Positions 1-48,486 of a DNA stretch of 48,486 nt are shown piece by piece. The position numbers and the translations under genes were made by a program. Under the pieces are notes generated by a model. It was not told the origin of the DNA, did no database searches, and worked only from the letters and a program-made list of their open reading frames with translations. Origin of the DNA: Patescibacteria group bacterium (GTDB taxonomy: Bacteria; Patescibacteriota; Microgenomatia; Levybacterales; UBA12049). The stretch is taken from the NCBI GenBank assembly GCA_023473785.1, contig JAMCYD010000001.1, positions 1-48,486 on the forward strand. Direction: 5' to 3'. How positions within the stretch are numbered: position 1 is the stretch's first letter; the number at the start of each line of letters is the position of its first letter.

Positions 1-43
1 CGACAATTTTTCTTTTTTCAACTGTTAATTTCTCTCGCTTCAT
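1..43 (-). CDS. First 14 codons of a gene that runs off the left edge. The N-terminus MKREKLTVEKRKIV resembles ribosomal protein L25/Ctc N-termini.
   Basis: The reverse complement of 1..43 reads ATG AAG CGA GAG AAA TTA ACA GTT GAA AAA AGA AAA ATT GTC. A TAGAAT -10-like box lies 9 nt upstream on the minus strand. The fragment is too short for certainty. Confidence 0.3.
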   Translation of the reverse strand, partial: MKREKLTVEKRKIV

Positions 44-93
44 TAGGTTTATATTCTACATTAACTTTTACTTTATTACAACACTTACTTTAG

Positions 94-102
94 TGGTATA
101 AT
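94..102 (+). promoter_or_regulatory. Extended -10 box TGGTATAAT upstream of ruvC
   Basis: TGGTATAAT ends 11 nt before the ATG at 114. There is no Shine-Dalgarno in between. Confidence 0.45.
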
Positions 103-113
103 TTACTCAACTT

Positions 114-602
114 ATGCGAGTATTAGGCATAGATCCGGGAATTGCCAGAACAGGCTGGGGAATTATAGAAGAAAGCAGCGGTAAATTTTTGGCTCTTGAT
201 TATGGTTGTTTTGAAACACCTTCAAGTCTTGAGACGCCAAAAAGACTTTCTGAAATTTACGATAAGATTATAAGTTTAATAAATAAGTACAAAGTTAAGG
301 CGCTTTCGGTTGAAGAGCTTTTTTTCAACACCAATGCAAAAACCGCTTTTGTAGTCGGGCAGGCAAGGGGAGTGGTGCTATTAGCAGGAGCCCAAAAGAA
401 AATAGAAATAGAAGTTTATACGCCCTTGCAAGTGAAAATTGCTATTTCAGGATACGGGAGGGCAGAAAAAGCACAGGTTGGAAAAATGGTAAAAACAATT
501 CTCAATCTTAAGGAAATTCCAAGACCTGACGATACGGCAGATGCTCTGGCAGTGGGACTTACGCATTTATTTTCAAGAAAAGTAGGTAAGCATGATAGGT
601 AG
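114..602 (+). CDS. ruvC: Crossover junction endodeoxyribonuclease RuvC
   Basis: The N-terminus MRVLGIDPGIARTGWGII and the C-terminal DDTADALAVGLTH acidic motif are typical of RuvC. The gene is followed by ruvA and ruvB. Confidence 0.9.
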   Translation: MRVLGIDPGIARTGWGIIEESSGKFLALDYGCFETPSSLETPKRLSEIYDKIISLINKYKVKALSVEELFFNTNAKTAFVVGQARGVVLLAGAQKKIEIEVYTPLQVKIAISGYGRAEKAQVGKMVKTILNLKEIPRPDDTADALAVGLTHLFSRKVGKHDR

Positions 603-1167
603 TCTTAAAGGAAAAGTAGAATTAAAAGACGCAACTACGCTGATTATTGATGTAAACGGAGTAGGCTATAAGGTAACGGTTGCGGCAGATGTTCTAGGGA
701 GTGCCGTACTTGGATCACAGATTAAAATATATACTTATACTTATGTCCGTGAGGATGTTTTGGAGCTTTTCGGATTTTCCCAGGCTGAAGATTTAAAACT
801 TTTCGAAAGAATAATCTCAGTCTCAGGCATTGGCCCTCGAAGTGCAATAAATATTTTTTCAGTAGGAAATAGGGAAAATATAATTGAGGCAGTTATTAAA
901 GGAGATGTAGAGTTTTTTACTCAAGTGCCAAGACTTGGCAGGAAAAACGCCCAGAAAATTATCATTGAGCTTCGGGGAAAACTTGGAAGCCTTGAAGATC
1001 TGGATTTATCTCAAGAGACAGATGGCGAATCAATAGAAGTCTTAAGTGCTCTTAAGGGTTTTGGATTTAGCGCAAAAGAAGCAAGAGAAGCGATTAAAAA
1101 CATTGATAAAAAGATAGAAGGAGTGGAGGAAAAGGTAAGACTGGCATTAAAATACTTAGGAAAATGA
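592..1167 (+). CDS. ruvA: Holliday junction DNA helicase subunit RuvA
   Basis: MIGSLKGKV...VNGVGYKV has the OB fold start. HhH motifs are present ([23 protein letters not shown]). The start overlaps the ruvC stop. Confidence 0.9.
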
Positions 1168-2198
1168 AAAATAAACCAACGAAGAGAAAAATTGAGGAAA
1201 CAGAACCGGAGGAAGAAGTTCTTTTTACATCCCTTAGGGTTTCGGAATGGACCGGGTTTTTAGGACAAGCACAGGTTAAAGAGTCTCTGCAGATTGCTAT
1301 AAATGCTGCAAGGAAACGGAAAGAAGCAATAGAGCATATACTTTTGTATGGTCCGCCCGGACTTGGTAAGACGACCCTTTCTCATTTAATCGCCAGGGAA
1401 ATGGGAAGTAATATCAGAGTTACCAGTGGACCGGCGATTGAGAGGGCAGGGGACTTGGCATCTATTCTGACCAATCTTGAAAAAGGCGACATATTATTTA
1501 TTGATGAGATTCACAGACTTAATAAAGTAGTTGAGGAGACGCTTTATCCGGCCATGGAAGATTATGCTTTGGATATTGTTCTTGGCAAAGGACCATCGGC
1601 CCGGACACTCCGACTTGAACTTCCGCAATTTACAATTATAGGCGCAACTACCCGAATCGGGCTTATGTCTGCCCCTCTTCGTGATCGTTTCGGCGTAGTT
1701 CACAGACTCAGTTTTTATGATCCGACTGAGCTTGAGATAATTATAGAGAATGCCGCCAGAAAACTTAAGGTCGCAATTGATAAGGAAAGTGTCAAGCAGA
1801 TTGCCAAGAGAGCAAGGGGAACTCCTCGAATTGGTTTGAAATTATTAAAACGTGCAAGGGATTTTGCGCAGGTAAAAGGAGAGGGAAAAATTACAAAAGA
1901 ATTGGTTTCGGAGGCCTTGAAAATGCTTGAGGTCGATGAGATGGGCCTTGATAGTTCTGATCGAAGATTCTTAAAGGCAATAATCGACAAGCATGGGGGT
2001 GGGCCGGTCGGTCTTGAAACTATTGCATCAACGATATCTGAAGATGTCGGAACACTTGAAGAGGTAATAGAGCCATATCTTCTTCAGATCGGATTTATAA
2101 AAAGGACTTCAAGAGGAAGAGTCGCCACCCCCGCCGCCTACGAACATTTAGGTAAAAAACTCCCCGAAGAATCCAAAAAACAACAGAGATTGATATAG
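1164..2198 (+). CDS. ruvB: Holliday junction ATP-dependent DNA helicase RuvB
   Basis: Walker A is GPPGLGKTT and Walker B is LFIDEIHRL. The region around [17 protein letters not shown] is RuvB-like. ATGA overlap with the ruvA stop. Confidence 0.95.
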
Positions 2199-2224
2199 CC
2201 TCCTCATTTATAATTTATTTATTG

Positions 2225-2253
2225 TTGACATTGGAAATACTCAGTAGTATTAT
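2225..2253 (+). promoter_or_regulatory. Sigma70-type promoter TTGACA-17 nt-TATTAT
   Basis: TTGACA at 2225..2230, a 17-nt spacer, TATTAT at 2248..2253, then 11 nt to the ATG at 2265. Confidence 0.5.
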
Positions 2254-2264
2254 CGGCAATACAT

Positions 2265-3041
2265 ATGAATAAAAGAGAGGGTAATATCATTGAATTTCCC
2301 GATCAAAGACCAGCAAGAGGATCTATTCCTCAATTTATCAAAAGGGAGATGCCTGTCTATGAATCTCCAATTACATACGACATACAAGATATAGAAGCAA
2401 TTTGGAGGACAATACAGCACCCTCTTATCTTTGAAAGAGGTCAATGGCGATTAATGGATGACCCTCCTTACTTTAGGATTGGACCGTATACCGTTGATCC
2501 AATTACCGCTCCCTTTTTGTATCTTCCCAAAGGAGAAGGGTACATAGGCTTAGACCTTGCGATTGCCCTACCGGAAAGCTCCATAATAAGACAAAACAGC
2601 TCAGGCGGTTTCAGAGGAAAGTTCAGAAGAGCTCTCAGAAAATTTGTAGATGAAGAGCTAGAAACAGGGGATTTTAACACTGATGTGATGGACATAAGAC
2701 GTGTTATTAGACCAAAAGGCTTTTTTGATAGCCTCTTTCATGGTAATGAGATTTTGGAAAACGAGAGAGTTGCCAATATTTACCCTAGAGGTCACTTTAA
2801 TTTTGACTTCCCGCGACCCGGAAATATTCTCCAGTTGCAAGCAGGACTCGAAACAGGATTAAACATAGCAATTGTTTATGCAACCGAACTTTTAAGAAGG
2901 GAGAGGATCTTAATTCCGACAACAAGAATTGTCATTGGTGATCCGAATAAATTTGTAGATGATGATAATCCTATAACTCCAGGTGGTAAAGAACACATGC
3001 GTAAAGAAGCTATTGCGAGAGCGGTGTTAGACAAATATTAG
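2265..3041 (+). CDS. Hypothetical protein (258 aa); no recognisable motif
   Basis: Long ORF with its own consensus promoter and a complex, non-repetitive composition. I recognise no family. Confidence 0.6.
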   Translation: MNKREGNIIEFPDQRPARGSIPQFIKREMPVYESPITYDIQDIEAIWRTIQHPLIFERGQWRLMDDPPYFRIGPYTVDPITAPFLYLPKGEGYIGLDLAIALPESSIIRQNSSGGFRGKFRRALRKFVDEELETGDFNTDVMDIRRVIRPKGFFDSLFHGNEILENERVANIYPRGHFNFDFPRPGNILQLQAGLETGLNIAIVYATELLRRERILIPTTRIVIGDPNKFVDDDNPITPGGKEHMRKEAIARAVLDKY

Positions 3042-3063
3042 AGACTAATGATAAGGAGGGATC

Positions 3064-3621
3064 TCATCCGCCCAGACCATGGACGCCACCTTCAGAAGTA
3101 GATGGATAACTACGGGATGGACCATTTAAATACATTTCTTTTAAAACTCTCTTCAAATTATTTTCATTCATTCCATTGTCTTCTTGGACTCTGTCTATAA
3201 CAAGTCTGCCTTCGTTGTCCAAGCATAATGTTATACCAAAATACTCCATGTATGACCAACTGCCATCTTTTGGATTTAGTCCTGCCTTCCATTTTCCAAA
3301 AAAACCTCCTATTGTTCTTGTTCTACCCACTGTCCAAGTAGCAAGTCTTTTTGGTTCGTAGCTTGATATTTCTTCGTGATATTCAAATGCAAAACTTGGC
3401 CATGTCGCGCGTCCAAGATCTCGCATTAATCTGTCTACCATCGGTTTGACCGGTCCAATATGCCTTCTGATAAACCTCCTGCGCTCTTCCTCAGTTTTTT
3501 GTCTCTCTCTTTCCCATTCTCTTTCTCTTTTGGCGTCCCTTCTGGATTCTTCCGCCTTTCTTCTTGTCTCTTCGAGTTCAGTTTCTCTTTTTGCCCTCCT
3601 TAATTCGTTCTCAAACCCCAT
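3064..3621 (-). CDS. Hypothetical protein (185 aa) with an extremely charged E/R-rich N-terminal helix and a globular C-terminal part
   Basis: ORF with an AGGAG Shine-Dalgarno 5 nt before the ATG on the minus strand. Residues 5-55 are almost only E/R/K, consistent with a coiled-coil or single alpha helix. Confidence 0.6.
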   Translation of the reverse strand: MGFENELRRAKRETELEETRRKAEESRRDAKREREWERERQKTEEERRRFIRRHIGPVKPMVDRLMRDLGRATWPSFAFEYHEEISSYEPKRLATWTVGRTRTIGGFFGKWKAGLNPKDGSWSYMEYFGITLCLDNEGRLVIDRVQEDNGMNENNLKRVLKEMYLNGPSRSYPSTSEGGVHGLGG

Positions 3622-3913
3622 TTTTCTCCTATTCTTCGAACGGCTGCTATATTGACTCTTTTTATTAACTCTTCAGAACCATTTCTATCTGGATGAAAGA
3701 ATTCTGTCTTTTCCAGTTATTCCTTAAATCTTTCAGCCATTCTAATACAAAACCAGCAACTCTTAAATGTGCCGATTTTGAACTTTTCTAGATCTCATAT
3801 TTATTTAATTTGCGATTTGAGCCGTAAAATCTTTCGTGTGGTAGATTATACATCAAATCTTTTAAAATACAAATTTAGAAAAGGGAAATATTTTCCTGGA
3901 AATTATAATTACC

Positions 3914-3942
3914 TTGACAAATAATTGTTATAAATATATTAT
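3914..3942 (+). promoter_or_regulatory. Sigma70-type promoter TTGACA-17 nt-TATTAT
   Basis: TTGACA at 3914..3919, a 17-nt spacer, TATTAT at 3937..3942, then 9 nt to the ATG at 3952. A GGAAA-TAT-TTTCC inverted repeat at 3884..3896 sits just upstream. Confidence 0.5.
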
Positions 3943-3951
3943 AAACCCAAT

Positions 3952-4431
3952 ATGGCAGAGGATAGAGAAGCCAGCGGATTAGCTGCAAGGGGTGTTTCTC
4001 GAGAAGGAGCAAGACAACCAGAAAGAAAAACTGAAACTTTTGGTGGACACATTGAAGAACCAACATTACATGAGAGGGCTAGTCGGGGTTTCCAGTTTGT
4101 CTTCAAAGGCGCCCCTCGTACTAAAGGTGAGTATACAGTAACGGATAGTTTTCGTCTTGGAGAAGGACATATTAATGAGGAAGGGGTTTATGTATATTCG
4201 CACGTGGGCGTAGAGCATACGGTTCAGCTTAATAATCCAAATCCAGAAGCAACCGGAGAAGATCCATATAATTTTAATTCTGGTAAGCCGCAGACTTTTC
4301 ATTCCGAGTACTATCCGAAACATAATGTATCCGCAAGAATCGTTCCGGTTCCATTACCGGGCGCAGGAGGAGAAGAGCCAAAAGTTGAACTGCAAATAAC
4401 GGCAAGTGGCTCAATTATCCCTCCTTTTTAA
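3952..4431 (+). CDS. Hypothetical protein (159 aa) with a charged, probably disordered N-terminus
   Basis: ORF directly behind a consensus promoter. I recognise no family. Confidence 0.55.
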   Translation: MAEDREASGLAARGVSREGARQPERKTETFGGHIEEPTLHERASRGFQFVFKGAPRTKGEYTVTDSFRLGEGHINEEGVYVYSHVGVEHTVQLNNPNPEATGEDPYNFNSGKPQTFHSEYYPKHNVSARIVPVPLPGAGGEEPKVELQITASGSIIPPF

Positions 4432-4496
4432 AAATTATTTTTTCAAGATACATTTTTCAGTTGTCTGATTTTGAATACGCATGATACACTATCATT

Positions 4497-4838
4497 ATGG
4501 TATTACCTTTTTCTCCATCAATAACTAAGAACGGTTTTATATTTACATCAGGACAAGTTTACTTAACCCCAGAAGGCAAGCTCCTTGAAGGAACAATTGA
4601 AGACCAGACGCATCAAGTTATGAAAAATCTCCAAAGCATTCTTGAGAAAGCAGGGGTATCATTTAATAATGTAGTTAAGACAACTATATACACAACGGAC
4701 ATGTCTTTGTATGGGGAAATAAGTGAAGTTTATGTAAGCTATTTCAAAGAGCCTTTTCCTGCTAGGGAATTCGTATGTGTCAAAGAATTGCCTCTTGGAG
4801 CAAGACTTGAGATCTCCATGGTTGCCGTAAATGAATAA
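4497..4838 (+). CDS. ridA: RidA/YjgF/L-PSP family reactive intermediate deaminase
   Basis: FTSGQV...THQVMKNLQSILEKAG...VVKTTIYTTDM...PAREFVCVKELPLGARLEI matches the YjgF/RidA pattern. The length of 113 aa is typical. Confidence 0.85.
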   Translation: MVLPFSPSITKNGFIFTSGQVYLTPEGKLLEGTIEDQTHQVMKNLQSILEKAGVSFNNVVKTTIYTTDMSLYGEISEVYVSYFKEPFPAREFVCVKELPLGARLEISMVAVNE

Positions 4839-4844
4839 AACTTC

Positions 4845-4853
4845 TGATATAAT
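4845..4853 (+). promoter_or_regulatory. Extended -10 TGATATAAT placed 6 nt before the start codon (leaderless arrangement)
   Basis: TGATATAAT-TGCCCC-ATG(4860). Confidence 0.5.
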
Positions 4854-4859
4854 TGCCCC

Positions 4860-5390
4860 ATGAATATACGTATTGTTCTATTGCCAGATAAAACAGGCGG
4901 TGAAACTTTTGAAAAATATTCAGAACTTATAAATGAAAAATTTTCTTGTCTCTTTCGGTTAGGAAAGAATTGTATTCCTCACGTAACTTTATTACACATT
5001 GAAATAGAAGATAAAAAAGTACAAGAGATCAGGGAAGAATTAGAAAATATTGCAAAAGAAACAGATAAAATCTTCCTCATTTTTAAATATGCAAGGCATG
5101 GGACTGAGTCAAAAGCCTTTATTGGACTCTATTTTAAAGATAATGATAAGGTAATACATCTAAGAGATAAAATTCACGAACAGATAAGTGGGTATATTTC
5201 AAATACGGCTTCATATAAAATTCCTCATCTAACCTTAACCAGGCTTAAAAACGAGGAAGATGTAGATAGTGTAGTTTTACAATTGGCTAATTTTCCCAAA
5301 AACAGCATTGTGTTTTCTCAGATCGCAATATGTGAGAGTGGTCGAAACGGGACATGCGTAGGAATATCTGAATCTTACAGTCTTAACTAA
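4860..5390 (+). CDS. 2H phosphoesterase superfamily protein (LigT / 2'-5' RNA ligase-like)
   Basis: Two H-x-T-x motifs are present at the expected spacing: PHVTLLH and PHLTLTR. Confidence 0.7.
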   Translation: MNIRIVLLPDKTGGETFEKYSELINEKFSCLFRLGKNCIPHVTLLHIEIEDKKVQEIREELENIAKETDKIFLIFKYARHGTESKAFIGLYFKDNDKVIHLRDKIHEQISGYISNTASYKIPHLTLTRLKNEEDVDSVVLQLANFPKNSIVFSQIAICESGRNGTCVGISESYSLN

Positions 5391-5414
5391 TTGGTGTTTG
5401 ATATTATTTTCCAT

Positions 5415-5984
5415 ATGAACAACACATTTTATTTCCTTAGACACGGAAAAACCAAGATTGATAAAAATGCACCAGTTAGCAGATGGGTACTTTCGGAAGT
5501 GGGGGAAAAGCAGGCAAGTCAACTGACAAGAGAGGGTGTTTTTGATGACATTGACCTTATCTTTTCTTCTACAGAGGATAAGGCTTATAAAACTGTTCTA
5601 CCTATTGCCGAGAAATTGGGCAAAAAAGTAATCAAGCTGGAAGCGATATGTGAGATCAACAGGGACAATAGTGGTTTTTTAGAAATGGAAGAGTATGAAA
5701 AAACAATAGGGCAATGTCTCAAAAACCCAGATAAATCATTCAATAGTTGGGAGACCGCAAATCATGCTCTTGAAAGATTTTCTAAGCAAATCTCTGAGCT
5801 AGATAAAGAATATTCAAATAAAAAAATTTTAGTGGTTGGACATGGCTTTACTATCAATATGTATTTTGCAAAACTTCTGGGTGTCCTTGATAAAGTTTAC
5901 GAAAGACTGAGCAGAAACGATTTTGCCGATTGGGGAATAGTAAAGAATCAAGCAGTCGTTAAGGATATAGCAAAACAGGCTTAG
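5415..5984 (+). CDS. Histidine phosphatase family protein (phosphoglycerate mutase-like)
   Basis: An RHG motif lies at the N-terminus (FYFLRHGKT) and a later VVGHG histidine is present. I prefer the ATG at 5415 over the TTG at 5391 because TGATATTAT (5399..5407) lies 7 nt upstream of 5415. Confidence 0.75.
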   Translation: MNNTFYFLRHGKTKIDKNAPVSRWVLSEVGEKQASQLTREGVFDDIDLIFSSTEDKAYKTVLPIAEKLGKKVIKLEAICEINRDNSGFLEMEEYEKTIGQCLKNPDKSFNSWETANHALERFSKQISELDKEYSNKKILVVGHGFTINMYFAKLLGVLDKVYERLSRNDFADWGIVKNQAVVKDIAKQA

Positions 5985-6025
5985 TAGAATAATTTTCTGT
6001 TCATTGCTCCGATTATCTAGTTATG

Positions 6026-7558
6026 TTATGAAATTTCCTGCTTGGGTCTGAATTGCAGAGCTTCTGCGACATGCGTTGGTTTTATATTTTTTGACTGCTC
6101 AAGGTCAGCGATAGTGCGGGCAAGTTTTATGGTTCTCTGGTATGAGCGGGCCGAAAGCTTCATTTTGGTGACTGCCAAACGCAACAGCTCAAGACAGTCT
6201 TTTGTTAAAACACAAAACTCTTTTATATCCTTATTTCCCATCTCGGAATTTGAGGTAATTTTTTTATCTCTGAATCTTTTGGTCTGCAGATCGCGTGCAA
6301 TTTGCACTCTTTTTCTTATATCTCTTGATGTTTCTCTTTTTGTTTTGGAATCATCTACTGTTAATTTCTCAATTTTTACAGCTGGTACATCCAGATGAAT
6401 GTCTATGCGATCAAGCATGGGACCTGATATTTTCTTTTGGTATCTAATGATTTGAGATGGTCCACACCGGCACTGTCGGGTGTTATCCCCAAGATATCCA
6501 CAGGGACAAGGATTCTGAGCGGCGACCAGCATAAATTTGGCTGGAAAATTTATCCGGCCTGATGATCTTGAAATAGTCACGTTTCCATCTTCCAGAGGCT
6601 GTCTTAGTGCTTCAAGAACATAACGGGGGAATTCTGCAAATTCATCCAGAAACAAAACGCCTCTGTGCGCCAGGGAAATTTCTCCGGGCTTTGGCATTGT
6701 TCCTCCTCCGATGAGTCCAATATGCGATGTGGTGTGATGAGGGGACCTAAATGGCCTTTTTACGACTAGTGACTCTTTATCTAGAAGGCCTGAGATGCTA
6801 TATATCTTTGTCACCTCAAGTGCCTCTTCAAAAGTAAGGCGGGGGAGAATGGATGGTAGAGTTCGGGCAAGCAGAGTTTTTCCGGCACCTGGAGGACCCT
6901 TAAAAAGGATGTTGTGAGAGCCGGCGGCTGCAATTTCAAGTGCTCTTTTTGCCTGTTCCTGTCCTTTGATATCAGACATATCAAGATCAAAAAGATCGTC
7001 TTTGAAGTAAGATTTAATATTTATGTGTCTTTGGGGAGTTATTTGCTTTTGCCCGTTTAGATGATAGAAAAGGGAGAGAAGAGTTAGGACAGGAATGATT
7101 TGGATGTTGGTTAAAATTGCTCCTTCTTTGGCATTTACCAAAGGCAAAAAGATCCTTTTTAATTTTTTGTCTTTGGCCAATATAGCCTGAGGTAATACTC
7201 CATTTGTCTGACGAAGTCTGCCATCGAGTGAAAGTTCGCCCATAAAAATCGCATCCTCAATATCTGCTTTTAACTGCTCTGAGGCAAGAAGAATTCCCAA
7301 AGCAATAGGTAGGTCATAAGAAGGTCCTTCTTTTGGAAGATCTGCCGGTGCCAGATTGACTGTGATTCTTTTGGCCGGAAAATCAGCGCCTGAGTTTTTA
7401 ATCGCACTTCTTACTCTTTCCCTTGACTCCTCAACCGCTTTATCCGGAAGTCCTACAATCGTAAAGCTGGGGAGTCCTTGAGACGCCACGTCAACTTCAA
7501 CCTCAACCGGTACCGCATCAAGACCGACAATCGCTGCGGAGTTAACCTTTGCGAGCAT
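6026..7558 (-). CDS. comM: YifB/ComM family Mg-chelatase-like ATPase
   Basis: An N-terminal Lon-protease-like domain begins MLAKVNSAAIVGLDAVPVEVEVD. Walker A is GPPGAGKT and Walker B is LFLDEFAEF. A CPCGY...C.C zinc motif and a C-terminal ALQFR are present. Confidence 0.9.
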   Translation of the reverse strand: MLAKVNSAAIVGLDAVPVEVEVDVASQGLPSFTIVGLPDKAVEESRERVRSAIKNSGADFPAKRITVNLAPADLPKEGPSYDLPIALGILLASEQLKADIEDAIFMGELSLDGRLRQTNGVLPQAILAKDKKLKRIFLPLVNAKEGAILTNIQIIPVLTLLSLFYHLNGQKQITPQRHINIKSYFKDDLFDLDMSDIKGQEQAKRALEIAAAGSHNILFKGPPGAGKTLLARTLPSILPRLTFEEALEVTKIYSISGLLDKESLVVKRPFRSPHHTTSHIGLIGGGTMPKPGEISLAHRGVLFLDEFAEFPRYVLEALRQPLEDGNVTISRSSGRINFPAKFMLVAAQNPCPCGYLGDNTRQCRCGPSQIIRYQKKISGPMLDRIDIHLDVPAVKIEKLTVDDSKTKRETSRDIRKRVQIARDLQTKRFRDKKITSNSEMGNKDIKEFCVLTKDCLELLRLAVTKMKLSARSYQRTIKLARTIADLEQSKNIKPTHVAEALQFRPKQEIS

Positions 7559-7642
7559 AAAATAATAATAACACGTTTTCTTAATCTATATCGTAAATCC
7601 TGAATTCTTCAAGAATCTATGTGTTATAATGCCCTTTACCAT

Positions 7643-8686
7643 ATGAGGTCGCATGAATCCCAGCCCTTAAATCTTGATATACCAAATACCGATCTTATTG
7701 AAGATTTAAAAAGAAAACATCTCATAAAAGATGGTTCTCCTTTTTGGTGGGGAACTGATAATCTTCCTGATCCAAGAGAATATATGCCCTTTGGGGAGTT
7801 TCTTGGAAAACTGGCTCATATAGGAATTGCAAAAACGACGACATATAGAAGAAGCATGTGGGGAGATCCAGATCTAGAGCATGATATTTACTTATATCCC
7901 CAGCCTCGTGTTCCGATGACTGTTATGGAGCTTGAAGTGAATGGACGATCCCTGCCCTTACTAATAACAGCAAGGCCGTATCATGAGAAAGAACTTCGCT
8001 CAGAGCCATTTAGCCGTTTTTTGCGTGAGCATCCAACTATTGATGATTTACGGGGATATGTGGCATCAGGTGGAACGGTAGAGCTTCCCGGACATTTTTA
8101 TCCTCACGTAAGAGGATTATTTGCCGGAAGAAGAGGTAATAATTACTTCTGGTATCTTATGCATATTACTGGTTTTCGGTTTGGAGATGATGTGAAAAGC
8201 GCAATGAAGAATAAGGGATTTCCATTTATCGGTTTTCACGAGCCCTGGTATGCGGCAAATAGAACTTATTATGATGTATGGTCTGAGTTGGAAGGAAAAT
8301 CAGATTTGGTAGACACGGGAAGGCCACGATGGATTGACTTTGAAGCAACTGAAGTGTCTGCTGAAAAATTTATTAAAGATCATAATAATTCAGATTTATT
8401 ATTGTTTTACCCCCTAAGAGTAGAGGGAATAGAGAAAACTCTTCCTCTTGCCATAGCCTCAAAATCGCACAAAGAAAGTATTATAAGAAAACCTATTGTA
8501 CTAGGAATTTATGCAGAGAACGGTTTAACTGGGAGGTGTAGAAGAGGTGGAATAATCAGGATAAAAGACAGACAACTTGCGCAGACAATAAGTACGGCTA
8601 TTTCAGAAGAGTTCGGAATTCCAGTTGACACCTTGCTTTTTACTCCGCAAAAAGGAAAACCAAAATACGAAAGAATATCAACTTAG
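7643..8686 (+). CDS. Hypothetical protein (347 aa), W/H/R/P-rich, no recognised family
   Basis: Long ORF. The ATG at 7619 overlaps the -10 box TGTTATAAT (7622..7630), so the ATG at 7643, 12 nt downstream of the box, is preferred. Confidence 0.6.
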   Translation: MRSHESQPLNLDIPNTDLIEDLKRKHLIKDGSPFWWGTDNLPDPREYMPFGEFLGKLAHIGIAKTTTYRRSMWGDPDLEHDIYLYPQPRVPMTVMELEVNGRSLPLLITARPYHEKELRSEPFSRFLREHPTIDDLRGYVASGGTVELPGHFYPHVRGLFAGRRGNNYFWYLMHITGFRFGDDVKSAMKNKGFPFIGFHEPWYAANRTYYDVWSELEGKSDLVDTGRPRWIDFEATEVSAEKFIKDHNNSDLLLFYPLRVEGIEKTLPLAIASKSHKESIIRKPIVLGIYAENGLTGRCRRGGIIRIKDRQLAQTISTAISEEFGIPVDTLLFTPQKGKPKYERIST

Positions 8687-8706
8687 TTAATTTTTATCTC
8701 GCTCGC

Positions 8707-8735
8707 TTGACAAAAAGAACAATTACATATATAGT
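8707..8735 (+). promoter_or_regulatory. Near-consensus sigma70 promoter TTGACA-17 nt-TATAGT, 5 nt before the guaB ATG
   Basis: TTGACA at 8707..8712, a 17-nt spacer, TATAGT at 8730..8735, then AAAGT and the ATG at 8741. Confidence 0.6.
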
Positions 8736-8740
8736 AAAGT

Positions 8741-9880
8741 ATGGAGCCTCAAAAATTCGGACTACCTCTTGGGCTTACTTTTGATGATGTTCTTCTTCTG
8801 CCTGACTACTCGGATTTCGTACGGCAGGAAATTGATCTTTCAGCAAGTCTCACCAGGAAAATAAAACTTTCGATTCCCTTTGTTTCTGCTCCCATGGATA
8901 CGGTTACCCAGGCAAAACTCGCAATTGCTTTGGCAAAAATAGGAGGCATTGGCGTAATTCATAGAAATTTATCAGTTGAGGATCAGGCAAGGGAAGTTGG
9001 AAAAGTCAAAAAAGAAAAGCTTCTTGTCGGAGCAGCAGTGGGGGCAAGCAGTTTTGAGGAAAGAGTAAAAGCACTTATCAAAGCCGGCGCGGACGTGATT
9101 GTGGTTGATTCAGCTCACGGATTTTCAAAAGGAGTTATTGAAGCAACAAAATATATTAAAAAGAATTTTAAAGTAGAAGTTATTTCGGGAAATATTGCCA
9201 CAGCCGATGGGGCAAAAGCACTTATCAAAGCCGGCGCTGATGCCTTGCGAGTTGGTATGGGTCCGGGTGCAATATGTACGACAAGAATTATATCGGGAAT
9301 GGGCGTTCCTCAAATAACAGCCTTATTTGAGATTTATAAAGTTTCCAAAGAAGCTAGGATTCCCATTATTGCAGACGGGGGAATAAGATACTCAGGAGAT
9401 ATGGTAAAAGCTTTGGCAGCTGGCGCCTCAACTGTTATGATGGGCGGATTTTTTGCACAAGCCCAGGAATCTCCGGGTAAGACAGTTTTGCTCAGAAGAG
9501 AACAGGTTCCAAGCAGGTTTCTAAGTGTGTTTAATAAAAAACATGAAACATACCGTTTCAAGGAATATAGGGGCATGGGATCTCAGGCTGCGATGAGGAA
9601 GGGTGTTAGGGTGAAATCAGAGGATGAGTTTCACGGAAAAAGCTATAAAGACAGAGTGCTTATTGCAGAAGGAATTGAGGGCCTGGTTCCCGTAAAAGGA
9701 ACGGTCAAGGAATTAGTAGATCAGGTGGTAGGCGGTATAAAATCGGGAATGTATTATGTCGGAGCAAAAAATTTAAAACAACTTTGGGAGAAGGCACGCT
9801 TTATGCAAATTACCCAAGCCTCTTTAACAGAAAGCCACCCCCACAGTATTTTAATTACCGATTCTGGAAAAAATTATTAA
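8741..9880 (+). CDS. guaB: IMP dehydrogenase lacking the CBS (Bateman) subdomain
   Basis: [27 protein letters not shown] and the catalytic loop [12 protein letters not shown] are present, along with GGIRYSGD and a C-terminal [21 protein letters not shown] joins directly where the CBS pair normally sits. The protein is 379 aa. Confidence 0.85.
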
Positions 9881-11403
9881 TGATAATAATTGTTGATTTT
9901 GGTTCCCAGACAACACATCTTATCTCCCGTCGTATTAAGGAACTTGGAGCACCATGCAAGGTTATTGTTCCAGAAAACATAAAAGAAATAAATAAAAAAG
10001 AAACCAAAGGCATAATCTTATCCGGAGGCCCGGCATCTGTATATGCAAAAGGCGCACCATCTATTGATCCAGAGATTTTTTCTTTTAATATTCCCATTCT
10101 TGGAATTTGTTACGGATTTCAGTTAATGGCAAAGCTTCTTGGAGGGAAAGTAGTAGCCGGTAAAAGGGAATACGGACCAGCCGGTTTGAAAATTTCAAAT
10201 TTCAAATTTCAAATTTCAAATGGATTGCCAAAGGCGTTTGTTGTTTGGATGAGTCATGGAGATGAGATAATAGAGCTGCCTAAAGGCTTTACGACGATTG
10301 GTTCAACCGAACATTTCCCGTTTGCGTTTGTGAATAATTTGAAGAAAAAAATCATTGGCGTTCAGTTTCACCCTGAAGTAGAACACACGGAATTTGGCAG
10401 CGTAGTGCTTAAAAATTTTATCGAAATTTGCAATATAAAAACAGCGGAACATCTTATAGATACAGAAGAAATTGAAAAAAATATAAAAAAGATAGCTGGA
10501 GAAAGCTATGTCATCGGTGCCGTTTCGGGAGGAGTCGACTCAACTGTGGCTTCGACTCTAGCAGCAAATGCAATTGGCAAAAAGTTTATTCCAATTTATG
10601 TTGACAACGGACTGATGAGAGCTGGCACAAGGGAACATTTAAAAGAAATCTTCGACCACATAGGTATAAATCTTAGAATAATAGATGCAAAGAAAGAAAC
10701 ACTTATCAAGCTAAAAGGAGTTACTAGTCCTGAGGAGAAAAGAATGTTAATTGGAAAATCCTACATCAGGGTTTTTGAAAAAGAGATGAAAAGACTAGTA
10801 AAACAGGGTAAAAATGTTGAATATCTTCTTCAGGGAACAATTTATTCAGATGTGATAGAAAGTAAGGGAACAAAACATGCGGCGAAAATAAAAAGTCATC
10901 ATAATGTAGGAGGACTGCCAAAAAATATGAAATTAAAACTATTAGAACCTCTTCGCCATCTATATAAAGATGAAGTACGAAGGCTTGGAAAGAAGCTCGG
11001 ATTACCAGAAGATTTTGTCCGAAAACAACCATTTCCCGGACCAGGATATGCAGTGAGAATTCGAGGAGAAGTAACTGCGCAAAGACTTCAGCGGGAAAAA
11101 CAAGCAGATGCCATTGTTCTTGCAGAGCTTGAAAAAGCAGGAGTTTTGCAGAACGTCTTTTTGTCTTTTCCGGTAATGACAAGTGCTTATTCAACCGCTG
11201 TAAAAGGGGACGGTAGGCAATTTGGAGAGGTGATTGCTCTTAGAATTATAGAATCAAAAGACATTATGACAACAACGTGGGCAAGACTTCCCTATGATTT
11301 ATTGCAAAAGATTTCATCAAGGATTGTTAATGAAGTTCCCGGTATCTCAAGGGTTGTTTACGACATTACTACAAAACCTCCTGCGACAATGGAGTGGGAA
11401 TGA
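9880..11403 (+). CDS. guaA: GMP synthase (glutamine-hydrolysing)
   Basis: The GATase domain shows ILGICYGFQL and VQFHPEV. The ATP-PPase P-loop is SGGVDSTV. The C-terminus KPPATMEWE is typical. The start at 9880 ([10 protein letters not shown]) overlaps the guaB stop as TAATG. Confidence 0.92.
   Translation: MIIIVDFGSQTTHLISRRIKELGAPCKVIVPENIKEINKKETKGIILSGGPASVYAKGAPSIDPEIFSFNIPILGICYGFQLMAKLLGGKVVAGKREYGPAGLKISNFKFQISNGLPKAFVVWMSHGDEIIELPKGFTTIGSTEHFPFAFVNNLKKKIIGVQFHPEVEHTEFGSVVLKNFIEICNIKTAEHLIDTEEIEKNIKKIAGESYVIGAVSGGVDSTVASTLAANAIGKKFIPIYVDNGLMRAGTREHLKEIFDHIGINLRIIDAKKETLIKLKGVTSPEEKRMLIGKSYIRVFEKEMKRLVKQGKNVEYLLQGTIYSDVIESKGTKHAAKIKSHHNVGGLPKNMKLKLLEPLRHLYKDEVRRLGKKLGLPEDFVRKQPFPGPGYAVRIRGEVTAQRLQREKQADAIVLAELEKAGVLQNVFLSFPVMTSAYSTAVKGDGRQFGEVIALRIIESKDIMTTTWARLPYDLLQKISSRIVNEVPGISRVVYDITTKPPATMEWE
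10190..10221. repeat. Perfect heptamer tandem repeat (AAATTTC) x4 plus AAAT, inside guaA
   Basis: Read directly from the sequence. It is translated as KISNFKFQISN. Confidence 0.9.
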
Positions 11404-11417
11404 TATTAAATTAAAAA

Positions 11418-12773
11418 TTATGATTTACGCTTATGGGAAACTTTTATTTTGCGACTAAATACTACGCCAGCCCGTTTGAAAGCAATGTCAATATTTCTCA
11501 AATAAAAATTTGGATCAAAAAGTTGTTCTAGTTCCCTAGTATCTATATGTTGACTTATCAAAGGATCCATAATCGCCAATTCTAAAAGTTGTGTTTTTGT
11601 ATCCATTGCTTTTTGAGCAAGACCTTTCACCAGTTCATAGGCTTCTGTTCTTGGTAATCCTTTGTCTAGCAATGCGTTTAGTAAACGGGAACTAAAAATT
11701 GCCCCATAAGTTTTGCCAAGATTTTCAAGCATTCTTTGGGGATAGGTTTCTAACCCATCAATAACTTCTCTCATTAACTTTGCGGCATACATAAGACCTC
11801 CAAACGCATCGGGAAAAGTAAATCTTTCAGTGGAAGAGTGGCTTATATCTCTTTCAAGCCATGGTATTGCCGCATCAAGTTCTTCCGCTGCTGCTCCTCG
11901 GACTCTCCTATTGAGCCCATCGATGCGTTCTGTTAACTCGGTGTTTCTTTTGTGAGGCATTGAGCTTGATCCTTGTTGAGAAGCCGCATCAAAAGGTTCA
12001 CGCACCTCTCCCACTTCAGTCATTGCAAGTAATCTTACATTCATTGCAATGCGTGCCAAAGTAGCTGAATTAACTGCCATAAGAGAAAGAACCTCAGCAT
12101 GTCTATCTCGGCTAATTATTTGAGTTGGCGCAGGATCGGGTTTTAGGCCTAATTTTCTAAGAGCAAGTTCTTCAAGCTTCGGTTCGATAAATACATTTGT
12201 ACCTATTTCTCCTGATAATTTCCCAAAAGAAATTACTTCTTTAGATCTATCTATCCTCTCCACACCTCGTCCTACTTCTGCGTACCAACCTAATAATTGG
12301 CGGCCAAATGTCTGAGGAATTGCCTGTTGAGTATGTGTTCTTCCAATCTGCAACGTGCCTTTATATTTTATAGCCTTTTTCTTTAGTGAGACTCCTAGTC
12401 CTATAAATTCATTTCTAACTAGATTAAGAGCATCAATTGTCTGTAAAGCAAGACTGGTGTCAAGGACATCGGAGCTAGTAAGTCCTTTATGAAGAAAGTT
12501 TCCTACGTCTTTAGGAAGTCTTCCCTGGACTCTTCTAAGCAACTTATTTGTTTCATGTCCTTTGGCTTCATTTAAAGCTGCAATATCTTCTATAGATAGT
12601 TCTAATGCAGCATTAATTTGCATTAATTGCGTTTCTGTCGGTTCTCCATACAGCTTATGACTTGCTTCGCATTGGGCTCCCCAAATTTTTACTTGTGCAC
12701 GGAAATATCCCTCTGGTTCCCAAAGTCTTTCCATATCGGGGACTTGTCCTGCGTAGCGTTCTGGTAATGGCAT
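11418..12773 (-). CDS. purB: Adenylosuccinate lyase
   Basis: Fumarate-lyase superfamily signature SSSMPHKRN. TSSDVLDT and GRTHTQQA motifs are present. 451 aa. Confidence 0.9.
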   Translation of the reverse strand: MPLPERYAGQVPDMERLWEPEGYFRAQVKIWGAQCEASHKLYGEPTETQLMQINAALELSIEDIAALNEAKGHETNKLLRRVQGRLPKDVGNFLHKGLTSSDVLDTSLALQTIDALNLVRNEFIGLGVSLKKKAIKYKGTLQIGRTHTQQAIPQTFGRQLLGWYAEVGRGVERIDRSKEVISFGKLSGEIGTNVFIEPKLEELALRKLGLKPDPAPTQIISRDRHAEVLSLMAVNSATLARIAMNVRLLAMTEVGEVREPFDAASQQGSSSMPHKRNTELTERIDGLNRRVRGAAAEELDAAIPWLERDISHSSTERFTFPDAFGGLMYAAKLMREVIDGLETYPQRMLENLGKTYGAIFSSRLLNALLDKGLPRTEAYELVKGLAQKAMDTKTQLLELAIMDPLISQHIDTRELEQLFDPNFYLRNIDIAFKRAGVVFSRKIKVSHKRKS

Positions 12774-12814
12774 ATAAATTTACGTTCGTACTATATTTTA
12801 TTAGCAGATTAAAG

Positions 12815-14086
12815 TCAAATTTTTATAATCTCGGTTCTTTCGCCTCCGGTTGAAACATATTTAATTTTTGTTCCTGCCAATTTTTCAATTCCTTTCAAAT
12901 ATTCTTTTGCTTCAATGGGTAAGTCAGCATATTTTTTAATACCCTTTGTCGGTTTTTTCCATCCTTTAAAAGTTTTGTAAACCGGTTTAACTCTACTTAG
13001 AAATACGGCATCTCCGGCAGAATAATTAACCTTTTTACCATCATATGTATATGAAGTGCAGACTTTAATTTGAGGAAATCCGTCCAAGACATCAAGTTTA
13101 GTGATAGCAAGACCTGTATAGCCGTTGATCTGACTGGCAAAACGAATAAGTTCAATATCAAGCCAGCCACATCTTCTCTTTCTTCCGGTCGTTGTTCCAA
13201 ACTCGTTACCTTTTTCTCTTAATTTTTCGCCAACGCTTTCAAAAAGCTCAGTTGGGAAAGGACCTGATCCGACCCGTGTCGTGTAAGCCTTAACTACGCC
13301 AATGATATTATTTATATCCCTTGGGGGTATCCCAGCGCCTGCTGTTACCCCGCCTGATAAAACAGTTGATGCGCTTACAAATGGGTAAGTGCCCCAATCA
13401 TTGTCCAGAAAAACTCCATGAGCTCCTTCTAAGAGAATTTCTTTTTTATTCTTTATTGCATTTTGAAGCAGGGGATAGACTTCGGCAACATAGGGTTTTA
13501 TTTTTTCTCTAATTTTTAGAAAATGATCAGCGATTTCATTTTTTGAAAGTTTTTTCTCTCCCAAGGCAGTTAAAATTTTGTTCTTAAGAATAAGCTGGGT
13601 TTCAAGTTTTTCCAAAAACCCTGTTTTGCTTAAGAGATCGGCAATTCTTATGCCGTTGTAACTTACCTTGTCAGCGTAAGTTGGTCCAATACCTCTTCCT
13701 GTTGTGCCGGTTTTTTTCTTCCCTTTTGCTTCTTCGTAAAGTCTGTCAAGAATTTTATGATACGGCATTATGAGATGACAGCGTGGAGAAATAAAAAGTC
13801 TTCCTTTTGTTTTTATTCCGGATTTTTCAAGAGACTCAATCTCCGAGACTAAAACCTCCAAATCAAGTATTACGCCGTTTGATATTATTGCTTTGCTTTT
13901 CTCATTGAAAATTCCCGAAGGGACAAGATGCATGGGGAATTTACCTAATTTATTAATAACCGTATGTCCGGCGTTGTTTCCCCCATGAAATCTGACAACA
14001 TAGTCTGATTTAAGAGAAAGATAATCAATTATTTTGCCTTTGCCTTCATCTCCCCATTGAGAGCCGATTACTAAAGTTACTGCCAC
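12815..14086 (-). CDS. purA: Adenylosuccinate synthetase
   Basis: GSQWGDEGKGK P-loop, GGNNAGHT, GTTGRGIGP, TTGRKRRCGW and AITKLDVL motifs are present. GTG start. Confidence 0.95.
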   Translation of the reverse strand: MAVTLVIGSQWGDEGKGKIIDYLSLKSDYVVRFHGGNNAGHTVINKLGKFPMHLVPSGIFNEKSKAIISNGVILDLEVLVSEIESLEKSGIKTKGRLFISPRCHLIMPYHKILDRLYEEAKGKKKTGTTGRGIGPTYADKVSYNGIRIADLLSKTGFLEKLETQLILKNKILTALGEKKLSKNEIADHFLKIREKIKPYVAEVYPLLQNAIKNKKEILLEGAHGVFLDNDWGTYPFVSASTVLSGGVTAGAGIPPRDINNIIGVVKAYTTRVGSGPFPTELFESVGEKLREKGNEFGTTTGRKRRCGWLDIELIRFASQINGYTGLAITKLDVLDGFPQIKVCTSYTYDGKKVNYSAGDAVFLSRVKPVYKTFKGWKKPTKGIKKYADLPIEAKEYLKGIEKLAGTKIKYVSTGGERTEIIKI

Positions 14087-14150
14087 AGCAAGAGTATTTT
14101 AAGTTAGATCGATATGAAAAGCAATAAGGAAGTGGTAAAATAAACGGGCC

Positions 14151-15911
14151 ATGGATGAGGTTGCAAATGTTCGTGAAAAAATCGATATAGTTTCATTTAT
14201 CAGCGAATATATTCCTCTTAAAAAAGCAGGAAGAAATTTTAAAGCAAATTGCCCTTTCCACAGCGAAAAAACACCATCTTTTGTCGTTTCTCCGGAGCGT
14301 CAGATCTGGCACTGTTTTGGCTGCGGAAAGGGAGGAGATGCTTTCACATTTCTTATGGATTACGATAGCCTTGAGTTTGTCGAGGCGCTTCGCATCTTGG
14401 CTAAAAAGACAGGAATTGAATTACAAGAACACGCGTCTTTTAAAACTGAGACTTCCCAAAAAGAAAGGATATACCGTCTTAATAATCTTGCCTGCGATTT
14501 TTATCATTATCTTCTGACAAAGCATCCGATTGGCAAGCCTGCGCTTTCCTATTTAACAAAAGTCAGGAAAATCGATCCAAGAATCATAGAGACATTTATG
14601 CTTGGTTTTTCTCCGGGAAGAGGAGCTGCCTTATCAAACTATCTTATTGATAAAAAGAAATATAAAAGAGGAGATCTTACAGAGGCAGGATTGTCTTTTG
14701 AGAGAGAAGGAAGAATAGTTGATTTTTTCAGAAATAGAATTATGTTTCCGCTTTTTGACCATAGGGACAATATTGTAGGATTTTCAGGAAGATCAATTGA
14801 TCAAAATAGTCAGGTGGATGGAGGATCAAAGTACGTGAATACCAAAGATACCCCTGCCTATCATAAAGGAAGCATGTTTTTTGGTCTTAATATGGCCAGA
14901 GATGAAATCAAAAAAAACGGTCAAGCGATAATAGTTGAAGGAGAATTTGATGTTATATCTTGCTATGCCGCCGGTATAAAAAATGTAGTTGCTATAAAAG
15001 GAACAGCTCTTACGGATAATCAAGTAACTCTTATTGCAAGGTATGCGCCAAAAGTGACTCTTTGTCTGGATCAGGATGAAGCTGGTTTTGAAGCAATAAG
15101 GAGGAGTCTGCCGGTGCTTGAAAAAAAAGGATTAACAACAACAATTATAAGCCTTGGAAATTTTAAGGATCCGGATGAGGCTATAAGCAGAGATCCATTT
15201 TTCTTCAAAAAATCAGTTAAGAATGAGATTGGTATCTACGATTTTCTAATTGAGCGTTTCTTAAAAAGAGTTGATAAAAAGACAGCCTTAGGGAAGAAAG
15301 AAATTGCCAACAGTCTTCTTCCATTTTTAAGTCTGATTGATAACCAGATTGTCAAAGAGCATTATCTTAAAAACCTGAGTCTTGAACTTGATACTTCATA
15401 TGAAAATCTGGTGCTTGAGATGGAAAAATTGTCTAAAAAAGAAGAGCCAACATCCAGTTTTATCTCAGGCAAAAAAGACAAAAGGGAGAGAAAGGAAGTT
15501 TTGGAAGAATACCTGCTCTCTCTTGTTTTTCAAAGCGAGGACATTGAAGGTTCTTGGAAAATCGCAAATTCAACACTTCTTGACTACTCTTTCGAACTGG
15601 CTTCTTACCAAAAAATTTTTGCTCTTGTTCCTATTTATTTTCAAAATCATAAAGTGTTTCAAAGTAAGCTATTCGGGGAATCACTTCCAAAAGAGATAAT
15701 TTCTGTATTTGATACATGTTTTATATTTCCTCTTCCAAAATTCCAAGATATCGCAAAGTACAATGAGGAATTGGAAAAAGTAGCAAAAGAGCTACGTATC
15801 CTCTATATCAAAAACAAAATTAAGTTTATTAGTCAAAATACAAAAGACGAAAATTATGAAAAAAATCAAAAAGAATTAGCAGCTTTGATAAGTCTTCTGC
15901 CAAAATCCTGA
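14151..15911 (+). CDS. dnaG: DNA primase
   Basis: Zinc ribbon CPFHSEKTPSF...WHCFGCGKGGD. The TOPRIM domain shows IIVEGEFDV and LCLDQDEAG. Confidence 0.9.
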   Translation: MDEVANVREKIDIVSFISEYIPLKKAGRNFKANCPFHSEKTPSFVVSPERQIWHCFGCGKGGDAFTFLMDYDSLEFVEALRILAKKTGIELQEHASFKTETSQKERIYRLNNLACDFYHYLLTKHPIGKPALSYLTKVRKIDPRIIETFMLGFSPGRGAALSNYLIDKKKYKRGDLTEAGLSFEREGRIVDFFRNRIMFPLFDHRDNIVGFSGRSIDQNSQVDGGSKYVNTKDTPAYHKGSMFFGLNMARDEIKKNGQAIIVEGEFDVISCYAAGIKNVVAIKGTALTDNQVTLIARYAPKVTLCLDQDEAGFEAIRRSLPVLEKKGLTTTIISLGNFKDPDEAISRDPFFFKKSVKNEIGIYDFLIERFLKRVDKKTALGKKEIANSLLPFLSLIDNQIVKEHYLKNLSLELDTSYENLVLEMEKLSKKEEPTSSFISGKKDKRERKEVLEEYLLSLVFQSEDIEGSWKIANSTLLDYSFELASYQKIFALVPIYFQNHKVFQSKLFGESLPKEIISVFDTCFIFPLPKFQDIAKYNEELEKVAKELRILYIKNKIKFISQNTKDENYEKNQKELAALISLLPKS

Positions 15912-15916
15912 TATTG

Positions 15917-15925
15917 TGGTAAAAT
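15917..15925 (+). promoter_or_regulatory. Extended -10 TGGTAAAAT, 7 nt before the rpoD ATG
   Basis: TGGTAAAAT-AGACTTA-ATG(15933). Confidence 0.45.
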
Positions 15926-15932
15926 AGACTTA

Positions 15933-17015
15933 ATGAGACGTAAATCTCCCAACATCTTAAAAGATATTGTTGATTCTGCCAAAAAAAGAGGGTATATAAC
16001 TCAGGATGAGATATTGGCAATTTTTCCGCGTCCCGAGGAGCACATAGAGGATCTTGATAAGCTTTACGATAAGCTTCTTAAGCTTGATGTTGATGTATTC
16101 GAGTCGGTTGCCCCGGATCAGGAAAATGAAAAACCAATAGAAGACTTGGAGAAAGAACTCGCCGCTCTTACTGTTTTAACGGAGGGAACAGTCTCTGATC
16201 CTGTTAGGATGTATCTTAAGGAAATAGGCAAGATTCCGCTTCTCAATTTCGAACAGGAGATTTCTTTGGCAAAAAGAGTTGAAAAGGGAGATAGGGAAGC
16301 AAAGCAAATCCTTATAAGCTCAAACTTGCGTCTTGTTGTATCAATTGCCAAAAAGTATGTGGGGAGAGGACTTACTCTTCTTGATCTAATTCAAGAAGGA
16401 AATCAGGGGTTAATAAGAGCAGTTGAGAAATATGACTGGAGACGGGGTTATAAGTTTTCAACTTATGCAACTTGGTGGATTAGGCAGTCCATAACAAGGG
16501 CAATTGCCGATCAGGCCCGAACTATTAGAATTCCAGTTCACATGGTTGAAAATATCAACAGGTTTTTGCGGGCATCAAGAAAACTTATGCAGGAATTAGG
16601 TCGTGAGCCAGCTCCGGAGGAGGTTGCAAAAGTTTTGGGAATTGAGCCGGAGAAAGCAATGGAGATTATTAAAATATCCCAGGAGCCGGCCAGTCTTGAA
16701 TCACCGGTTGGCGATGAAGAAGATTCAAGGCTTGGTGATTTTATCCATGATGCAACAGCCCCAACCCTTTTTGACGGCGCATCACGAGAACTTCTCAAGG
16801 AGCAGGTTGAGCAGGTACTATCAACCCTTTCCGATAGGGAGAAAAGAGTACTTGAGGAGAGATTTGGTCTAAAAGATGGAAAACCAAAAACACTTGAAGA
16901 GGTTGGAAGAATGTTTGCTGTAACGCGGGAGAGAATAAGACAAATAGAAGCCAAGGCTCTTCGAAAACTCCGCCATCCATCGCGGGGCAATAAACTCAAG
17001 GATTATCTGGGATAA
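15933..17015 (+). CDS. rpoD: RNA polymerase primary sigma factor (sigma-70 family)
   Basis: Region 1.2 is [11 protein letters not shown]. Region 2 is [18 protein letters not shown]...[11 protein letters not shown]. Region 3 is IRIPVHM. Region 4 is [28 protein letters not shown]. The gene lies next to dnaG. Confidence 0.93.
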
Positions 17016-17023
17016 GTTAAACT

Positions 17024-17752
17024 TCAGCCTAATTTTCTCATCCACTCGTGCGCATACTGCTGGGCCTTTTCAGTTTTTATTACTTCCAATATTTTCTTTG
17101 CAATAAATTCTGCCGAGTCAGCCGGGGGAAGATTACTATTCTCTCCTTGAGCAGGTTTAACAAAGTCATTTCCTTCCAGCATATTTTTTTCAAAATCAGT
17201 AAGAGTTATATATGGATAGACAACATTTACGATGATACTGTCCTTTTTTAATTCTTCGCGGGCGGTAAGAGATAAGGCATTGATCATCCTTTTCGTTGAG
17301 GAATAAGCACTCATATTCGGTAGGTACATAAGTGATGTTCCGGAGCTGATATTTACAATCATCCCGCCGCCTTGTTTTCTCATAATCGGTATTACGGCTT
17401 GCATGGCAACAAGAGGGCCAACAACATTTAACTCAAAAAGCTGCCGAAATTTATCAGTCTGGGTTTTTTCAACCGGAGCATCATACCCTCTCCCAGCATT
17501 ATTAATCAGAATGTCAATTCTGCCATAATGGTTTTTTACTTTATCCATCATTTCTTTAACATTGTTTTCTTTTGAAACATCTGTTGCGACTGGAAATGAC
17601 AGAGGGAGTTCTTTTGAAATTTTTTCAATTTTTTCTTTTGAGCGGGCCACAAGCGCAACTTTCGCTCCTTTTTGAGTCAGAAGTTTTGCCGTTGCAAGTC
17701 CGATGCCCGAAGATGCACCAGTAACAATTACAACTTTGTCTTTAATACTCAT
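17024..17752 (-). CDS. SDR family oxidoreductase
   Basis: TGASSGIG dinucleotide motif, NNAG, and the catalytic S...YSSTK are present. Confidence 0.85.
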   Translation of the reverse strand: MSIKDKVVIVTGASSGIGLATAKLLTQKGAKVALVARSKEKIEKISKELPLSFPVATDVSKENNVKEMMDKVKNHYGRIDILINNAGRGYDAPVEKTQTDKFRQLFELNVVGPLVAMQAVIPIMRKQGGGMIVNISSGTSLMYLPNMSAYSSTKRMINALSLTAREELKKDSIIVNVVYPYITLTDFEKNMLEGNDFVKPAQGENSNLPPADSAEFIAKKILEVIKTEKAQQYAHEWMRKLG

Positions 17753-17791
17753 GCGGCAATTATATCAGAAGGTGCTTTGGTTTCTCATCTT

Positions 17792-18490
17792 CTATTTTAG
17801 TTCCCAGGTTTTTATGATGTTTCTGTCAAGAAAAACTGCATTGCATGTGAGCAGTGTCACCGAGTCAACTGTGTAGGGTTCAAAAGAAATTGATTTTGAT
17901 AATTCCTCGACCCGCTTTAAAAACTCGCGAGTAGGTGCGTTATTGAATCTTGCCAGAGTAGTGTTACTGAAAAAACGCTGTGAGCTTATATATACCTTGT
18001 CGTCCGGCACGCCTGCTTTTTTAAGTTCTCTGTCTAAGTCAAGAATAATATTGTCCAGTTCTGGATCTGTGGTGCCGACAAGAGCAAGGTTATTTGGAAA
18101 TAGCAGTAAGCGATAAAAATAAACATTAAATCTTTTATGACGGGGGATGACTGACTCAAAAACTTGTGTTGCTTTACTTATATCCTCATTTACGAAGTGA
18201 GGCGGGTCATTGATAACTCGAACATTTTTTATAGACATATGCAGTGAATCGGGTGGATAGAAGAAGTAATCAGGCGTTACCTTCCTTAGCGGTTCAATCA
18301 AAAAACTCTCTATTTTATTGATTAACTGCTCATGGGGTATGTGTACGCTTGTTAAGCAGATGCGAGTGTCTTTTCCAAAATCATTAACAGGAGAAACCGC
18401 ACTAAGCCTGAATGAACGGCTAATAACTTGCTGCTCAATTTGGTTAATTAACCCTATCTGCTCTTTTTGATAGGGTGAGGAAATATCCAT
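17792..18490 (-). CDS. Hypothetical protein, possibly a degenerate 2H-phosphoesterase (LigT-like)
   Basis: The first motif is SLHMSIKNV (H-x-S-x). The second position reads SNTTLARF, so H is replaced by N. TGGTATAAT lies 6 nt upstream of the ATG on the minus strand. The family assignment is weak. Confidence 0.5.
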   Translation of the reverse strand: MDISSPYQKEQIGLINQIEQQVISRSFRLSAVSPVNDFGKDTRICLTSVHIPHEQLINKIESFLIEPLRKVTPDYFFYPPDSLHMSIKNVRVINDPPHFVNEDISKATQVFESVIPRHKRFNVYFYRLLLFPNNLALVGTTDPELDNIILDLDRELKKAGVPDDKVYISSQRFFSNTTLARFNNAPTREFLKRVEELSKSISFEPYTVDSVTLLTCNAVFLDRNIIKTWELK

Positions 18491-18550
18491 AATGAAATTA
18501 TACCAGAACCTGAATGTTTTAAATAAGTTCTAGCTTTTCCTTCCCCTCCA

Positions 18551-18559
18551 TGATAGAAT
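18551..18559 (+). promoter_or_regulatory. Extended -10 TGATAGAAT upstream of the pseudo-tRNA / GIY-YIG / tRNA-Asn unit
   Basis: This is the only promoter-like box between the divergent gene at 18490 and the tRNA. It lies 17 nt before the pseudo-tRNA start. Confidence 0.4.
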
Positions 18560-18572
18560 AAGTTTCACAATT

Positions 18573-18589
18573 ATATTCCTCTGTAGCTC
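18573..18589 (+). repeat. 17-nt direct repeat ATATTCCTCTGTAGCTC (copy 1)
   Basis: Identical to 18863..18879, which is 4 leader nt plus tRNA-Asn positions 1-13. Confidence 0.9.
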
Positions 18590-18624
18590 TCCGCCAGCTG
18601 GCGGAGGTAGAGCAGAGCCTGTTT
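18577..18624 (+). pseudogene. Degenerate duplicate of the 5' half of tRNA-Asn (acceptor 5' strand through anticodon), with the D-loop replaced by a 16-nt palindrome
   Basis: TCCTCTGTAGCTC[TCCGCCAGCTGGCGGA]GGTAGAGCA-GAGCCTGTT aligns with TCCTCTGTAGCTC[AGT]GGTAGAGCACTCGCCTGTT of the intact gene. No 3' half follows it. Confidence 0.6.
18590..18605. repeat. Perfect GC-rich 16-nt palindrome TCCGCCAGCTGGCGGA
   Basis: Self-complementary. A near-identical copy (17 of 18 nt including the flanking GG) lies at 31554..31571 inside pcrA. Confidence 0.85.
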
Positions 18625-18866
18625 ATGTATTACATTTATGCTGTGTATAACAAAAACAGTAATAAAATATATATTGGTCAAACAGAAAATTTAGAAGAGC
18701 GATTAAGGCTTCATAATGAAAGGGCATTTAAGCATAGTTATACATCTAGATTTATTGGAGAATGGAGCTTAATATATAAAGAAGAAGCTGATAATAGAAT
18801 TACAGCATTAAAAAGGGAGAAGCAGTTAAAGAGTTTTCGAGGAAGAGAATTTATAAAACAACATAT
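18625..18866 (+). mobile_element. Putative GIY-YIG cassette inserted at the anticodon loop position of tRNA-Asn (boundaries approximate)
   Basis: A nuclease ORF is bracketed by a duplicated tRNA 5' half. See the finding for 18551..18941. Mobility itself is inferred. Confidence 0.35.
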
Positions 18867-18876
18867 TCCTCTGTAG
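18625..18876 (+). CDS. Small GIY-YIG nuclease family protein (83 aa, UPF0213/COG2827-like)
   Basis: YYIYAVYNKNSNKIYIGQTENLEERLRLHN carries the GIY...YIG motifs. A downstream R and E (ALKREKQLK) are present. The last 10 nt, including the TAG stop, overlap the tRNA-Asn 5' end. Confidence 0.8.
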   Translation: MYYIYAVYNKNSNKIYIGQTENLEERLRLHNERAFKHSYTSRFIGEWSLIYKEEADNRITALKREKQLKSFRGREFIKQHIPL

Positions 18877-18879
18877 CTC
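18863..18879 (+). repeat. 17-nt direct repeat ATATTCCTCTGTAGCTC (copy 2)
   Basis: Identical to 18573..18589. Confidence 0.9.
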
Positions 18880-18941
18880 AGTGGTAGAGCACTCGCCTGT
18901 TAAGCGATTGGTCGGAGGTTCGAATCCTCCCGGAGGAGCCA
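18867..18941 (+). tRNA. tRNA-Asn (anticodon GTT), with encoded CCA
   Basis: Hand-folded cloverleaf. Acceptor stem is TCCTCTG/CGGAGGA (one G-U). D arm is GCTC-AGTGGTA-GAGC. The anticodon loop is CTGTTAA. T arm is GGAGG-TTCGAAT-CCTCC. The discriminator is G, followed by CCA. 75 nt. Confidence 0.9.
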
Positions 18942-18981
18942 GATATTTTAGCCTCGATTTATGCTATAATTCCTCCTTATT

Positions 18982-19560
18982 ATGACATCGCCTGAGCAAC
19001 TTCTAACTTTTTATCAAAGAGGATTAATGCCAGAAGCTGGATTTAGATATACAGATGTTTATGCAGATGCAGCTAGATTATTAAGCATTGCTTATTCAGA
19101 GCAGCATCACGAGCCTCCGCCTAGGGTTCATCCTCAAAGTTTCGATGAGATTTGGTTGATGCGTGACAAACTTGCTAAATTCAATGTCTCATTAGGGAGA
19201 TCTCTAGAAGATCAAGAAGCTTATTATGCTTTTATAAAAACAATGGATAAACCAGATCAGTTAATCGTTGATAAGTATTTTGATGGAAAAATATCGCCGG
19301 ATGACAGAAGATTTGCAATTGTTCCGAATGAATATCCTGCGTCAATGCCTTCTGATGCACAGCATTTTTTAATGTGGTACATTGACAATGGTTTACCAAA
19401 TAGTTGGGTAGTTGATAAAATTGCTGAGTATATTATAGAACAAAAATTAACAACTGCCGATTTTGCTGCTTATCGTAAACCATCGAACGCTGGTTCTTTT
19501 TTACCAGGTTTTTCTCGTTCAATAAGTTTGCCACATGTGCATCTTATATTAAGAAGATAA
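18982..19560 (+). CDS. Hypothetical protein (192 aa) with a C-terminal H-x-H-x-hydrophobic motif (LPHVHLIL), possibly a HIT-like fold
   Basis: ORF behind TGCTATAAT (18962..18970). Motifs IVPNEYP...HFLMWY and PHVHLIL are present. The family is not securely recognised. Confidence 0.6.
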   Translation: MTSPEQLLTFYQRGLMPEAGFRYTDVYADAARLLSIAYSEQHHEPPPRVHPQSFDEIWLMRDKLAKFNVSLGRSLEDQEAYYAFIKTMDKPDQLIVDKYFDGKISPDDRRFAIVPNEYPASMPSDAQHFLMWYIDNGLPNSWVVDKIAEYIIEQKLTTADFAAYRKPSNAGSFLPGFSRSISLPHVHLILRR

Positions 19561-19634
19561 GCTCTAACGCGTCGTCCATTCCTCGTCTGATATAATCTCC
19601 TTACGGTAAGCTTGGTTAATTAGGCTTTTATTTT

Positions 19635-20243
19635 ATGGATTATTTGGGGTATTTTAAAAGAGTAGATCCTGTCATTTACGGTTTATCCCTAAGAGCTGGG
19701 ATAAAAAATATTGAAGTTCCCAAGGACTATTTTACCTCATTGACCCGAAAGATAGTAGGACAACAGCTATCGGTAAAAGCCGCGCAAACTATTTTTTCAA
19801 GATTCGTATTGCTTTTTCCGAAAGGAAATATTTCACCGAAGAGTCTACTGGAAATAAAAGATGAAGATATAAGGGGAGCAGGTCTTTCCTGGCCAAAGGT
19901 CCGCTATCTAAAAGCAATGGCACAGGATATTTTGGATAAAAAGGTGGTATTGGAGGGACTTGATAAGCTAACTGACGAGCAAATCATAGAAATTCTTACC
20001 AAGCTTAAAGGTTTTGGCCGGTGGAGCGCTGAGATGTTTCTGATGTTTGATCTTGGAAGAGAAGATATCTTCTCAGCAGGGGATTTAGGATTAAGAAGAG
20101 CAATTGAAAGACATTACAAACTGAAAAATCCATCAGAGAAGAGGCTTCTTAGCATATCTAAGAAATGGACGCCCTACAGAACTTATGCGTGCCGCGTGCT
20201 ATGGAAAAGCCTCGAGCTTAACCAAGCCCTAAACAAATTTTGA
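19635..20243 (+). CDS. HhH-GPD family DNA glycosylase (3-methyladenine glycosylase II / AlkA-like)
   Basis: IVGQQLSVKAA, the helix-hairpin-helix LKGFGRWSAEMFLMF, and the catalytic-region DLGLRRA are present. Confidence 0.8.
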   Translation: MDYLGYFKRVDPVIYGLSLRAGIKNIEVPKDYFTSLTRKIVGQQLSVKAAQTIFSRFVLLFPKGNISPKSLLEIKDEDIRGAGLSWPKVRYLKAMAQDILDKKVVLEGLDKLTDEQIIEILTKLKGFGRWSAEMFLMFDLGREDIFSAGDLGLRRAIERHYKLKNPSEKRLLSISKKWTPYRTYACRVLWKSLELNQALNKF

Positions 20244-20255
20244 TATAATCATCTC

Positions 20256-20468
20256 ATGTATCCTAGGCTTCTTTTATACATTCTTCTTGCAATGATATTT
20301 TATGATTTTTCAATACATCTAATTTATTTCTTCAAAAAAGAACAGTTCTTTTTAAAACGAAAAATTAATTATTGGCCAGAGTGGTCAGGACGCAAATATC
20401 AAACCTTTTGGGTTCTTTTCTGGGGAAGTGCTCTTTTACTCTTGTTGATTTATATACTTTCTAAATAG
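20256..20468 (+). CDS. Small membrane protein (70 aa, two predicted TM segments)
   Basis: TGATATAAT lies 6 nt upstream of the ATG. Two hydrophobic stretches are present. Confidence 0.45.
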   Translation: MYPRLLLYILLAMIFYDFSIHLIYFFKKEQFFLKRKINYWPEWSGRKYQTFWVLFWGSALLLLLIYILSK

Positions 20469-20603
20469 GTAATTCAGATAGTAATTCCCCGCATAATTAA
20501 TCAAAGGGAGTAAGTTAGCCTCAAAGAAGATATCAAAATACATACCCCCGAATAGGACAATGGAATCTTTTGCTATAATAAATAACAATCGAGAGTAATT
20601 AAA

Positions 20604-21152
20604 ATGTCAAAAATTGACTTTAATACTAAACTTTATAAAATTAAAGACTGGACAATTCTTAGACTCCCGCAAGATGCAAGTGCAAAACTTCCTACAAGAA
20701 GTATGACTATGGTTTCGGGGACTATCAACGGCGTTCCTTTTAAAACCTTGCTTGAGCCTGATGGGGTGTATGGACAGGGGAAAAAACCGAGCCATTGGTT
20801 TAAGCCCGACGAAAAATTGCTTGACGCCGCTTCTGCCAAAGCAGGCGACACCGTACGAGTTTTGCTTGAACCAACTAAAGAATGGGTAGAGCCGGAAGTT
20901 CCCGAGGATTTGAAGAAAGCTCTTTCAACTTCCAAAAAAGCTGAAGATTTATGGAAAGACATTACCACAAGTGCTCGTTGGGACTGGATCCGCTGGATCC
21001 GGGCTGTCAAAGCTCCCGAAACTCGCCAAAAGCATCTTCAGGTAATGCTGGACAAACTTAATAAAGGTATGAGAAGGCCGTGCTGTTTTAACCGCAATCT
21101 ATGCAGCGAGCCTTATGTATCGCATAACTGGGCGCTTCTTGAGCCCGCATAA
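20604..21152 (+). CDS. DUF1905 plus YdeI/OmpD-associated family protein
   Basis: The N-terminal pattern W.ILRLP...LPTR....V.GTING.PF...L.P.G and the C-terminal WDWIRWI...ETRQKH pattern are typical of this two-domain family. Confidence 0.7.
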   Translation: MSKIDFNTKLYKIKDWTILRLPQDASAKLPTRSMTMVSGTINGVPFKTLLEPDGVYGQGKKPSHWFKPDEKLLDAASAKAGDTVRVLLEPTKEWVEPEVPEDLKKALSTSKKAEDLWKDITTSARWDWIRWIRAVKAPETRQKHLQVMLDKLNKGMRRPCCFNRNLCSEPYVSHNWALLEPA

Positions 21153-21286
21153 ACAATCGCAGCAAGCAAAATAGATTCTAATCCTTCAGATCCTTCAGTG
21201 TAACTTTGTTTGAATTTTACTTCTTGACAACAGTTTGTTTATGTGATATGTTTCTAACATAAGGTTAATTATATCTAACTAAAAAT

Positions 21287-21715
21287 ATGATAGCAAAGCC
21301 AAATTGGTTTAACAGAAGAAAATATACGGGTTGGGGACTAATGCCTAAAGCTTGGCAAGGCGTTGTATATGTTGTAATCATTGTCGCAGTAATAGTTTTT
21401 ATTCAAAATCTTGCTTTAGATGAAACGCTAAAAATGATTTTGACAGGAATCTGGGCGATCTTTGTCTTAATCGATGTTTTACAAGTTATGGCCTCAATTA
21501 AATTAGATGAAAGAGAGCAAAAAATTGAAGCAATTGCAGAGAGGAACGCATCATGGACAATGGTTGCCTCAACAGCTTTAGTTATTCTTTATATTACAAC
21601 TATTGGAAAAGAGCTAAAAGGTGCAGAATTAATTCCAGCTCTAATTTTCCCGATTGCAGCCGGGGTTATTGTTAAGGGATTATCAAATTTTATTTTAGAC
21701 AAGCAAGGAGTATAG
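21287..21715 (+). CDS. Membrane protein (4 TM) encoded directly upstream of an XRE regulator (DUF2178-like arrangement)
   Basis: Hydrophobic profile. The stop lies 9 nt from the start of the HTH gene. Confidence 0.6.
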   Translation: MIAKPNWFNRRKYTGWGLMPKAWQGVVYVVIIVAVIVFIQNLALDETLKMILTGIWAIFVLIDVLQVMASIKLDEREQKIEAIAERNASWTMVASTALVILYITTIGKELKGAELIPALIFPIAAGVIVKGLSNFILDKQGV

Positions 21716-21724
21716 GGATGAAAG

Positions 21725-21913
21725 ATGAAGACGAGAATAAAAGAATTTCGGGCAAAATATAATCTTACCCAAGAAGAATTGGCAGAAAAAGTAGGAGTAA
21801 GAAGAGAGACAATCGTTTTTTTGGAGAAGGGAAAATATAACCCGTCTTTAAAATTAGCTTTCGATATTTCTAAAGTCCTAAACGCTAAAATAGAAGAATT
21901 GTTTCTGTTTTAA
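21725..21913 (+). CDS. XRE family helix-turn-helix transcriptional regulator (62 aa)
   Basis: [48 protein letters not shown] is a classic Cro/C1-type HTH. Confidence 0.85.
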
Positions 21914-21950
21914 ATGGGGAAGAATTTCAAATCATCAAGCACTTATTAAA

Positions 21951-21979
21951 TTGACAGCAAATAACAATTGATTTATATT
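21951..21979 (+). promoter_or_regulatory. Promoter TTGACA-17 nt-TATATT, 6 nt before GTG 21986
   Basis: TTGACA at 21951..21956 and TATATT at 21974..21979. Confidence 0.5.
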
Positions 21980-21985
21980 TGTATT

Positions 21986-22354
21986 GTGAATAGACAATTA
22001 CTTAAAGACACTTTAGGTTGGGGATTTTTGCTTTGGTTAATTGGTTATATTTTGGGCATTGTTCTTTTTATGGTTGTTCCACCAATGCTTCTTGGCTGGA
22101 TAATTATGCCAGTTGGAATTGTCATCACGCTTTGGGTTTTGTTGAAAAAAATTAAAGCCGGTTCGCTTAATTATTATCTGTTATTGGCAGTTGTTTGGAC
22201 ACTTATCGCCGTTGTTTTTGATTACTTTTTTCTGGTTAAAATCTTTAAGCCCGCAGGCGGATATTACAAATTAGATGTCTACTTATACTATATTCTGACA
22301 TTTGTTTTACCCCTTGCTGTTAGTTGGTATAAATTAAACCAAAAGCACATTTAA
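21986..22354 (+). CDS. Membrane protein (about 4 TM)
   Basis: Hydrophobic ORF. I place the start at the GTG at 21986 because the promoter overlaps the TTG at 21968 suggested by the ORF track. Confidence 0.6.
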   Translation: MNRQLLKDTLGWGFLLWLIGYILGIVLFMVVPPMLLGWIIMPVGIVITLWVLLKKIKAGSLNYYLLLAVVWTLIAVVFDYFFLVKIFKPAGGYYKLDVYLYYILTFVLPLAVSWYKLNQKHI

Positions 22355-22366
22355 TATAATTTCGTC

Positions 22367-22726
22367 ATGCAAAAATATAGTTCAACAGATGAATACATAA
22401 ACAATTTTCCGCTTAAAGTGCAGGATAAGCTTAATAAGATGAGACAGGCGATAAAAGAAGAAGTCCCTTCGGAAACTCAAGAAAAAATAGGTTACGGGAT
22501 TCCGACATTTTACCTAAAAGGCAATTTGGTTCACTTTGCCGCATTTAAGGATCACATAAGCTTTTTCCCAACAAGCTCCGGCGTTGCCAAATTTATGAAT
22601 GAACTGTCAAAATACCAAATTTCCAAAGGCACAATCCAGTTTCCCTTAAGCGAGGAGCTACCAATTGCGCTTATTAAAAAAATTGTAAAATTTAGAGTGA
22701 AAGAAAATTTAGAAAAGAAAGGGTGA
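22367..22726 (+). CDS. DUF1801 (YdhG-like) domain protein
   Basis: The YGIPTFYLKGNLVHFAAFKDHISFFP and GTIQFPL patterns are typical of DUF1801. Confidence 0.7.
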   Translation: MQKYSSTDEYINNFPLKVQDKLNKMRQAIKEEVPSETQEKIGYGIPTFYLKGNLVHFAAFKDHISFFPTSSGVAKFMNELSKYQISKGTIQFPLSEELPIALIKKIVKFRVKENLEKKG

Positions 22727-22778
22727 GTTTCATCCCGCGGAGCTGGATCTTTAACTTCAAAGTGATTTAATACTTTTA

Positions 22779-23297
22779 ATGAAGAAAGCAATTGTTTTAA
22801 CAGCAGATAAGTTTGAAGATATGGAAGTTTATGTTCCAATCTTCAGGCTTATGGAAGAAGGGTGGCAGGTTGATGTAGCTGCTCCCAAAAAAGAAGAAAT
22901 CAGCGGTGAGAATGGATATTCGTTAATGCCGGATAAAACTATTTCTCAGGTTAATCCTGATGATTACGATCTTTTAATTATTCCAGGAGGTTCTCCAGAC
23001 GGAGCCCCAGCAACTGTTCGCAAAATCAAAAAAGCCCAGGAAATTACTAAGTCTTTTTTTGCAAAGAATAAACCGGTTGCTTCAATTTGCCACGGTCCCT
23101 GGACGCTTGCCGATGCAGGCGTTGTTAAGGGCAGACATTTAACATCGTTTTGGCATGATAATGTACCCGAAGATATAAAAAAAGCCGGGGGGATTTGGGA
23201 AGATAAAGAAGTAGTTGTCGACGGAAATTTAATTACATCGCGCTATCCTATGGACCTACCCTTCTTTCTGAGGGAATTAATGAAGATATTAAAATAA
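22779..23297 (+). CDS. DJ-1/PfpI family protein
   Basis: The nucleophile elbow ASICHGPW, LIIPGG and the overall 172-aa size fit this family. Confidence 0.85.
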   Translation: MKKAIVLTADKFEDMEVYVPIFRLMEEGWQVDVAAPKKEEISGENGYSLMPDKTISQVNPDDYDLLIIPGGSPDGAPATVRKIKKAQEITKSFFAKNKPVASICHGPWTLADAGVVKGRHLTSFWHDNVPEDIKKAGGIWEDKEVVVDGNLITSRYPMDLPFFLRELMKILK

Positions 23298-23371
23298 TAG
23301 ATACCAACTTTTTCTATTCTTCGGAGTACGCTATTCTAGTCTAGAAGCATTTTTGATATAATTTCCCTACT

Positions 23372-23941
23372 GTGGCCAAAGAAGATCAACCTGGAAAATC
23401 TCAAGCGTTAGCTCTTCCCGTTGCGGATTTCGATTCATTCTGTAAACAGCTTTTGGAAGAAGGCCTAGGTTATGATCAGTTGCCGCAGGAAATAGTAGAA
23501 AAAGTAGGCACTCATACGAGCATTTTGCTTCATGATTACCCCAAAAAGGATGGGCGATGGATCTCTATTCATTATAGAGAAGGTCTTGAGTCGCTGGCCG
23601 GTATTAAAACGTTTCTAGGAAGGGGTAGGGCATTTTTAACAAATTTAGCAAACGACTTGTATCTTCTTTCAGAAAGGTTAGAAGGAGATTTAAGAGACGT
23701 TGACATGATTTACGGCCTTTCTCAAGTATCAGCCTCTTGGGGAGGAAACCATGGTTTTTCCACAGAAAAATTTACAGACGACCCTGAAATTATCAGAAGA
23801 CACATTCAATCAATTACCGGCCTATCACCTCAAACAAACGATCAAGCTCCTTTAACTCTTTTTGTAATTGGAAGAGAGGTATTTCTTCGGCATTTTCATA
23901 GAGTCCCTAAGGCTCAGGCTGTCGATCTAGTTGGTAATTAA
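23372..23941 (+). CDS. Hypothetical protein (189 aa)
   Basis: ORF with a GTG start, 9 nt after TGATATAAT (23354..23362). No family recognised. Confidence 0.55.
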   Translation: MAKEDQPGKSQALALPVADFDSFCKQLLEEGLGYDQLPQEIVEKVGTHTSILLHDYPKKDGRWISIHYREGLESLAGIKTFLGRGRAFLTNLANDLYLLSERLEGDLRDVDMIYGLSQVSASWGGNHGFSTEKFTDDPEIIRRHIQSITGLSPQTNDQAPLTLFVIGREVFLRHFHRVPKAQAVDLVGN

Positions 23942-23995
23942 TCCGCTGATTTTTAGTCCAAATTTATACCCTTGAAATTTTGCTATAATGTTGGA

Positions 23996-24568
23996 GTGAG
24001 AAACGCAATTGTCCTTCATGGCGGTCCCAGTAAGAAAGAATATTACGATCCAAAAATGCCAAGCATGAGTAACTCTCATTGGATACCCTGGCTTCAAGGC
24101 CAGTTGTTAAAAAATGAAATTTCAACCGCAACGCCTGAAGTGCCACATTCCTTTAACCGTCATTGGCCAACTTGGGAAAAAGAAGTGAAGCGTTTTGATA
24201 TTACCCCTGAAACAATATTGGTTGGCCATAGTACGGGGGCTGGATTTTTCATTAAATACCTAAGCATTCATCCGGAAATTACCGTAGATAAAGTTGTTTT
24301 GGTTGCACCATGGCTTGATCCTTACCAAGAACACACTAAGAATTTTTTTGATGATTTTATTATTGATCCAGACTTAGCATCTCGGACTAAAGGAATAACC
24401 GTTCTTTATTCGGATGATGATGAAAAAAGCGTTCTTAGGACCGTAGAAATTATTAAAGAGAAAATTAAAAAGGCCGTCTTTAACGAGTTCCACGGTTATG
24501 GTCATTTTTGTTTTGAGGATTTAAAAACTGTTGAGTTTCCCGAACTTCTTAAAGTTATATTAAAGTAA
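23996..24568 (+). CDS. Alpha/beta hydrolase, YdeN/RBBP9-like serine hydrolase
   Basis: An IVLHGG start and the nucleophile elbow GHSTGA are present. D and H candidates lie near the C-terminus (SDDD, HGYGHF). The GTG at 23996 is 6 nt after TGCTATAAT (23981..23989). Confidence 0.7.
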   Translation: MRNAIVLHGGPSKKEYYDPKMPSMSNSHWIPWLQGQLLKNEISTATPEVPHSFNRHWPTWEKEVKRFDITPETILVGHSTGAGFFIKYLSIHPEITVDKVVLVAPWLDPYQEHTKNFFDDFIIDPDLASRTKGITVLYSDDDEKSVLRTVEIIKEKIKKAVFNEFHGYGHFCFEDLKTVEFPELLKVILK

Positions 24569-24631
24569 TAAGTTATAACTTTTTCCACCTTTCGGAACAT
24601 TATTTACTATGAAACGTGATATACTAATTTC

Positions 24632-24970
24632 ATGAGCATTCTTATTAAGTGGTTAGTGAGTGCGTTAGCCATTTTAGTTACAGCATATCTATTGCCGGGA
24701 ATTCACATCGCTAGCTTTACCACCGCACTTGTTGTTGCAGTTGTGCTGGGTATTATCAATACAGTTGTAAAACCAGTTCTTCTTATCCTTACGCTCCCGA
24801 TTACCATTCTCACTTTAGGCTTATTCACTCTTGTAATCAATGCAGCCGTTATTATCTTAACTTCTTATCTTGTTCCTGGGTTTAAAGTTGATGGGTTTTG
24901 GTGGGCTTTGCTTTTTAGTATAGTTTTATCAGTCGTAAATTGGTTCCTTAATCAATTAAAGACAAAATAA
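24632..24970 (+). CDS. DUF360 / phage-holin-4-like small membrane protein (YvlD-like)
   Basis: 112 aa with four TM segments. The LLPG....F..A...A..LG..N..VKP pattern is typical of this family. Confidence 0.75.
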   Translation: MSILIKWLVSALAILVTAYLLPGIHIASFTTALVVAVVLGIINTVVKPVLLILTLPITILTLGLFTLVINAAVIILTSYLVPGFKVDGFWWALLFSIVLSVVNWFLNQLKTK

Positions 24971-25035
24971 GCTCTAGCACTCTCCATCAATTCCCGGAGC
25001 CAGTTTATATGTTGATTGATATAGTAAGCTAAAGT

Positions 25036-26013
25036 CTATTTTATAAATCCGCCAAGCGTATTAAAGAGGAGAGATTGAGAAGTATTCACTACTTTCCCAT
25101 TCTGCGCAGACAATTTTACCTGAACCGGAGAATTTACATCAAAAATACCAAATAATTTTCCTTTTTTCTCGCCTTGTACTGTATAATTTACCCCTGTTTC
25201 GTCTTTTGTTAAGTTAATTTTTGCTTTGGTTATATCCTGTGCGCTTAAAGATCCTTTCTCAAGAATGCCTTGAAGAGCTTCTGTTGGGAGAACAGAAACT
25301 TTTGTAGATGCATTGGAAGATGGAACGCTAAGCGAGTGCGTTAATGTATCTATTTGCAAGGGCAAGGCGGTTGTTACCTGTGTATGACCTTGCTGAATAG
25401 TTAATTGGCGAGCCTGGTCTGATTTAATTGTCAATACCGGTTGTCCATTTGATCCTTGTGCCACTACCTGATCAACGGTTTTACTGACAACATTACTTGG
25501 AGCAAAGGAAGTTGATTTTGGACTAACAATAGTTGGAGAAGTTTTCGGAGCTGTTGGCTTTGGAGAGGTTTTTGAATTTGCAGATATTCCCGTAGGTGAA
25601 GTTTTCGCAGCTTGATTTGTAATAGGTTGAGGAGTCTTTGGTGCTGCTTCGGTAGTTATTGTTACTTGCATTTTTTTATCATTATTGATGGGTGGATTGA
25701 TCTGAACAGTGCTTTGAGCGTGAGGAGGGACTAAGGGCACTACTTTTGCTGGCGTTTGTGATGCTGGATGAGAGGGTGGTGGAGGTGGAGGATTAGACTT
25801 TTGAGCAGGGGCTGCCGGCTTTGGCGATTCCTTAATTGGAATATTCTTAGCGGTACTTTCACCAAGGACGCCATTATTATTTGTGATAACCAAAATGACT
25901 TTTCCATCATCTTGAATAATTAAATCATCAGCTTTTGCAATCATAACCTGAGCTGAAAAGGGAAAGATAAGCAGAAGCAGTAAGAATAATGCAAATAATT
26001 TTTTTATACTCAT
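25036..26013 (-). CDS. Secreted low-complexity P/T/S/A/K-rich protein with a signal peptide
   Basis: N-terminus MSIKKLFALFLLLLLIFPFSAQVMIAKA. A central proline-rich tract includes PPPPPPS. TGCTATACT lies 15 nt upstream on the minus strand. Confidence 0.6.
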   Translation of the reverse strand: MSIKKLFALFLLLLLIFPFSAQVMIAKADDLIIQDDGKVILVITNNNGVLGESTAKNIPIKESPKPAAPAQKSNPPPPPPSHPASQTPAKVVPLVPPHAQSTVQINPPINNDKKMQVTITTEAAPKTPQPITNQAAKTSPTGISANSKTSPKPTAPKTSPTIVSPKSTSFAPSNVVSKTVDQVVAQGSNGQPVLTIKSDQARQLTIQQGHTQVTTALPLQIDTLTHSLSVPSSNASTKVSVLPTEALQGILEKGSLSAQDITKAKINLTKDETGVNYTVQGEKKGKLFGIFDVNSPVQVKLSAQNGKVVNTSQSLLFNTLGGFIK

Positions 26014-26046
26014 AACTTATTAACTAATAGTATAGCATGACAACTA

Positions 26047-27045
26047 CTACTGTTTAATACGTCGTGCTATATTATCTACACTAAATCTCCCATCAATCAT
26101 AATTCTTGGGAAAAGATATAAGTTATCCTTACTTTGGTTTGTTCCGTAGACTGTTGAAGCTGCTCCCTTAAAACCCGCATCCCTAACTGTCTGGATAATA
26201 AACGGGCTATAGCTTCCATAAGGATATGCAAACCAATGCACGGGTTTTTTTAAGCGTTTTTCCAGATCAAGCTTGCTACCCTTTATTTCATCTACGATTT
26301 CCTTCTGGGAAAGATCTGGAAGATTGGGATGGTGACGGGTATGAGCTCCAATCTCAACCAGACCTGATTTATCCATTTCTATAATTTGATCCCATGTAAG
26401 ATAAGCAGGAATACCCAAAACCTGGGTAATGACAAATTGCACTGCTTTCATGTGATACTTCTTCAAAAGAGGAAAAGCATTTTCATAGAAATTCCTGTAT
26501 CCGTCATCAAAGGTGAGGACAATAGGATTTGGCGGTAGAGAGATTTTTCCATCCAATGCATCCGAAAGTTCATCAAGAGTAATTGCATGATAGTTATGTG
26601 TGCTAAGATAGGAAAGTTGCTGGTCAAGCTGATCAGGTGAGACATTTAAGGCTGCCCATACAGGATTACCCGGCATTGGATTTATACGAATATGATGGTA
26701 CATGAGAATTGGAATAAATAATTCGTTCGGGGCAACTATTGTTGAGGGAAGGTTTGTAAGGGGGGGCGGTTCTTGAAGTTCTGCAAGCTCAGTAATTCGG
26801 TTATAGTCTTGGTTTGACTTAATAATAAGTTTTGTCCCTGAAATGTTATTGGCAAGATCAAATCGTAGCGGAAACGTACTTTGCGCCCTTTTATAAAAAG
26901 CAAGCGCATCTTTAGCATTACCATACTTCAGAAGCGAGTCTGCGCGGTTTTTTAACTGCTCACTTTGATAGTAAAGCCATGAGCCTAAAACTGCTATAAG
27001 TGCAACAAAAACTATGATTAGGAGTAATTTTATTTTTTTTGTCAT
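26047..27045 (-). CDS. Membrane-anchored polysaccharide deacetylase (NodB homology domain)
   Basis: LTFDDGY, IGAHTRHH and WFAYPYG motifs are present. The N-terminal TM begins MTKKIKLLLIIVFVALI. The start is taken at 27045 rather than 27204. Confidence 0.8.
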   Translation of the reverse strand: MTKKIKLLLIIVFVALIAVLGSWLYYQSEQLKNRADSLLKYGNAKDALAFYKRAQSTFPLRFDLANNISGTKLIIKSNQDYNRITELAELQEPPPLTNLPSTIVAPNELFIPILMYHHIRINPMPGNPVWAALNVSPDQLDQQLSYLSTHNYHAITLDELSDALDGKISLPPNPIVLTFDDGYRNFYENAFPLLKKYHMKAVQFVITQVLGIPAYLTWDQIIEMDKSGLVEIGAHTRHHPNLPDLSQKEIVDEIKGSKLDLEKRLKKPVHWFAYPYGSYSPFIIQTVRDAGFKGAASTVYGTNQSKDNLYLFPRIMIDGRFSVDNIARRIKQ

Positions 27046-27296
27046 TTTCCGAAAAATCAGCCTACCATTTAGATTAACAACAAACATAAAAGATTTCCAG
27101 TATTGGGTTTTATAATCCAAACCTAGTATATATAAATGTAACAGTGTATAATGAGGTTTATGGCGAAACGAGATACAGGAGTTGGGAAAAAGAAGAGGTC
27201 CCATTCATACAAGACCAAGAAAAGACTTGGAATAAAATATGAGATGCTGGCGAAAAAAGCCAGAAAGCGACATAAATAGAGTCTTCTAATATCTTT

Positions 27297-27305
27297 TGAT
27301 ATAAT
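27297..27305 (+). promoter_or_regulatory. Extended -10 TGATATAAT, 6 nt before ATG 27312
   Basis: TGATATAAT-AAGCGT-ATG. Confidence 0.5.
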
Positions 27306-27311
27306 AAGCGT

Positions 27312-28055
27312 ATGGAGTCAAGACGCGTTGCATTGGTAACTGGTTCGTCAAGAGGAATTGGTGCTGGAGTAGCAAGATTTCTTTCTGACAGAGGATACTT
27401 TGTCCACACCACATATTATAAAGACCGTGACCTTATTCAAAAAGAGTTTGCCAAAAATCCTAATGCTCGCATTCACTATCTAGACTTACAGGATGAAAAA
27501 TCCGTAAGGAACACTATAGAATCTGTTAAGAAATTGTCGGGCGTGCTTCATCTTTTGGTCAATAATGCTACTGTCGATTATAATATTCCAATCGAAAAGA
27601 TGGATATTGAGGACTGGGATGAAACTTTTGATATTCGCGTCAGAGGAACATTCTTGATGACAAAGTATGCTTTACCTCTTCTCAAGAAAGCGCAAAGGTC
27701 AACTATTGTTAATATAACATCTTCGTGGGCAAATGAAACTCAACCCTCTTTTCCGGCAGCTGCTGCTGCAGAGGCGGCAAAAATGAATTTCACAAAAACC
27801 TCGGCAGTTGCTCTTGCAAGATATGGCATCAGGACTCACTCTGTCAATCCCGGCGTGACAAGGACACCTCTTTGGGATCCTTGGGGCGTTGACGATAAAG
27901 GGTGGGAAGAGATGGCTAAAAACAATCCATTGGGAAGAAATTGTACGCCTGAAGATGTGGCCCGGGTAATTTTTTATCTTGATTCAGAGGACGCCGCGTA
28001 TCTTAACGGTGAGGAGATATACGTCAACGGCGGAAATCACCTCCGTTCGTCGTAA
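27312..28055 (+). CDS. SDR family oxidoreductase (FabG-like)
   Basis: TGSSRGIG and NNAT motifs, a C-terminal VNGG, and a 247-aa length fit the family. Confidence 0.85.
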   Translation: MESRRVALVTGSSRGIGAGVARFLSDRGYFVHTTYYKDRDLIQKEFAKNPNARIHYLDLQDEKSVRNTIESVKKLSGVLHLLVNNATVDYNIPIEKMDIEDWDETFDIRVRGTFLMTKYALPLLKKAQRSTIVNITSSWANETQPSFPAAAAAEAAKMNFTKTSAVALARYGIRTHSVNPGVTRTPLWDPWGVDDKGWEEMAKNNPLGRNCTPEDVARVIFYLDSEDAAYLNGEEIYVNGGNHLRSS

Positions 28056-28152
28056 GCTCACTATCTCCTGATATAACTCTCTCGAGTCTCAGGTTTTTAG
28101 AAATGAGAACCTGGACAAAGGAAAAATTTAAAATAACGAGATACCTAATTGG

Positions 28153-28617
28153 TTATTTGTAGAGGTTTTTGACTTGGAAAAGAATATAAAATCCAATAAC
28201 AGCGGAAAGAATAGCGCCTACTATATATAGTTGTACCAGACTCGAGATAATAGAAATAAGCTGAGCCCAATACATATATCTCCAAGCTGCAATTTTTTTT
28301 GAGAAAAGTCCCGGTACTGCCATTATTTCAAGAAGGACAGCGGGAATAAGCAGAATTATCCCTATCCACATTGTCGGAACACCTGCAACAGAGCGTGCAC
28401 CACCTAAAGGTGCAAGCATAGTCGCAAGACTTCCAAGTCCAAAGAGTACCAAAATTGCGGGAATGGTGAAGATTAAAGAAATGATTACCAGATAAGGAGC
28501 GATTTTTACGATAATCTCTTTTATGTTTTGAGGAAGTGCCGGAGCTTTCTTGCCAAAATACTCATCAAGCGTTCCTTCAAGCTGCGAGAGCGGATTTTGT
28601 GAACTTGTTTCTGCCAT
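28153..28617 (-). CDS. Membrane protein (about 4 TM), unknown function
   Basis: Hydrophobic ORF with a soluble N-terminal 35 aa. Confidence 0.6.
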   Translation of the reverse strand: MAETSSQNPLSQLEGTLDEYFGKKAPALPQNIKEIIVKIAPYLVIISLIFTIPAILVLFGLGSLATMLAPLGGARSVAGVPTMWIGIILLIPAVLLEIMAVPGLFSKKIAAWRYMYWAQLISIISSLVQLYIVGAILSAVIGFYILFQVKNLYK

Positions 28618-28798
28618 GTATATCTAGCGTATATGGTTAAAACTCGTTTGTCAAGGGGTTCTATAGGGGTCTGTATTTTACTTCCAATTAGATATAAAGT
28701 AGAGTAGAAGGTGATGTAGAAACTCTCTTATTGCTTATTTTTAAAAAATATGTCTAAATATAAAAGAGAACACTAAGTAAAAAGGAGGTGATTATTAA

Positions 28799-28969
28799 AT
28801 GAATGCGAAAACCAAATCATGTTTTGCTCCTCATACCTTGATGCACAGCTTGTTTGGATTAGGTCTTGGCTTTTTGCTTGCGGCCTTAATCCCATCACTT
28901 GCTAATGTTTTACTAGGAGTTATTGTAATAGTTGTAGCAGTAGGATTAGATTTCATGCGCAAGGGTTAA
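28799..28969 (+). CDS. Small membrane peptide (56 aa) with a Cys/His-containing N-terminus; not in the supplied ORF track
   Basis: The sequence is MNAKTKSCFAPHTLMHSLFGLGLGFLLAALIPSLANVLLGVIVIVVAVGLDFMRKG. It is preceded by the strongest Shine-Dalgarno in the window (AAAGGAGGTGAT, 6 nt spacing). It lies 40 nt upstream of sodN. Confidence 0.5.
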   Translation: MNAKTKSCFAPHTLMHSLFGLGLGFLLAALIPSLANVLLGVIVIVVAVGLDFMRKG

Positions 28970-29009
28970 AGATAGTAGGTGGTCGATTTTACAGAGCTTA
29001 TATTGCTAT

Positions 29010-29447
29010 ATGAAGCAAATATTATCTATTTTTACAAGGATACTTCCGACACAAATAGCTTATGCTCATTGTGATGTGCCTTGCGGAATTTATGATCCAA
29101 AACCAGCACAAATTGCAGCCGCAACAGTACTTAAAATGGTTCAAAAAATAAATGAATTGCCAAAAGACAACCCGACAATTCAGGATAGAAATGCATTTGT
29201 CAGAATGGTTCTAACCAAAGAAGAACATGCAAGAAAATGCAAGGAAGAACTGCTTGTACTTTGGACTGATTACTTTAAAACCGAACACATTTCATTATTT
29301 CCTAATCTCCATGAAGTTTTTTGGCAAGCAGCAAAATCATGCTCTAAAAATAAGCAAAATGTGGATATTAAGTCTGCGGAAGAACTGGTAAAAGCTGTTG
29401 ACGAAATTACCGAAATGTTTAAAAAAGCGCAAGCGGCAAAAACATAA
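29010..29447 (+). CDS. sodN: Nickel-containing superoxide dismutase precursor
   Basis: The Ni-hook HCDVPCGIYDP follows a 19-aa leader, MKQILSIFTRILPTQIAYA. The rest of the protein is colinear with Streptomyces-type NiSOD (..VLWTDYF..). Confidence 0.9.
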   Translation: MKQILSIFTRILPTQIAYAHCDVPCGIYDPKPAQIAAATVLKMVQKINELPKDNPTIQDRNAFVRMVLTKEEHARKCKEELLVLWTDYFKTEHISLFPNLHEVFWQAAKSCSKNKQNVDIKSAEELVKAVDEITEMFKKAQAAKT

Positions 29448-29452
29448 AAATA

Positions 29453-29749
29453 GTGAGTTTTAATATCTTCAGTTTTCTCCCTCTTCTAAAATTCCGGATA
29501 GAAGAAAACAGCATGAGCCCATTCTTAAAATCCGGAGATATGGTTTTGGTTTCAAAATTTGGGAAAGTAAAACCGGGAGATATTGTTGTTTTTAAAATCA
29601 AAAATGCAGTTTACATTAAGCGTATTGAAAAGAAAAAAGGAAACAAGTATTTTTTAATAGGAGACAACAAGAAAGAAAGCATTGACAGTCGGAAATTTGG
29701 ATGGATAGATGAAAAAGATATAATTGGGAAGGTGATTGCCAATTTTTAG
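29453..29749 (+). CDS. sodX: S26 signal-peptidase-like NiSOD maturation protease
   Basis: The serine motif is NSMSPFLKSGD. GDNKKESIDSRKFGWI is also present. The gene lies immediately downstream of sodN. The GTG start is needed to include the Ser motif. Confidence 0.75.
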   Translation: MSFNIFSFLPLLKFRIEENSMSPFLKSGDMVLVSKFGKVKPGDIVVFKIKNAVYIKRIEKKKGNKYFLIGDNKKESIDSRKFGWIDEKDIIGKVIANF

Positions 29750-29761
29750 TTATACTTAAGT

Positions 29762-30286
29762 ATGAATTTTATTATCTTCAACTTAATACTTTTTCTACTA
29801 ATCATTGTTTTATTTATAATCCTGTCTTGGGTTTGGCCGCCTGATAGTCCCTGGGCGCCTTGGTGGAGGACAAATAAAAAAACTGCTAGGGCAATCTGTA
29901 AGCTTGCTAATATTTCCGAAAAAGATATTGTCTATGATTTGGGATGCGGTGATGGAACTTTAATTATTACTGCTTCAAGAGAGCATGGAGCAAAGTCAGT
30001 GGGGATAGAAATTGATCCGCTGCGTTTTCTAATCGCAAAAATTAGAATTATTTTTAATAATTTATCAAAAAAAGTAAATGTTAGAAGGAAAAATTTTTTC
30101 CATGAAGATTTATCGGAGGCGACGGTTATTGTAGTTTATCTTGTCCCAAAGGCTTTGAATTTACTTTTACCAAAATTTAAGAAGGAACTCAAAAAAGGTA
30201 CAAGAATTGTAAGTTATAGATATGAAATTAACTTACCGCTTAAAAAATATGATGATAAAGACAAAATTAGATTGTATGTTATCTAG
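29762..30286 (+). CDS. Class I SAM-dependent methyltransferase with an N-terminal TM helix
   Basis: Motif I is VYDLGCGDGTL, followed by an acidic GIEID. Confidence 0.75.
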   Translation: MNFIIFNLILFLLIIVLFIILSWVWPPDSPWAPWWRTNKKTARAICKLANISEKDIVYDLGCGDGTLIITASREHGAKSVGIEIDPLRFLIAKIRIIFNNLSKKVNVRRKNFFHEDLSEATVIVVYLVPKALNLLLPKFKKELKKGTRIVSYRYEINLPLKKYDDKDKIRLYVI

Positions 30287-31229
30287 TTCTTAGAAAGAAC
30301 CAGCGGATTTTGTCGGTGAGCCTGTAGAGATTATAAAGAAAGGGGTTAATTACAAAATCGTAGCTTCCTACGAATTCAACGAGGTCCCCGCCGTAGCCCT
30401 GTTTGAATTTGTGGAAACCATACCATGGATCTTTGGGATCAGGATTTGGACCAAGTGCCCCCCACATATCAAATTTTTTAAGCCCAAGTTTTTTGCCAAA
30501 TTTTATTGCCTCCCACATCATAAGATTTGATGCCATGGTTTCCCGATGTTTTTCGCTCGACGCGCCATATGGGTAATAAAGGGTGTCTTTATAAACAAAC
30601 AAAATCCAAGCAGCAAGAGTTTCATTTTTATATTTCGCCAGCAATAAATGCGCAATGAGACTATCAGTCTTTAGTTTTTGGTCGTTAGTCTTTGGTCTTA
30701 AAGTTTCCCACATCAGTTTATGATATTTCTGGGTATGAGCATGGAAATTTTGTCTTTTGGTTGTTTCCTCTGTCAGTTTTAGGTACTCCTTAAAAGCCTT
30801 ATCGGAATTGTCTTCAATTATTTTTACCCCATGTTTTTCTGAAACCCTTATGTTGTATCTGGTTTTTTGATGCATCGCTTTTAATAATTCGTCTTCTGAT
30901 TTTGTCAGATCTAACACAAAAGTATATTTGGTAAAAAGAGGATGAGCTGCTGGTACAAGGCCTAAATTCGTGATTCTTGGTTTGTTATTCGTCGCTAATA
31001 TATTTGGTTCAAGCTGAATAAAAATACAATTGTTTTCTTTTCCTATTTTTCTAAGTTTATTAATAAATTCTTTATTCGGTAAATCTCCCTTGGGAATATA
31101 TCCGACGCTCCAGGGAAGATGGGGAATTTGATGAATTGTCATTTGGAAGTTGCCTTCCCGAATTACTTTTACTGCGGTTTTTTTTCTAAATTCTCCCCAT
31201 TCAAGGGATTGTAAAGGATGGTTGCTCAT
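30279..31229 (-). CDS. FemAB family peptidoglycan peptide-bridge aminoacyltransferase
   Basis: The N-terminus LQSLEWGEFRK, the YPYGASS pattern and the FKQGYGG pattern are typical of FemX/MurM-type enzymes. A GGTGGAG Shine-Dalgarno-like sequence lies upstream. Confidence 0.8.
   Translation of the reverse strand: MSNHPLQSLEWGEFRKKTAVKVIREGNFQMTIHQIPHLPWSVGYIPKGDLPNKEFINKLRKIGKENNCIFIQLEPNILATNNKPRITNLGLVPAAHPLFTKYTFVLDLTKSEDELLKAMHQKTRYNIRVSEKHGVKIIEDNSDKAFKEYLKLTEETTKRQNFHAHTQKYHKLMWETLRPKTNDQKLKTDSLIAHLLLAKYKNETLAAWILFVYKDTLYYPYGASSEKHRETMASNLMMWEAIKFGKKLGLKKFDMWGALGPNPDPKDPWYGFHKFKQGYGGDLVEFVGSYDFVINPFLYNLYRLTDKIRWFFLRTR
30666..30700. repeat. Degenerate heptamer tandem repeat x5 inside the FemAB gene. 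The plus strand reads AGTCTTT AGTTTTT GGTCGTT AGTCTTT GGTCTTA; the sense unit is AAAGACY.
   Basis: Read directly from the sequence. It encodes RPKTNDQKLKTD. Confidence 0.8.
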
Positions 31230-33091
31230 AAATACTCCACCTCACCTTTTTCCAAAATGTGCAAATTATTGGATAATATATTTTCCGGGAGCTCCAAAAT
31301 AAATCTTGAAATGACATTTGATGTCCGCTGCCCAAAGAACAATCTTTTTCGCGAGTAAGTTAAGAAAAGTTTTTCCCGTGCTCTGGTCATGCCAACATAA
31401 CAGAGTCTTCTTTCTTCCTCAAGTTGACTTTTGTCCATCAAGCTTCTTGAATGCGGGAAAAGACCTTCTTCCATGCCGACCATAAAGACTACAGGAAATT
31501 CTAGCCCCTTGGCTGCATGAAGGGTCATTAGGTTTACCGCGTCTTTTTTCTTGCCTCCGCCAGCCGGCGGATTGGGATGATCGGGAAGGTATTCTTGTTC
31601 AACTAGAGCAACATTTTCCAGAAAATGGGTGAGATTTGGAAATTCAATAGCAACAGAGCGCAGCTCTTTTATATTCTCAAGCCGCATTCTGTCCTCTTCG
31701 TCTTTTTCATCATATAAAGATAAATAATCAGTGGCAGAGGTTACTCTGTCAAGAATTTCAAGTGTCATAAGGTTGTCTACTTTTCCTGACTCAAGCAGTT
31801 TTTCCTGAAATTCTTGAAATTTTCCAAGCCGTCCCTTTCCCAGCTTTTCTATTCTCTTAAAAGAGATCATGTCTTTTGGATTTGCGAGAATTTTAAGATA
31901 TGCAAGTATGTCCTTGATTTCACGTCTTTCGTAAAATCTCGTTCCTCCAATAAGCGTATAGGGAATTCCTAGATGCAGGAAGACTTCCTCAATCGATCTT
32001 GACTGGGCATTAGTTCTATAAAGAACTGCAAAATCTGAATATTTAAGCTTAGGATTTTGGTATTTAATATCCGTTATCCCATTTACGATAAATTCTGCTT
32101 CGTTATGTTCATTTGAAGCCTCATAAAGCATTACGTCATCTCCTTTTCCATTTTCTGTCCAAAGTGTTAATACCGGATGTGAGGTGTTTTTTGAAATAAC
32201 AGAAGATGCAGCATCTAAAATCTTTTGAGTAGATCTATAATTTTGAGATAGTGCAAATGTTTTTGTATTCTTAAAATCGTCCTTAAATCTTATTAAATTT
32301 TGAAAATCAGCTCCTCTCCAGCTATAGATACTTTGAGAAAAGTCACCCACAACGCAGATGTTCTGTTTTTTGATGCTTAAATCTCCTGCAAGCATTTTTG
32401 TAAGTATGTATTGAGCGCGATTTGTATCTTGATATTCATCGACTAAGATATACTGAAATTTATCTTGATATTTTTTAAGAATTTGATGATTTGATTCAAA
32501 AAGATAAATCGCTTTAAGTATAAGATCATCAAAATCCAGAGCGTTATTTTCCTTAAGAATTTTTTGGTAAAGAAAATAAATCTTAGCAACAACTTCCTGG
32601 AAATGGCCTCTTGCATACTTTGGATATTCGCTTTCGCCTATCAATTCATTTTTTGCCCCAGAAATAGTATTTAGAATTGATGAAGGTTTAAAATCCCGAG
32701 TCGAGATATCAAGTAGCTTCATCGCTTCTTTGATCGCATCGATCTGATCGCCTTCGTCATAAATAACGAAATTTTGCGAGATGCCAATATGCTTGCCTTC
32801 AATCCTAAGAATTCTTACACATAGAGAGTGAAACGTAGAGACAAAAGGCTGTAGAGAAGGATTGTTTATTTTAATTCTTTCCTTCATTTCATTGGCTGCT
32901 TTGTTGGTAAAGGTAACCATAAGAATACTATCTGGATCAACTCCCAGCGCATTTATTAGATAAAGGACTTTATAAGTAAGAACCCGCGTTTTCCCTGATC
33001 CTGCGCCTGCCAAAATAATCATCGGCCCATTTGTCTGAAGAACGGCTTTTTTCTGCTCTTCGTTTAAGTCCTTGAGAAAATCTTTATCCAT
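31226..33091 (-). CDS. pcrA: ATP-dependent DNA helicase PcrA/UvrD family
   Basis: Motif I is AGAGSGKT, motif II is VDEYQDTN, and NYRS is present. TLHAAKGLEFPVVF and YVGMTRA are also present. Confidence 0.9.
   Translation of the reverse strand: MDKDFLKDLNEEQKKAVLQTNGPMIILAGAGSGKTRVLTYKVLYLINALGVDPDSILMVTFTNKAANEMKERIKINNPSLQPFVSTFHSLCVRILRIEGKHIGISQNFVIYDEGDQIDAIKEAMKLLDISTRDFKPSSILNTISGAKNELIGESEYPKYARGHFQEVVAKIYFLYQKILKENNALDFDDLILKAIYLFESNHQILKKYQDKFQYILVDEYQDTNRAQYILTKMLAGDLSIKKQNICVVGDFSQSIYSWRGADFQNLIRFKDDFKNTKTFALSQNYRSTQKILDAASSVISKNTSHPVLTLWTENGKGDDVMLYEASNEHNEAEFIVNGITDIKYQNPKLKYSDFAVLYRTNAQSRSIEEVFLHLGIPYTLIGGTRFYERREIKDILAYLKILANPKDMISFKRIEKLGKGRLGKFQEFQEKLLESGKVDNLMTLEILDRVTSATDYLSLYDEKDEEDRMRLENIKELRSVAIEFPNLTHFLENVALVEQEYLPDHPNPPAGGGKKKDAVNLMTLHAAKGLEFPVVFMVGMEEGLFPHSRSLMDKSQLEEERRLCYVGMTRAREKLFLTYSRKRLFFGQRTSNVISRFILELPENILSNNLHILEKGEVEYL
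31556..31571. repeat. GC-rich near-palindrome TCCGCCAGCCGGCGGA inside pcrA (encodes PPAGGG)
   Basis: With its flanking CC, it matches the palindrome at 18590..18607 in 17 of 18 positions. Confidence 0.8.
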
Positions 33092-33125
33092 AGCGTATAA
33101 TTGACGTACGTTTTCATTTTACCAT

Positions 33126-33800
33126 ATGAGAAATCTTGAATTATTAGTTGCTAACTGGAAGTCAAATAAAACAATTGATGAGACAGAGACATGGCTTCAT
33201 GATTTCAGCGAGGGTCTTAATAAAGCAAGCATTGGACTGGAGGACAGAAGGATTATCGTTGCTCCTCCATTTACATCGCTTGAACATGCTCGTTACTGCG
33301 CAGGTAACCTAAAACTGGCTATTGAATTTGCTGCCCAGGACATCTCCCCTTTTATTGAGGGAGCATATACTGGCGCAGTTAATGGTAAGCAAATTAAGGA
33401 ATTTGCCAACTACGTGATTATTGGCCATTCTGAAAGACGAAGAGAATTTGGTGAGACAGACGAAATGCTTGAGAAAAAAGTTGCTATGGCACTCCACTTT
33501 GGGCTTACTCCTATTTTTTGTATCCAGAATGAGAATACACCAGTACCCCAAGGTATAAAGATCGTCGCATACGAGCCTCCTTCGGCAATTGGTACGGGTA
33601 ATCCTGATACACCAGAAAACGCTAATAACGTTGCAATTAAAGTAAAAGATAGATACGACATAACGCATGTCCTTTATGGCGGAAGTGTAACAGGTCAAAA
33701 TGTTGCGAGTTTTATGCAAATGCCAAGTATTGATGGCGTCCTCGTTGGCGGTGCGAGTCTAGATCCCCTCAAGTTTTTAGAAATAATTAAGAATGCATAG
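33126..33800 (+). CDS. tpiA: Triosephosphate isomerase
   Basis: ANWKSN, IIGHSERR, AYEPPSAIGTG and YGGSV motifs are present. Confidence 0.85.
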   Translation: MRNLELLVANWKSNKTIDETETWLHDFSEGLNKASIGLEDRRIIVAPPFTSLEHARYCAGNLKLAIEFAAQDISPFIEGAYTGAVNGKQIKEFANYVIIGHSERRREFGETDEMLEKKVAMALHFGLTPIFCIQNENTPVPQGIKIVAYEPPSAIGTGNPDTPENANNVAIKVKDRYDITHVLYGGSVTGQNVASFMQMPSIDGVLVGGASLDPLKFLEIIKNA

Positions 33801-34902
33801 TAGAAAAAAATTAAAAAAGATTGCCCTAATTGTTTTAAGTTTAATAATTCTTTTTTTTGTCGGGCAAGCAGTTCTGAAAATTGCCAGAATAACACCGTTT
33901 TTGTTTCAGCTTGTTTTTAACCACGACGTGAATCTTAAAAAAAGCGATGATCATATAAATATACTTCTTCTTGGAATAGGGGGAGGGGCACATGAAGGAC
34001 CTAATTTAACGGACACAATAATTTTTGCAAGCGTTTCTCCTTCCCAGAAAAAGGTGACATTGATATCTATCCCAAGAGATTTATGGATATCAGACTTAAA
34101 TGCTAAGATAAACAGTGCATATGCATCCGGAGAAGAAAAAAGAACAGGCGGGGGGCTCGTGCTTGCGCAGGCAGTCGTTGGAAAAATTCTCAATCAGCCT
34201 ATTAATTATGGAGTGCGGGTTGATTTTAATGGTTTTATTAAAGCCGTTGATGAGGTTTCGGGACTTGATATTAACGTTGATAGAACTTTTGATGATTATG
34301 AGTATCCAATTGACGGAAAAGAAGAAGATCCATGCGGACATAGCGATGAGGATCTTAAAAACCTAGCAACAGCATCATCTCAGCTCGAGGCATTCCCCTG
34401 TCGTTATATACATGTTCATTTTGACAAAGGAGTTTCCCACATGGATGGGAAGACAGCTCTTATGTTTGTCAGGTCGCGCCATGCCCAGGGAGAAGAAGGA
34501 TCTGATTTTGCAAGAAGCCAACGACAGGAAAAAGTTATTAAAGCATTTAAGGATAAAATATTTTCAGTCCAGACAATTATTAATCCAGCCAGAATAATAA
34601 GCCTTTACGACATTACTAAGGGAAGTATAGATACTAATATCAAAGAGGATGAATTTGATGATTTCATAAGGCTTTCTCAGGAGTTAAAAAATGCCAAGAT
34701 TGAAAACACAGTTTTGGATACGGGAAGCGATGAGACAGATAGACCGGGGCTTCTAATAAATCCCGCTCCCTCAGAAAATTACAGTTTTCAATGGGTTCTT
34801 CTTCCCAGGATTGGTGATAACAATTTTTCGGAAATTCAAAAGTATGTAGATTGCGAGATAAAGATAGGCAAGTGCCCAATTCCTAAAGAGCCTGGGAAGT
34901 AA
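33793..34902 (+). CDS. LytR-CpsA-Psr (LCP) family cell-envelope polymer transferase
   Basis: An N-terminal TM is followed by NILLLGIGG...TDTIIFASV...LISIPRD and FVRSRH motifs. Confidence 0.85.
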   Translation: MHSRKKLKKIALIVLSLIILFFVGQAVLKIARITPFLFQLVFNHDVNLKKSDDHINILLLGIGGGAHEGPNLTDTIIFASVSPSQKKVTLISIPRDLWISDLNAKINSAYASGEEKRTGGGLVLAQAVVGKILNQPINYGVRVDFNGFIKAVDEVSGLDINVDRTFDDYEYPIDGKEEDPCGHSDEDLKNLATASSQLEAFPCRYIHVHFDKGVSHMDGKTALMFVRSRHAQGEEGSDFARSQRQEKVIKAFKDKIFSVQTIINPARIISLYDITKGSIDTNIKEDEFDDFIRLSQELKNAKIENTVLDTGSDETDRPGLLINPAPSENYSFQWVLLPRIGDNNFSEIQKYVDCEIKIGKCPIPKEPGK

Positions 34903-37093
34903 TTTTATAAATTTTGGTCCTGCCGTTTTGGTAGACAACTTTTCCTAACTCTTGAAATTTCTGCTCAGCAAGATTTGGATATTTTTGGTATTCCAAATCA
35001 CCGATAAACACATAGGTAATTCCATATTGATCGATCAGCTGTTGAGCGATACTGGTACTTGTTGTTTCGTATAGAGTTTGTATTTGCGAAATTCGTGGCG
35101 CAGGTATGTCATATGTTCCTCTCCACAGCCATTCATGAACTGTCCATCCCAAAACAGTTGGAAGGCCCGTATTGGCAGAAATTCTTGCAAAGTCAGTATA
35201 GGAATCACCCTGGGCTTCGAGAATCACGGGCTGCCCTTTAATATTTTTATCGATCCATAAAATTGCTTGATAATCAGTTGGATAGAGGTTCTTAAGATAG
35301 ACTATTCCATCCAGGTTATAGCTTGTTTTAAGATTACCGTAATAAGAGCTGATCGCAAAAAAGGGATATGTGAATACCAAAAACAATCCAATAGCGCCAA
35401 TTCCAGGCGCTATCAATTTCCAGTAAGATTTATGATTTACGATTGATGATTTAAGATCTATAAGCAACCGAACGATGATATAGCCGGAAGATATGGAGAG
35501 CATAATGAAGGATTGATAGACAAGCTTAAACATTGTATTGGCGCGGAAATAAGTCGGATAAATATCCTTGGCATAAATGAATTCGGGGATAAATATGAGT
35601 AAGGTGGAAAGAATAATTAAGCAAAAAATAAAAAAATCAAACACTGATAAATTTTTAATTTTGAACTTTAAATTGACAAAGAATGCGAGTACCCAGAGAT
35701 AGAAGAAGCCATATAGAGTTAGCAATTGCCATATAGGCGATCTTTGGCACGAATTTTGTTCAAAAATAAAAGGACCAAGTTTCCCTTTATCGATAAGAAA
35801 TTGAGGAGGACATATTATTCCGATTCCGGAAACAAAAGGCTTGAAATAGTGATTAAATGGAAATGAAAAAATTGCGAAGAAAACACCGATGACAATAAGA
35901 TAAAAAAGCCATTCAAGAATTGAAATTCTTTTTTGGAGTGAAAAAAACAGAAAAACCAGAGCGGTCAATAGAAAATAAATAATCCCGTCCCAAGGATTCG
36001 TCATATACATGACTGCTAATAAAAAACCTATTAATAAAATTTGAAATTTGAAGTTTGAAATTTGAAGTTTTTTAGTTTGATTGGAAATTGAAATTTGATA
36101 TTTGAAAATTAGTGAAAACAAAACAGCAATTGTTAGAAGGACAAAAGGTATATCTAGGACATGCCCGTGAAGATCGGAAACCACGAATGAATAAATTGGA
36201 AATTCATGAATAGTATGATAGATAAAACGGGTAGCATTTGGGTACCAATATGAGTTTGGAAATGTAAATGGAGAGAAGGATAGCTGCCAAAAAGGAACTG
36301 GGTTTTCCCCTATATATCCTTTGAAAAAGGCATAAATAATCTGAAAATTTCCTGAAAAAGTGAGCAAAAACGCCGTTAGGGATCCAGCAAGGGCGATTTT
36401 GATTTTTGTCCCGCCATGGCGGGATTGTTTTTTTAATTCACGCATGAGGTTTGCTCCAATCGAAAAAGAAGTGGTAAAAGTAAAAGCGAAAAGAGTTGCA
36501 ATCATTAAATTGAAAGTTATATTTGAGGGGATGCTTGAGAGTTTTGTTAAAACAGCTGTTGTGAGATGACCAAAGTAGTAATAATTAATTGTAAAAGGGG
36601 TGAACCACATATCGCGAGGCGGGAAATAGTCCGACCTTAATATGGAATTTACAAACCCAAAATCCATGTATTTCTCAAGCCCGTGAATATCTGGTTGGTG
36701 AGCCTTAACAAATGTCCAAAACAGAAGAGTTAGGATAAAAAGAATTTCTTCCAAAACAAAAAGAAACCATTTTTCTTTTAGGCTTTTTAGAATTTTATTT
36801 TTTAATACTAACCGATTATCAATTTTGGCTAAATTGAGAATCAAATTAAACAAAAGAGATAGACTTAAAACAAAAATTAGAGTGAATCTTGTAAATGGAG
36901 CAATATGTGTAATCCCAAGAATAAAAGTAGCGTAAGAAATAATGGCAATACCAATTATCTTTGAAAAGACATACCCTTTATCGAAAAAACTTGAAAATAA
37001 GTTTATAGTGAGTGGCAAAAAGACAGTTCCAATTATAAAAATAGTTAACCACCACTGAAAAATATCCTGCAGGTTCGTCATATTGGTATTCAT
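34883..37093 (-). CDS. DUF2298 'YYY' family polytopic membrane protein (GT-C-like)
   Basis: The signature is PFTINYYYFGH. The protein is 736 aa with many TM segments and a soluble C-terminal domain. Confidence 0.75.
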   Translation of the reverse strand: MNTNMTNLQDIFQWWLTIFIIGTVFLPLTINLFSSFFDKGYVFSKIIGIAIISYATFILGITHIAPFTRFTLIFVLSLSLLFNLILNLAKIDNRLVLKNKILKSLKEKWFLFVLEEILFILTLLFWTFVKAHQPDIHGLEKYMDFGFVNSILRSDYFPPRDMWFTPFTINYYYFGHLTTAVLTKLSSIPSNITFNLMIATLFAFTFTTSFSIGANLMRELKKQSRHGGTKIKIALAGSLTAFLLTFSGNFQIIYAFFKGYIGENPVPFWQLSFSPFTFPNSYWYPNATRFIYHTIHEFPIYSFVVSDLHGHVLDIPFVLLTIAVLFSLIFKYQISISNQTKKLQISNFKFQILLIGFLLAVMYMTNPWDGIIYFLLTALVFLFFSLQKRISILEWLFYLIVIGVFFAIFSFPFNHYFKPFVSGIGIICPPQFLIDKGKLGPFIFEQNSCQRSPIWQLLTLYGFFYLWVLAFFVNLKFKIKNLSVFDFFIFCLIILSTLLIFIPEFIYAKDIYPTYFRANTMFKLVYQSFIMLSISSGYIIVRLLIDLKSSIVNHKSYWKLIAPGIGAIGLFLVFTYPFFAISSYYGNLKTSYNLDGIVYLKNLYPTDYQAILWIDKNIKGQPVILEAQGDSYTDFARISANTGLPTVLGWTVHEWLWRGTYDIPAPRISQIQTLYETTSTSIAQQLIDQYGITYVFIGDLEYQKYPNLAEQKFQELGKVVYQNGRTKIYKITSQAL
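36038..36110. repeat. About 10 degenerate heptamer units (plus strand AATTTGA, sense AAATTTC family) inside the YYY-protein gene
   Basis: The plus strand reads AATTTGA AATTTGA AGTTTGA AATTTGA AGTTTTT ... AAATTGA AATTTGA TATTTGA. It encodes FKYQISISNQTKKLQISNFKFQI. Confidence 0.8.
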
Positions 37094-38752
37094 CTAAAGT
37101 CTGATATTAATGCATCTTTTTTTAATACTATATATTATATATTGCCCCTGATTGTTTTTATACATCTTATCAAAATTTTCCTCGAAGAAGGGCCTATTTA
37201 TTGAGAAATCAGTGGAGTCGCTTGGCAGATTAATTTCTACATAGTTGATATTATATCTGGAAATTTTTTTACAAAAAAGATCAACGTTATTAGAATTAAG
37301 CAAGTTTTTTCTCAAATTGTCTCTTGTCAATGTATCATAGCCTGCAGACCAGGGAAAGTATGGCCAGCCAAGAAAAATTTTTCTACCCGCTAAAGATGCT
37401 GGAGTATAAAGATATTGAATGTTAAGAAAAACAGAGCTAGGTGGAGTATTTTGCATAATCCATTTTACGTCTTGATTTATCGGATAGTCAGGAAGAGCTA
37501 TCTTGGAATCATTATATACTGGAAAAAAATCAATAATTCCTGAAAGTATTAAGAAGAAAAATAAAATAACAGCTATTGGCTTTAGTAAGTTTTTTTTATT
37601 CCAAAGCTTAACTAGAGAGTAAGAAGAAAACATGACTCCGATTATCATAAAATAGTTAAAAAATTTATGATTTGCAGCCATTTCGGGTGAAAATTGCATT
37701 GTGTTGCCAATAATAAAAAGAGAAAAAAATGCGATCAAAATTTTCTTGGCATTTTTTGGAGCAAAGATAAAACCAAGTGGAATTAAAATTATGTGAAGTC
37801 CAAGATTTTGAATCCAGTAATTTACAAAAGAGATAATAGTTAAATTAAAAGATGCAAGATATCCTGGAGAGAAAAAAGGTTTAAAAGTTGATCCGCCAGA
37901 CTCAAGATATTTATATTGAGGCAGCGCAATAACTGCTCCTATAGACAAAATTAACAATAAAGACTTAATTACTTTTGGAAATAATAAGGCAAGAATTATT
38001 AAAATAACAACAGTCATCAGAAAAACTGCTAGGTGAAAATAAAAATAAAATCCTAAAATTATTCCAAGCAATATTGACAATTTCAGACTTGGATTTTCCC
38101 TTTTTAAAACAGGATTTATAAATAAAAAAATTATGAGTAGAGAGATTGCAAAAGCCGGCGCTAAGTGTCGTTGATTTGTGTAGATGTTTAAATTCCAAAA
38201 CGCAGAGACGATTCCATTATCATACGGTCCGAATGAGGAAAATTTTTGATTGGAAAAAATTTCATAAATAATATTCTTTGACAAAGGATGATTTTTGAAA
38301 AAGTAAACAAAGCTGAGCGATCCATTAAAAAGAAATAAAATAACAGTTAAGATCCCTACACTTCTTGAAACAAAGATATTTTTTGCAAAATAATAAACTA
38401 TTAATAGTAGCCCAAAAAAACCTAATATAGATAAAATGTTTAAAGCAAGATTGATCCTAAGCCCTAGTTTTTCTAGAAATCCTACCATTAAATAAAATAA
38501 GAAATGGTAATGTATTGGAAGGCCCGGAAAAATAGGATACTGGGGGGGGAAATTATTTCCAAATGAAAAAGAACGGATTAAGGGTATCGTACTTGCAAAA
38601 TCACTCCAAGCTTTGGTTGCAATTAACATTGACCCGGCTTTATAAGAAAACGTAGAGAACATTAGCCAAGAGCTGAACAAGAGAGAAAATGTTGCAAAAA
38701 AAATTTCAACAAAATTATTCCTGAGAAATTTAATATATTTTTTATTCATCAA
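37094..38752 (-). CDS. Polytopic membrane protein, probably a GT-C fold glycosyltransferase (ArnT/PMT-like)
   Basis: 552 aa with about 12 TM segments and a C-terminal soluble domain. It abuts the YYY gene with no gap. No diagnostic motif was read. Confidence 0.55.
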   Translation of the reverse strand: MMNKKYIKFLRNNFVEIFFATFSLLFSSWLMFSTFSYKAGSMLIATKAWSDFASTIPLIRSFSFGNNFPPQYPIFPGLPIHYHFLFYLMVGFLEKLGLRINLALNILSILGFFGLLLIVYYFAKNIFVSRSVGILTVILFLFNGSLSFVYFFKNHPLSKNIIYEIFSNQKFSSFGPYDNGIVSAFWNLNIYTNQRHLAPAFAISLLIIFLFINPVLKRENPSLKLSILLGIILGFYFYFHLAVFLMTVVILIILALLFPKVIKSLLLILSIGAVIALPQYKYLESGGSTFKPFFSPGYLASFNLTIISFVNYWIQNLGLHIILIPLGFIFAPKNAKKILIAFFSLFIIGNTMQFSPEMAANHKFFNYFMIIGVMFSSYSLVKLWNKKNLLKPIAVILFFFLILSGIIDFFPVYNDSKIALPDYPINQDVKWIMQNTPPSSVFLNIQYLYTPASLAGRKIFLGWPYFPWSAGYDTLTRDNLRKNLLNSNNVDLFCKKISRYNINYVEINLPSDSTDFSINRPFFEENFDKMYKNNQGQYIIYSIKKRCINIRL

Positions 38753-40028
38753 TAAGCCTTGCTACTTTTTGTCCGAGCTCCACTGCATAATTTGTTCCCC
38801 GATCCCAAGGATAAACCTGCTGAATATTGGCAAGATAAACATTTGGAAGGGGTGTTTGAAAAGGCGGAACAATTTTAGAATAATTCACGGGAATAATTGG
38901 TTGAGCAAAAGGAACTTGAAATAATTTAAAATTTATAATTGATGATTTATAATTTCTATTTATTTTTCGTAAATAAGGATCATAAATTTTCAAAAGCTCA
39001 TCAGCAGTAATTTTCATATAAGGATGATCGGAAGGCAAATAATTTCCCAGATATACGATATGTTCATTATTATAGTGTTTGTTGTCTATAAAATTCGTGT
39101 GTTCAACGATTGCCATAATGGGTGATTTTTTATCGCAGACACTAAGCCAGTAAGTTCCATCCTTAAGAAACTTTTCCTTTAGTCTTAAAACTAAATTAAT
39201 GGCACCAAGGCCCTTTAGTGTCAGTAGCTCTCTTTTGTAATCTTCCGGTAGGCTTGGTGCGATTTTGATAAAAAAGAACGATGGTAAGGTTACAATCACC
39301 TTGTCAAACTTTTCATTTTTGGTCTTAGTCTTTAGGCTTTCTTGAAATTTTATCTCAGCCATTTCTTTGTCGCAAATTATTTCTTTTACTTCTGTATTAA
39401 AGTAAAGTTTTCCTCCTGCTTTTTCAATTTTGGCGACAAGTGTTTGTGCAAAAGCAAGAAAACCGCCTTGAGGATACACTAGGGATGGTGTTCTTTTTTT
39501 AATTCTTGCCCAAAACCAGGAAAGCGCGATGTCTTTTGTAAAATCCCCAAATTTATTTTTAAGCTGCGGCTCCCAAATTTTTTCATATGCTTTCTCTCCC
39601 ATAGTTTTTGATAAAAACTCTTCTGTCTTTATTCCTTCAAGTAATTTCCAGAAAGGAAAATAGCGCAAAATACCAATAACTCCCGCCATTCTAAATCGAT
39701 CAAAAACAGAAAGACGGGGGAATAAAATAACGCTTCTAGGAGAATCAAGTTGATACAAATTGCCATCAACATAGACAGATGTTTTTGGACGATTTATTAA
39801 AACTTTATAGTTTATTTCTTTTGCAAGATTTAAGATGTTCCTGTCATTTGTAAACCAGTGATGGTAGTGTTTTTCCAAAGTCCATTCCCAGCCAGGTTCT
39901 TTATAGCCGATTGCAAGTCCACCCGGTTTTGAATCTTTTTCAAAAACCGAAACTTCGTGCCCATTTTTTACTAAATCATAAGCCGCGGAGAGTCCTGTGA
40001 AGCCTGCTCCAATAATTCCTATTTTCAT
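38742..40028 (-). CDS. FAD/NAD(P)-dependent oxidoreductase (amine oxidase / phytoene desaturase-like)
   Basis: An N-terminal Rossmann motif KIGIIGAGFTGLSAAYDL...VSVFEK....GG is present. 428 aa. Confidence 0.8.
   Translation of the reverse strand: MKIGIIGAGFTGLSAAYDLVKNGHEVSVFEKDSKPGGLAIGYKEPGWEWTLEKHYHHWFTNDRNILNLAKEINYKVLINRPKTSVYVDGNLYQLDSPRSVILFPRLSVFDRFRMAGVIGILRYFPFWKLLEGIKTEEFLSKTMGEKAYEKIWEPQLKNKFGDFTKDIALSWFWARIKKRTPSLVYPQGGFLAFAQTLVAKIEKAGGKLYFNTEVKEIICDKEMAEIKFQESLKTKTKNEKFDKVIVTLPSFFFIKIAPSLPEDYKRELLTLKGLGAINLVLRLKEKFLKDGTYWLSVCDKKSPIMAIVEHTNFIDNKHYNNEHIVYLGNYLPSDHPYMKITADELLKIYDPYLRKINRNYKSSIINFKLFQVPFAQPIIPVNYSKIVPPFQTPLPNVYLANIQQVYPWDRGTNYAVELGQKVARLIDE
39321..39341. repeat. 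Three AAGACYA-type heptamer units inside the oxidoreductase gene (plus strand GGTCTTA GTCTTTA GGCTTTC), followed by one AAATTTC unit
   Basis: It shares the GGTCTTA and AGTCTTT units with 30666..30700. The adjacent 39342..39352 is the reverse complement of AAAATTTCAAG. Confidence 0.65.
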
Positions 40029-41404
40029 AAAGATAAGATGCCACCGCGAGTGAGAAGAAAGAGAAATATGCCAAAAGCAGTGATTACAATGCCTGTTATC
40101 CCAATACTGACAATATTAGGATTGCCCGGAGGAGCTGTTTTTTTTGGCAATATGGTTGGGGAGATACTGCTGATAGGGGGTATTGTCGGAGCAATTGTTG
40201 GAGTAGGCGTTAGAATAGGAGTCAGGGTAGGAGTCAGGGTAACAGTTAGTGTTGGTAAAGGAGATACGACTGGAGTGGCCGATGGCGTTGCTGATTCCGT
40301 AACTTGCGTTCCTGAGGCATAGATAACAAAAGACTGGGTTATTGTCCGCAGAATTCCAGATACATCTTTTGCAACTACAGATATGGTATGTGCCCCAGGA
40401 GAAAGAGGTGTGGGCGGACGATAAGTCCAATTACCCAACTTATCTGTGGTTACTTGAGTTTGTATATTTTCGGGGGAATGAATAGTTATCGAAACACTAC
40501 TGTTGGGAAGGGCAATTCCTGAGAATTTTGGCTGCTGATCAGAAAAACCTTGGTTTTTTTGGGATGCTAAAATCTCCAAGTTTTTTCCAGTCGGAACTGA
40601 AGAGGGAATGGGAAGAGAGGAAAAAATCTTAGCAGATTCCGAAGCCAAGGGTTGAGGGATTATTGTGAAGTCGTAGTCATTGGACAAGATTATTGGCGGC
40701 ACAGAGCTTGTTTGTCCAACTGAAAGTTGCACATTAGATGAAAGATTTCCTGAAACAGCAAGCATTTTAATTACAGAACTACTCTGTAAGCTAAGATAAG
40801 AGGATAGATCTTTGGTTCTAAGAAAGTTCAAAGGAATTTCATAGCTTCCATCTTCTTTTGTAAGAGCAGATATAATCTGCGCATTTTCTGACGTAAGATA
40901 AACTATGGTTTCTTTGGAAGGGTTTCCGCTGGATAATAAGACTTTGCCGACAATTTTTCCTTGAGATATGGGTGGAAGCTTAATATTTGGTCCAGTTTTT
41001 ACAGTAAAAGGGATCTCATTTTGTAGAAATGTCTCCTGCCCTGACGTAATTGAGAAATAATAAGAAGTTTGGGGAGTTAAATTTTTTACTGTTATGCTAT
41101 GAACTGTATGGGGAGAGAGGGAGTTCTTTTGTCTATCTCTATCATCCAGCGCGCTAGATCCTAAATTTTTATCTTTGCCAAAATTCACAGAACCAAGTAC
41201 ATTGGCGTCTGTTGTAAAGGATACGGTGAATGAGGTGTCTTGAATATTGGTAATTCTCACATTTTTAGGGGAGTTTGAAGGTCCAGCAAGACTTGTAAAA
41301 ATTGCCCCTTTTTCTACAAGAAATGTGGTCAGTCCTATCCCGATTACTATTATAAATAGTCCTAAAATTGTTGGAATGCGTTTATTCCAGACGGTATTAT
41401 TCAT
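40025..41404 (-). CDS. Surface protein with an N-terminal TM, an FN3-like domain, Ig-like domains, a T/P-rich linker and a C-terminal TM anchor
   Basis: PKNVRITNIQDTSFTVSFTT...YYFSI is FN3-like. A GKIVGKV...DGSYEIP beta-sandwich and a later Ig-like segment are present. The TP repeats include a tandem 12-mer at 40217..40240. The C-terminus reads PPGNP plus a hydrophobic stretch plus TRGG. Confidence 0.65.
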   Translation of the reverse strand: MNNTVWNKRIPTILGLFIIVIGIGLTTFLVEKGAIFTSLAGPSNSPKNVRITNIQDTSFTVSFTTDANVLGSVNFGKDKNLGSSALDDRDRQKNSLSPHTVHSITVKNLTPQTSYYFSITSGQETFLQNEIPFTVKTGPNIKLPPISQGKIVGKVLLSSGNPSKETIVYLTSENAQIISALTKEDGSYEIPLNFLRTKDLSSYLSLQSSSVIKMLAVSGNLSSNVQLSVGQTSSVPPIILSNDYDFTIIPQPLASESAKIFSSLPIPSSVPTGKNLEILASQKNQGFSDQQPKFSGIALPNSSVSITIHSPENIQTQVTTDKLGNWTYRPPTPLSPGAHTISVVAKDVSGILRTITQSFVIYASGTQVTESATPSATPVVSPLPTLTVTLTPTLTPILTPTPTIAPTIPPISSISPTILPKKTAPPGNPNIVSIGITGIVITAFGIFLFLLTRGGILSL

Positions 41405-41691
41405 GGCAATATATCAGTTCTTATTATTGGTCGCGTAGTCTCTGGGACAGCAGTGGTTGCGCTTTCGCTCCCTGCCGTATTTTTTATTTCGTAGATTGGT
41501 AATATTTTTTCTCTTTTCTTAAGATTCTCAATAGTTTTTGTATCAAAATCAGGATTTATTGGAATAATTTGCATTGTTGTCGATGTTGATATGGTATTCA
41601 CCGCTAAGTTGTGATACACGCTAAAAATAATCCAAAGAAGGACTACTATAACAGTGGATGCTAATAGAAAAAGAATATCTTTCTGCTTCAT
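41401..41691 (-). CDS. Small single-TM protein in the pilN/pilO operon
   Basis: 96 aa with an N-terminal TM. It overlaps both neighbours. Confidence 0.5.
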   Translation of the reverse strand: MKQKDILFLLASTVIVVLLWIIFSVYHNLAVNTISTSTTMQIIPINPDFDTKTIENLKKREKILPIYEIKNTAGSESATTAVPETTRPIIRTDILP

Positions 41692-41694
41692 GTT

Positions 41695-42318
41695 TTATTT
41701 TTTAAAATAAGCCTTTCCTAAAATATCAATTTGTAGAACTCCAGCTTGATCGCCCTTTTTATTTATAGAAATCGTTTCTATGGAGATTACTCTTTGCATA
41801 TTCACAAGAGTTGATAAAAACTTTATCAGATCGTTATAGCTTCCCTGCAGGGAGGCAGAAAAGGAAAAAGAAGAATATTTGTTTTGGTTGGTTGAGGAGC
41901 TTACAGCTTCTACTTGAAAACTTTGTAGATTGTTAAATGTAACGTTGGAATTCTTAGCAATCGACTGTATCTGTCCTAAGAGAAGAGGCACTTCGGGATC
42001 TTGGGGAATGCTATCAAGCACAACCGGTACGTCAGTTTGCATAAGGCTATATTTTTGCTGAAGAGCCGATAGATTATTAATTTTTTCTTGCAATTTTTGA
42101 TCAACAAATTTATTGTCGGCTAACTCCTTTCTGAGTTTTGCAATTGTTGAAAGAGTTGGGTTAATTGCGAATAATCCCAGAAAGGAAAGTGCTATGAGAG
42201 AGAGAAAAAGACTTGCAGATCTTTGGGCTTTCTCCTTTCTGAAATCAGGGAAAAGCTCCAAGTATTTACTATTCTTGATACTCCTAAAAATGTTACCTAT
42301 ATTAGTTGTTTTTGCCAT
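41695..42318 (-). CDS. pilO: PilO-like type IV pilus assembly protein
   Basis: The N-terminal TM, coiled-coil and C-terminal alpha/beta domain architecture sits directly after pilN. The start at 42318 (MAKTTN) overlaps the pilN stop. Confidence 0.6.
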   Translation of the reverse strand: MAKTTNIGNIFRSIKNSKYLELFPDFRKEKAQRSASLFLSLIALSFLGLFAINPTLSTIAKLRKELADNKFVDQKLQEKINNLSALQQKYSLMQTDVPVVLDSIPQDPEVPLLLGQIQSIAKNSNVTFNNLQSFQVEAVSSSTNQNKYSSFSFSASLQGSYNDLIKFLSTLVNMQRVISIETISINKKGDQAGVLQIDILGKAYFKK

Positions 42319-42865
42319 AAGAATCTTTCGTTTGTGAAAGAGTAGCCGTGATACCGACATTGATAAGACTATTTGATAATTTATTTTCTATCTTGTCTAT
42401 GCTGACACTTTTAATGCCAGGATAATTTTTTAATAGATTTACAAAATTACCCAAAGAGGAAACGAATTGAACATTTGCGCCTATGCTAATTCTGTTTTCA
42501 GAAATAAGGAAACTCTGAAAAGTCACTCCCGCAGGGGCAAAAGAGATAATATCTTTTAAGATTTTTATTTTTTTTTCTCCAAGATTTGAAAAATTGGATG
42601 CTATATCAAGCCTGTCTTGAAAATTTCGATAAGTATCCTCGCGATTCTTAAGATATCCTACAATAGTCTGTTCTTGTTTAATTTTTGAATGAAGATCAAT
42701 TAGTTCCCTATCAAGAGAAAACCTATATAAAAAAGCGGATAGTGCAATAAGTTCTGTAATTATTACAACGAGCCGTCCTATCGTTAATGCCCAGTTTATA
42801 AATTTATCAAAGAAATCTACATTTTCTCCTCCCAATAAATTTATAGATGGGTTTCCTTTTTTCAT
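42302..42865 (-). CDS. pilN: PilN-like type IV pilus assembly protein
   Basis: The conserved N-terminal INLL motif is followed by a single TM and then a coiled-coil. Confidence 0.65.
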   Translation of the reverse strand: MKKGNPSINLLGGENVDFFDKFINWALTIGRLVVIITELIALSAFLYRFSLDRELIDLHSKIKQEQTIVGYLKNREDTYRNFQDRLDIASNFSNLGEKKIKILKDIISFAPAGVTFQSFLISENRISIGANVQFVSSLGNFVNLLKNYPGIKSVSIDKIENKLSNSLINVGITATLSQTKDSYGKNN

Positions 42866-42908
42866 CGCACTTTTAGTCTAGGGATTTTTTTAGCTTTTGT
42901 CAAAAAAA

Positions 42909-43190
42909 TTATGAGGATTTTTTAGCTGAGGAAGTCTTCTTCGTTTTGACGGTCTTTTTGCTGATTAATTTTGCGATTTTTGATTTTATCCTTGCCGCTT
43001 TATTCTTGTGGATAATATTTTTTTTGGCGGCTTTATCTGCTAATTTTACTACTTCAGTGATAAATTTCTCACTTGGATTTTTTATCGCTTTTTTGATAGA
43101 AGTCCTTAAAAGATCTTTTAACTCTCTATTGCTTTCTTTTCTTTTTTTATCTTTCCTTAATTTTTTCTGAGCTGATTTTGTTACTGGCAT
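42909..43190 (-). CDS. rpsT: 30S ribosomal protein S20
   Basis: MPVTKSAQKKLRKDKKRKESNR... is a very basic 93-aa helical protein typical of S20. Confidence 0.9.
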   Translation of the reverse strand: MPVTKSAQKKLRKDKKRKESNRELKDLLRTSIKKAIKNPSEKFITEVVKLADKAAKKNIIHKNKAARIKSKIAKLISKKTVKTKKTSSAKKSS

Positions 43191-43196
43191 AGGTAG

Positions 43197-43205
43197 ATTT
43201 TACCA
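43197..43205 (-). promoter_or_regulatory. Extended -10 TGGTAAAAT (minus strand), 6 nt before the rpsT ATG
   Basis: The reverse complement reads TGGTAAAAT-CTACCT-ATG. Confidence 0.5.
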
Positions 43206-43235
43206 TGTTATACTGTAAAAAACAATGAATATAAT

Positions 43236-44894
43236 ATGACAAATAACTTTCTTAGGAAAGGCCTCAGTATTCTAGTTTCTCGCCAGACCAACATTTTAAC
43301 TGCTGCTTTTATTATCATGGCGACCATCCTTCTTTCTCAGGTGCTAGGACTTGTCAGACAAAGACTTTTGGTTGCAATCTTTGGGGCGTCAGACATATTG
43401 GGAGTATATCTTGCATCATCAAGGCTTCCAGATTTTTTATTCCAACTTGTTATTGCAGGAGCTCTTTCCTCTGCATTTATTCCGGTCTTTTCCGATTATT
43501 TAGGGAAACAAAAATACGAGGAAGCGCATAGGGTTGCATCTACTCTTCTTGTTCTGGGGTTAATCTCTTTTTCGATACTTGCAGTTATACTTTTTATTTT
43601 TGCAGGTGTTTTTTCAAAGATGATGGCTCCGGGCTTCTCAAGTGAACAAATAACAATGATGGCCACTCTTATGAGAATAATTATCATTGGTGAATTGTTT
43701 TTTATTGTCGGCAGCTTTTTTTCGGCTGTTCTTCAATCGTACAATCATTTTTTTATTCCAGGAATCGCTGCAGCGCTTTATAATCTTGGAATGATTATCT
43801 CCATTATAATTTTTTACCCACTGGCTGGAATTTTCTCAGCAGCTTACGGGGTAATACTTGGAGCATTTATTTTTGTTGTTATTCAGTTGCCGCTAATAAA
43901 AGATGTCAAATTTGCTTTTAAGCCATCTTTCTCCATCAAGGAAAGCGGAATTATTCAAGTAGTAAAACTTATGTGGCCGAGAACCCTATCAATTGCAATC
44001 TTTCAGCTAGGTACCGTAATAACTGTTACCTTAGTTTCTTTCTTGCCATTTCCCGGCAGAAATTATGTAATTTTCGATTATGCCCAGACACTCGCTTTTG
44101 CGCCCGTTGTTCTTTTCGGTCAGGCAATAGCTCAGGCTGCTTTTCCAGTCTTATCAAGGGAAAAAGATAAATTAGAAGATTTCAAAACAACTTTTATTAC
44201 GAGTTTTAATCAGATGCTTTATCTGGTGCTTCCAATATCTGTCCTTTTTTTTGTCCTTCGTATTCCAATCGTGCGACTTATCTATGGAGCAGCTCAATTC
44301 GATTGGGGAGCAACAGTTCTAACCGGAAGAACCCTTGCCTTTTTTAGCCTGTCTATTTTTGCCCAGTCTCTTACCTATTTAGTCTCTCGAGGTTTTTATG
44401 CACTTCATGACACCAAAATTCCTCTTATCGTTGGGACAGCAACGACAATACTTATGATTGGTCTTGGAGCGCTATTTATTTTTGTAAATCATCTGGGAGT
44501 AGAAAGTCTGGCAATTGCTTTTTCAATCGCAAGTATTGCTAATCTATTAATTTCTTTTTTCCTACTTGATAGAAAAATAGGAGGTTTTAGAAAATCCACA
44601 TTGCTTTTTTCAATTGCAAAAATTTCTCTTGCCACAATTTTTACCGGTCTTGCTCTTTATGTCCCGATAAAACTTTTGGATAAGTTAGTTTTTGATACAA
44701 CCAAGACCATAAATCTGATCCTTTTAACAGGAGTATCAAGTTTCCTGGGACTCTCTCTTTATCTTTTTCTAACCTGGCTTTTTGATGTGAAAGAAGCCTC
44801 AACTTTTCTTCTGATATTTAGAAAAATTGGCAACTGGAGAGAAATACTTAGGAGAAGCGAAGAAGCCATCGACGGAACAAGTTTTAAGGTGTGA
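43236..44894 (+). CDS. murJ: Lipid II flippase MurJ/MviN
   Basis: 552 aa with about 14 TM segments. The N-terminal GLVRQRLLVAIFGAS......A.RLP and SAFIPVF patterns are typical of MurJ. Confidence 0.9.
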   Translation: MTNNFLRKGLSILVSRQTNILTAAFIIMATILLSQVLGLVRQRLLVAIFGASDILGVYLASSRLPDFLFQLVIAGALSSAFIPVFSDYLGKQKYEEAHRVASTLLVLGLISFSILAVILFIFAGVFSKMMAPGFSSEQITMMATLMRIIIIGELFFIVGSFFSAVLQSYNHFFIPGIAAALYNLGMIISIIIFYPLAGIFSAAYGVILGAFIFVVIQLPLIKDVKFAFKPSFSIKESGIIQVVKLMWPRTLSIAIFQLGTVITVTLVSFLPFPGRNYVIFDYAQTLAFAPVVLFGQAIAQAAFPVLSREKDKLEDFKTTFITSFNQMLYLVLPISVLFFVLRIPIVRLIYGAAQFDWGATVLTGRTLAFFSLSIFAQSLTYLVSRGFYALHDTKIPLIVGTATTILMIGLGALFIFVNHLGVESLAIAFSIASIANLLISFFLLDRKIGGFRKSTLLFSIAKISLATIFTGLALYVPIKLLDKLVFDTTKTINLILLTGVSSFLGLSLYLFLTWLFDVKEASTFLLIFRKIGNWREILRRSEEAIDGTSFKV

Positions 44895-45994
44895 TGAATA
44901 GAAAACTAACCTACAGCCAAGTTGGCGATGACTACGATAATATAAAAGACCCCGTTAAAAAACTTGCGCAGAAATTTGCAAAATCCACAACAATTAATCT
45001 CACAAAGAAAGGATTTAAGGAGGTTTCGGAAACCAGAGGTGAGTCAGCTTATGTCTGGCAACAAGGCGATATTTACATGGCTTTTGCTGTCGAAGGACTT
45101 GGTACAAAAAATTTAATTGCAGACAAGATAGATGCAGGAGAAAAATATTATCAATCAATTGCTCACGATACGGTAGCAACCATAATCAATGATCTCGTTT
45201 CTGTTGGCGCAAGTCCGCTTGTCTTAAATGCATATTGGGCAATTCCTAATAACAATTGGTTGGAAAACAAAAAAAGAATTGATAGCTTAATCCTCGGCTG
45301 GAAAAAAGCCTGTGATATTGCAGGTGTTTCCTGGGGCGGAGGAGAAACAGCCACTTTAAATGGGATTATAAAAAATGGAACAGTTGATTTAGGCGGAGCA
45401 GCTGTTGGAATTATAAAAAATAGAAAAAGATTATTGATAGATACGAATTTAAAAACAGGTGATAGAATCGTTCTTCTTAAAAGTAATGGCATTAATTCCA
45501 ATGGAATTTCTTTGGTTCGCGCACTGGAAAAAAGACTTCCAAAAGGTTACTCCACAAAACTTAAAAACGGAAAGCTCTTCGGCGATGAGGCCTTGAGAAA
45601 ATCCAATATTTATGCAAAATTAATCAATCGGATTTTAGATTCAGGAATAAGACTTCATTACATTTCAAATATAACAGGGCACGGACTTCGCAAGATAATG
45701 AGATCGGAAAGAAATTTTATATACGTAATTGAAGAGATCATAGAGCCTCCTGGGATCTGTAATTTTATCCAGAAAAAATTAAGACTCTCGGATTACGAGA
45801 TGTATCAAACTTTTAATATGGGAATGGATTACGCGCTCTTTGTTGATAAAGAAGATGTAGATAAGACCTTAGGTGTTGTAGAAAAAGAAGGATTTTCAGG
45901 AATTAATGCTGGATATATTAAGATAGGAAAAAGACAAGTCCTAATACAGCCCAAAAATATTGCCTATGGGGGAAAAACTCTTGATTTAAGATAG
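44891..45994 (+). CDS. AIR synthase-related (PurM-like) protein, divergent
   Basis: It is colinear with PurM: EGLGTKN vs DGVGTK, INDLVSVGASPL vs VNDLVVQGAEPL, GGETA, SNGINSNGISLVR vs SSGPHSNGYSLVR, and YQTFNMG vs YRTFNCG. The N-terminal DAGVDID is changed to VGDDYD. The GTG/ATG start overlaps the murJ stop (GTGATGA). Confidence 0.75.
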   Translation: MMNRKLTYSQVGDDYDNIKDPVKKLAQKFAKSTTINLTKKGFKEVSETRGESAYVWQQGDIYMAFAVEGLGTKNLIADKIDAGEKYYQSIAHDTVATIINDLVSVGASPLVLNAYWAIPNNNWLENKKRIDSLILGWKKACDIAGVSWGGGETATLNGIIKNGTVDLGGAAVGIIKNRKRLLIDTNLKTGDRIVLLKSNGINSNGISLVRALEKRLPKGYSTKLKNGKLFGDEALRKSNIYAKLINRILDSGIRLHYISNITGHGLRKIMRSERNFIYVIEEIIEPPGICNFIQKKLRLSDYEMYQTFNMGMDYALFVDKEDVDKTLGVVEKEGFSGINAGYIKIGKRQVLIQPKNIAYGGKTLDLR

Positions 45995-45999
45995 CTTGA

Positions 46000-46008
46000 T
46001 GATATAAT
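46000..46008 (+). promoter_or_regulatory. Extended -10 TGATATAAT, 7 nt before ATG 46016
   Basis: TGATATAAT-TCTTTCT-ATG. Confidence 0.5.
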
Positions 46009-46015
46009 TCTTTCT

Positions 46016-46966
46016 ATGAAAAATGCTATTGAAGGATCGAACAGCGGAACGCCCGCAATGGAATACCAGGAAGGTACTATTGTACCGATGGTAGATCTAG
46101 AAATCTCAGGAGAATGTAATTTGCATTGTCCAACTTGTTGGGGCACTCCTCCTGATATGCGTCAAGAACATGAATTTTCCGACTGGCTAGCAATGCTTGG
46201 AAAGCTAAAAGCCAGTTACGGTCTAGAGAGTATTGCTCTAACCGGAGGAGAGCCTTTGATGATCCCCGGTATTGATGGATTCATTGAAGAAGCACATGAA
46301 GAGGTTGGTCTAAATATCAACTTACTAACCAACGCAGTCTTTTTGGGAGAACATTTCTCAACGGTAAAGCCTCACCTTTCTTCTCTTTCGATTCCTCTTG
46401 ATGGCTCAACTGAGGAAATTAACAGAAAATCCAGAGGCAGAGATCATTATCAAGTTGCTGTTGACTGGATAGCACGTCTTAGTCGAGAGCACCCGGAGCT
46501 GCCTTTAAAAGTTGGTACAGTTGTATCCGCAGCAAATTTTTCAGATATACGTGATATAGGGGAAGTTTTGCTGGCTCAGGGATTTGGAGACCGCGTTTCT
46601 AATCCCGGTACTTGGAAGTTATATCAAGCAACTGCTTTTGGCGCACAGCAGGAAAGTCCCATATGGAGAGCAAGGGGAGTTACAGGTCAAGATTTTGATC
46701 AATTAGTTCAACAAGCTGTTGATAGATTCCAGGGGAGAATTAACGTTACGGGTTTATCGACGAGTGAGGTTGGTGGATATTGCATTATAGTGAGACCAAA
46801 TGGAAATGTAGTAACTAACTCTTTACAGGACGGAAGAGAGCATCTTCTAGCTACAAATATATTTGAGGATACTGAAGGAGCAATGGAATCTATAGCAGCT
46901 TATCACGTAAAAACTCGAGGTGTTCAAAGGATGGCGACTTCATATCTGTCTCAAGGCTTACACTAG
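46016..46966 (+). CDS. Radical SAM protein, viperin-like (candidate prokaryotic viperin)
   Basis: The CX3CX2C cluster is GECNLHCPTCWG. GGEPLM is present. LSIPLDGSTEEINRKSRGR aligns with viperin AISCDSFDEEVNVLIGRG. KVGTVV aligns with KINSVI. WKLYQ aligns with WKVFQ. GYCIIVRPNG aligns with SYLILDEYMRF. This alignment was made from memory of the human viperin sequence. Confidence 0.7.
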   Translation: MKNAIEGSNSGTPAMEYQEGTIVPMVDLEISGECNLHCPTCWGTPPDMRQEHEFSDWLAMLGKLKASYGLESIALTGGEPLMIPGIDGFIEEAHEEVGLNINLLTNAVFLGEHFSTVKPHLSSLSIPLDGSTEEINRKSRGRDHYQVAVDWIARLSREHPELPLKVGTVVSAANFSDIRDIGEVLLAQGFGDRVSNPGTWKLYQATAFGAQQESPIWRARGVTGQDFDQLVQQAVDRFQGRINVTGLSTSEVGGYCIIVRPNGNVVTNSLQDGREHLLATNIFEDTEGAMESIAAYHVKTRGVQRMATSYLSQGLH

Positions 46967-47030
46967 CTTAATTACTACAAGAAACCATGACATAGAAGAA
47001 GTCATAGATTGAGTAATTTGCAAAGAATCC

Positions 47031-47039
47031 TGATATAAT
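47031..47039 (+). promoter_or_regulatory. Extended -10 TGATATAAT, 9 nt before ATG 47049
   Basis: TGATATAAT-TTCCCCATT-ATG. Confidence 0.5.
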
Positions 47040-47048
47040 TTCCCCATT

Positions 47049-47606
47049 ATGAACAAGGATAAAATAATAAAAATTGCCTTTGTTGGGACAAGCTCGACAG
47101 GAAAAACTACTCTTCTTTGGGAATATAAAAAGAAGATGAGTGGGAATCGCTCTATAGTATTTGTCCATGAAGCAGCAAGAGATTTTTTCAAGGAAAATCC
47201 TCATATTACAGAAAGATTTGCAAAGGAAATTCAAGGACAAGTGCAATCCGCTGTGCTTGCGAGAGAACAAGAAGCTCACAACTCAGGTGCGAGAGTAATT
47301 ATTTGTGATAGGTCTGTTATAGATGCTGTTGTTTATGTAAGATCAACAGGAGATAGAAAGGGAGCCAAGGAGTTATTGGAAAAAGTTAAATTTTGGATTC
47401 CAACCTATACTAAGTTCTTGCTTCTAAATCCTGTCGATGTTAAGTACGAAAAAGATGAAGTTAGGCAAGAAGATGAAAATACAAGACAAGCTTTTCATAA
47501 AGCATTCTTGGAATTTTTCAAAGAAACAAGAATTCCATATGAATTACTTAGCGGTTCGATTGAGCAAAGAATTAAAAGAGTAGATAGGCTAATTGGAATG
47601 ATATAA
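47049..47606 (+). CDS. P-loop NTPase of the AAA_28 / NadR-C-terminal kinase type (putative nucleoside or nucleotide kinase)
   Basis: Walker A is VGTSSTGKTTL. VHEAAR and ICDRSVIDAVVY (Walker B/lid-like) are present. The protein is 185 aa. Confidence 0.65.
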   Translation: MNKDKIIKIAFVGTSSTGKTTLLWEYKKKMSGNRSIVFVHEAARDFFKENPHITERFAKEIQGQVQSAVLAREQEAHNSGARVIICDRSVIDAVVYVRSTGDRKGAKELLEKVKFWIPTYTKFLLLNPVDVKYEKDEVRQEDENTRQAFHKAFLEFFKETRIPYELLSGSIEQRIKRVDRLIGMI

Positions 47607-47617
47607 TCCTCGATCTC

Positions 47618-47626
47618 TGTTATAAT
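47618..47626 (+). promoter_or_regulatory. Extended -10 TGTTATAAT, 9 nt before the lepA ATG
   Basis: TGTTATAAT-TTTCCCATT-ATG(47636). The spacer is almost identical to that of the 47049 gene. Confidence 0.5.
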
Positions 47627-47635
47627 TTTCCCATT

Positions 47636-48486
47636 ATGGAACAAAATAATATTAGGAATTTTGCGATCGTGGCTCATATTGATCATGGTAAATCGACATT
47701 GGCAGACCGCATTATGGAGATATGCGGTGCCATCGGAGAAAAACACCAGGAGCAAATATTAGATAGTCTTGAGCTTGAGAGAGAGCACGGGATAACTATA
47801 AAACTTAAGGCGATAAGATTAAATTATAAGGGGTGTCAGTTAAATCTTCTTGATACTCCGGGTCATGTTGATTTTTCCTACGAGGTCTCAAGATCCCTGG
47901 CATCTGTTGAGGGAGCGCTATTAATAGTTGATGCAACACAGGGAGTTCAAGCTCAAACTCTTTCCAATTTTAACCTGGCGATTAATGCCAAGCTGACACT
48001 TATTCCTGTTATCAACAAAATTGATATGCCGCAAGCAGACGTTTTAAAAACAACCCAGGAACTAATGGATTTAGGATTCAAGGAAAATGAAATTATAAAA
48101 GTCTCTGCCAAGACGGGAGAAAATGTTGAAAAATTGCTTTCGGAAATTATTGAAAAGATACCACCTCCTCAAAAAATCGCAGATAAACTTTCAGCTCTTG
48201 TCTTTGACTCAAGTCTCGATCCCTACAAGGGAGTAATTGCTACAATTAGGCTTTTTGGAGGATCTATAAAGGCTGGAGACGAAGTCTTATTTATGGCAAC
48301 GAAAGCAAAAGGACAAGTCTTACAAGTTGGTTTCTTAAATCCCAAACCAGATTATATACCAAATTTACAAGCAGGCGAGGTTGGTTTCATTGCCACAAAT
48401 ATAAAAGATTTGTCTCTTGTAAAAGTAGGAGATACTATAGTTCATCCCAAGGAAATTATGAATCCACTGCCGGGCTATCAAGAGGC
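47636..48486 (+). CDS. lepA: Translation elongation factor 4 (LepA), N-terminal 283 codons; the gene continues past the window end
   Basis: IRNFAIVAHIDHGKSTLADR (G1), DTPGHVDF (G3) and NKID (G4) are present. It is not in the ORF track because no stop codon lies in the window. Confidence 0.92.
   Translation, partial: MEQNNIRNFAIVAHIDHGKSTLADRIMEICGAIGEKHQEQILDSLELEREHGITIKLKAIRLNYKGCQLNLLDTPGHVDFSYEVSRSLASVEGALLIVDATQGVQAQTLSNFNLAINAKLTLIPVINKIDMPQADVLKTTQELMDLGFKENEIIKVSAKTGENVEKLLSEIIEKIPPPQKIADKLSALVFDSSLDPYKGVIATIRLFGGSIKAGDEVLFMATKAKGQVLQVGFLNPKPDYIPNLQAGEVGFIATNIKDLSLVKVGDTIVHPKEIMNPLPGYQE

What the first reader, a model, noticed from the sequence alone, without database searches (positions are those of the whole stretch)
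18551..18941. tRNA-Asn preceded by a degenerate copy of its own 5' half, with a GIY-YIG nuclease ORF wedged exactly between pseudo-anticodon and intact tRNA
Seen in sequence:
- An intact tRNA-Asn(GTT) lies at 18867..18941.
- About 290 nt upstream, 18573..18589 is an exact 17-nt copy (ATATTCCTCTGTAGCTC) of 18863..18879. That is 4 leader nt plus tRNA positions 1-13.
- The upstream copy continues as GGTAGAGCA-GAGCCTGTT, against GGTAGAGCACTCGCCTGTT in the real tRNA. The 5' half up to and including the anticodon triplet is therefore duplicated.
- In the copy, the D-loop AGT is replaced by a perfect GC-rich palindrome, TCCGCCAGCTGGCGGA.
- The 83-aa GIY-YIG ORF starts one base after the pseudo-anticodon (CCTGTT-T-ATG).
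- The last 10 nt of the ORF, including its TAG stop, are tRNA positions 1-10.
- The only promoter-like box (TGATAGAAT, 18551) lies upstream of the whole unit.

Inference:
- A GIY-YIG cassette inserted into, or recombined at, the anticodon loop of tRNA-Asn. A functional gene was regenerated downstream and the displaced 5' half is decaying.
- The tRNA would be co-transcribed with the nuclease mRNA. RNase P cleavage at the tRNA 5' end would then remove the stop codon from the nuclease message. Nuclease expression and tRNA maturation from one transcript would be mutually exclusive.

No integrase or intron-like structure is visible, so the mechanism is open.
Basis: partly seen in the sequence, partly recalled or inferred. 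Interest (0 to 1): 0.72.

Follow-up and report, generated by a model that had tools for sequence, protein, structure and literature searches.

The report
Hairpin-nuclease cassette lodged in tRNA-Asn gene
A roughly 290-base cassette, made of a tiny nuclease gene and the DNA hairpin that always accompanies it, sits inside a tRNA-Asn gene so that a working tRNA is rebuilt downstream, and it recurs in many ultra-small bacteria while close relatives have the same tRNA gene without it.

Summary
In detail: an intact tRNA-Asn, an exact 17-nt repeat 290 nt upstream, a 16-nt palindrome in the copied D loop, and an 83-aa GIY-YIG ORF whose last 10 nt are tRNA positions 1-10.

- **Recurrent module.** Across about 80 related loci, a single-domain GIY-YIG ORF lies beside one intact tRNA-Asn or tRNA-Lys. 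At least one partial copy of that tRNA carries the palindrome TCCGNN-AGCT-NNCGGA.
- **Not a decaying relic.** Against the nearest relative, synonymous sites are saturated (dS about 1.5, dN/dS 0.07). The upstream half and palindrome are still preserved.
- **Presence/absence is proven.** The closest relative (RpoD 93% identical) has an identical tRNA-Asn behind the same promoter and leader, without the cassette. 97 of 106 similar tRNA-Asn loci are empty.
- **Closest known system.** This is the Ssn family (Chenal et al. 2025): single-domain GIY-YIG nucleases that cut single-stranded DNA next to a cognate hairpin repeat. The ORF is 35% identical to a genuine Ssn protein. A second nuclease subfamily has its own hairpin in the same architecture.

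I read it as an Ssn-like nuclease-hairpin cassette resident in tRNA genes. It is a new variant of a known kind, and its mechanism is inferred.

The parts
18551..18559 (+). Extended -10-like box TGATAGAAT, the native tRNA-Asn promoter captured by the cassette
   Evidence: The orthologous box and leader (TGGTAAAATAAGTTTCATAA) lie directly upstream of the cassette-free, identical tRNA-Asn in L192. A -10-like box sits upstream of the pseudo-half in 23 of 37 loci. The generic promoter scan is not significant on its own.
18560..18576 (+). Native tRNA leader. Its last 4 nt (ATAT) belong to the 17-nt direct repeat.
   Evidence: AAGTTTCACAA aligns with the L192 leader AAGTTTCATAA.
18577..18589 (+). Partial tRNA copy, positions 1-13 (acceptor 5' strand, U8-A9, D-stem 5' strand)
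   Evidence: 13/13 identical to the real tRNA. In 34 of 39 loci this strand tracks the locus's own tRNA.
18590..18605 (.). 16-nt palindrome ('pal') TCCGCCAGCTGGCGGA: a 6-bp stem with a 4-nt loop, standing in place of D-loop nucleotides 14-16 (AGT). It is the proposed cognate hairpin of the nuclease.
   Evidence: Present next to nearly every CPR ORF of the family. Pairing is kept through double changes. One pal-like copy occurs in 678 kb of cassette-free loci, against 6 copies beside the 8 cassettes. As single-stranded DNA the hairpin folds at -8 kcal/mol, z -2.9.
18606..18624 (+). Partial tRNA copy, positions 17-36 (D-loop 3' part, D-stem, degenerate anticodon stem, CTGTT), plus 1 nt before the ATG. 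It includes GGAGG, which straddles the end of the hairpin.
   Evidence: The local alignment to the tRNA covers positions 17-35. The nearest relative L069 keeps GGTAGAGCAGAAGCCTGTTTTATG although dS is about 1.5.
18625..18876 (+). 83-aa single-domain GIY-YIG nuclease gene, Ssn-like. The true start is the ATG at 18625, not the GTG used in the public 77-aa annotation.
   Evidence: Pfam GIY-YIG at E 1.2e-15. The AlphaFold2 model has pLDDT 96.7 and one GIY-YIG domain. The best fold matches are UPF0213, Slx1 and the I-TevI catalytic domain. Identity to an SRM-flanked Ssn protein is 35%, E 5e-11; hhalign gives 98.1%. dN/dS is 0.07. M1 is nearly invariant in the family.
18863..18879 (+). Second copy of the 17-nt direct repeat (leader ATAT plus tRNA 1-13). 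It doubles as the last codons ..H-I-P-L-stop of the ORF.
   Evidence: A 10-nt ORF/tRNA overlap occurs in 25 of 37 tRNA-Asn loci.
18867..18941 (+). Intact tRNA-Asn(GTT) with encoded CCA
   Evidence: ARAGORN and Rfam tRNA at 70.7 bits. It is 75/75 identical to the tRNA of the empty allele L192.

Best explanation
The locus is a small selfish cassette of about 290 bp lodged in the tRNA-Asn gene. It consists of a minimal, single-domain GIY-YIG nuclease gene related to the Ssn family and a 16-nt hairpin that I take to be the nuclease's cognate recognition site on single-stranded DNA.

**Architecture (shown)**
- The order is: native tRNA promoter and leader, tRNA positions 1-13, hairpin, tRNA positions 17-36, ORF, then an intact tRNA whose first 10 nt finish the ORF.
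- Relative to the empty allele of close relatives, the filled allele is a duplication of the leader end plus the tRNA 5' half, with the ORF between the copies and the hairpin in the upstream copy.
- The tRNA stays functional. It has no promoter-like box of its own between the ORF and its 5' end, so it would depend on transcription through the cassette (inferred).

**Mechanism (inferred)**
- By analogy with Ssn, the nuclease binds the hairpin when the DNA is single-stranded and cuts next to it.
- The breaks are repaired by recombination between the cassette's tRNA fragment and a tRNA gene.
- A crossover on the side of the hairpin that leaves the whole tRNA intact is the only viable outcome. This gives the layout 'hairpin-copy, ORF, tRNA', as in the window. 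Its mirror image, 'tRNA, ORF, hairpin-copy', is seen in Ignavibacteria and some tRNA-Lys loci.
- Recombination between the short direct repeats gives precise loss (empty alleles) or tandem amplification (arrays).
- Junctions and hairpin insertions fall mostly in the single-stranded loops of the tRNA-gene cloverleaf. They also fall in the loop of another hairpin.

**Expression (inferred)**
- The ORF rides on the tRNA promoter.
- Its stop codon lies inside the tRNA, so RNase P processing would leave a message without a stop codon and keep nuclease levels low.
For: - **Family-wide architecture.**
  - Close homologues sit at tRNA-Asn and about 50%-identical ones at tRNA-Lys. Every locus that is not cut by a contig end has such a tRNA beside the ORF.
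  - The palindrome lies in a partial copy of that same tRNA in nearly all loci.
- **Selection.**
  - Window against L069 gives dN/dS 0.07 and dS 1.5.
  - Synteny purA-dnaG-rpoD is shared and the GIY protein is 81% identical, against 58-88% for the housekeeping proteins.
  - The non-coding half and hairpin are conserved at this divergence.
- **Presence/absence.**
  - 97 loci are empty and 9 filled among 106 tRNA-Asn loci with the same body sequence.
  - L192 (RpoD 92.8% identical) is empty, with an identical tRNA and an orthologous promoter and leader. L123 is the empty counterpart of L069.
- **Nuclease and hairpin as a pair.**
  - One pal-like copy occurs in 678 kb without the ORF, against 6 copies beside the 8 cassettes.
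  - Hairpin variants differ by lineage: CCGCC in CPR, CCGTT in Ignavibacteria, CCGTC in Akkermansia. They change on both arms.
  - A second subfamily (34-39% identical) has a different hairpin, CCTGCC..GGCAGG, in the same architecture.
- **Relation to Ssn.**
  - Proteins P0171 and P0153 are flanked on both sides by the canonical NTS CGTCATTCCCGCGAAGGCGGGAATCC.
  - The window ORF matches P0171 at 35% identity, E 5e-11. The profile comparison gives 98.1%, E 1e-13.
  - E. coli YhbQ is more distant: 27%, E 6e-8, and 94.3% by profile.
  - Ssn biochemistry and its 'IS-like' NTS-ssnA-NTS layout are described in PMC11893778.
- **Dynamics.**
  - Nested hairpins occur in L019, L030 and L069.
  - One pseudo-tRNA carries two hairpins in L068 and in L011.
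  - L021 has the tandem order hairpin-ORF-hairpin-ORF-tRNA.
  - L040 and L058 have arrays with a period of 82-84 nt.
  - A cultured Melioribacter has a 331-bp unit duplicated at 99% identity.
  - The pseudo-half acceptor differs from that of the adjacent tRNA in L004, L013, L028, L037, L054 and L124. L179 has a chimeric ORF.
- **One domain only.** The AlphaFold2 model (pLDDT 96.7) leaves no room for a separate DNA-binding domain.
Against: - No biochemistry exists for this clade. Recognition of the hairpin by the protein, and the choice of single-stranded DNA, are inferred from a 35%-identical family.
- The canonical Ssn recognition motif is absent.
- The hairpin is not amplified genome-wide as it is in Neisseria: 2 copies in 48 kb.
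- GIY-YIG enzymes hydrolyse DNA and are not known to join strands. Insertion must therefore rely on host repair, and 13-17 nt of homology is short for RecA.
- The window and L069 share position and divergence with their hosts. Long vertical inheritance with repeated precise loss explains that pair as well as mobility does.
- The identity of the pseudo-half to the real acceptor strand could reflect selection on an RNA structure instead of DNA recombination. The whole-precursor fold pairs the pseudo 5' strand with the tRNA 3' strand.
- No copy was found on plasmids. No full-length relative was found in viral contigs. No transfer vehicle is therefore known.
Confidence: 0.55

Rival explanations
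1. Classical free-standing homing endonuclease. The GIY-YIG protein cuts double-stranded, cassette-free tRNA-Asn genes. Double-strand-break repair copies the cassette in. The palindrome merely disrupts the displaced target copy (immunity), or shortens the direct repeat so that the cassette is lost less often.
For: - The ORF has a GIY-YIG catalytic domain.
- There is clear empty/filled polymorphism at a highly conserved target gene.
- Group I introns occupy the anticodon loop of the same tRNA in 7 related loci.
- Where the 5' half is best preserved, the 3' limit of the duplication (CTGT|) coincides with that intron site. This recalls 'collaborative homing' of an intron and a neighbouring endonuclease.
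- T4 SegB is a GIY-YIG homing enzyme in a tRNA gene cluster (PMC2330249, abstract).
Against: - The protein is a bare 83-aa catalytic domain with no linker or DNA-binding domain. Characterised GIY-YIG homing enzymes need one.
- The intact, intron-less tRNA next to the ORF would be a self-target in most loci.
- An immunity disruption need not be one constant sequence. It need not covary with nuclease subfamily either.
- It would not be expected to insert into its own loop.
Confidence: 0.15
2. RNA-level device. The upstream half with its hairpin is a functional part of the precursor RNA. Its acceptor 5' strand competes with the real one for the tRNA 3' strand, giving two exclusive cloverleaves. 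One is a normal tRNA that RNase P cuts off, removing the stop codon. The other is an 'expanded tRNA' that encloses and protects the mRNA. This toggle would couple nuclease synthesis to tRNA maturation.
For: - The pseudo acceptor strand follows the real tRNA through covarying changes. One example is position 4 (T in the window, C in L069), together with its partner at position 69.
- The D-stem variants on both sides of the hairpin also follow the tRNA.
- The MFE and centroid folds of the 379-nt precursor pair the pseudo 5' strand with the tRNA 3' strand, z -2.7.
- The 10-nt ORF/tRNA overlap is conserved in 25 of 37 loci.
Against: - The module also exists in mirror form. There the hairpin sits in a 3' partial copy after the ORF, in Ignavibacteria, L041 and L058.
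- In the tRNA-Lys type the hairpin removes the anticodon-stem 5' strand.
- The module also occurs as arrays without ORFs.
- None of these three arrangements fits one RNA fold.
- The identity of pseudo and real strands extends into leader nucleotides that do not pair. That points to DNA copying.
- Ssn does not bind RNA (PMC11893778).
- About 10 of 37 loci have a TATAAT box 5-9 nt before the ATG. That would start the mRNA downstream of the pseudo-half.
Confidence: 0.1
3. Domesticated host gene. The small nuclease serves the cell (for example in DNA damage processing, like YhbQ). It merely became fixed in the tRNA-Asn operon through an old duplication, with no ongoing mobility.
For: - Purifying selection is strong.
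- The position is syntenic, and divergence is host-like between the window and L069.
- The protein is homologous to E. coli YhbQ, annotated as a DNA damage response nuclease.
Against: - The distribution is patchy: about 9 of 106 comparable loci, with empty alleles in the closest relatives.
- The same architecture has been built independently by two nuclease subfamilies, on two tRNA species and in both orientations.
- There are recent tandem copies and chimeras.
- Pseudogenised copies occur in L034, L060, L146 and L068.
Confidence: 0.1

Closest known systems
Ssn family of site-specific single-stranded DNA endonucleases with NTS/SRM hairpin repeats (cd10448; N. meningitidis SsnA; Chenal et al., Nat Commun 2025, PMC11893778)
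   Same: - Both are single-domain GIY-YIG proteins of about 80-95 aa.
- Sequence relatedness is detectable: 35% identity at E 5e-11 to an SRM-flanked member, and hhalign 98%.
- The gene is accompanied by a short hairpin-forming inverted repeat, sometimes on both sides (L024, L037, L047, L049).
- Different nuclease lineages carry different hairpins.
- The layout has been called IS-like.
   Different: - The hairpin is 16 nt, with no conserved flanks, and does not fit the SRM consensus.
- It is not amplified in the genome.
- It is always embedded in a partial copy of tRNA-Asn or tRNA-Lys next to an intact copy.
- Defined empty and filled alleles exist.
- The paper does not mention tRNA or Patescibacteria.
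- Clade membership in cd10448 was not testable here.
Free-standing GIY-YIG homing endonuclease genes (phage T4 Seg proteins such as SegB in the tRNA cluster, PMC2330249). From my own knowledge: mobile GIY-YIG ORFs in fungal mitochondria that bring a replacement end of the host gene and leave the displaced end as a remnant.
   Same: - A GIY-YIG ORF sits beside or inside a conserved gene, with presence/absence polymorphism.
- Part of the target is duplicated, so the gene stays functional.
   Different: - There is no DNA-binding domain.
- A conserved hairpin is part of the unit.
- The duplicated part is the 5' half of a tRNA.
- The remnant is conserved, not decaying.
Hairpin-directed single-strand DNA elements: IS200/IS605 (TnpA) and REP/RAYT (discussed in PMC11893778; own knowledge)
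   Same: - A small protein is paired with a short DNA hairpin that marks the element.
- Hairpin copies can occur without the gene.
- A single-stranded DNA lifestyle is proposed.
   Different: - Those enzymes are HUH tyrosine transposases, which form covalent intermediates and join strands.
- A GIY-YIG hydrolase cannot do that as far as is known.
- No HUH gene is present here.
Integrase-mediated genomic islands and prophages that integrate into tRNA genes (own knowledge)
   Same: - Insertion into a tRNA gene regenerates an intact tRNA.
- It leaves a partial tRNA copy as a direct repeat at the other end.
   Different: - There is no integrase, and the whole unit is about 290 bp.
- The duplicated part is usually the 5' half rather than the 3' end.
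- The partial copy is interrupted by a hairpin.
UPF0213 / YhbQ small GIY-YIG proteins (E. coli b3155)
   Same: Both are stand-alone GIY-YIG domains of about 100 aa. The best structural match is a UPF0213 protein (1zg2).
   Different: The sequence relation is weaker (27%, E 6e-8). No hairpin or tRNA association is known to me for YhbQ.

Membership tests
Ssn (hairpin-directed ssDNA GIY-YIG nucleases, cd10448) | Single-domain GIY-YIG protein shorter than about 150 aa | tested here: met
   83 aa. Pfam GIY-YIG covers residues 1-70. The AlphaFold2 model is one compact domain with pLDDT 96.7. Fold matches are to GIY-YIG domains only.
Ssn (hairpin-directed ssDNA GIY-YIG nucleases, cd10448) | Belongs to the cd10448 clade, that is, closer to SsnA-type proteins than to other GIY-YIG families | tested here: inconclusive
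   - No CDD model or SsnA sequence was available.
- Against proteins shown here to be flanked by the canonical NTS: BLASTP 35%, E 5e-11; hhalign 98.1%, E 1e-13.
- Against E. coli YhbQ (UPF0213): 27%, E 6e-8; hhalign 94.3%.
- The ORF is closer to Ssn than to UPF0213, but no phylogeny was made.
Ssn (hairpin-directed ssDNA GIY-YIG nucleases, cd10448) | Hairpin-forming inverted repeat next to the gene | tested here: met
   A 16-nt palindrome lies 20 nt upstream of the ATG in the window. It is present in nearly all CPR loci, and on both sides in some. It co-occurs with the ORF. At 16 nt it is shorter than the 20-50 nt quoted for SRM.
Ssn (hairpin-directed ssDNA GIY-YIG nucleases, cd10448) | Repeat matches the SRM consensus HGTCWYN(0-2)YYVSBRHN(0-5)WNVSBRGN(0-2)RNCYNB | tested here: not met
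   There are no matches around the window cassette and 1 match in 195 kb of related loci (L025:273). The same regular expression finds 2-5 matches around the genuine Ssn genes.
Ssn (hairpin-directed ssDNA GIY-YIG nucleases, cd10448) | Sequence-specific cleavage of single-stranded DNA next to the hairpin, with no activity on double-stranded DNA or RNA | not testable with these tools
   This needs purified protein and oligonucleotide substrates.
GIY-YIG homing endonucleases (I-TevI / Seg type) | N-terminal GIY-YIG domain joined by a linker to a C-terminal DNA-binding domain | tested here: not met
   The protein ends after the catalytic domain. NCBIfam group I intron endonuclease scores 26 bits against a cut-off of 56, over the N-terminal motif only.
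GIY-YIG homing endonucleases (I-TevI / Seg type) | Presence/absence polymorphism at a conserved target gene | tested here: met
   97 loci are empty and 9 filled. The orthologous empty alleles are L192 and L123.
Group I intron in a tRNA anticodon loop | Group I ribozyme core between two tRNA halves | tested here: not met
   There is no Intron_gpI hit in window 18300-19100, even at E up to 10. The downstream tRNA is complete. Group I introns are present in the tRNA-Asn of 7 related loci, separate from the cassette.
Integrase-type tRNA-targeting integrative element | Tyrosine or serine recombinase gene within the element | tested here: not met
   The only ORF between the two repeat copies is the 83-aa GIY-YIG gene. 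The flanking ORFs have no recombinase domain.
IS200/IS605 and REP-RAYT | HUH (Y1) transposase gene | tested here: not met
   The ORF is GIY-YIG by sequence and by fold.

The most novel reading that the evidence does not exclude
The unit of about 290 bp may be one of the smallest autonomous mobile elements known. In this reading, a hairpin-guided minimal GIY-YIG nuclease attacks the single-stranded loops of tRNA-gene cloverleaf DNA and rebuilds the tRNA as it inserts.

Its 16-nt hairpin would also spread on its own into hairpin loops:
- the D loop;
- the T loop;
- the loop of another copy of itself;
- perhaps, in frame, protein-coding genes, where both strands read P-P-A-G-G.

This would be direct evidence that Ssn-type nuclease and hairpin pairs are mobile DNA, with defined empty and filled sites.
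Probability: 0.25. Interest if true: 0.85.

Novelty: new variant of a known kind. Interest (0 to 1): 0.68.

Why it matters
- **Role of Ssn-type enzymes.** The 2025 Ssn paper left the biological role of these mini-nucleases outside Neisseria open. It only noted that their layout looks like an insertion sequence.
- **What this clade adds.** Here the nuclease and hairpin pair has a fixed address (tRNA-Asn or tRNA-Lys genes). It has orthologous empty and filled alleles, nested and tandem copies, and two subfamilies with distinct hairpins. Mobility and target choice therefore become directly testable.
- **tRNA capture.** The cassette takes over the promoter of what is probably the only tRNA-Asn gene of a very small genome, so imprecise loss would be lethal.
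- **Annotation.** It explains a common annotation error in these genomes. Gene callers start the ORF too early or too late, and some translate the palindrome.
- **Practical use.** New hairpin and nuclease pairs would widen the toolbox of enzymes that cut single-stranded DNA.

Tried and rejected
- **Rfam on the cassette.** No known RNA family covers the upstream half, and there is no group I intron.
- **Sequence search of solved structures and NCBIfam.** There were only weak generic GIY-YIG hits and no informative name.
- **PLSDB plasmids, tblastn.** No match.
- **IMG/VR viral contigs.** The 50 hits cover only the N-terminal 30-57 residues, which is the generic GIY-YIG motif. No full-length relative was found, so there is no evidence for a phage vehicle.
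- **Literature.** No paper links GIY-YIG genes to tRNA-Asn or to Patescibacteria tRNA genes. Only the Ssn paper is relevant, and its supplements are not held. I therefore could not use the SsnA sequence. I recovered genuine Ssn genes from a consensus I recalled and validated them by their flanking NTS repeats.
- **Generic promoter and terminator scan.** Not informative on its own.
- **Second palindrome in the window (31556..31571).** I considered that it is an insertion in the helicase gene. Alignment to PcrA and UvrD shows no extra length there, so this stays open.
- **Palindrome as the joined ends of an excised transposon.** Rejected, because the ORF never lies between the two half-palindromes.
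- **Target-site duplication from a staggered cut.** Considered unlikely, because the left limit of the duplication varies from -1 to about -21 among loci.
- **Chance repeat.** Rejected.
Full report
**1. The observation**

- ARAGORN finds one tRNA in the window, tRNA-Asn(GTT) at 18867..18941. Rfam scores it at 70.7 bits.
- The 17-nt string ATATTCCTCTGTAGCTC occurs exactly at 18573-18589 and 18863-18879.
- After the upstream copy comes the perfect 16-nt palindrome TCCGCCAGCTGGCGGA (18590..18605). Then comes GGTAGAGCAGAGCCTGTT, which aligns with tRNA positions 17-35.
- The ORF at 18625..18876 encodes 83 aa with a Pfam GIY-YIG match at E 1.2e-15. Its last 10 nt are tRNA positions 1-10.
- The public annotation starts this gene at an internal GTG (77 aa, P0001). 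The family alignment shows that the ATG at 18625 is the conserved start.

**2. It is a recurrent module, not a one-off**

The ORF has 731 close homologues, nearly all of 82-84 aa and mostly from Patescibacteria (CPR). A search of 1.84 billion cluster representatives finds 2289 clusters at E up to 1e-3 and 128 at E up to 1e-10.

I fetched 68 loci from reference genomes.
- Homologues above about 58% identity are followed by tRNA-Asn(GTT).
- Those near 50% identity are followed by tRNA-Lys.
- Ignavibacteria have tRNA-Asn upstream instead.
- In seven loci that seemed to lack a tRNA, the tRNA-Asn carries a group I intron in its anticodon loop.

Upstream of almost every CPR ORF lies the same palindrome, embedded in a partial copy of the neighbouring tRNA. 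Its position differs by group:
- between positions 13 and 17 of the D loop, replacing 3 nt, in about 27 tRNA-Asn loci;
- between positions 8 and 12 in L008 and L018;
- between positions 10 and 24 in L026, L035, L037 and L060;
- between positions 22/23 and 31/32 in all tRNA-Lys loci;
- in the T loop, between positions 57 and 61, of a 3' partial copy after the ORF in Ignavibacteria, as TCCGTTAGCTAACGGA;
- between positions 37 and 46 in an Akkermansia contig.

Some loci show further rearrangement:
- a hairpin nested in the loop of another hairpin (L019, L030, L069);
- two hairpins in one pseudo-tRNA (L068, L011);
- hairpin-bearing copies on both sides of the ORF and tRNA (L024, L037, L047, L049);
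- tandem units (L021, L006, L001);
- arrays with a period of 82-84 nt (L040, L058);
- a 331-bp unit duplicated at 99% identity in a cultured Melioribacter (L048).

**3. The upstream half is conserved, not decaying**

The nearest relative is L069.
- It shares the order purA-dnaG-rpoD, then two genes, then the cassette. The two genes are unrelated between the genomes.
- Protein identities are PurA 70%, DnaG 58%, RpoD 88% and the GIY-YIG protein 81%.
- For the ORF, dS is 1.5 (saturated) and dN/dS is 0.07.
- At this divergence neutral DNA should be unrecognisable. Yet the acceptor strand, the palindrome and the spacer GGTAGAGCAGA(A)GCCTGTTT(T)ATG are all kept.

Across 39 loci with 18 different acceptor sequences, the pseudo-half matches its own tRNA 7/7 in 34 loci. 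Mismatched locus pairs average 4.8/7.

The 18 distinct hairpin variants pair in 99% of cells, and three of the six pairs change on both sides. One caveat applies: the variants were picked partly by their complementarity.

**4. Presence/absence**

One metagenome scan with the tRNA-Asn body sequence gave 120 loci. Of the 106 with enough upstream sequence, 97 have no GIY-YIG ORF and 9 have one.
- L192 has an RpoD 92.8% identical to the window's. Its tRNA-Asn is identical (75/75) and lies directly behind TGGTAAAATAAGTTTCATAA.
- That sequence is the counterpart of the window's TGATAGAATAAGTTTCACAA, which precedes the pseudo-half. The pseudo-half therefore holds the native promoter and leader.
- Relative to the empty allele, the filled allele is a duplication of the leader end plus tRNA positions 1-36. 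The ORF lies between the copies.
- L123 is the empty counterpart of L069.
- L182 is an 'empty' site with a degenerate remnant.

Among the 120 metagenome loci, the palindrome travels with the ORF. Six of the eight ORF-bearing loci have it directly upstream. The 678 kb of ORF-less loci hold a single pal-like 16-mer.

**5. A second nuclease and hairpin pair**

L120, L124 and L146 carry a different GIY-YIG ORF of about 82 aa, 34-39% identical to the window's. The layout is the same: a pseudo 5' half, the ORF, then an intact tRNA-Asn.
- The hairpin is different, CCTGCC..GGCAGG, and is inserted after GGTA of the D loop.
- L011 has both hairpins in one pseudo-half.
- L179 is a chimera of the two ORF types.
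- In L124 the pseudo-half acceptor (TCCGCGG) differs from that of the adjacent tRNA (TCCTCTG). Similar discordance occurs in L004, L013, L028, L037 and L054.

Two nuclease lineages, each with its own hairpin, have built the same structure. I take this as the strongest argument that the hairpin is the nuclease's partner and that the architecture is the product of a mechanism.

**6. The closest known system**

Chenal et al. (PMC11893778) described Ssn.
- Ssn proteins are single-domain GIY-YIG proteins; N. meningitidis SsnA is 94 aa.
- They bind a hairpin repeat (NTS/SRM) in single-stranded DNA and cut just upstream of it.
- They show no activity on double-stranded DNA or RNA.
- Their genes are flanked by the repeats in an 'IS-like' layout.
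- The paper states that their role outside Neisseria is unknown. It does not mention tRNA.

I had no SsnA sequence. A consensus I recalled retrieved a large alphaproteobacterial family. Its members are flanked on both sides by the canonical NTS CGTCATTCCCGCGAAGGCGGGAATCC.
- The window ORF is 35% identical to one of them, E 5e-11.
- The profile comparison gives 98.1%, E 1e-13.
- E. coli YhbQ is more distant.
- The AlphaFold2 model (pLDDT 96.7) is a bare GIY-YIG domain.
- The SRM consensus is not met, and the hairpin is not amplified.

I therefore file the ORF as Ssn-like, with clade membership unresolved.

**7. How it probably works**

Shown:
- the architecture;
- its conservation;
- the empty alleles;
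- the pairing of nuclease lineage with hairpin type.

Inferred:
- The nuclease recognises the hairpin in single-stranded DNA and cuts beside it.
- Repair through the cassette's tRNA fragment and a tRNA gene inserts or re-inserts the unit.
- Only crossovers that leave a whole tRNA are viable. This explains both orientations.
- The short direct repeats allow precise loss and tandem gain.
- Junctions fall mostly in the D loop, anticodon loop, T loop and hairpin loop. This fits an enzyme that acts on single strands.
- The cassette uses the tRNA promoter.
- About 10 of 37 loci also have a TATAAT box 5-9 nt before the ATG.

- The 10-nt overlap is conserved in 25 of 37 tRNA-Asn loci.
- No terminator-like site separates the ORF from the tRNA.

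As a possible RNA-level layer, the predicted fold of the whole precursor pairs the pseudo 5' strand with the tRNA 3' strand. The mirror-image and tRNA-Lys arrangements do not fit a single RNA structure.

**8. Verdict**

It is a new variant of a known kind: an Ssn-type nuclease and hairpin module, here resident in tRNA genes, with partial target duplication and defined empty sites. The mechanism is inferred from a relative at 35% identity and needs biochemistry.

Noticed in passing
L001:1848-2062, L012:1761-1997, L017:2135-2379, L018:1063-1334, L019:1790-2065, L028:1788-2080, L034:1794-2042: Group I introns (Rfam RF00028, 59-88 bits) interrupt the anticodon loop of the tRNA-Asn next to the cassette in 7 related CPR loci. 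The insertion site (after CTGT) coincides with the 3' limit of the duplicated 5' half in the best-preserved cassettes. I know of no report of group I introns in tRNA-Asn.
   Followed up: partly
window 31556..31571 (inside the UvrD/PcrA-like ORF at 31226..33091, minus strand); also L097:5093-5108: Solitary near-copies of the palindrome (TCCGCCAGCCGGCGGA and TCCGCCTGCCGGCGGA) lie inside protein-coding genes, and both are read as P-P-A-G-G. Shuffles of the window predict 0.02 such matches. Alignment to PcrA and UvrD shows no extra length at that linker, so an in-frame insertion is not shown.
   Followed up: partly
window 17024..18490, compared with L069:4352-5754 and L192:1610-1671: The space between rpoD and the tRNA-Asn promoter is a variable islet. 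The window has an SDR gene and a 232-aa gene. L069 has two unrelated genes. L192 has nothing (60 nt).
   Followed up: partly
L048:1445-2092 (Melioribacter sp. OK-6-Me, a cultured isolate): The 331-bp unit (ORF, hairpin-bearing 3' tRNA fragment, trailer with terminator hairpin) is present twice in tandem at 99% identity. This is a recent duplication in a strain that could be used for experiments.
   Followed up: partly
L025:273-305: A canonical NTS/SRM-type hairpin (AGTCATTCCCCCGACTTAGTCGGGGGAATCCAG) occurs in a CPR locus that also carries the tRNA-type cassette. It was the only SRM match in 195 kb of related loci.
   Followed up: no
L097, about 15-45 nt downstream of the tRNA-Asn that starts at 5963 (coordinates in the orientation with the tRNA on the + strand): A fragment resembling the 3' end of a different tRNA-Asn allele (GAATCCTCGCGGGGGAGCTA) lies just after the intact, cassette-free tRNA. 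It looks like the leftover of another integration event.
   Followed up: no
window 18867..18941 compared with L041:1106-1178: CPR tRNA-Asn and tRNA-Lys are almost identical from position 8 to 65. This may explain why related cassettes sit at just these two tRNAs.
   Followed up: no
P0001, P0018, P0024, P0027, P0028, P0080, P0114 (public gene calls for homologues): Gene callers often mis-start the ORF. Some start at an internal GTG, which removes the first GIY strand. Others start upstream, so that the palindrome is translated as ..ALRQLAE.. or ..PPAGGG.. . Frame-shifted ends read the tRNA as ..SPVAQW/R.
   Followed up: yes
L054:1380-1880 (contig labelled Akkermansia muciniphila): A cassette with the hairpin TCCGTCAGCTGACGGA after the anticodon loop of the upstream copy. 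Its duplication includes the ORF 3' end, the leader and tRNA positions 1-37. The module therefore occurs outside CPR and Ignavibacteria, if the bin assignment is right.
   Followed up: no

What the first reader, a model, noticed from the sequence alone, without database searches (positions are those of the whole stretch)
46000..47606. Viperin-like radical SAM enzyme paired with an AAA_28/NadR-type kinase: candidate antiviral nucleotide-modifying module
Seen in sequence:
- The 316-aa ORF at 46016..46966 has the CX3CX2C radical SAM cluster (CNLHCPTC) and GGEP.
- Beyond the generic core, it is colinear with animal viperin through the C-terminal extension: DGSTEEINRKSRGR vs DSFDEEVNVLIGRG, WKLYQ vs WKVFQ, TGQDFDQ vs IGDEEFE, and GYCIIVRPNG vs SYLILDEYMRF.
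- The next gene, 82 nt downstream, is a 185-aa P-loop protein (GTSSTGKTTL, DRSVIDAVVY) of the NadR-C-terminal/AAA_28 kinase type.
- Each gene has its own TGATATAAT box 7-9 nt before its ATG.

Established knowledge: viperins convert NTPs to 3'-deoxy-3',4'-didehydro chain-terminator nucleotides. Prokaryotic homologues act in anti-phage defence and have been reported next to nucleotide kinase genes.

Inference: this pair could be a defence module in a genome type that usually carries very few defence systems. The kinase family (NadR-like rather than CMP/UMP kinase) and the divergent PurM-like gene immediately upstream would make it an unusual variant.
Basis: partly seen in the sequence, partly recalled or inferred. 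Interest (0 to 1): 0.7.

Follow-up and report, generated by a model that had tools for sequence, protein, structure and literature searches.

The report
Viperin-like radical SAM gene, orphan
A small-genome (CPR) bacterium carries a rare radical SAM enzyme that has the fold of the antiviral enzyme viperin but belongs to an unnamed sister family, and the kinase gene next to it is an ordinary backbone gene rather than a conserved partner.

Summary

The radical SAM protein is viperin-like along its whole length. Viperin is its top NCBIfam and PADLOC hit and its top Foldseek hit (TM 0.72-0.82, C-terminal extension included). It shares viperin's WKxxQ and Y..P.G...N motifs.

It is not a viperin. It scores 71.8 bits against a 180-bit cutoff, while true pVips score 243-302. 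It lacks the invariant N-x-H motif (D-L-E instead) and several other invariant residues. It branches outside the viperin clade, inside a large unnamed family.

The kinase pairing is not conserved. Relatives keep the AAA_28 gene at the same backbone position (MurJ/PurM-like ... AAA_28-LepA-GroES/EL) without the radical SAM gene. The 93%-identical radical SAM gene has no kinase beside it. Each gene has its own promoter box, and that box is genome-wide.

Relatives elsewhere do sit with nucleotide enzymes: a dNK-NUDIX operon on E. coli plasmids, NUDIX fusions, and NMNAT-like genes plus a catalytic-His-less HMG-CoA-reductase-like gene (one fusion). The substrate is probably a nucleotide. An antiviral role is unproven.

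The parts
46016..46966 (+). Radical SAM enzyme, 316 aa. It belongs to a rare clade (called F1 here) within an unnamed sister family of viperin.
   Evidence: ORF. Pfam PF04055. Top hit NF038283 viperin at 71.8 bits, below the 180 cutoff. PADLOC pVip 79.6 bits. AF2 pLDDT 84.5. Foldseek top hits are viperins, TM 0.72-0.82.
46115..46138 (+). CX3CX2C [4Fe-4S] cluster motif (C34, C38, C41). It is preceded by D27-L28-E29 where viperins have N-x-H.
   Evidence: Invariant in the family alignment. Residue map against 11 viperins.
46244..46255 (+). GGEP SAM-binding motif (residues 77-80).
46613..46627 (+). WKLYQ motif (residues 200-204). It aligns with viperin W246-K247-V-F-Q250, and MoaA has H-I-R-F-I-E at these positions.
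46778..46819 (+). Beta-8 segment YCIIVRPNGNVVTN (Y255-N268). It aligns with the pVip SY.M..P.G.(F/V)..N segment. N268 falls at the nucleobase-contacting position (mouse C314, Asn in pVips). C256 is invariant.
   Evidence: The role of the position comes from bioRxiv 10.1101/2023.09.13.557418.
46000..46008 (+). Extended -10 box TGATATAAT, 7 nt upstream of the radical SAM ATG. A leaderless transcript is likely.
47049..47606 (+). AAA_28 P-loop nucleoside/nucleotide kinase, 185 aa. It is a backbone gene of Microgenomates-group CPR genomes and a neighbour, not a demonstrated partner.
   Evidence: Pfam AAA_28 100.9 bits. 84 homologue clusters. Same position without the radical SAM gene in L030-35. 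Fold closest to thymidylate and deoxynucleoside kinases. Profile hit to the NadR ribosylnicotinamide kinase domain 6gye.
47031..47039 (+). Extended -10 box TGATATAAT, 9 nt upstream of the AAA_28 ATG. This gene has its own promoter.
44891..45994 (+). PurM-like (AIRS/AIRS_C) gene, a backbone gene upstream of the variable slot.
   Evidence: Syntenic in L001, L006 and L030-32.
47636..48486 (+). LepA (5' part, running off the window), the backbone gene downstream.
   Evidence: Sequence. Synteny with LepA in L001 and L030-35.

Best explanation
The gene at 46016-46966 encodes a catalytically competent-looking radical SAM enzyme. It belongs to a rare clade (F1) inside a large, unnamed sister family of viperin (F2).

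Shown:
- It has the viperin architecture, a partial barrel closed by a C-terminal extension.
- It keeps the cluster and SAM motifs.
- It keeps part of viperin's nucleotide pocket: R194, K220, W246, K247, Q250, the P-x-G turn and the pVip-type Asn of the beta-8 loop (mouse numbering).
- It consistently replaces N77-x-H79 (D-L-E), K120, N122, S180, S183, N222 and R245.
- It is a stand-alone gene sitting in a variable slot of a conserved CPR backbone: MurJ - PurM-like - [slot] - AAA_28 - LepA - GroES/EL.
- The AAA_28 kinase is a backbone gene with its own promoter, so the pair is not a conserved module.

Inferred: the enzyme binds a nucleoside or nucleotide-type substrate. 5'-deoxyadenosyl radical abstracts a ribose hydrogen, which starts a viperin-type dehydration or a related transformation. 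Because half of the viperin pocket is changed, the substrate or product probably differs from CTP/ddhCTP. The invariant C256 or Y255 may act as the hydrogen or electron donor. The nucleotide inference rests on partners of relatives: a dNK + NUDIX operon, NUDIX fusions, NMNAT-like genes and a PRTase. Whether the product serves defence or metabolism is open.
For: Fold: Foldseek top hits are viperins over about 300 columns (TMq 0.72-0.76, TMt 0.77-0.82); SkfB reaches TMt 0.56 and MoaA aligns at rmsd 7.5.

Profiles: viperin is the top NCBIfam and PADLOC model, aligned to model positions about 250 of 281. All 134 wider relatives hit the viperin model, and none reaches its cutoff. hhalign against viperins gives 99.75% and 239 columns, against 168 core-only columns for MoaA. 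The best full-length tblastn hits in annotated plasmids are pVips.

Residues: map. Only 4 conserved Cys, so no auxiliary cluster.

Outside the viperin family: calibration; NJ tree with viperins monophyletic in 77/100 replicates and F1 nested in F2.

Backbone versus insertion. Own promoters.

Nucleotide-linked partners of relatives.

Rarity: 3 of 185,579 species-representative genomes; about 10 clusters at 90% identity.
Against: - No biochemical data exist for any member of F1 or F2.
- The profile margin over SPASM-type maturases is modest (hhalign 187.5 against 171), and SkfB is the best single-sequence PDB hit.
- Several viperin triphosphate and ribose-contact positions are changed, so the substrate may not be a nucleotide at all.
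- In the crown group that includes the window, neighbourhoods are heterogeneous and say little.
- The HMG-CoA-reductase-like association could point to lipid or CoA chemistry instead.
- The tree is a rough NJ on saturated distances.
Confidence: 0.55

Rival explanations
1. One reading: the radical SAM gene and the AAA_28 kinase work together as an antiviral viperin-kinase module. The kinase supplies NTP substrate and the radical SAM enzyme makes a ddh-nucleotide chain terminator.
For: - The fold and top profile hits are viperin-like.
- PADLOC pVip models match at E 6e-23.
- The kinase has a thymidylate/deoxynucleoside-kinase fold, like the kinases next to true pVips.
- An AAA_28 paralogue also adjoins the radical SAM gene in L006.
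- F2 relatives on E. coli plasmids form a radical SAM - dNK - NUDIX operon among TA and recombinase genes.
- The distribution is patchy and cross-domain, with integrase, NACHT or T4SS genes near some homologues.
Against: - AAA_28 orthologues occupy the same backbone position without any radical SAM gene and are far more widespread (84 clusters against about 10).
- The 93%-identical radical SAM gene has no kinase beside it.
- The L006 AAA_28 is only 32% identical over 93 aa and is convergent.
- All three CPR loci lie in one syntenic block, so they count as one event.
- The two genes have separate promoters.
- The protein fails the viperin cutoff and lacks N-x-H, K120, N222 and R245.
- The surroundings are housekeeping genes, not a defence island.
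Confidence: 0.15
2. The enzyme is one step of a dispersed pathway that builds or modifies an NAD- or CoA-like dinucleotide. The other steps are an NMNAT-like adenylyltransferase, a catalytic-His-less HMG-CoA-reductase-like oxidoreductase and a NUDIX hydrolase. In the window lineage these partners lie elsewhere in the genome or have been lost.
For: - Four independent deep-branching F1 lineages have the radical SAM gene next to or fused with an HMGR-like gene, with an NMNAT-like gene adjacent or within 5.5 kb; two also have NUDIX.
- The partner HMGR-like copies share loss of DAMG and His381.
- The NMNAT-like partners keep GRFQPxHxGH.
- The D-x-E motif is shared by crown and deep F1 members.
- NadR joins NMNAT and AAA_28-type kinase domains, and the window's AAA_28 best matches the NadR kinase half.
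Against: - The window holds no HMGR-like, NMNAT-like or NUDIX gene.
- The six crown-group contexts lack them.
- Canonical HMGR sits in tandem in two loci, so some of the adjacency may reflect a local duplication history.
- No chemistry has been demonstrated.
Confidence: 0.15
3. It is a peptide (RiPP) or protein-modifying radical SAM maturase of the SkfB/SPASM type.
For: - SkfB is the best single-sequence and profile hit among PDB sequences.
- hhalign against a SPASM-type trio scores 171 over 246 columns.
- An ATP-grasp-like gene adjoins the radical SAM gene in L001 and L006.
Against: - There are no auxiliary-cluster cysteines; only C34, C38, C41 and C256 are conserved.
- There is no SPASM or twitch Pfam hit.
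- The PDB sequence matches cover only the core, residues 15-185.
- SkfB is a poorer fold match than viperin (TMt 0.56 against about 0.8).
- No precursor-peptide gene is evident.
Confidence: 0.05
4. It is a housekeeping MoaA-type cofactor-biosynthesis enzyme.
For: MoaA models match the core at 45 bits.
Against: - There is no Mob_synth_C domain and no second cluster.
- hhalign against MoaA covers the core only.
- The family is extremely rare, in 3 of 185,579 species genomes.
- MoaA has H-I-R-F-I-E at the positions aligned with WKLYQ.
Confidence: 0.02

Closest known systems
Viperin / prokaryotic viperins (pVip; NCBIfam NF038283; 'SAND', the radical-SAM nucleotide dehydratase making ddhNTPs)
   Same: - Same overall fold, including the C-terminal extension.
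- Same CX3CX2C, GGEP and TN motifs.
- Same D182, R194, K220, N229, W246-K247-x-x-Q250, P-x-G turn and pVip-type Asn at the nucleobase position.
- Single-domain protein of about 300 aa with a patchy, cross-domain distribution.
   Different: - Scores 71.8 bits against a 180 cutoff; true pVips score 243-302.
- N77-x-H79 is replaced by D-L-E. K120 becomes S/G, N122 becomes A, S180 becomes P, S183 becomes G, N222 becomes G and R245 becomes V/T.
- The Tyr302 register is ambiguous, with an invariant Cys beside it.
- It lies outside the viperin clade.
- It is not in a defence island, and its kinase neighbour is a backbone gene.
Unnamed 'D-motif' family F2: about 280-aa radical SAM proteins with (V/I)D-x-x-x-T-x-x-CNLxCxFC(W/F)GP and WKLYQ, including the E. 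coli plasmid radical SAM - dNK - NudI operon
   Same: - Shares the Asp in place of viperin Asn77, P127, G130, WK(L)YQ and the Y..P.G segment.
- F1 nests within it in the tree.
- Members all hit viperin models below the cutoff.
   Different: - F1 has its own signatures: CWGTP..M.Q, T.FGA.Q, GGYCII.RPNGNVV.NS and Y-H...RG at the C-terminus.
- F1 keeps the pVip-type Asn268, which F2 lacks.
- F1 partners are HMGR-like and NMNAT-like genes rather than dNK.
Ophion OpnA (a radical SAM enzyme in an anti-jumbo-phage system with PHP and PRTase partners)
   Same: It is described as related to pVips but phylogenetically distinct from them (bioRxiv 10.1101/2025.09.30.679545). One F1-related locus (L020) has a PRTase immediately upstream of the radical SAM gene.
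   Different: No OpnA sequence was available to compare. No PHP gene was seen. The window has no PRTase.
NadR ribosylnicotinamide kinase domain / AAA_28 (PF13521), for the neighbouring gene
   Same: Full-length AAA_28 match at 100.9 bits. Best NCBIfam match is the kinase half of NadR. The family profile hits NadR structure 6gye over residues 10-162. Homologues are labelled nicotinamide riboside kinase by IMG.
   Different: It is a stand-alone 185-aa protein without the NMNAT or HTH domains. It scores 34.8 bits against a 341 cutoff for TIGR01526. By fold the closest solved structures are thymidylate and deoxynucleoside kinases. Its substrate is unknown.
SkfB / SPASM-twitch radical SAM maturases
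   Same: They give the best sequence scores over the radical SAM core.
   Different: There are no auxiliary-cluster Cys and no SPASM domain, and the full-length fold match is poorer.

Membership tests
Viperin / pVip (NF038283) | Radical SAM core: CX3CX2C cluster motif and GGEP SAM motif | tested here: met
   C34, C38, C41 and G77-G-E-P80 are invariant. PF04055 E 1.3e-14.
Viperin / pVip (NF038283) | Score at or above the curated family cutoff (180 bits) | tested here: not met
   71.8 bits. Controls: true pVips 243-302 bits; MoaA and SPASM proteins 45-71 bits; other F1 members 58-79 bits.
Viperin / pVip (NF038283) | Full-length fold: partial barrel closed by the C-terminal extension | tested here: met
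   AF2 pLDDT 84.5. Foldseek top hits 9dfw, 9dfn and 6q2p, with TMt 0.77-0.82 over about 300 columns. The feature is as described in bioRxiv 10.1101/2023.09.13.557418.
Viperin / pVip (NF038283) | N-x-H motif before the first cluster Cys (mouse N77, H79), invariant in the 11 viperins compared | tested here: not met
   D27-L28-E29 in all 11 F1 sequences. Asp in 101 of 133 F2 sequences.
Viperin / pVip (NF038283) | Conserved basic/polar pocket residues K/R120, N122, R194, K220, N222, R/K245 and K247. They are invariant or nearly so in the 11 viperins. Their triphosphate-binding role is from my own knowledge of the 6Q2P structure. | tested here: not met
   Kept: R194 (R140), K220 (K165), K247 (K201). 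Changed: K120 to S/G, N122 to A, N222 to G, R245 to V/T. The full set is therefore not met.
Viperin / pVip (NF038283) | Conserved Tyr (mouse Y302), the proposed proton/electron donor (PMC9642334) | tested here: inconclusive
   hhalign pairs Y255 with it. MAFFT pairs the invariant C256 with it. F1 has one extra residue between this Tyr and the P-x-G turn. No coordinates were available to settle the register.
Viperin / pVip (NF038283) | Beta-8 loop nucleobase-contacting residue (Asn in most prokaryotic viperins; C314 in mouse) | tested here: met
   N268 is invariant in F1 and aligned with the Asn of all 6 pVips. The role is from bioRxiv 10.1101/2023.09.13.557418.
Viperin / pVip (NF038283) | Placement inside the viperin clade in a phylogeny | tested here: not met
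   In the NJ tree the viperins are a separate split in 77/100 bootstraps, and F1 nests in F2 with P0025 and P0027. The method is rough.
Viperin / pVip (NF038283) | Production of 3'-deoxy-3',4'-didehydro-NTP; anti-phage activity | not testable with these tools
   Requires enzymology and phage challenge.
Viperin-kinase module (pVip associated with a nucleotide kinase) | Linkage of the radical SAM gene and the kinase gene conserved across homologues | tested here: not met
   There is no AAA_28 next to the radical SAM gene in L001, L002, L005, L008, L009, L016, L018, L020 or L025. AAA_28 orthologues are at the same backbone site without the radical SAM gene.
Viperin-kinase module (pVip associated with a nucleotide kinase) | Kinase of the NMP-kinase (CMPK2/thymidylate kinase) or dNK type (bioRxiv 10.1101/2023.09.13.557418) | tested here: inconclusive
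   The fold is closest to thymidylate and deoxynucleoside kinases. Pfam Thymidylate_kin scores only 21.3 bits against 27, and AAA_28 is the family match. pVip-adjacent kinases hit Thymidylate_kin and dNK, and AAA_28 only weakly.
AAA_28 (PF13521) kinase family | Full-length match above the gathering score, with a Walker A P-loop | tested here: met
   100.9 bits against 27, over model positions 1-164 of 164. GTSSTGKT P-loop.
NadR ribosylnicotinamide kinase (TIGR01526) | Equivalog-level score and NMNAT + kinase architecture | tested here: not met
   34.8 bits against 341. Only the kinase half (model positions 165-317) is matched.
SPASM/twitch radical SAM maturases | C-terminal Cys-rich domain binding auxiliary Fe-S cluster(s) | tested here: not met
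   Only four conserved Cys, at positions 34, 38, 41 and 256. No PF13186 hit.
MoaA | C-terminal Mob_synth_C domain with a second cluster | tested here: not met
   No PF06463 hit. hhalign covers only residues 23-194.

The most novel reading that the evidence does not exclude
The F1 radical SAM enzymes define an undescribed nucleotide-modifying pathway. In it a viperin-like radical enzyme works with a neofunctionalised HMG-CoA-reductase-like oxidoreductase (catalytic His replaced by Asp or Asn, DAMG motif lost), an NMNAT-like adenylyltransferase and a NUDIX hydrolase. Together they would make or recycle a modified NAD- or CoA-type dinucleotide, serving either as a new antiviral antimetabolite or as a cofactor variant. 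In the CPR lineage of this window the adjacent NadR-type kinase would feed the same pathway with the mononucleotide.
Probability: 0.15. Interest if true: 0.8.

Novelty: new variant of a known kind. Interest (0 to 1): 0.45.

Why it matters
Automated annotation: viperin is one of the few immune enzymes shared by all domains of life. This work delimits a large unnamed sister family that defence-annotation HMMs match well (PADLOC pVip E 6e-23 here and 1e-30 for the E. coli plasmid member) but that NCBI's curated model rejects. Such genes may therefore be over-called as viperins in automated defence surveys, including surveys of CPR and DPANN genomes. I could not check PADLOC's calling thresholds.

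Chemistry: the family's consistent active-site changes (D-x-E for N-x-H, loss of three pocket residues) and its recurrent nucleotide-enzyme partners suggest different radical nucleotide chemistry that is worth testing.

This window: the practical message is negative. The kinase adjacency is backbone synteny and not a module.

Tried and rejected
1. I tried to read the viperin structure papers and Bernheim 2021 for residue roles, by DOI and PMC id. None is held. Residue-name searches gave nothing useful. Residue roles are therefore my own knowledge, and only their conservation was tested here.
2. The Biopython NJ with bootstraps timed out and was replaced by a numpy NJ.
3. Viral collections: there is no F1 member on IMG/VR contigs. 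The F2 alignment was too diverse for the pattern scan. BFVD fold hits are only generic radical SAM proteins. The phage GenBank tblastn gave only weak core hits.
4. The genome and metagenome scans added only one new F1 locus.
5. Compositional test for recent transfer: the gene is not anomalous, with GC3 0.297 against a mean of 0.309.
6. No convincing terminator lies between the two genes.
7. MoaA and SPASM-maturase readings were considered and rejected on missing domains and cysteines.
8. Source names for F2 members are generic.
9. No literature was found on a radical SAM-dNK-NUDIX or radical SAM-HMGR-like system.
Full report
**1. Observation**

The radical SAM ORF is at 46016-46966 (+), 316 aa, with CNLHCPTC at residues 34-41 and GGEP at 77-80. 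The P-loop ORF is at 47049-47606 (+), 185 aa, 82 nt downstream. Pfam gives Radical_SAM (E 1.3e-14) and a full-length AAA_28 match of 100.9 bits. The upstream gene has AIRS and AIRS_C domains and scores 182 bits to purM, below the 236 cutoff.

TGATATAAT boxes lie 7 and 9 nt upstream of the two start codons. The box is a genome-wide feature, though. TGNTATAAT occurs 16 times against 2.8 expected (no shuffle out of 100 reached 16), and 13 of the 16 lie 6-12 nt before a start codon, LepA's included. The boxes therefore show that the two genes are transcribed separately, probably as leaderless mRNAs. They do not mark a module.

The context is a Patescibacteria (CPR) contig. The window is the whole 48,486-bp NCBI contig. 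The surrounding genes are housekeeping: PilO/PilN-like, S20, MurJ and LepA.

**2. How viperin-like is the radical SAM protein?**

Evidence for a specific relationship:
- Viperin is the top NCBIfam model (NF038283, 71.8 bits, aligned to model positions 5-250 of 281). The PADLOC pVip models match at 79.6 and 72.5 bits.
- Among annotated plasmids, the best and longest tblastn matches (query residues 26-289) are PGAP-annotated pVips. MoaA-type hits cover only the core.
- An AlphaFold model built from 11 family sequences (pLDDT 84.5, pTM 0.86) finds viperin structures first in the PDB: 9dfw, 9dfn, 9dgw and mouse 6q2p. TMq is 0.72-0.76 and TMt 0.77-0.82 over about 300 columns. SkfB reaches TMt 0.56 and MoaA aligns at rmsd 7.5.
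- hhalign of the family against 5 vertebrate viperins plus 6 pVips gives 99.75% probability and E 3e-27 over 239 columns (query 25-283).
- The shared WK(L/V)(Y/F)Q motif has no counterpart in MoaA. The beta-8 segment (GYCIIVRPNGNVVTNS against, for example, SYLMIGPNGSVIKNSN of the M. hollandica pVip) includes the Asn that contacts the nucleobase in most prokaryotic viperins.

Cautions:
- Against PDB sequences, only the core is matched, and SkfB (56 bits) outranks viperins at 35-37 bits.
- hhalign against three SPASM-type proteins scores 171, not far below the 187.5 for viperins; MoaA scores 104 over the core only.
- A score of about 70 bits on the viperin model can also be reached by unrelated radical SAM proteins, although not as their top hit and mostly over the core.
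- The viperin relationship therefore rests on the combination of evidence and not on any one score.

**3. It is not a viperin**

- True pVips score 243-302 bits on NF038283, whose cutoff is 180. The window protein scores 71.8 and other family members 58-79.
- I mapped positions that are invariant in all 11 viperins; my recalled mouse numbering proved self-consistent.
  - Kept: C84, C88, C91, N85, GGEP, N158, D182, R194, K220, N229, W246, K247, Q250, the P-x-G turn and Asn314.
  - Consistently changed: N77 to D, H79 to E, K120 to S/G, N122 to A, S154 to N, S180 to P, S183 to G, N222 to G and R245 to V/T.
  - Tyr302, the proposed proton/electron donor, corresponds either to Y255 (hhalign) or to the invariant C256 (MAFFT). 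The family has one extra residue in this stretch, and I could not resolve the register without coordinates.
- A deep profile search found only about 4 clusters at 50% identity in the tight family (F1). Scores then drop to a large set of about 280-aa proteins (F2), which share (V/I)D-x-x-x-T-x-x-CNLxCxFC(W/F)GP, WKLYQ and G.Y.FI.P.G.
- All 134 proteins scanned (the window protein plus 133 F1/F2 relatives) hit the viperin model, and none reaches its cutoff; the best is E 2.5e-46.
- In a rough NJ tree the viperins form their own split in 77/100 replicates, and F1 nests in F2.
- Only four Cys are conserved, so there is no SPASM/twitch cluster. There is no MoaA C-terminal domain.
- F1 is rare. It comprises about 10 clusters at 90% identity, occurs in 3 of 185,579 species-representative genomes, added one metagenome locus, and is absent from viral contigs.

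**4. The kinase pairing**

The neighbourhoods of radical SAM homologues are as follows.

| Locus | Identity to window protein | Neighbourhood |
|---|---|---|
| L001 | 93% | MurJ - PurM-like - radical SAM - (408-aa ATP-grasp-like gene, minus strand) - LepA; no kinase |
| L006 | 70% | MurJ - PurM-like (split) - AAA_28, then the radical SAM gene convergent; this AAA_28 is only 32% identical over 93 aa to the window's |
| L002 | 68% | F420/NADP-oxidoreductase-like gene |
| L005 | 55-56% | nucleotide-sugar / glycosyltransferase cluster |
| L008 (archaeon) | 56% | ribosomal operon and an integrase |

Conversely, the AAA_28 protein has 84 homologue clusters across the Microgenomates group of CPR bacteria. 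Its orthologues occupy the same backbone position without a radical SAM gene:
- PurM-like - PurN-like formyltransferase - AAA_28 - LepA - ... - GroES - GroEL (L030-32).
- MurJ - AAA_28 - two unknown genes - LepA (L033-35, Levybacteria).

The AAA_28 and PurM-like genes are therefore backbone, and the radical SAM gene occupies a variable slot. The three CPR loci are one syntenic block, so they count as a single event. The gene is not compositionally foreign.

The kinase model (pLDDT 92.4) is closest to thymidylate and deoxynucleoside kinases. Its profile also hits the NadR ribosylnicotinamide kinase domain. It is most simply a salvage kinase. Functional cooperation with the radical SAM enzyme cannot be excluded, and I rate it at about 0.15-0.2, but conserved linkage does not support it.

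**5. What the relatives indicate**

Deep-branching F1 lineages show a recurrent cluster.
- P0026 is a radical SAM - HMG-CoA-reductase-like fusion. An overlapping NMNAT-like gene follows it, and NUDIX and an epimerase lie divergently upstream.
- P0025 sits between an NMNAT-like gene and two HMGR genes.
- P0010 sits between an NMNAT-like gene and HMGR plus NUDIX.
- L025 has HMGR-like genes on both sides and an NMNAT-like gene 5.5 kb away.

The radical-SAM-adjacent or fused HMGR-like copies keep Glu83, Lys267, Asn271 and Asp283. They have lost the DAMG motif, and Asp or Asn replaces the catalytic His of GHMxLH. The canonical tandem copy in L018 retains both motifs; the L025 upstream copy retains a DAMG-like motif, but its ORF ends before the His region (residue roles are my own knowledge of P. 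mevalonii HMGR). The NMNAT-like partners keep GRFQPxHxGH.

In the wider family F2:
- Two unrelated E. coli conjugative plasmids carry a tight operon of radical SAM (LDFRITSHCNLGC, WRFYQ), then a Pfam dNK kinase, then a NudI-type NUDIX that matches PADLOC PDC-S07. The operon lies among toxin-antitoxin, recombinase and IS genes.
- Other F2 members are fused to NUDIX (P0068, P0101).
- The P0027 locus has a PyrE-like PRTase beside the radical SAM gene. This recalls the Ophion system, whose radical SAM enzyme is 'related to but distinct from' pVips.

These associations are the main reason to infer a nucleoside or nucleotide-type substrate for the whole D-motif family, the window's enzyme included.

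**6. Mechanism**

Shown: an intact radical SAM core, a viperin-type closed barrel, and a partly conserved nucleotide pocket.

Inferred: reductive SAM cleavage, hydrogen abstraction from a ribose, and a dehydration-like or related step. The substrate or product differs from CTP/ddhCTP because N-x-H, K120, N222 and R245 are replaced. Y255 or C256 would act as donor.

Not known: the substrate, the product and the biological role.

**7. Verdict**

I classify the gene as a new variant of a known kind, with moderate interest. The most novel reading my evidence does not exclude is a radical SAM / HMGR-like / NMNAT-like / NUDIX pathway for a modified dinucleotide. It deserves experimental follow-up but is poorly supported for this particular window.

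Noticed in passing
window, 16 sites (for example 4845, 17767(-), 18505(-), 20241, 23981, 27297, 46000, 47031, 47618): The extended -10 box TGNTATAAT is about 6-fold enriched (16 against 2.8 expected). 13 of the 16 boxes lie 6-12 nt upstream of a start codon with no room for a Shine-Dalgarno sequence. Leaderless or near-leaderless mRNAs seem to be the rule in this CPR genome.
   Followed up: partly
L018:2781-3956(-), L009:6918-8078(-), L016:6001-8049 (C-terminal half), L025:7506-8750(-): The HMG-CoA-reductase-like genes next to or fused with F1 radical SAM genes are a distinct subtype. The DAMG motif is degenerate and the catalytic His of GHMxLH is replaced by Asp or Asn. Canonical-type HMGR copies sit in tandem in L018 (3968-5263) and L025 (4951-6021). 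The subtype looks like a neofunctionalised paralogue.
   Followed up: partly
L039:4992-7002 (E. coli plasmid NZ_CP027324.1) and L040:4992-6989 (NZ_CP045714.1): A tight three-gene operon of a viperin-like F2 radical SAM, a deoxynucleoside kinase and a NudI-type NUDIX (PADLOC PDC-S07 match) lies among TA, recombinase and IS genes on conjugative plasmids. PGAP does not annotate it as viperin. It is found in only 1 of 5,426 complete E. coli genomes at the DNA level. It is a candidate undescribed defence-like module.
   Followed up: partly
L001:7001-8227(-) and L006:40-552(+): A 408-aa protein with no Pfam match but an ATP-grasp-like C-terminus replaces the AAA_28 gene between the radical SAM gene and LepA in the 93%-identical relative. 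A fragment of the same family lies upstream of the radical SAM gene in L006.
   Followed up: partly
window 44891-45994; L030:640-2477: A divergent PurM-like gene is conserved next to MurJ in these CPR genomes. In one relative a PurN-like formyltransferase follows it. These are isolated purine-pathway-type genes in a lineage that, from general knowledge, usually lacks de novo nucleotide synthesis.
   Followed up: no
L006:2253-3350(-) and L006:593-1642(+): In the 70% relative the PurM-like gene is split into 256-aa and 98-aa ORFs. The radical SAM ORF has an aberrant 349-aa C-terminus that overlaps the AAA_28 gene. These may be frameshifts or pseudogenisation, or assembly errors.
   Followed up: no
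L020:4132-8943: Four radical SAM genes (one with SPASM) and a PyrE-like phosphoribosyltransferase are clustered around the F1-related P0027 gene. The radical SAM + PRTase combination recalls the Ophion system.
   Followed up: no
P0068 (435 aa), P0101 (434 aa): These are F2 radical SAM proteins fused to NUDIX domains, N-terminal in one and C-terminal in the other.
   Followed up: no
L022, L024 (GCA_964390595.1, GCA_964477485.1): Contigs carrying F1 genes are titled 'uncultured Gammaproteobacteria bacterium'. L024 has the CPR-type synteny (MurJ, PurM-like, S20, PilO) seen in the window, so the label is probably wrong for at least that assembly.
   Followed up: no
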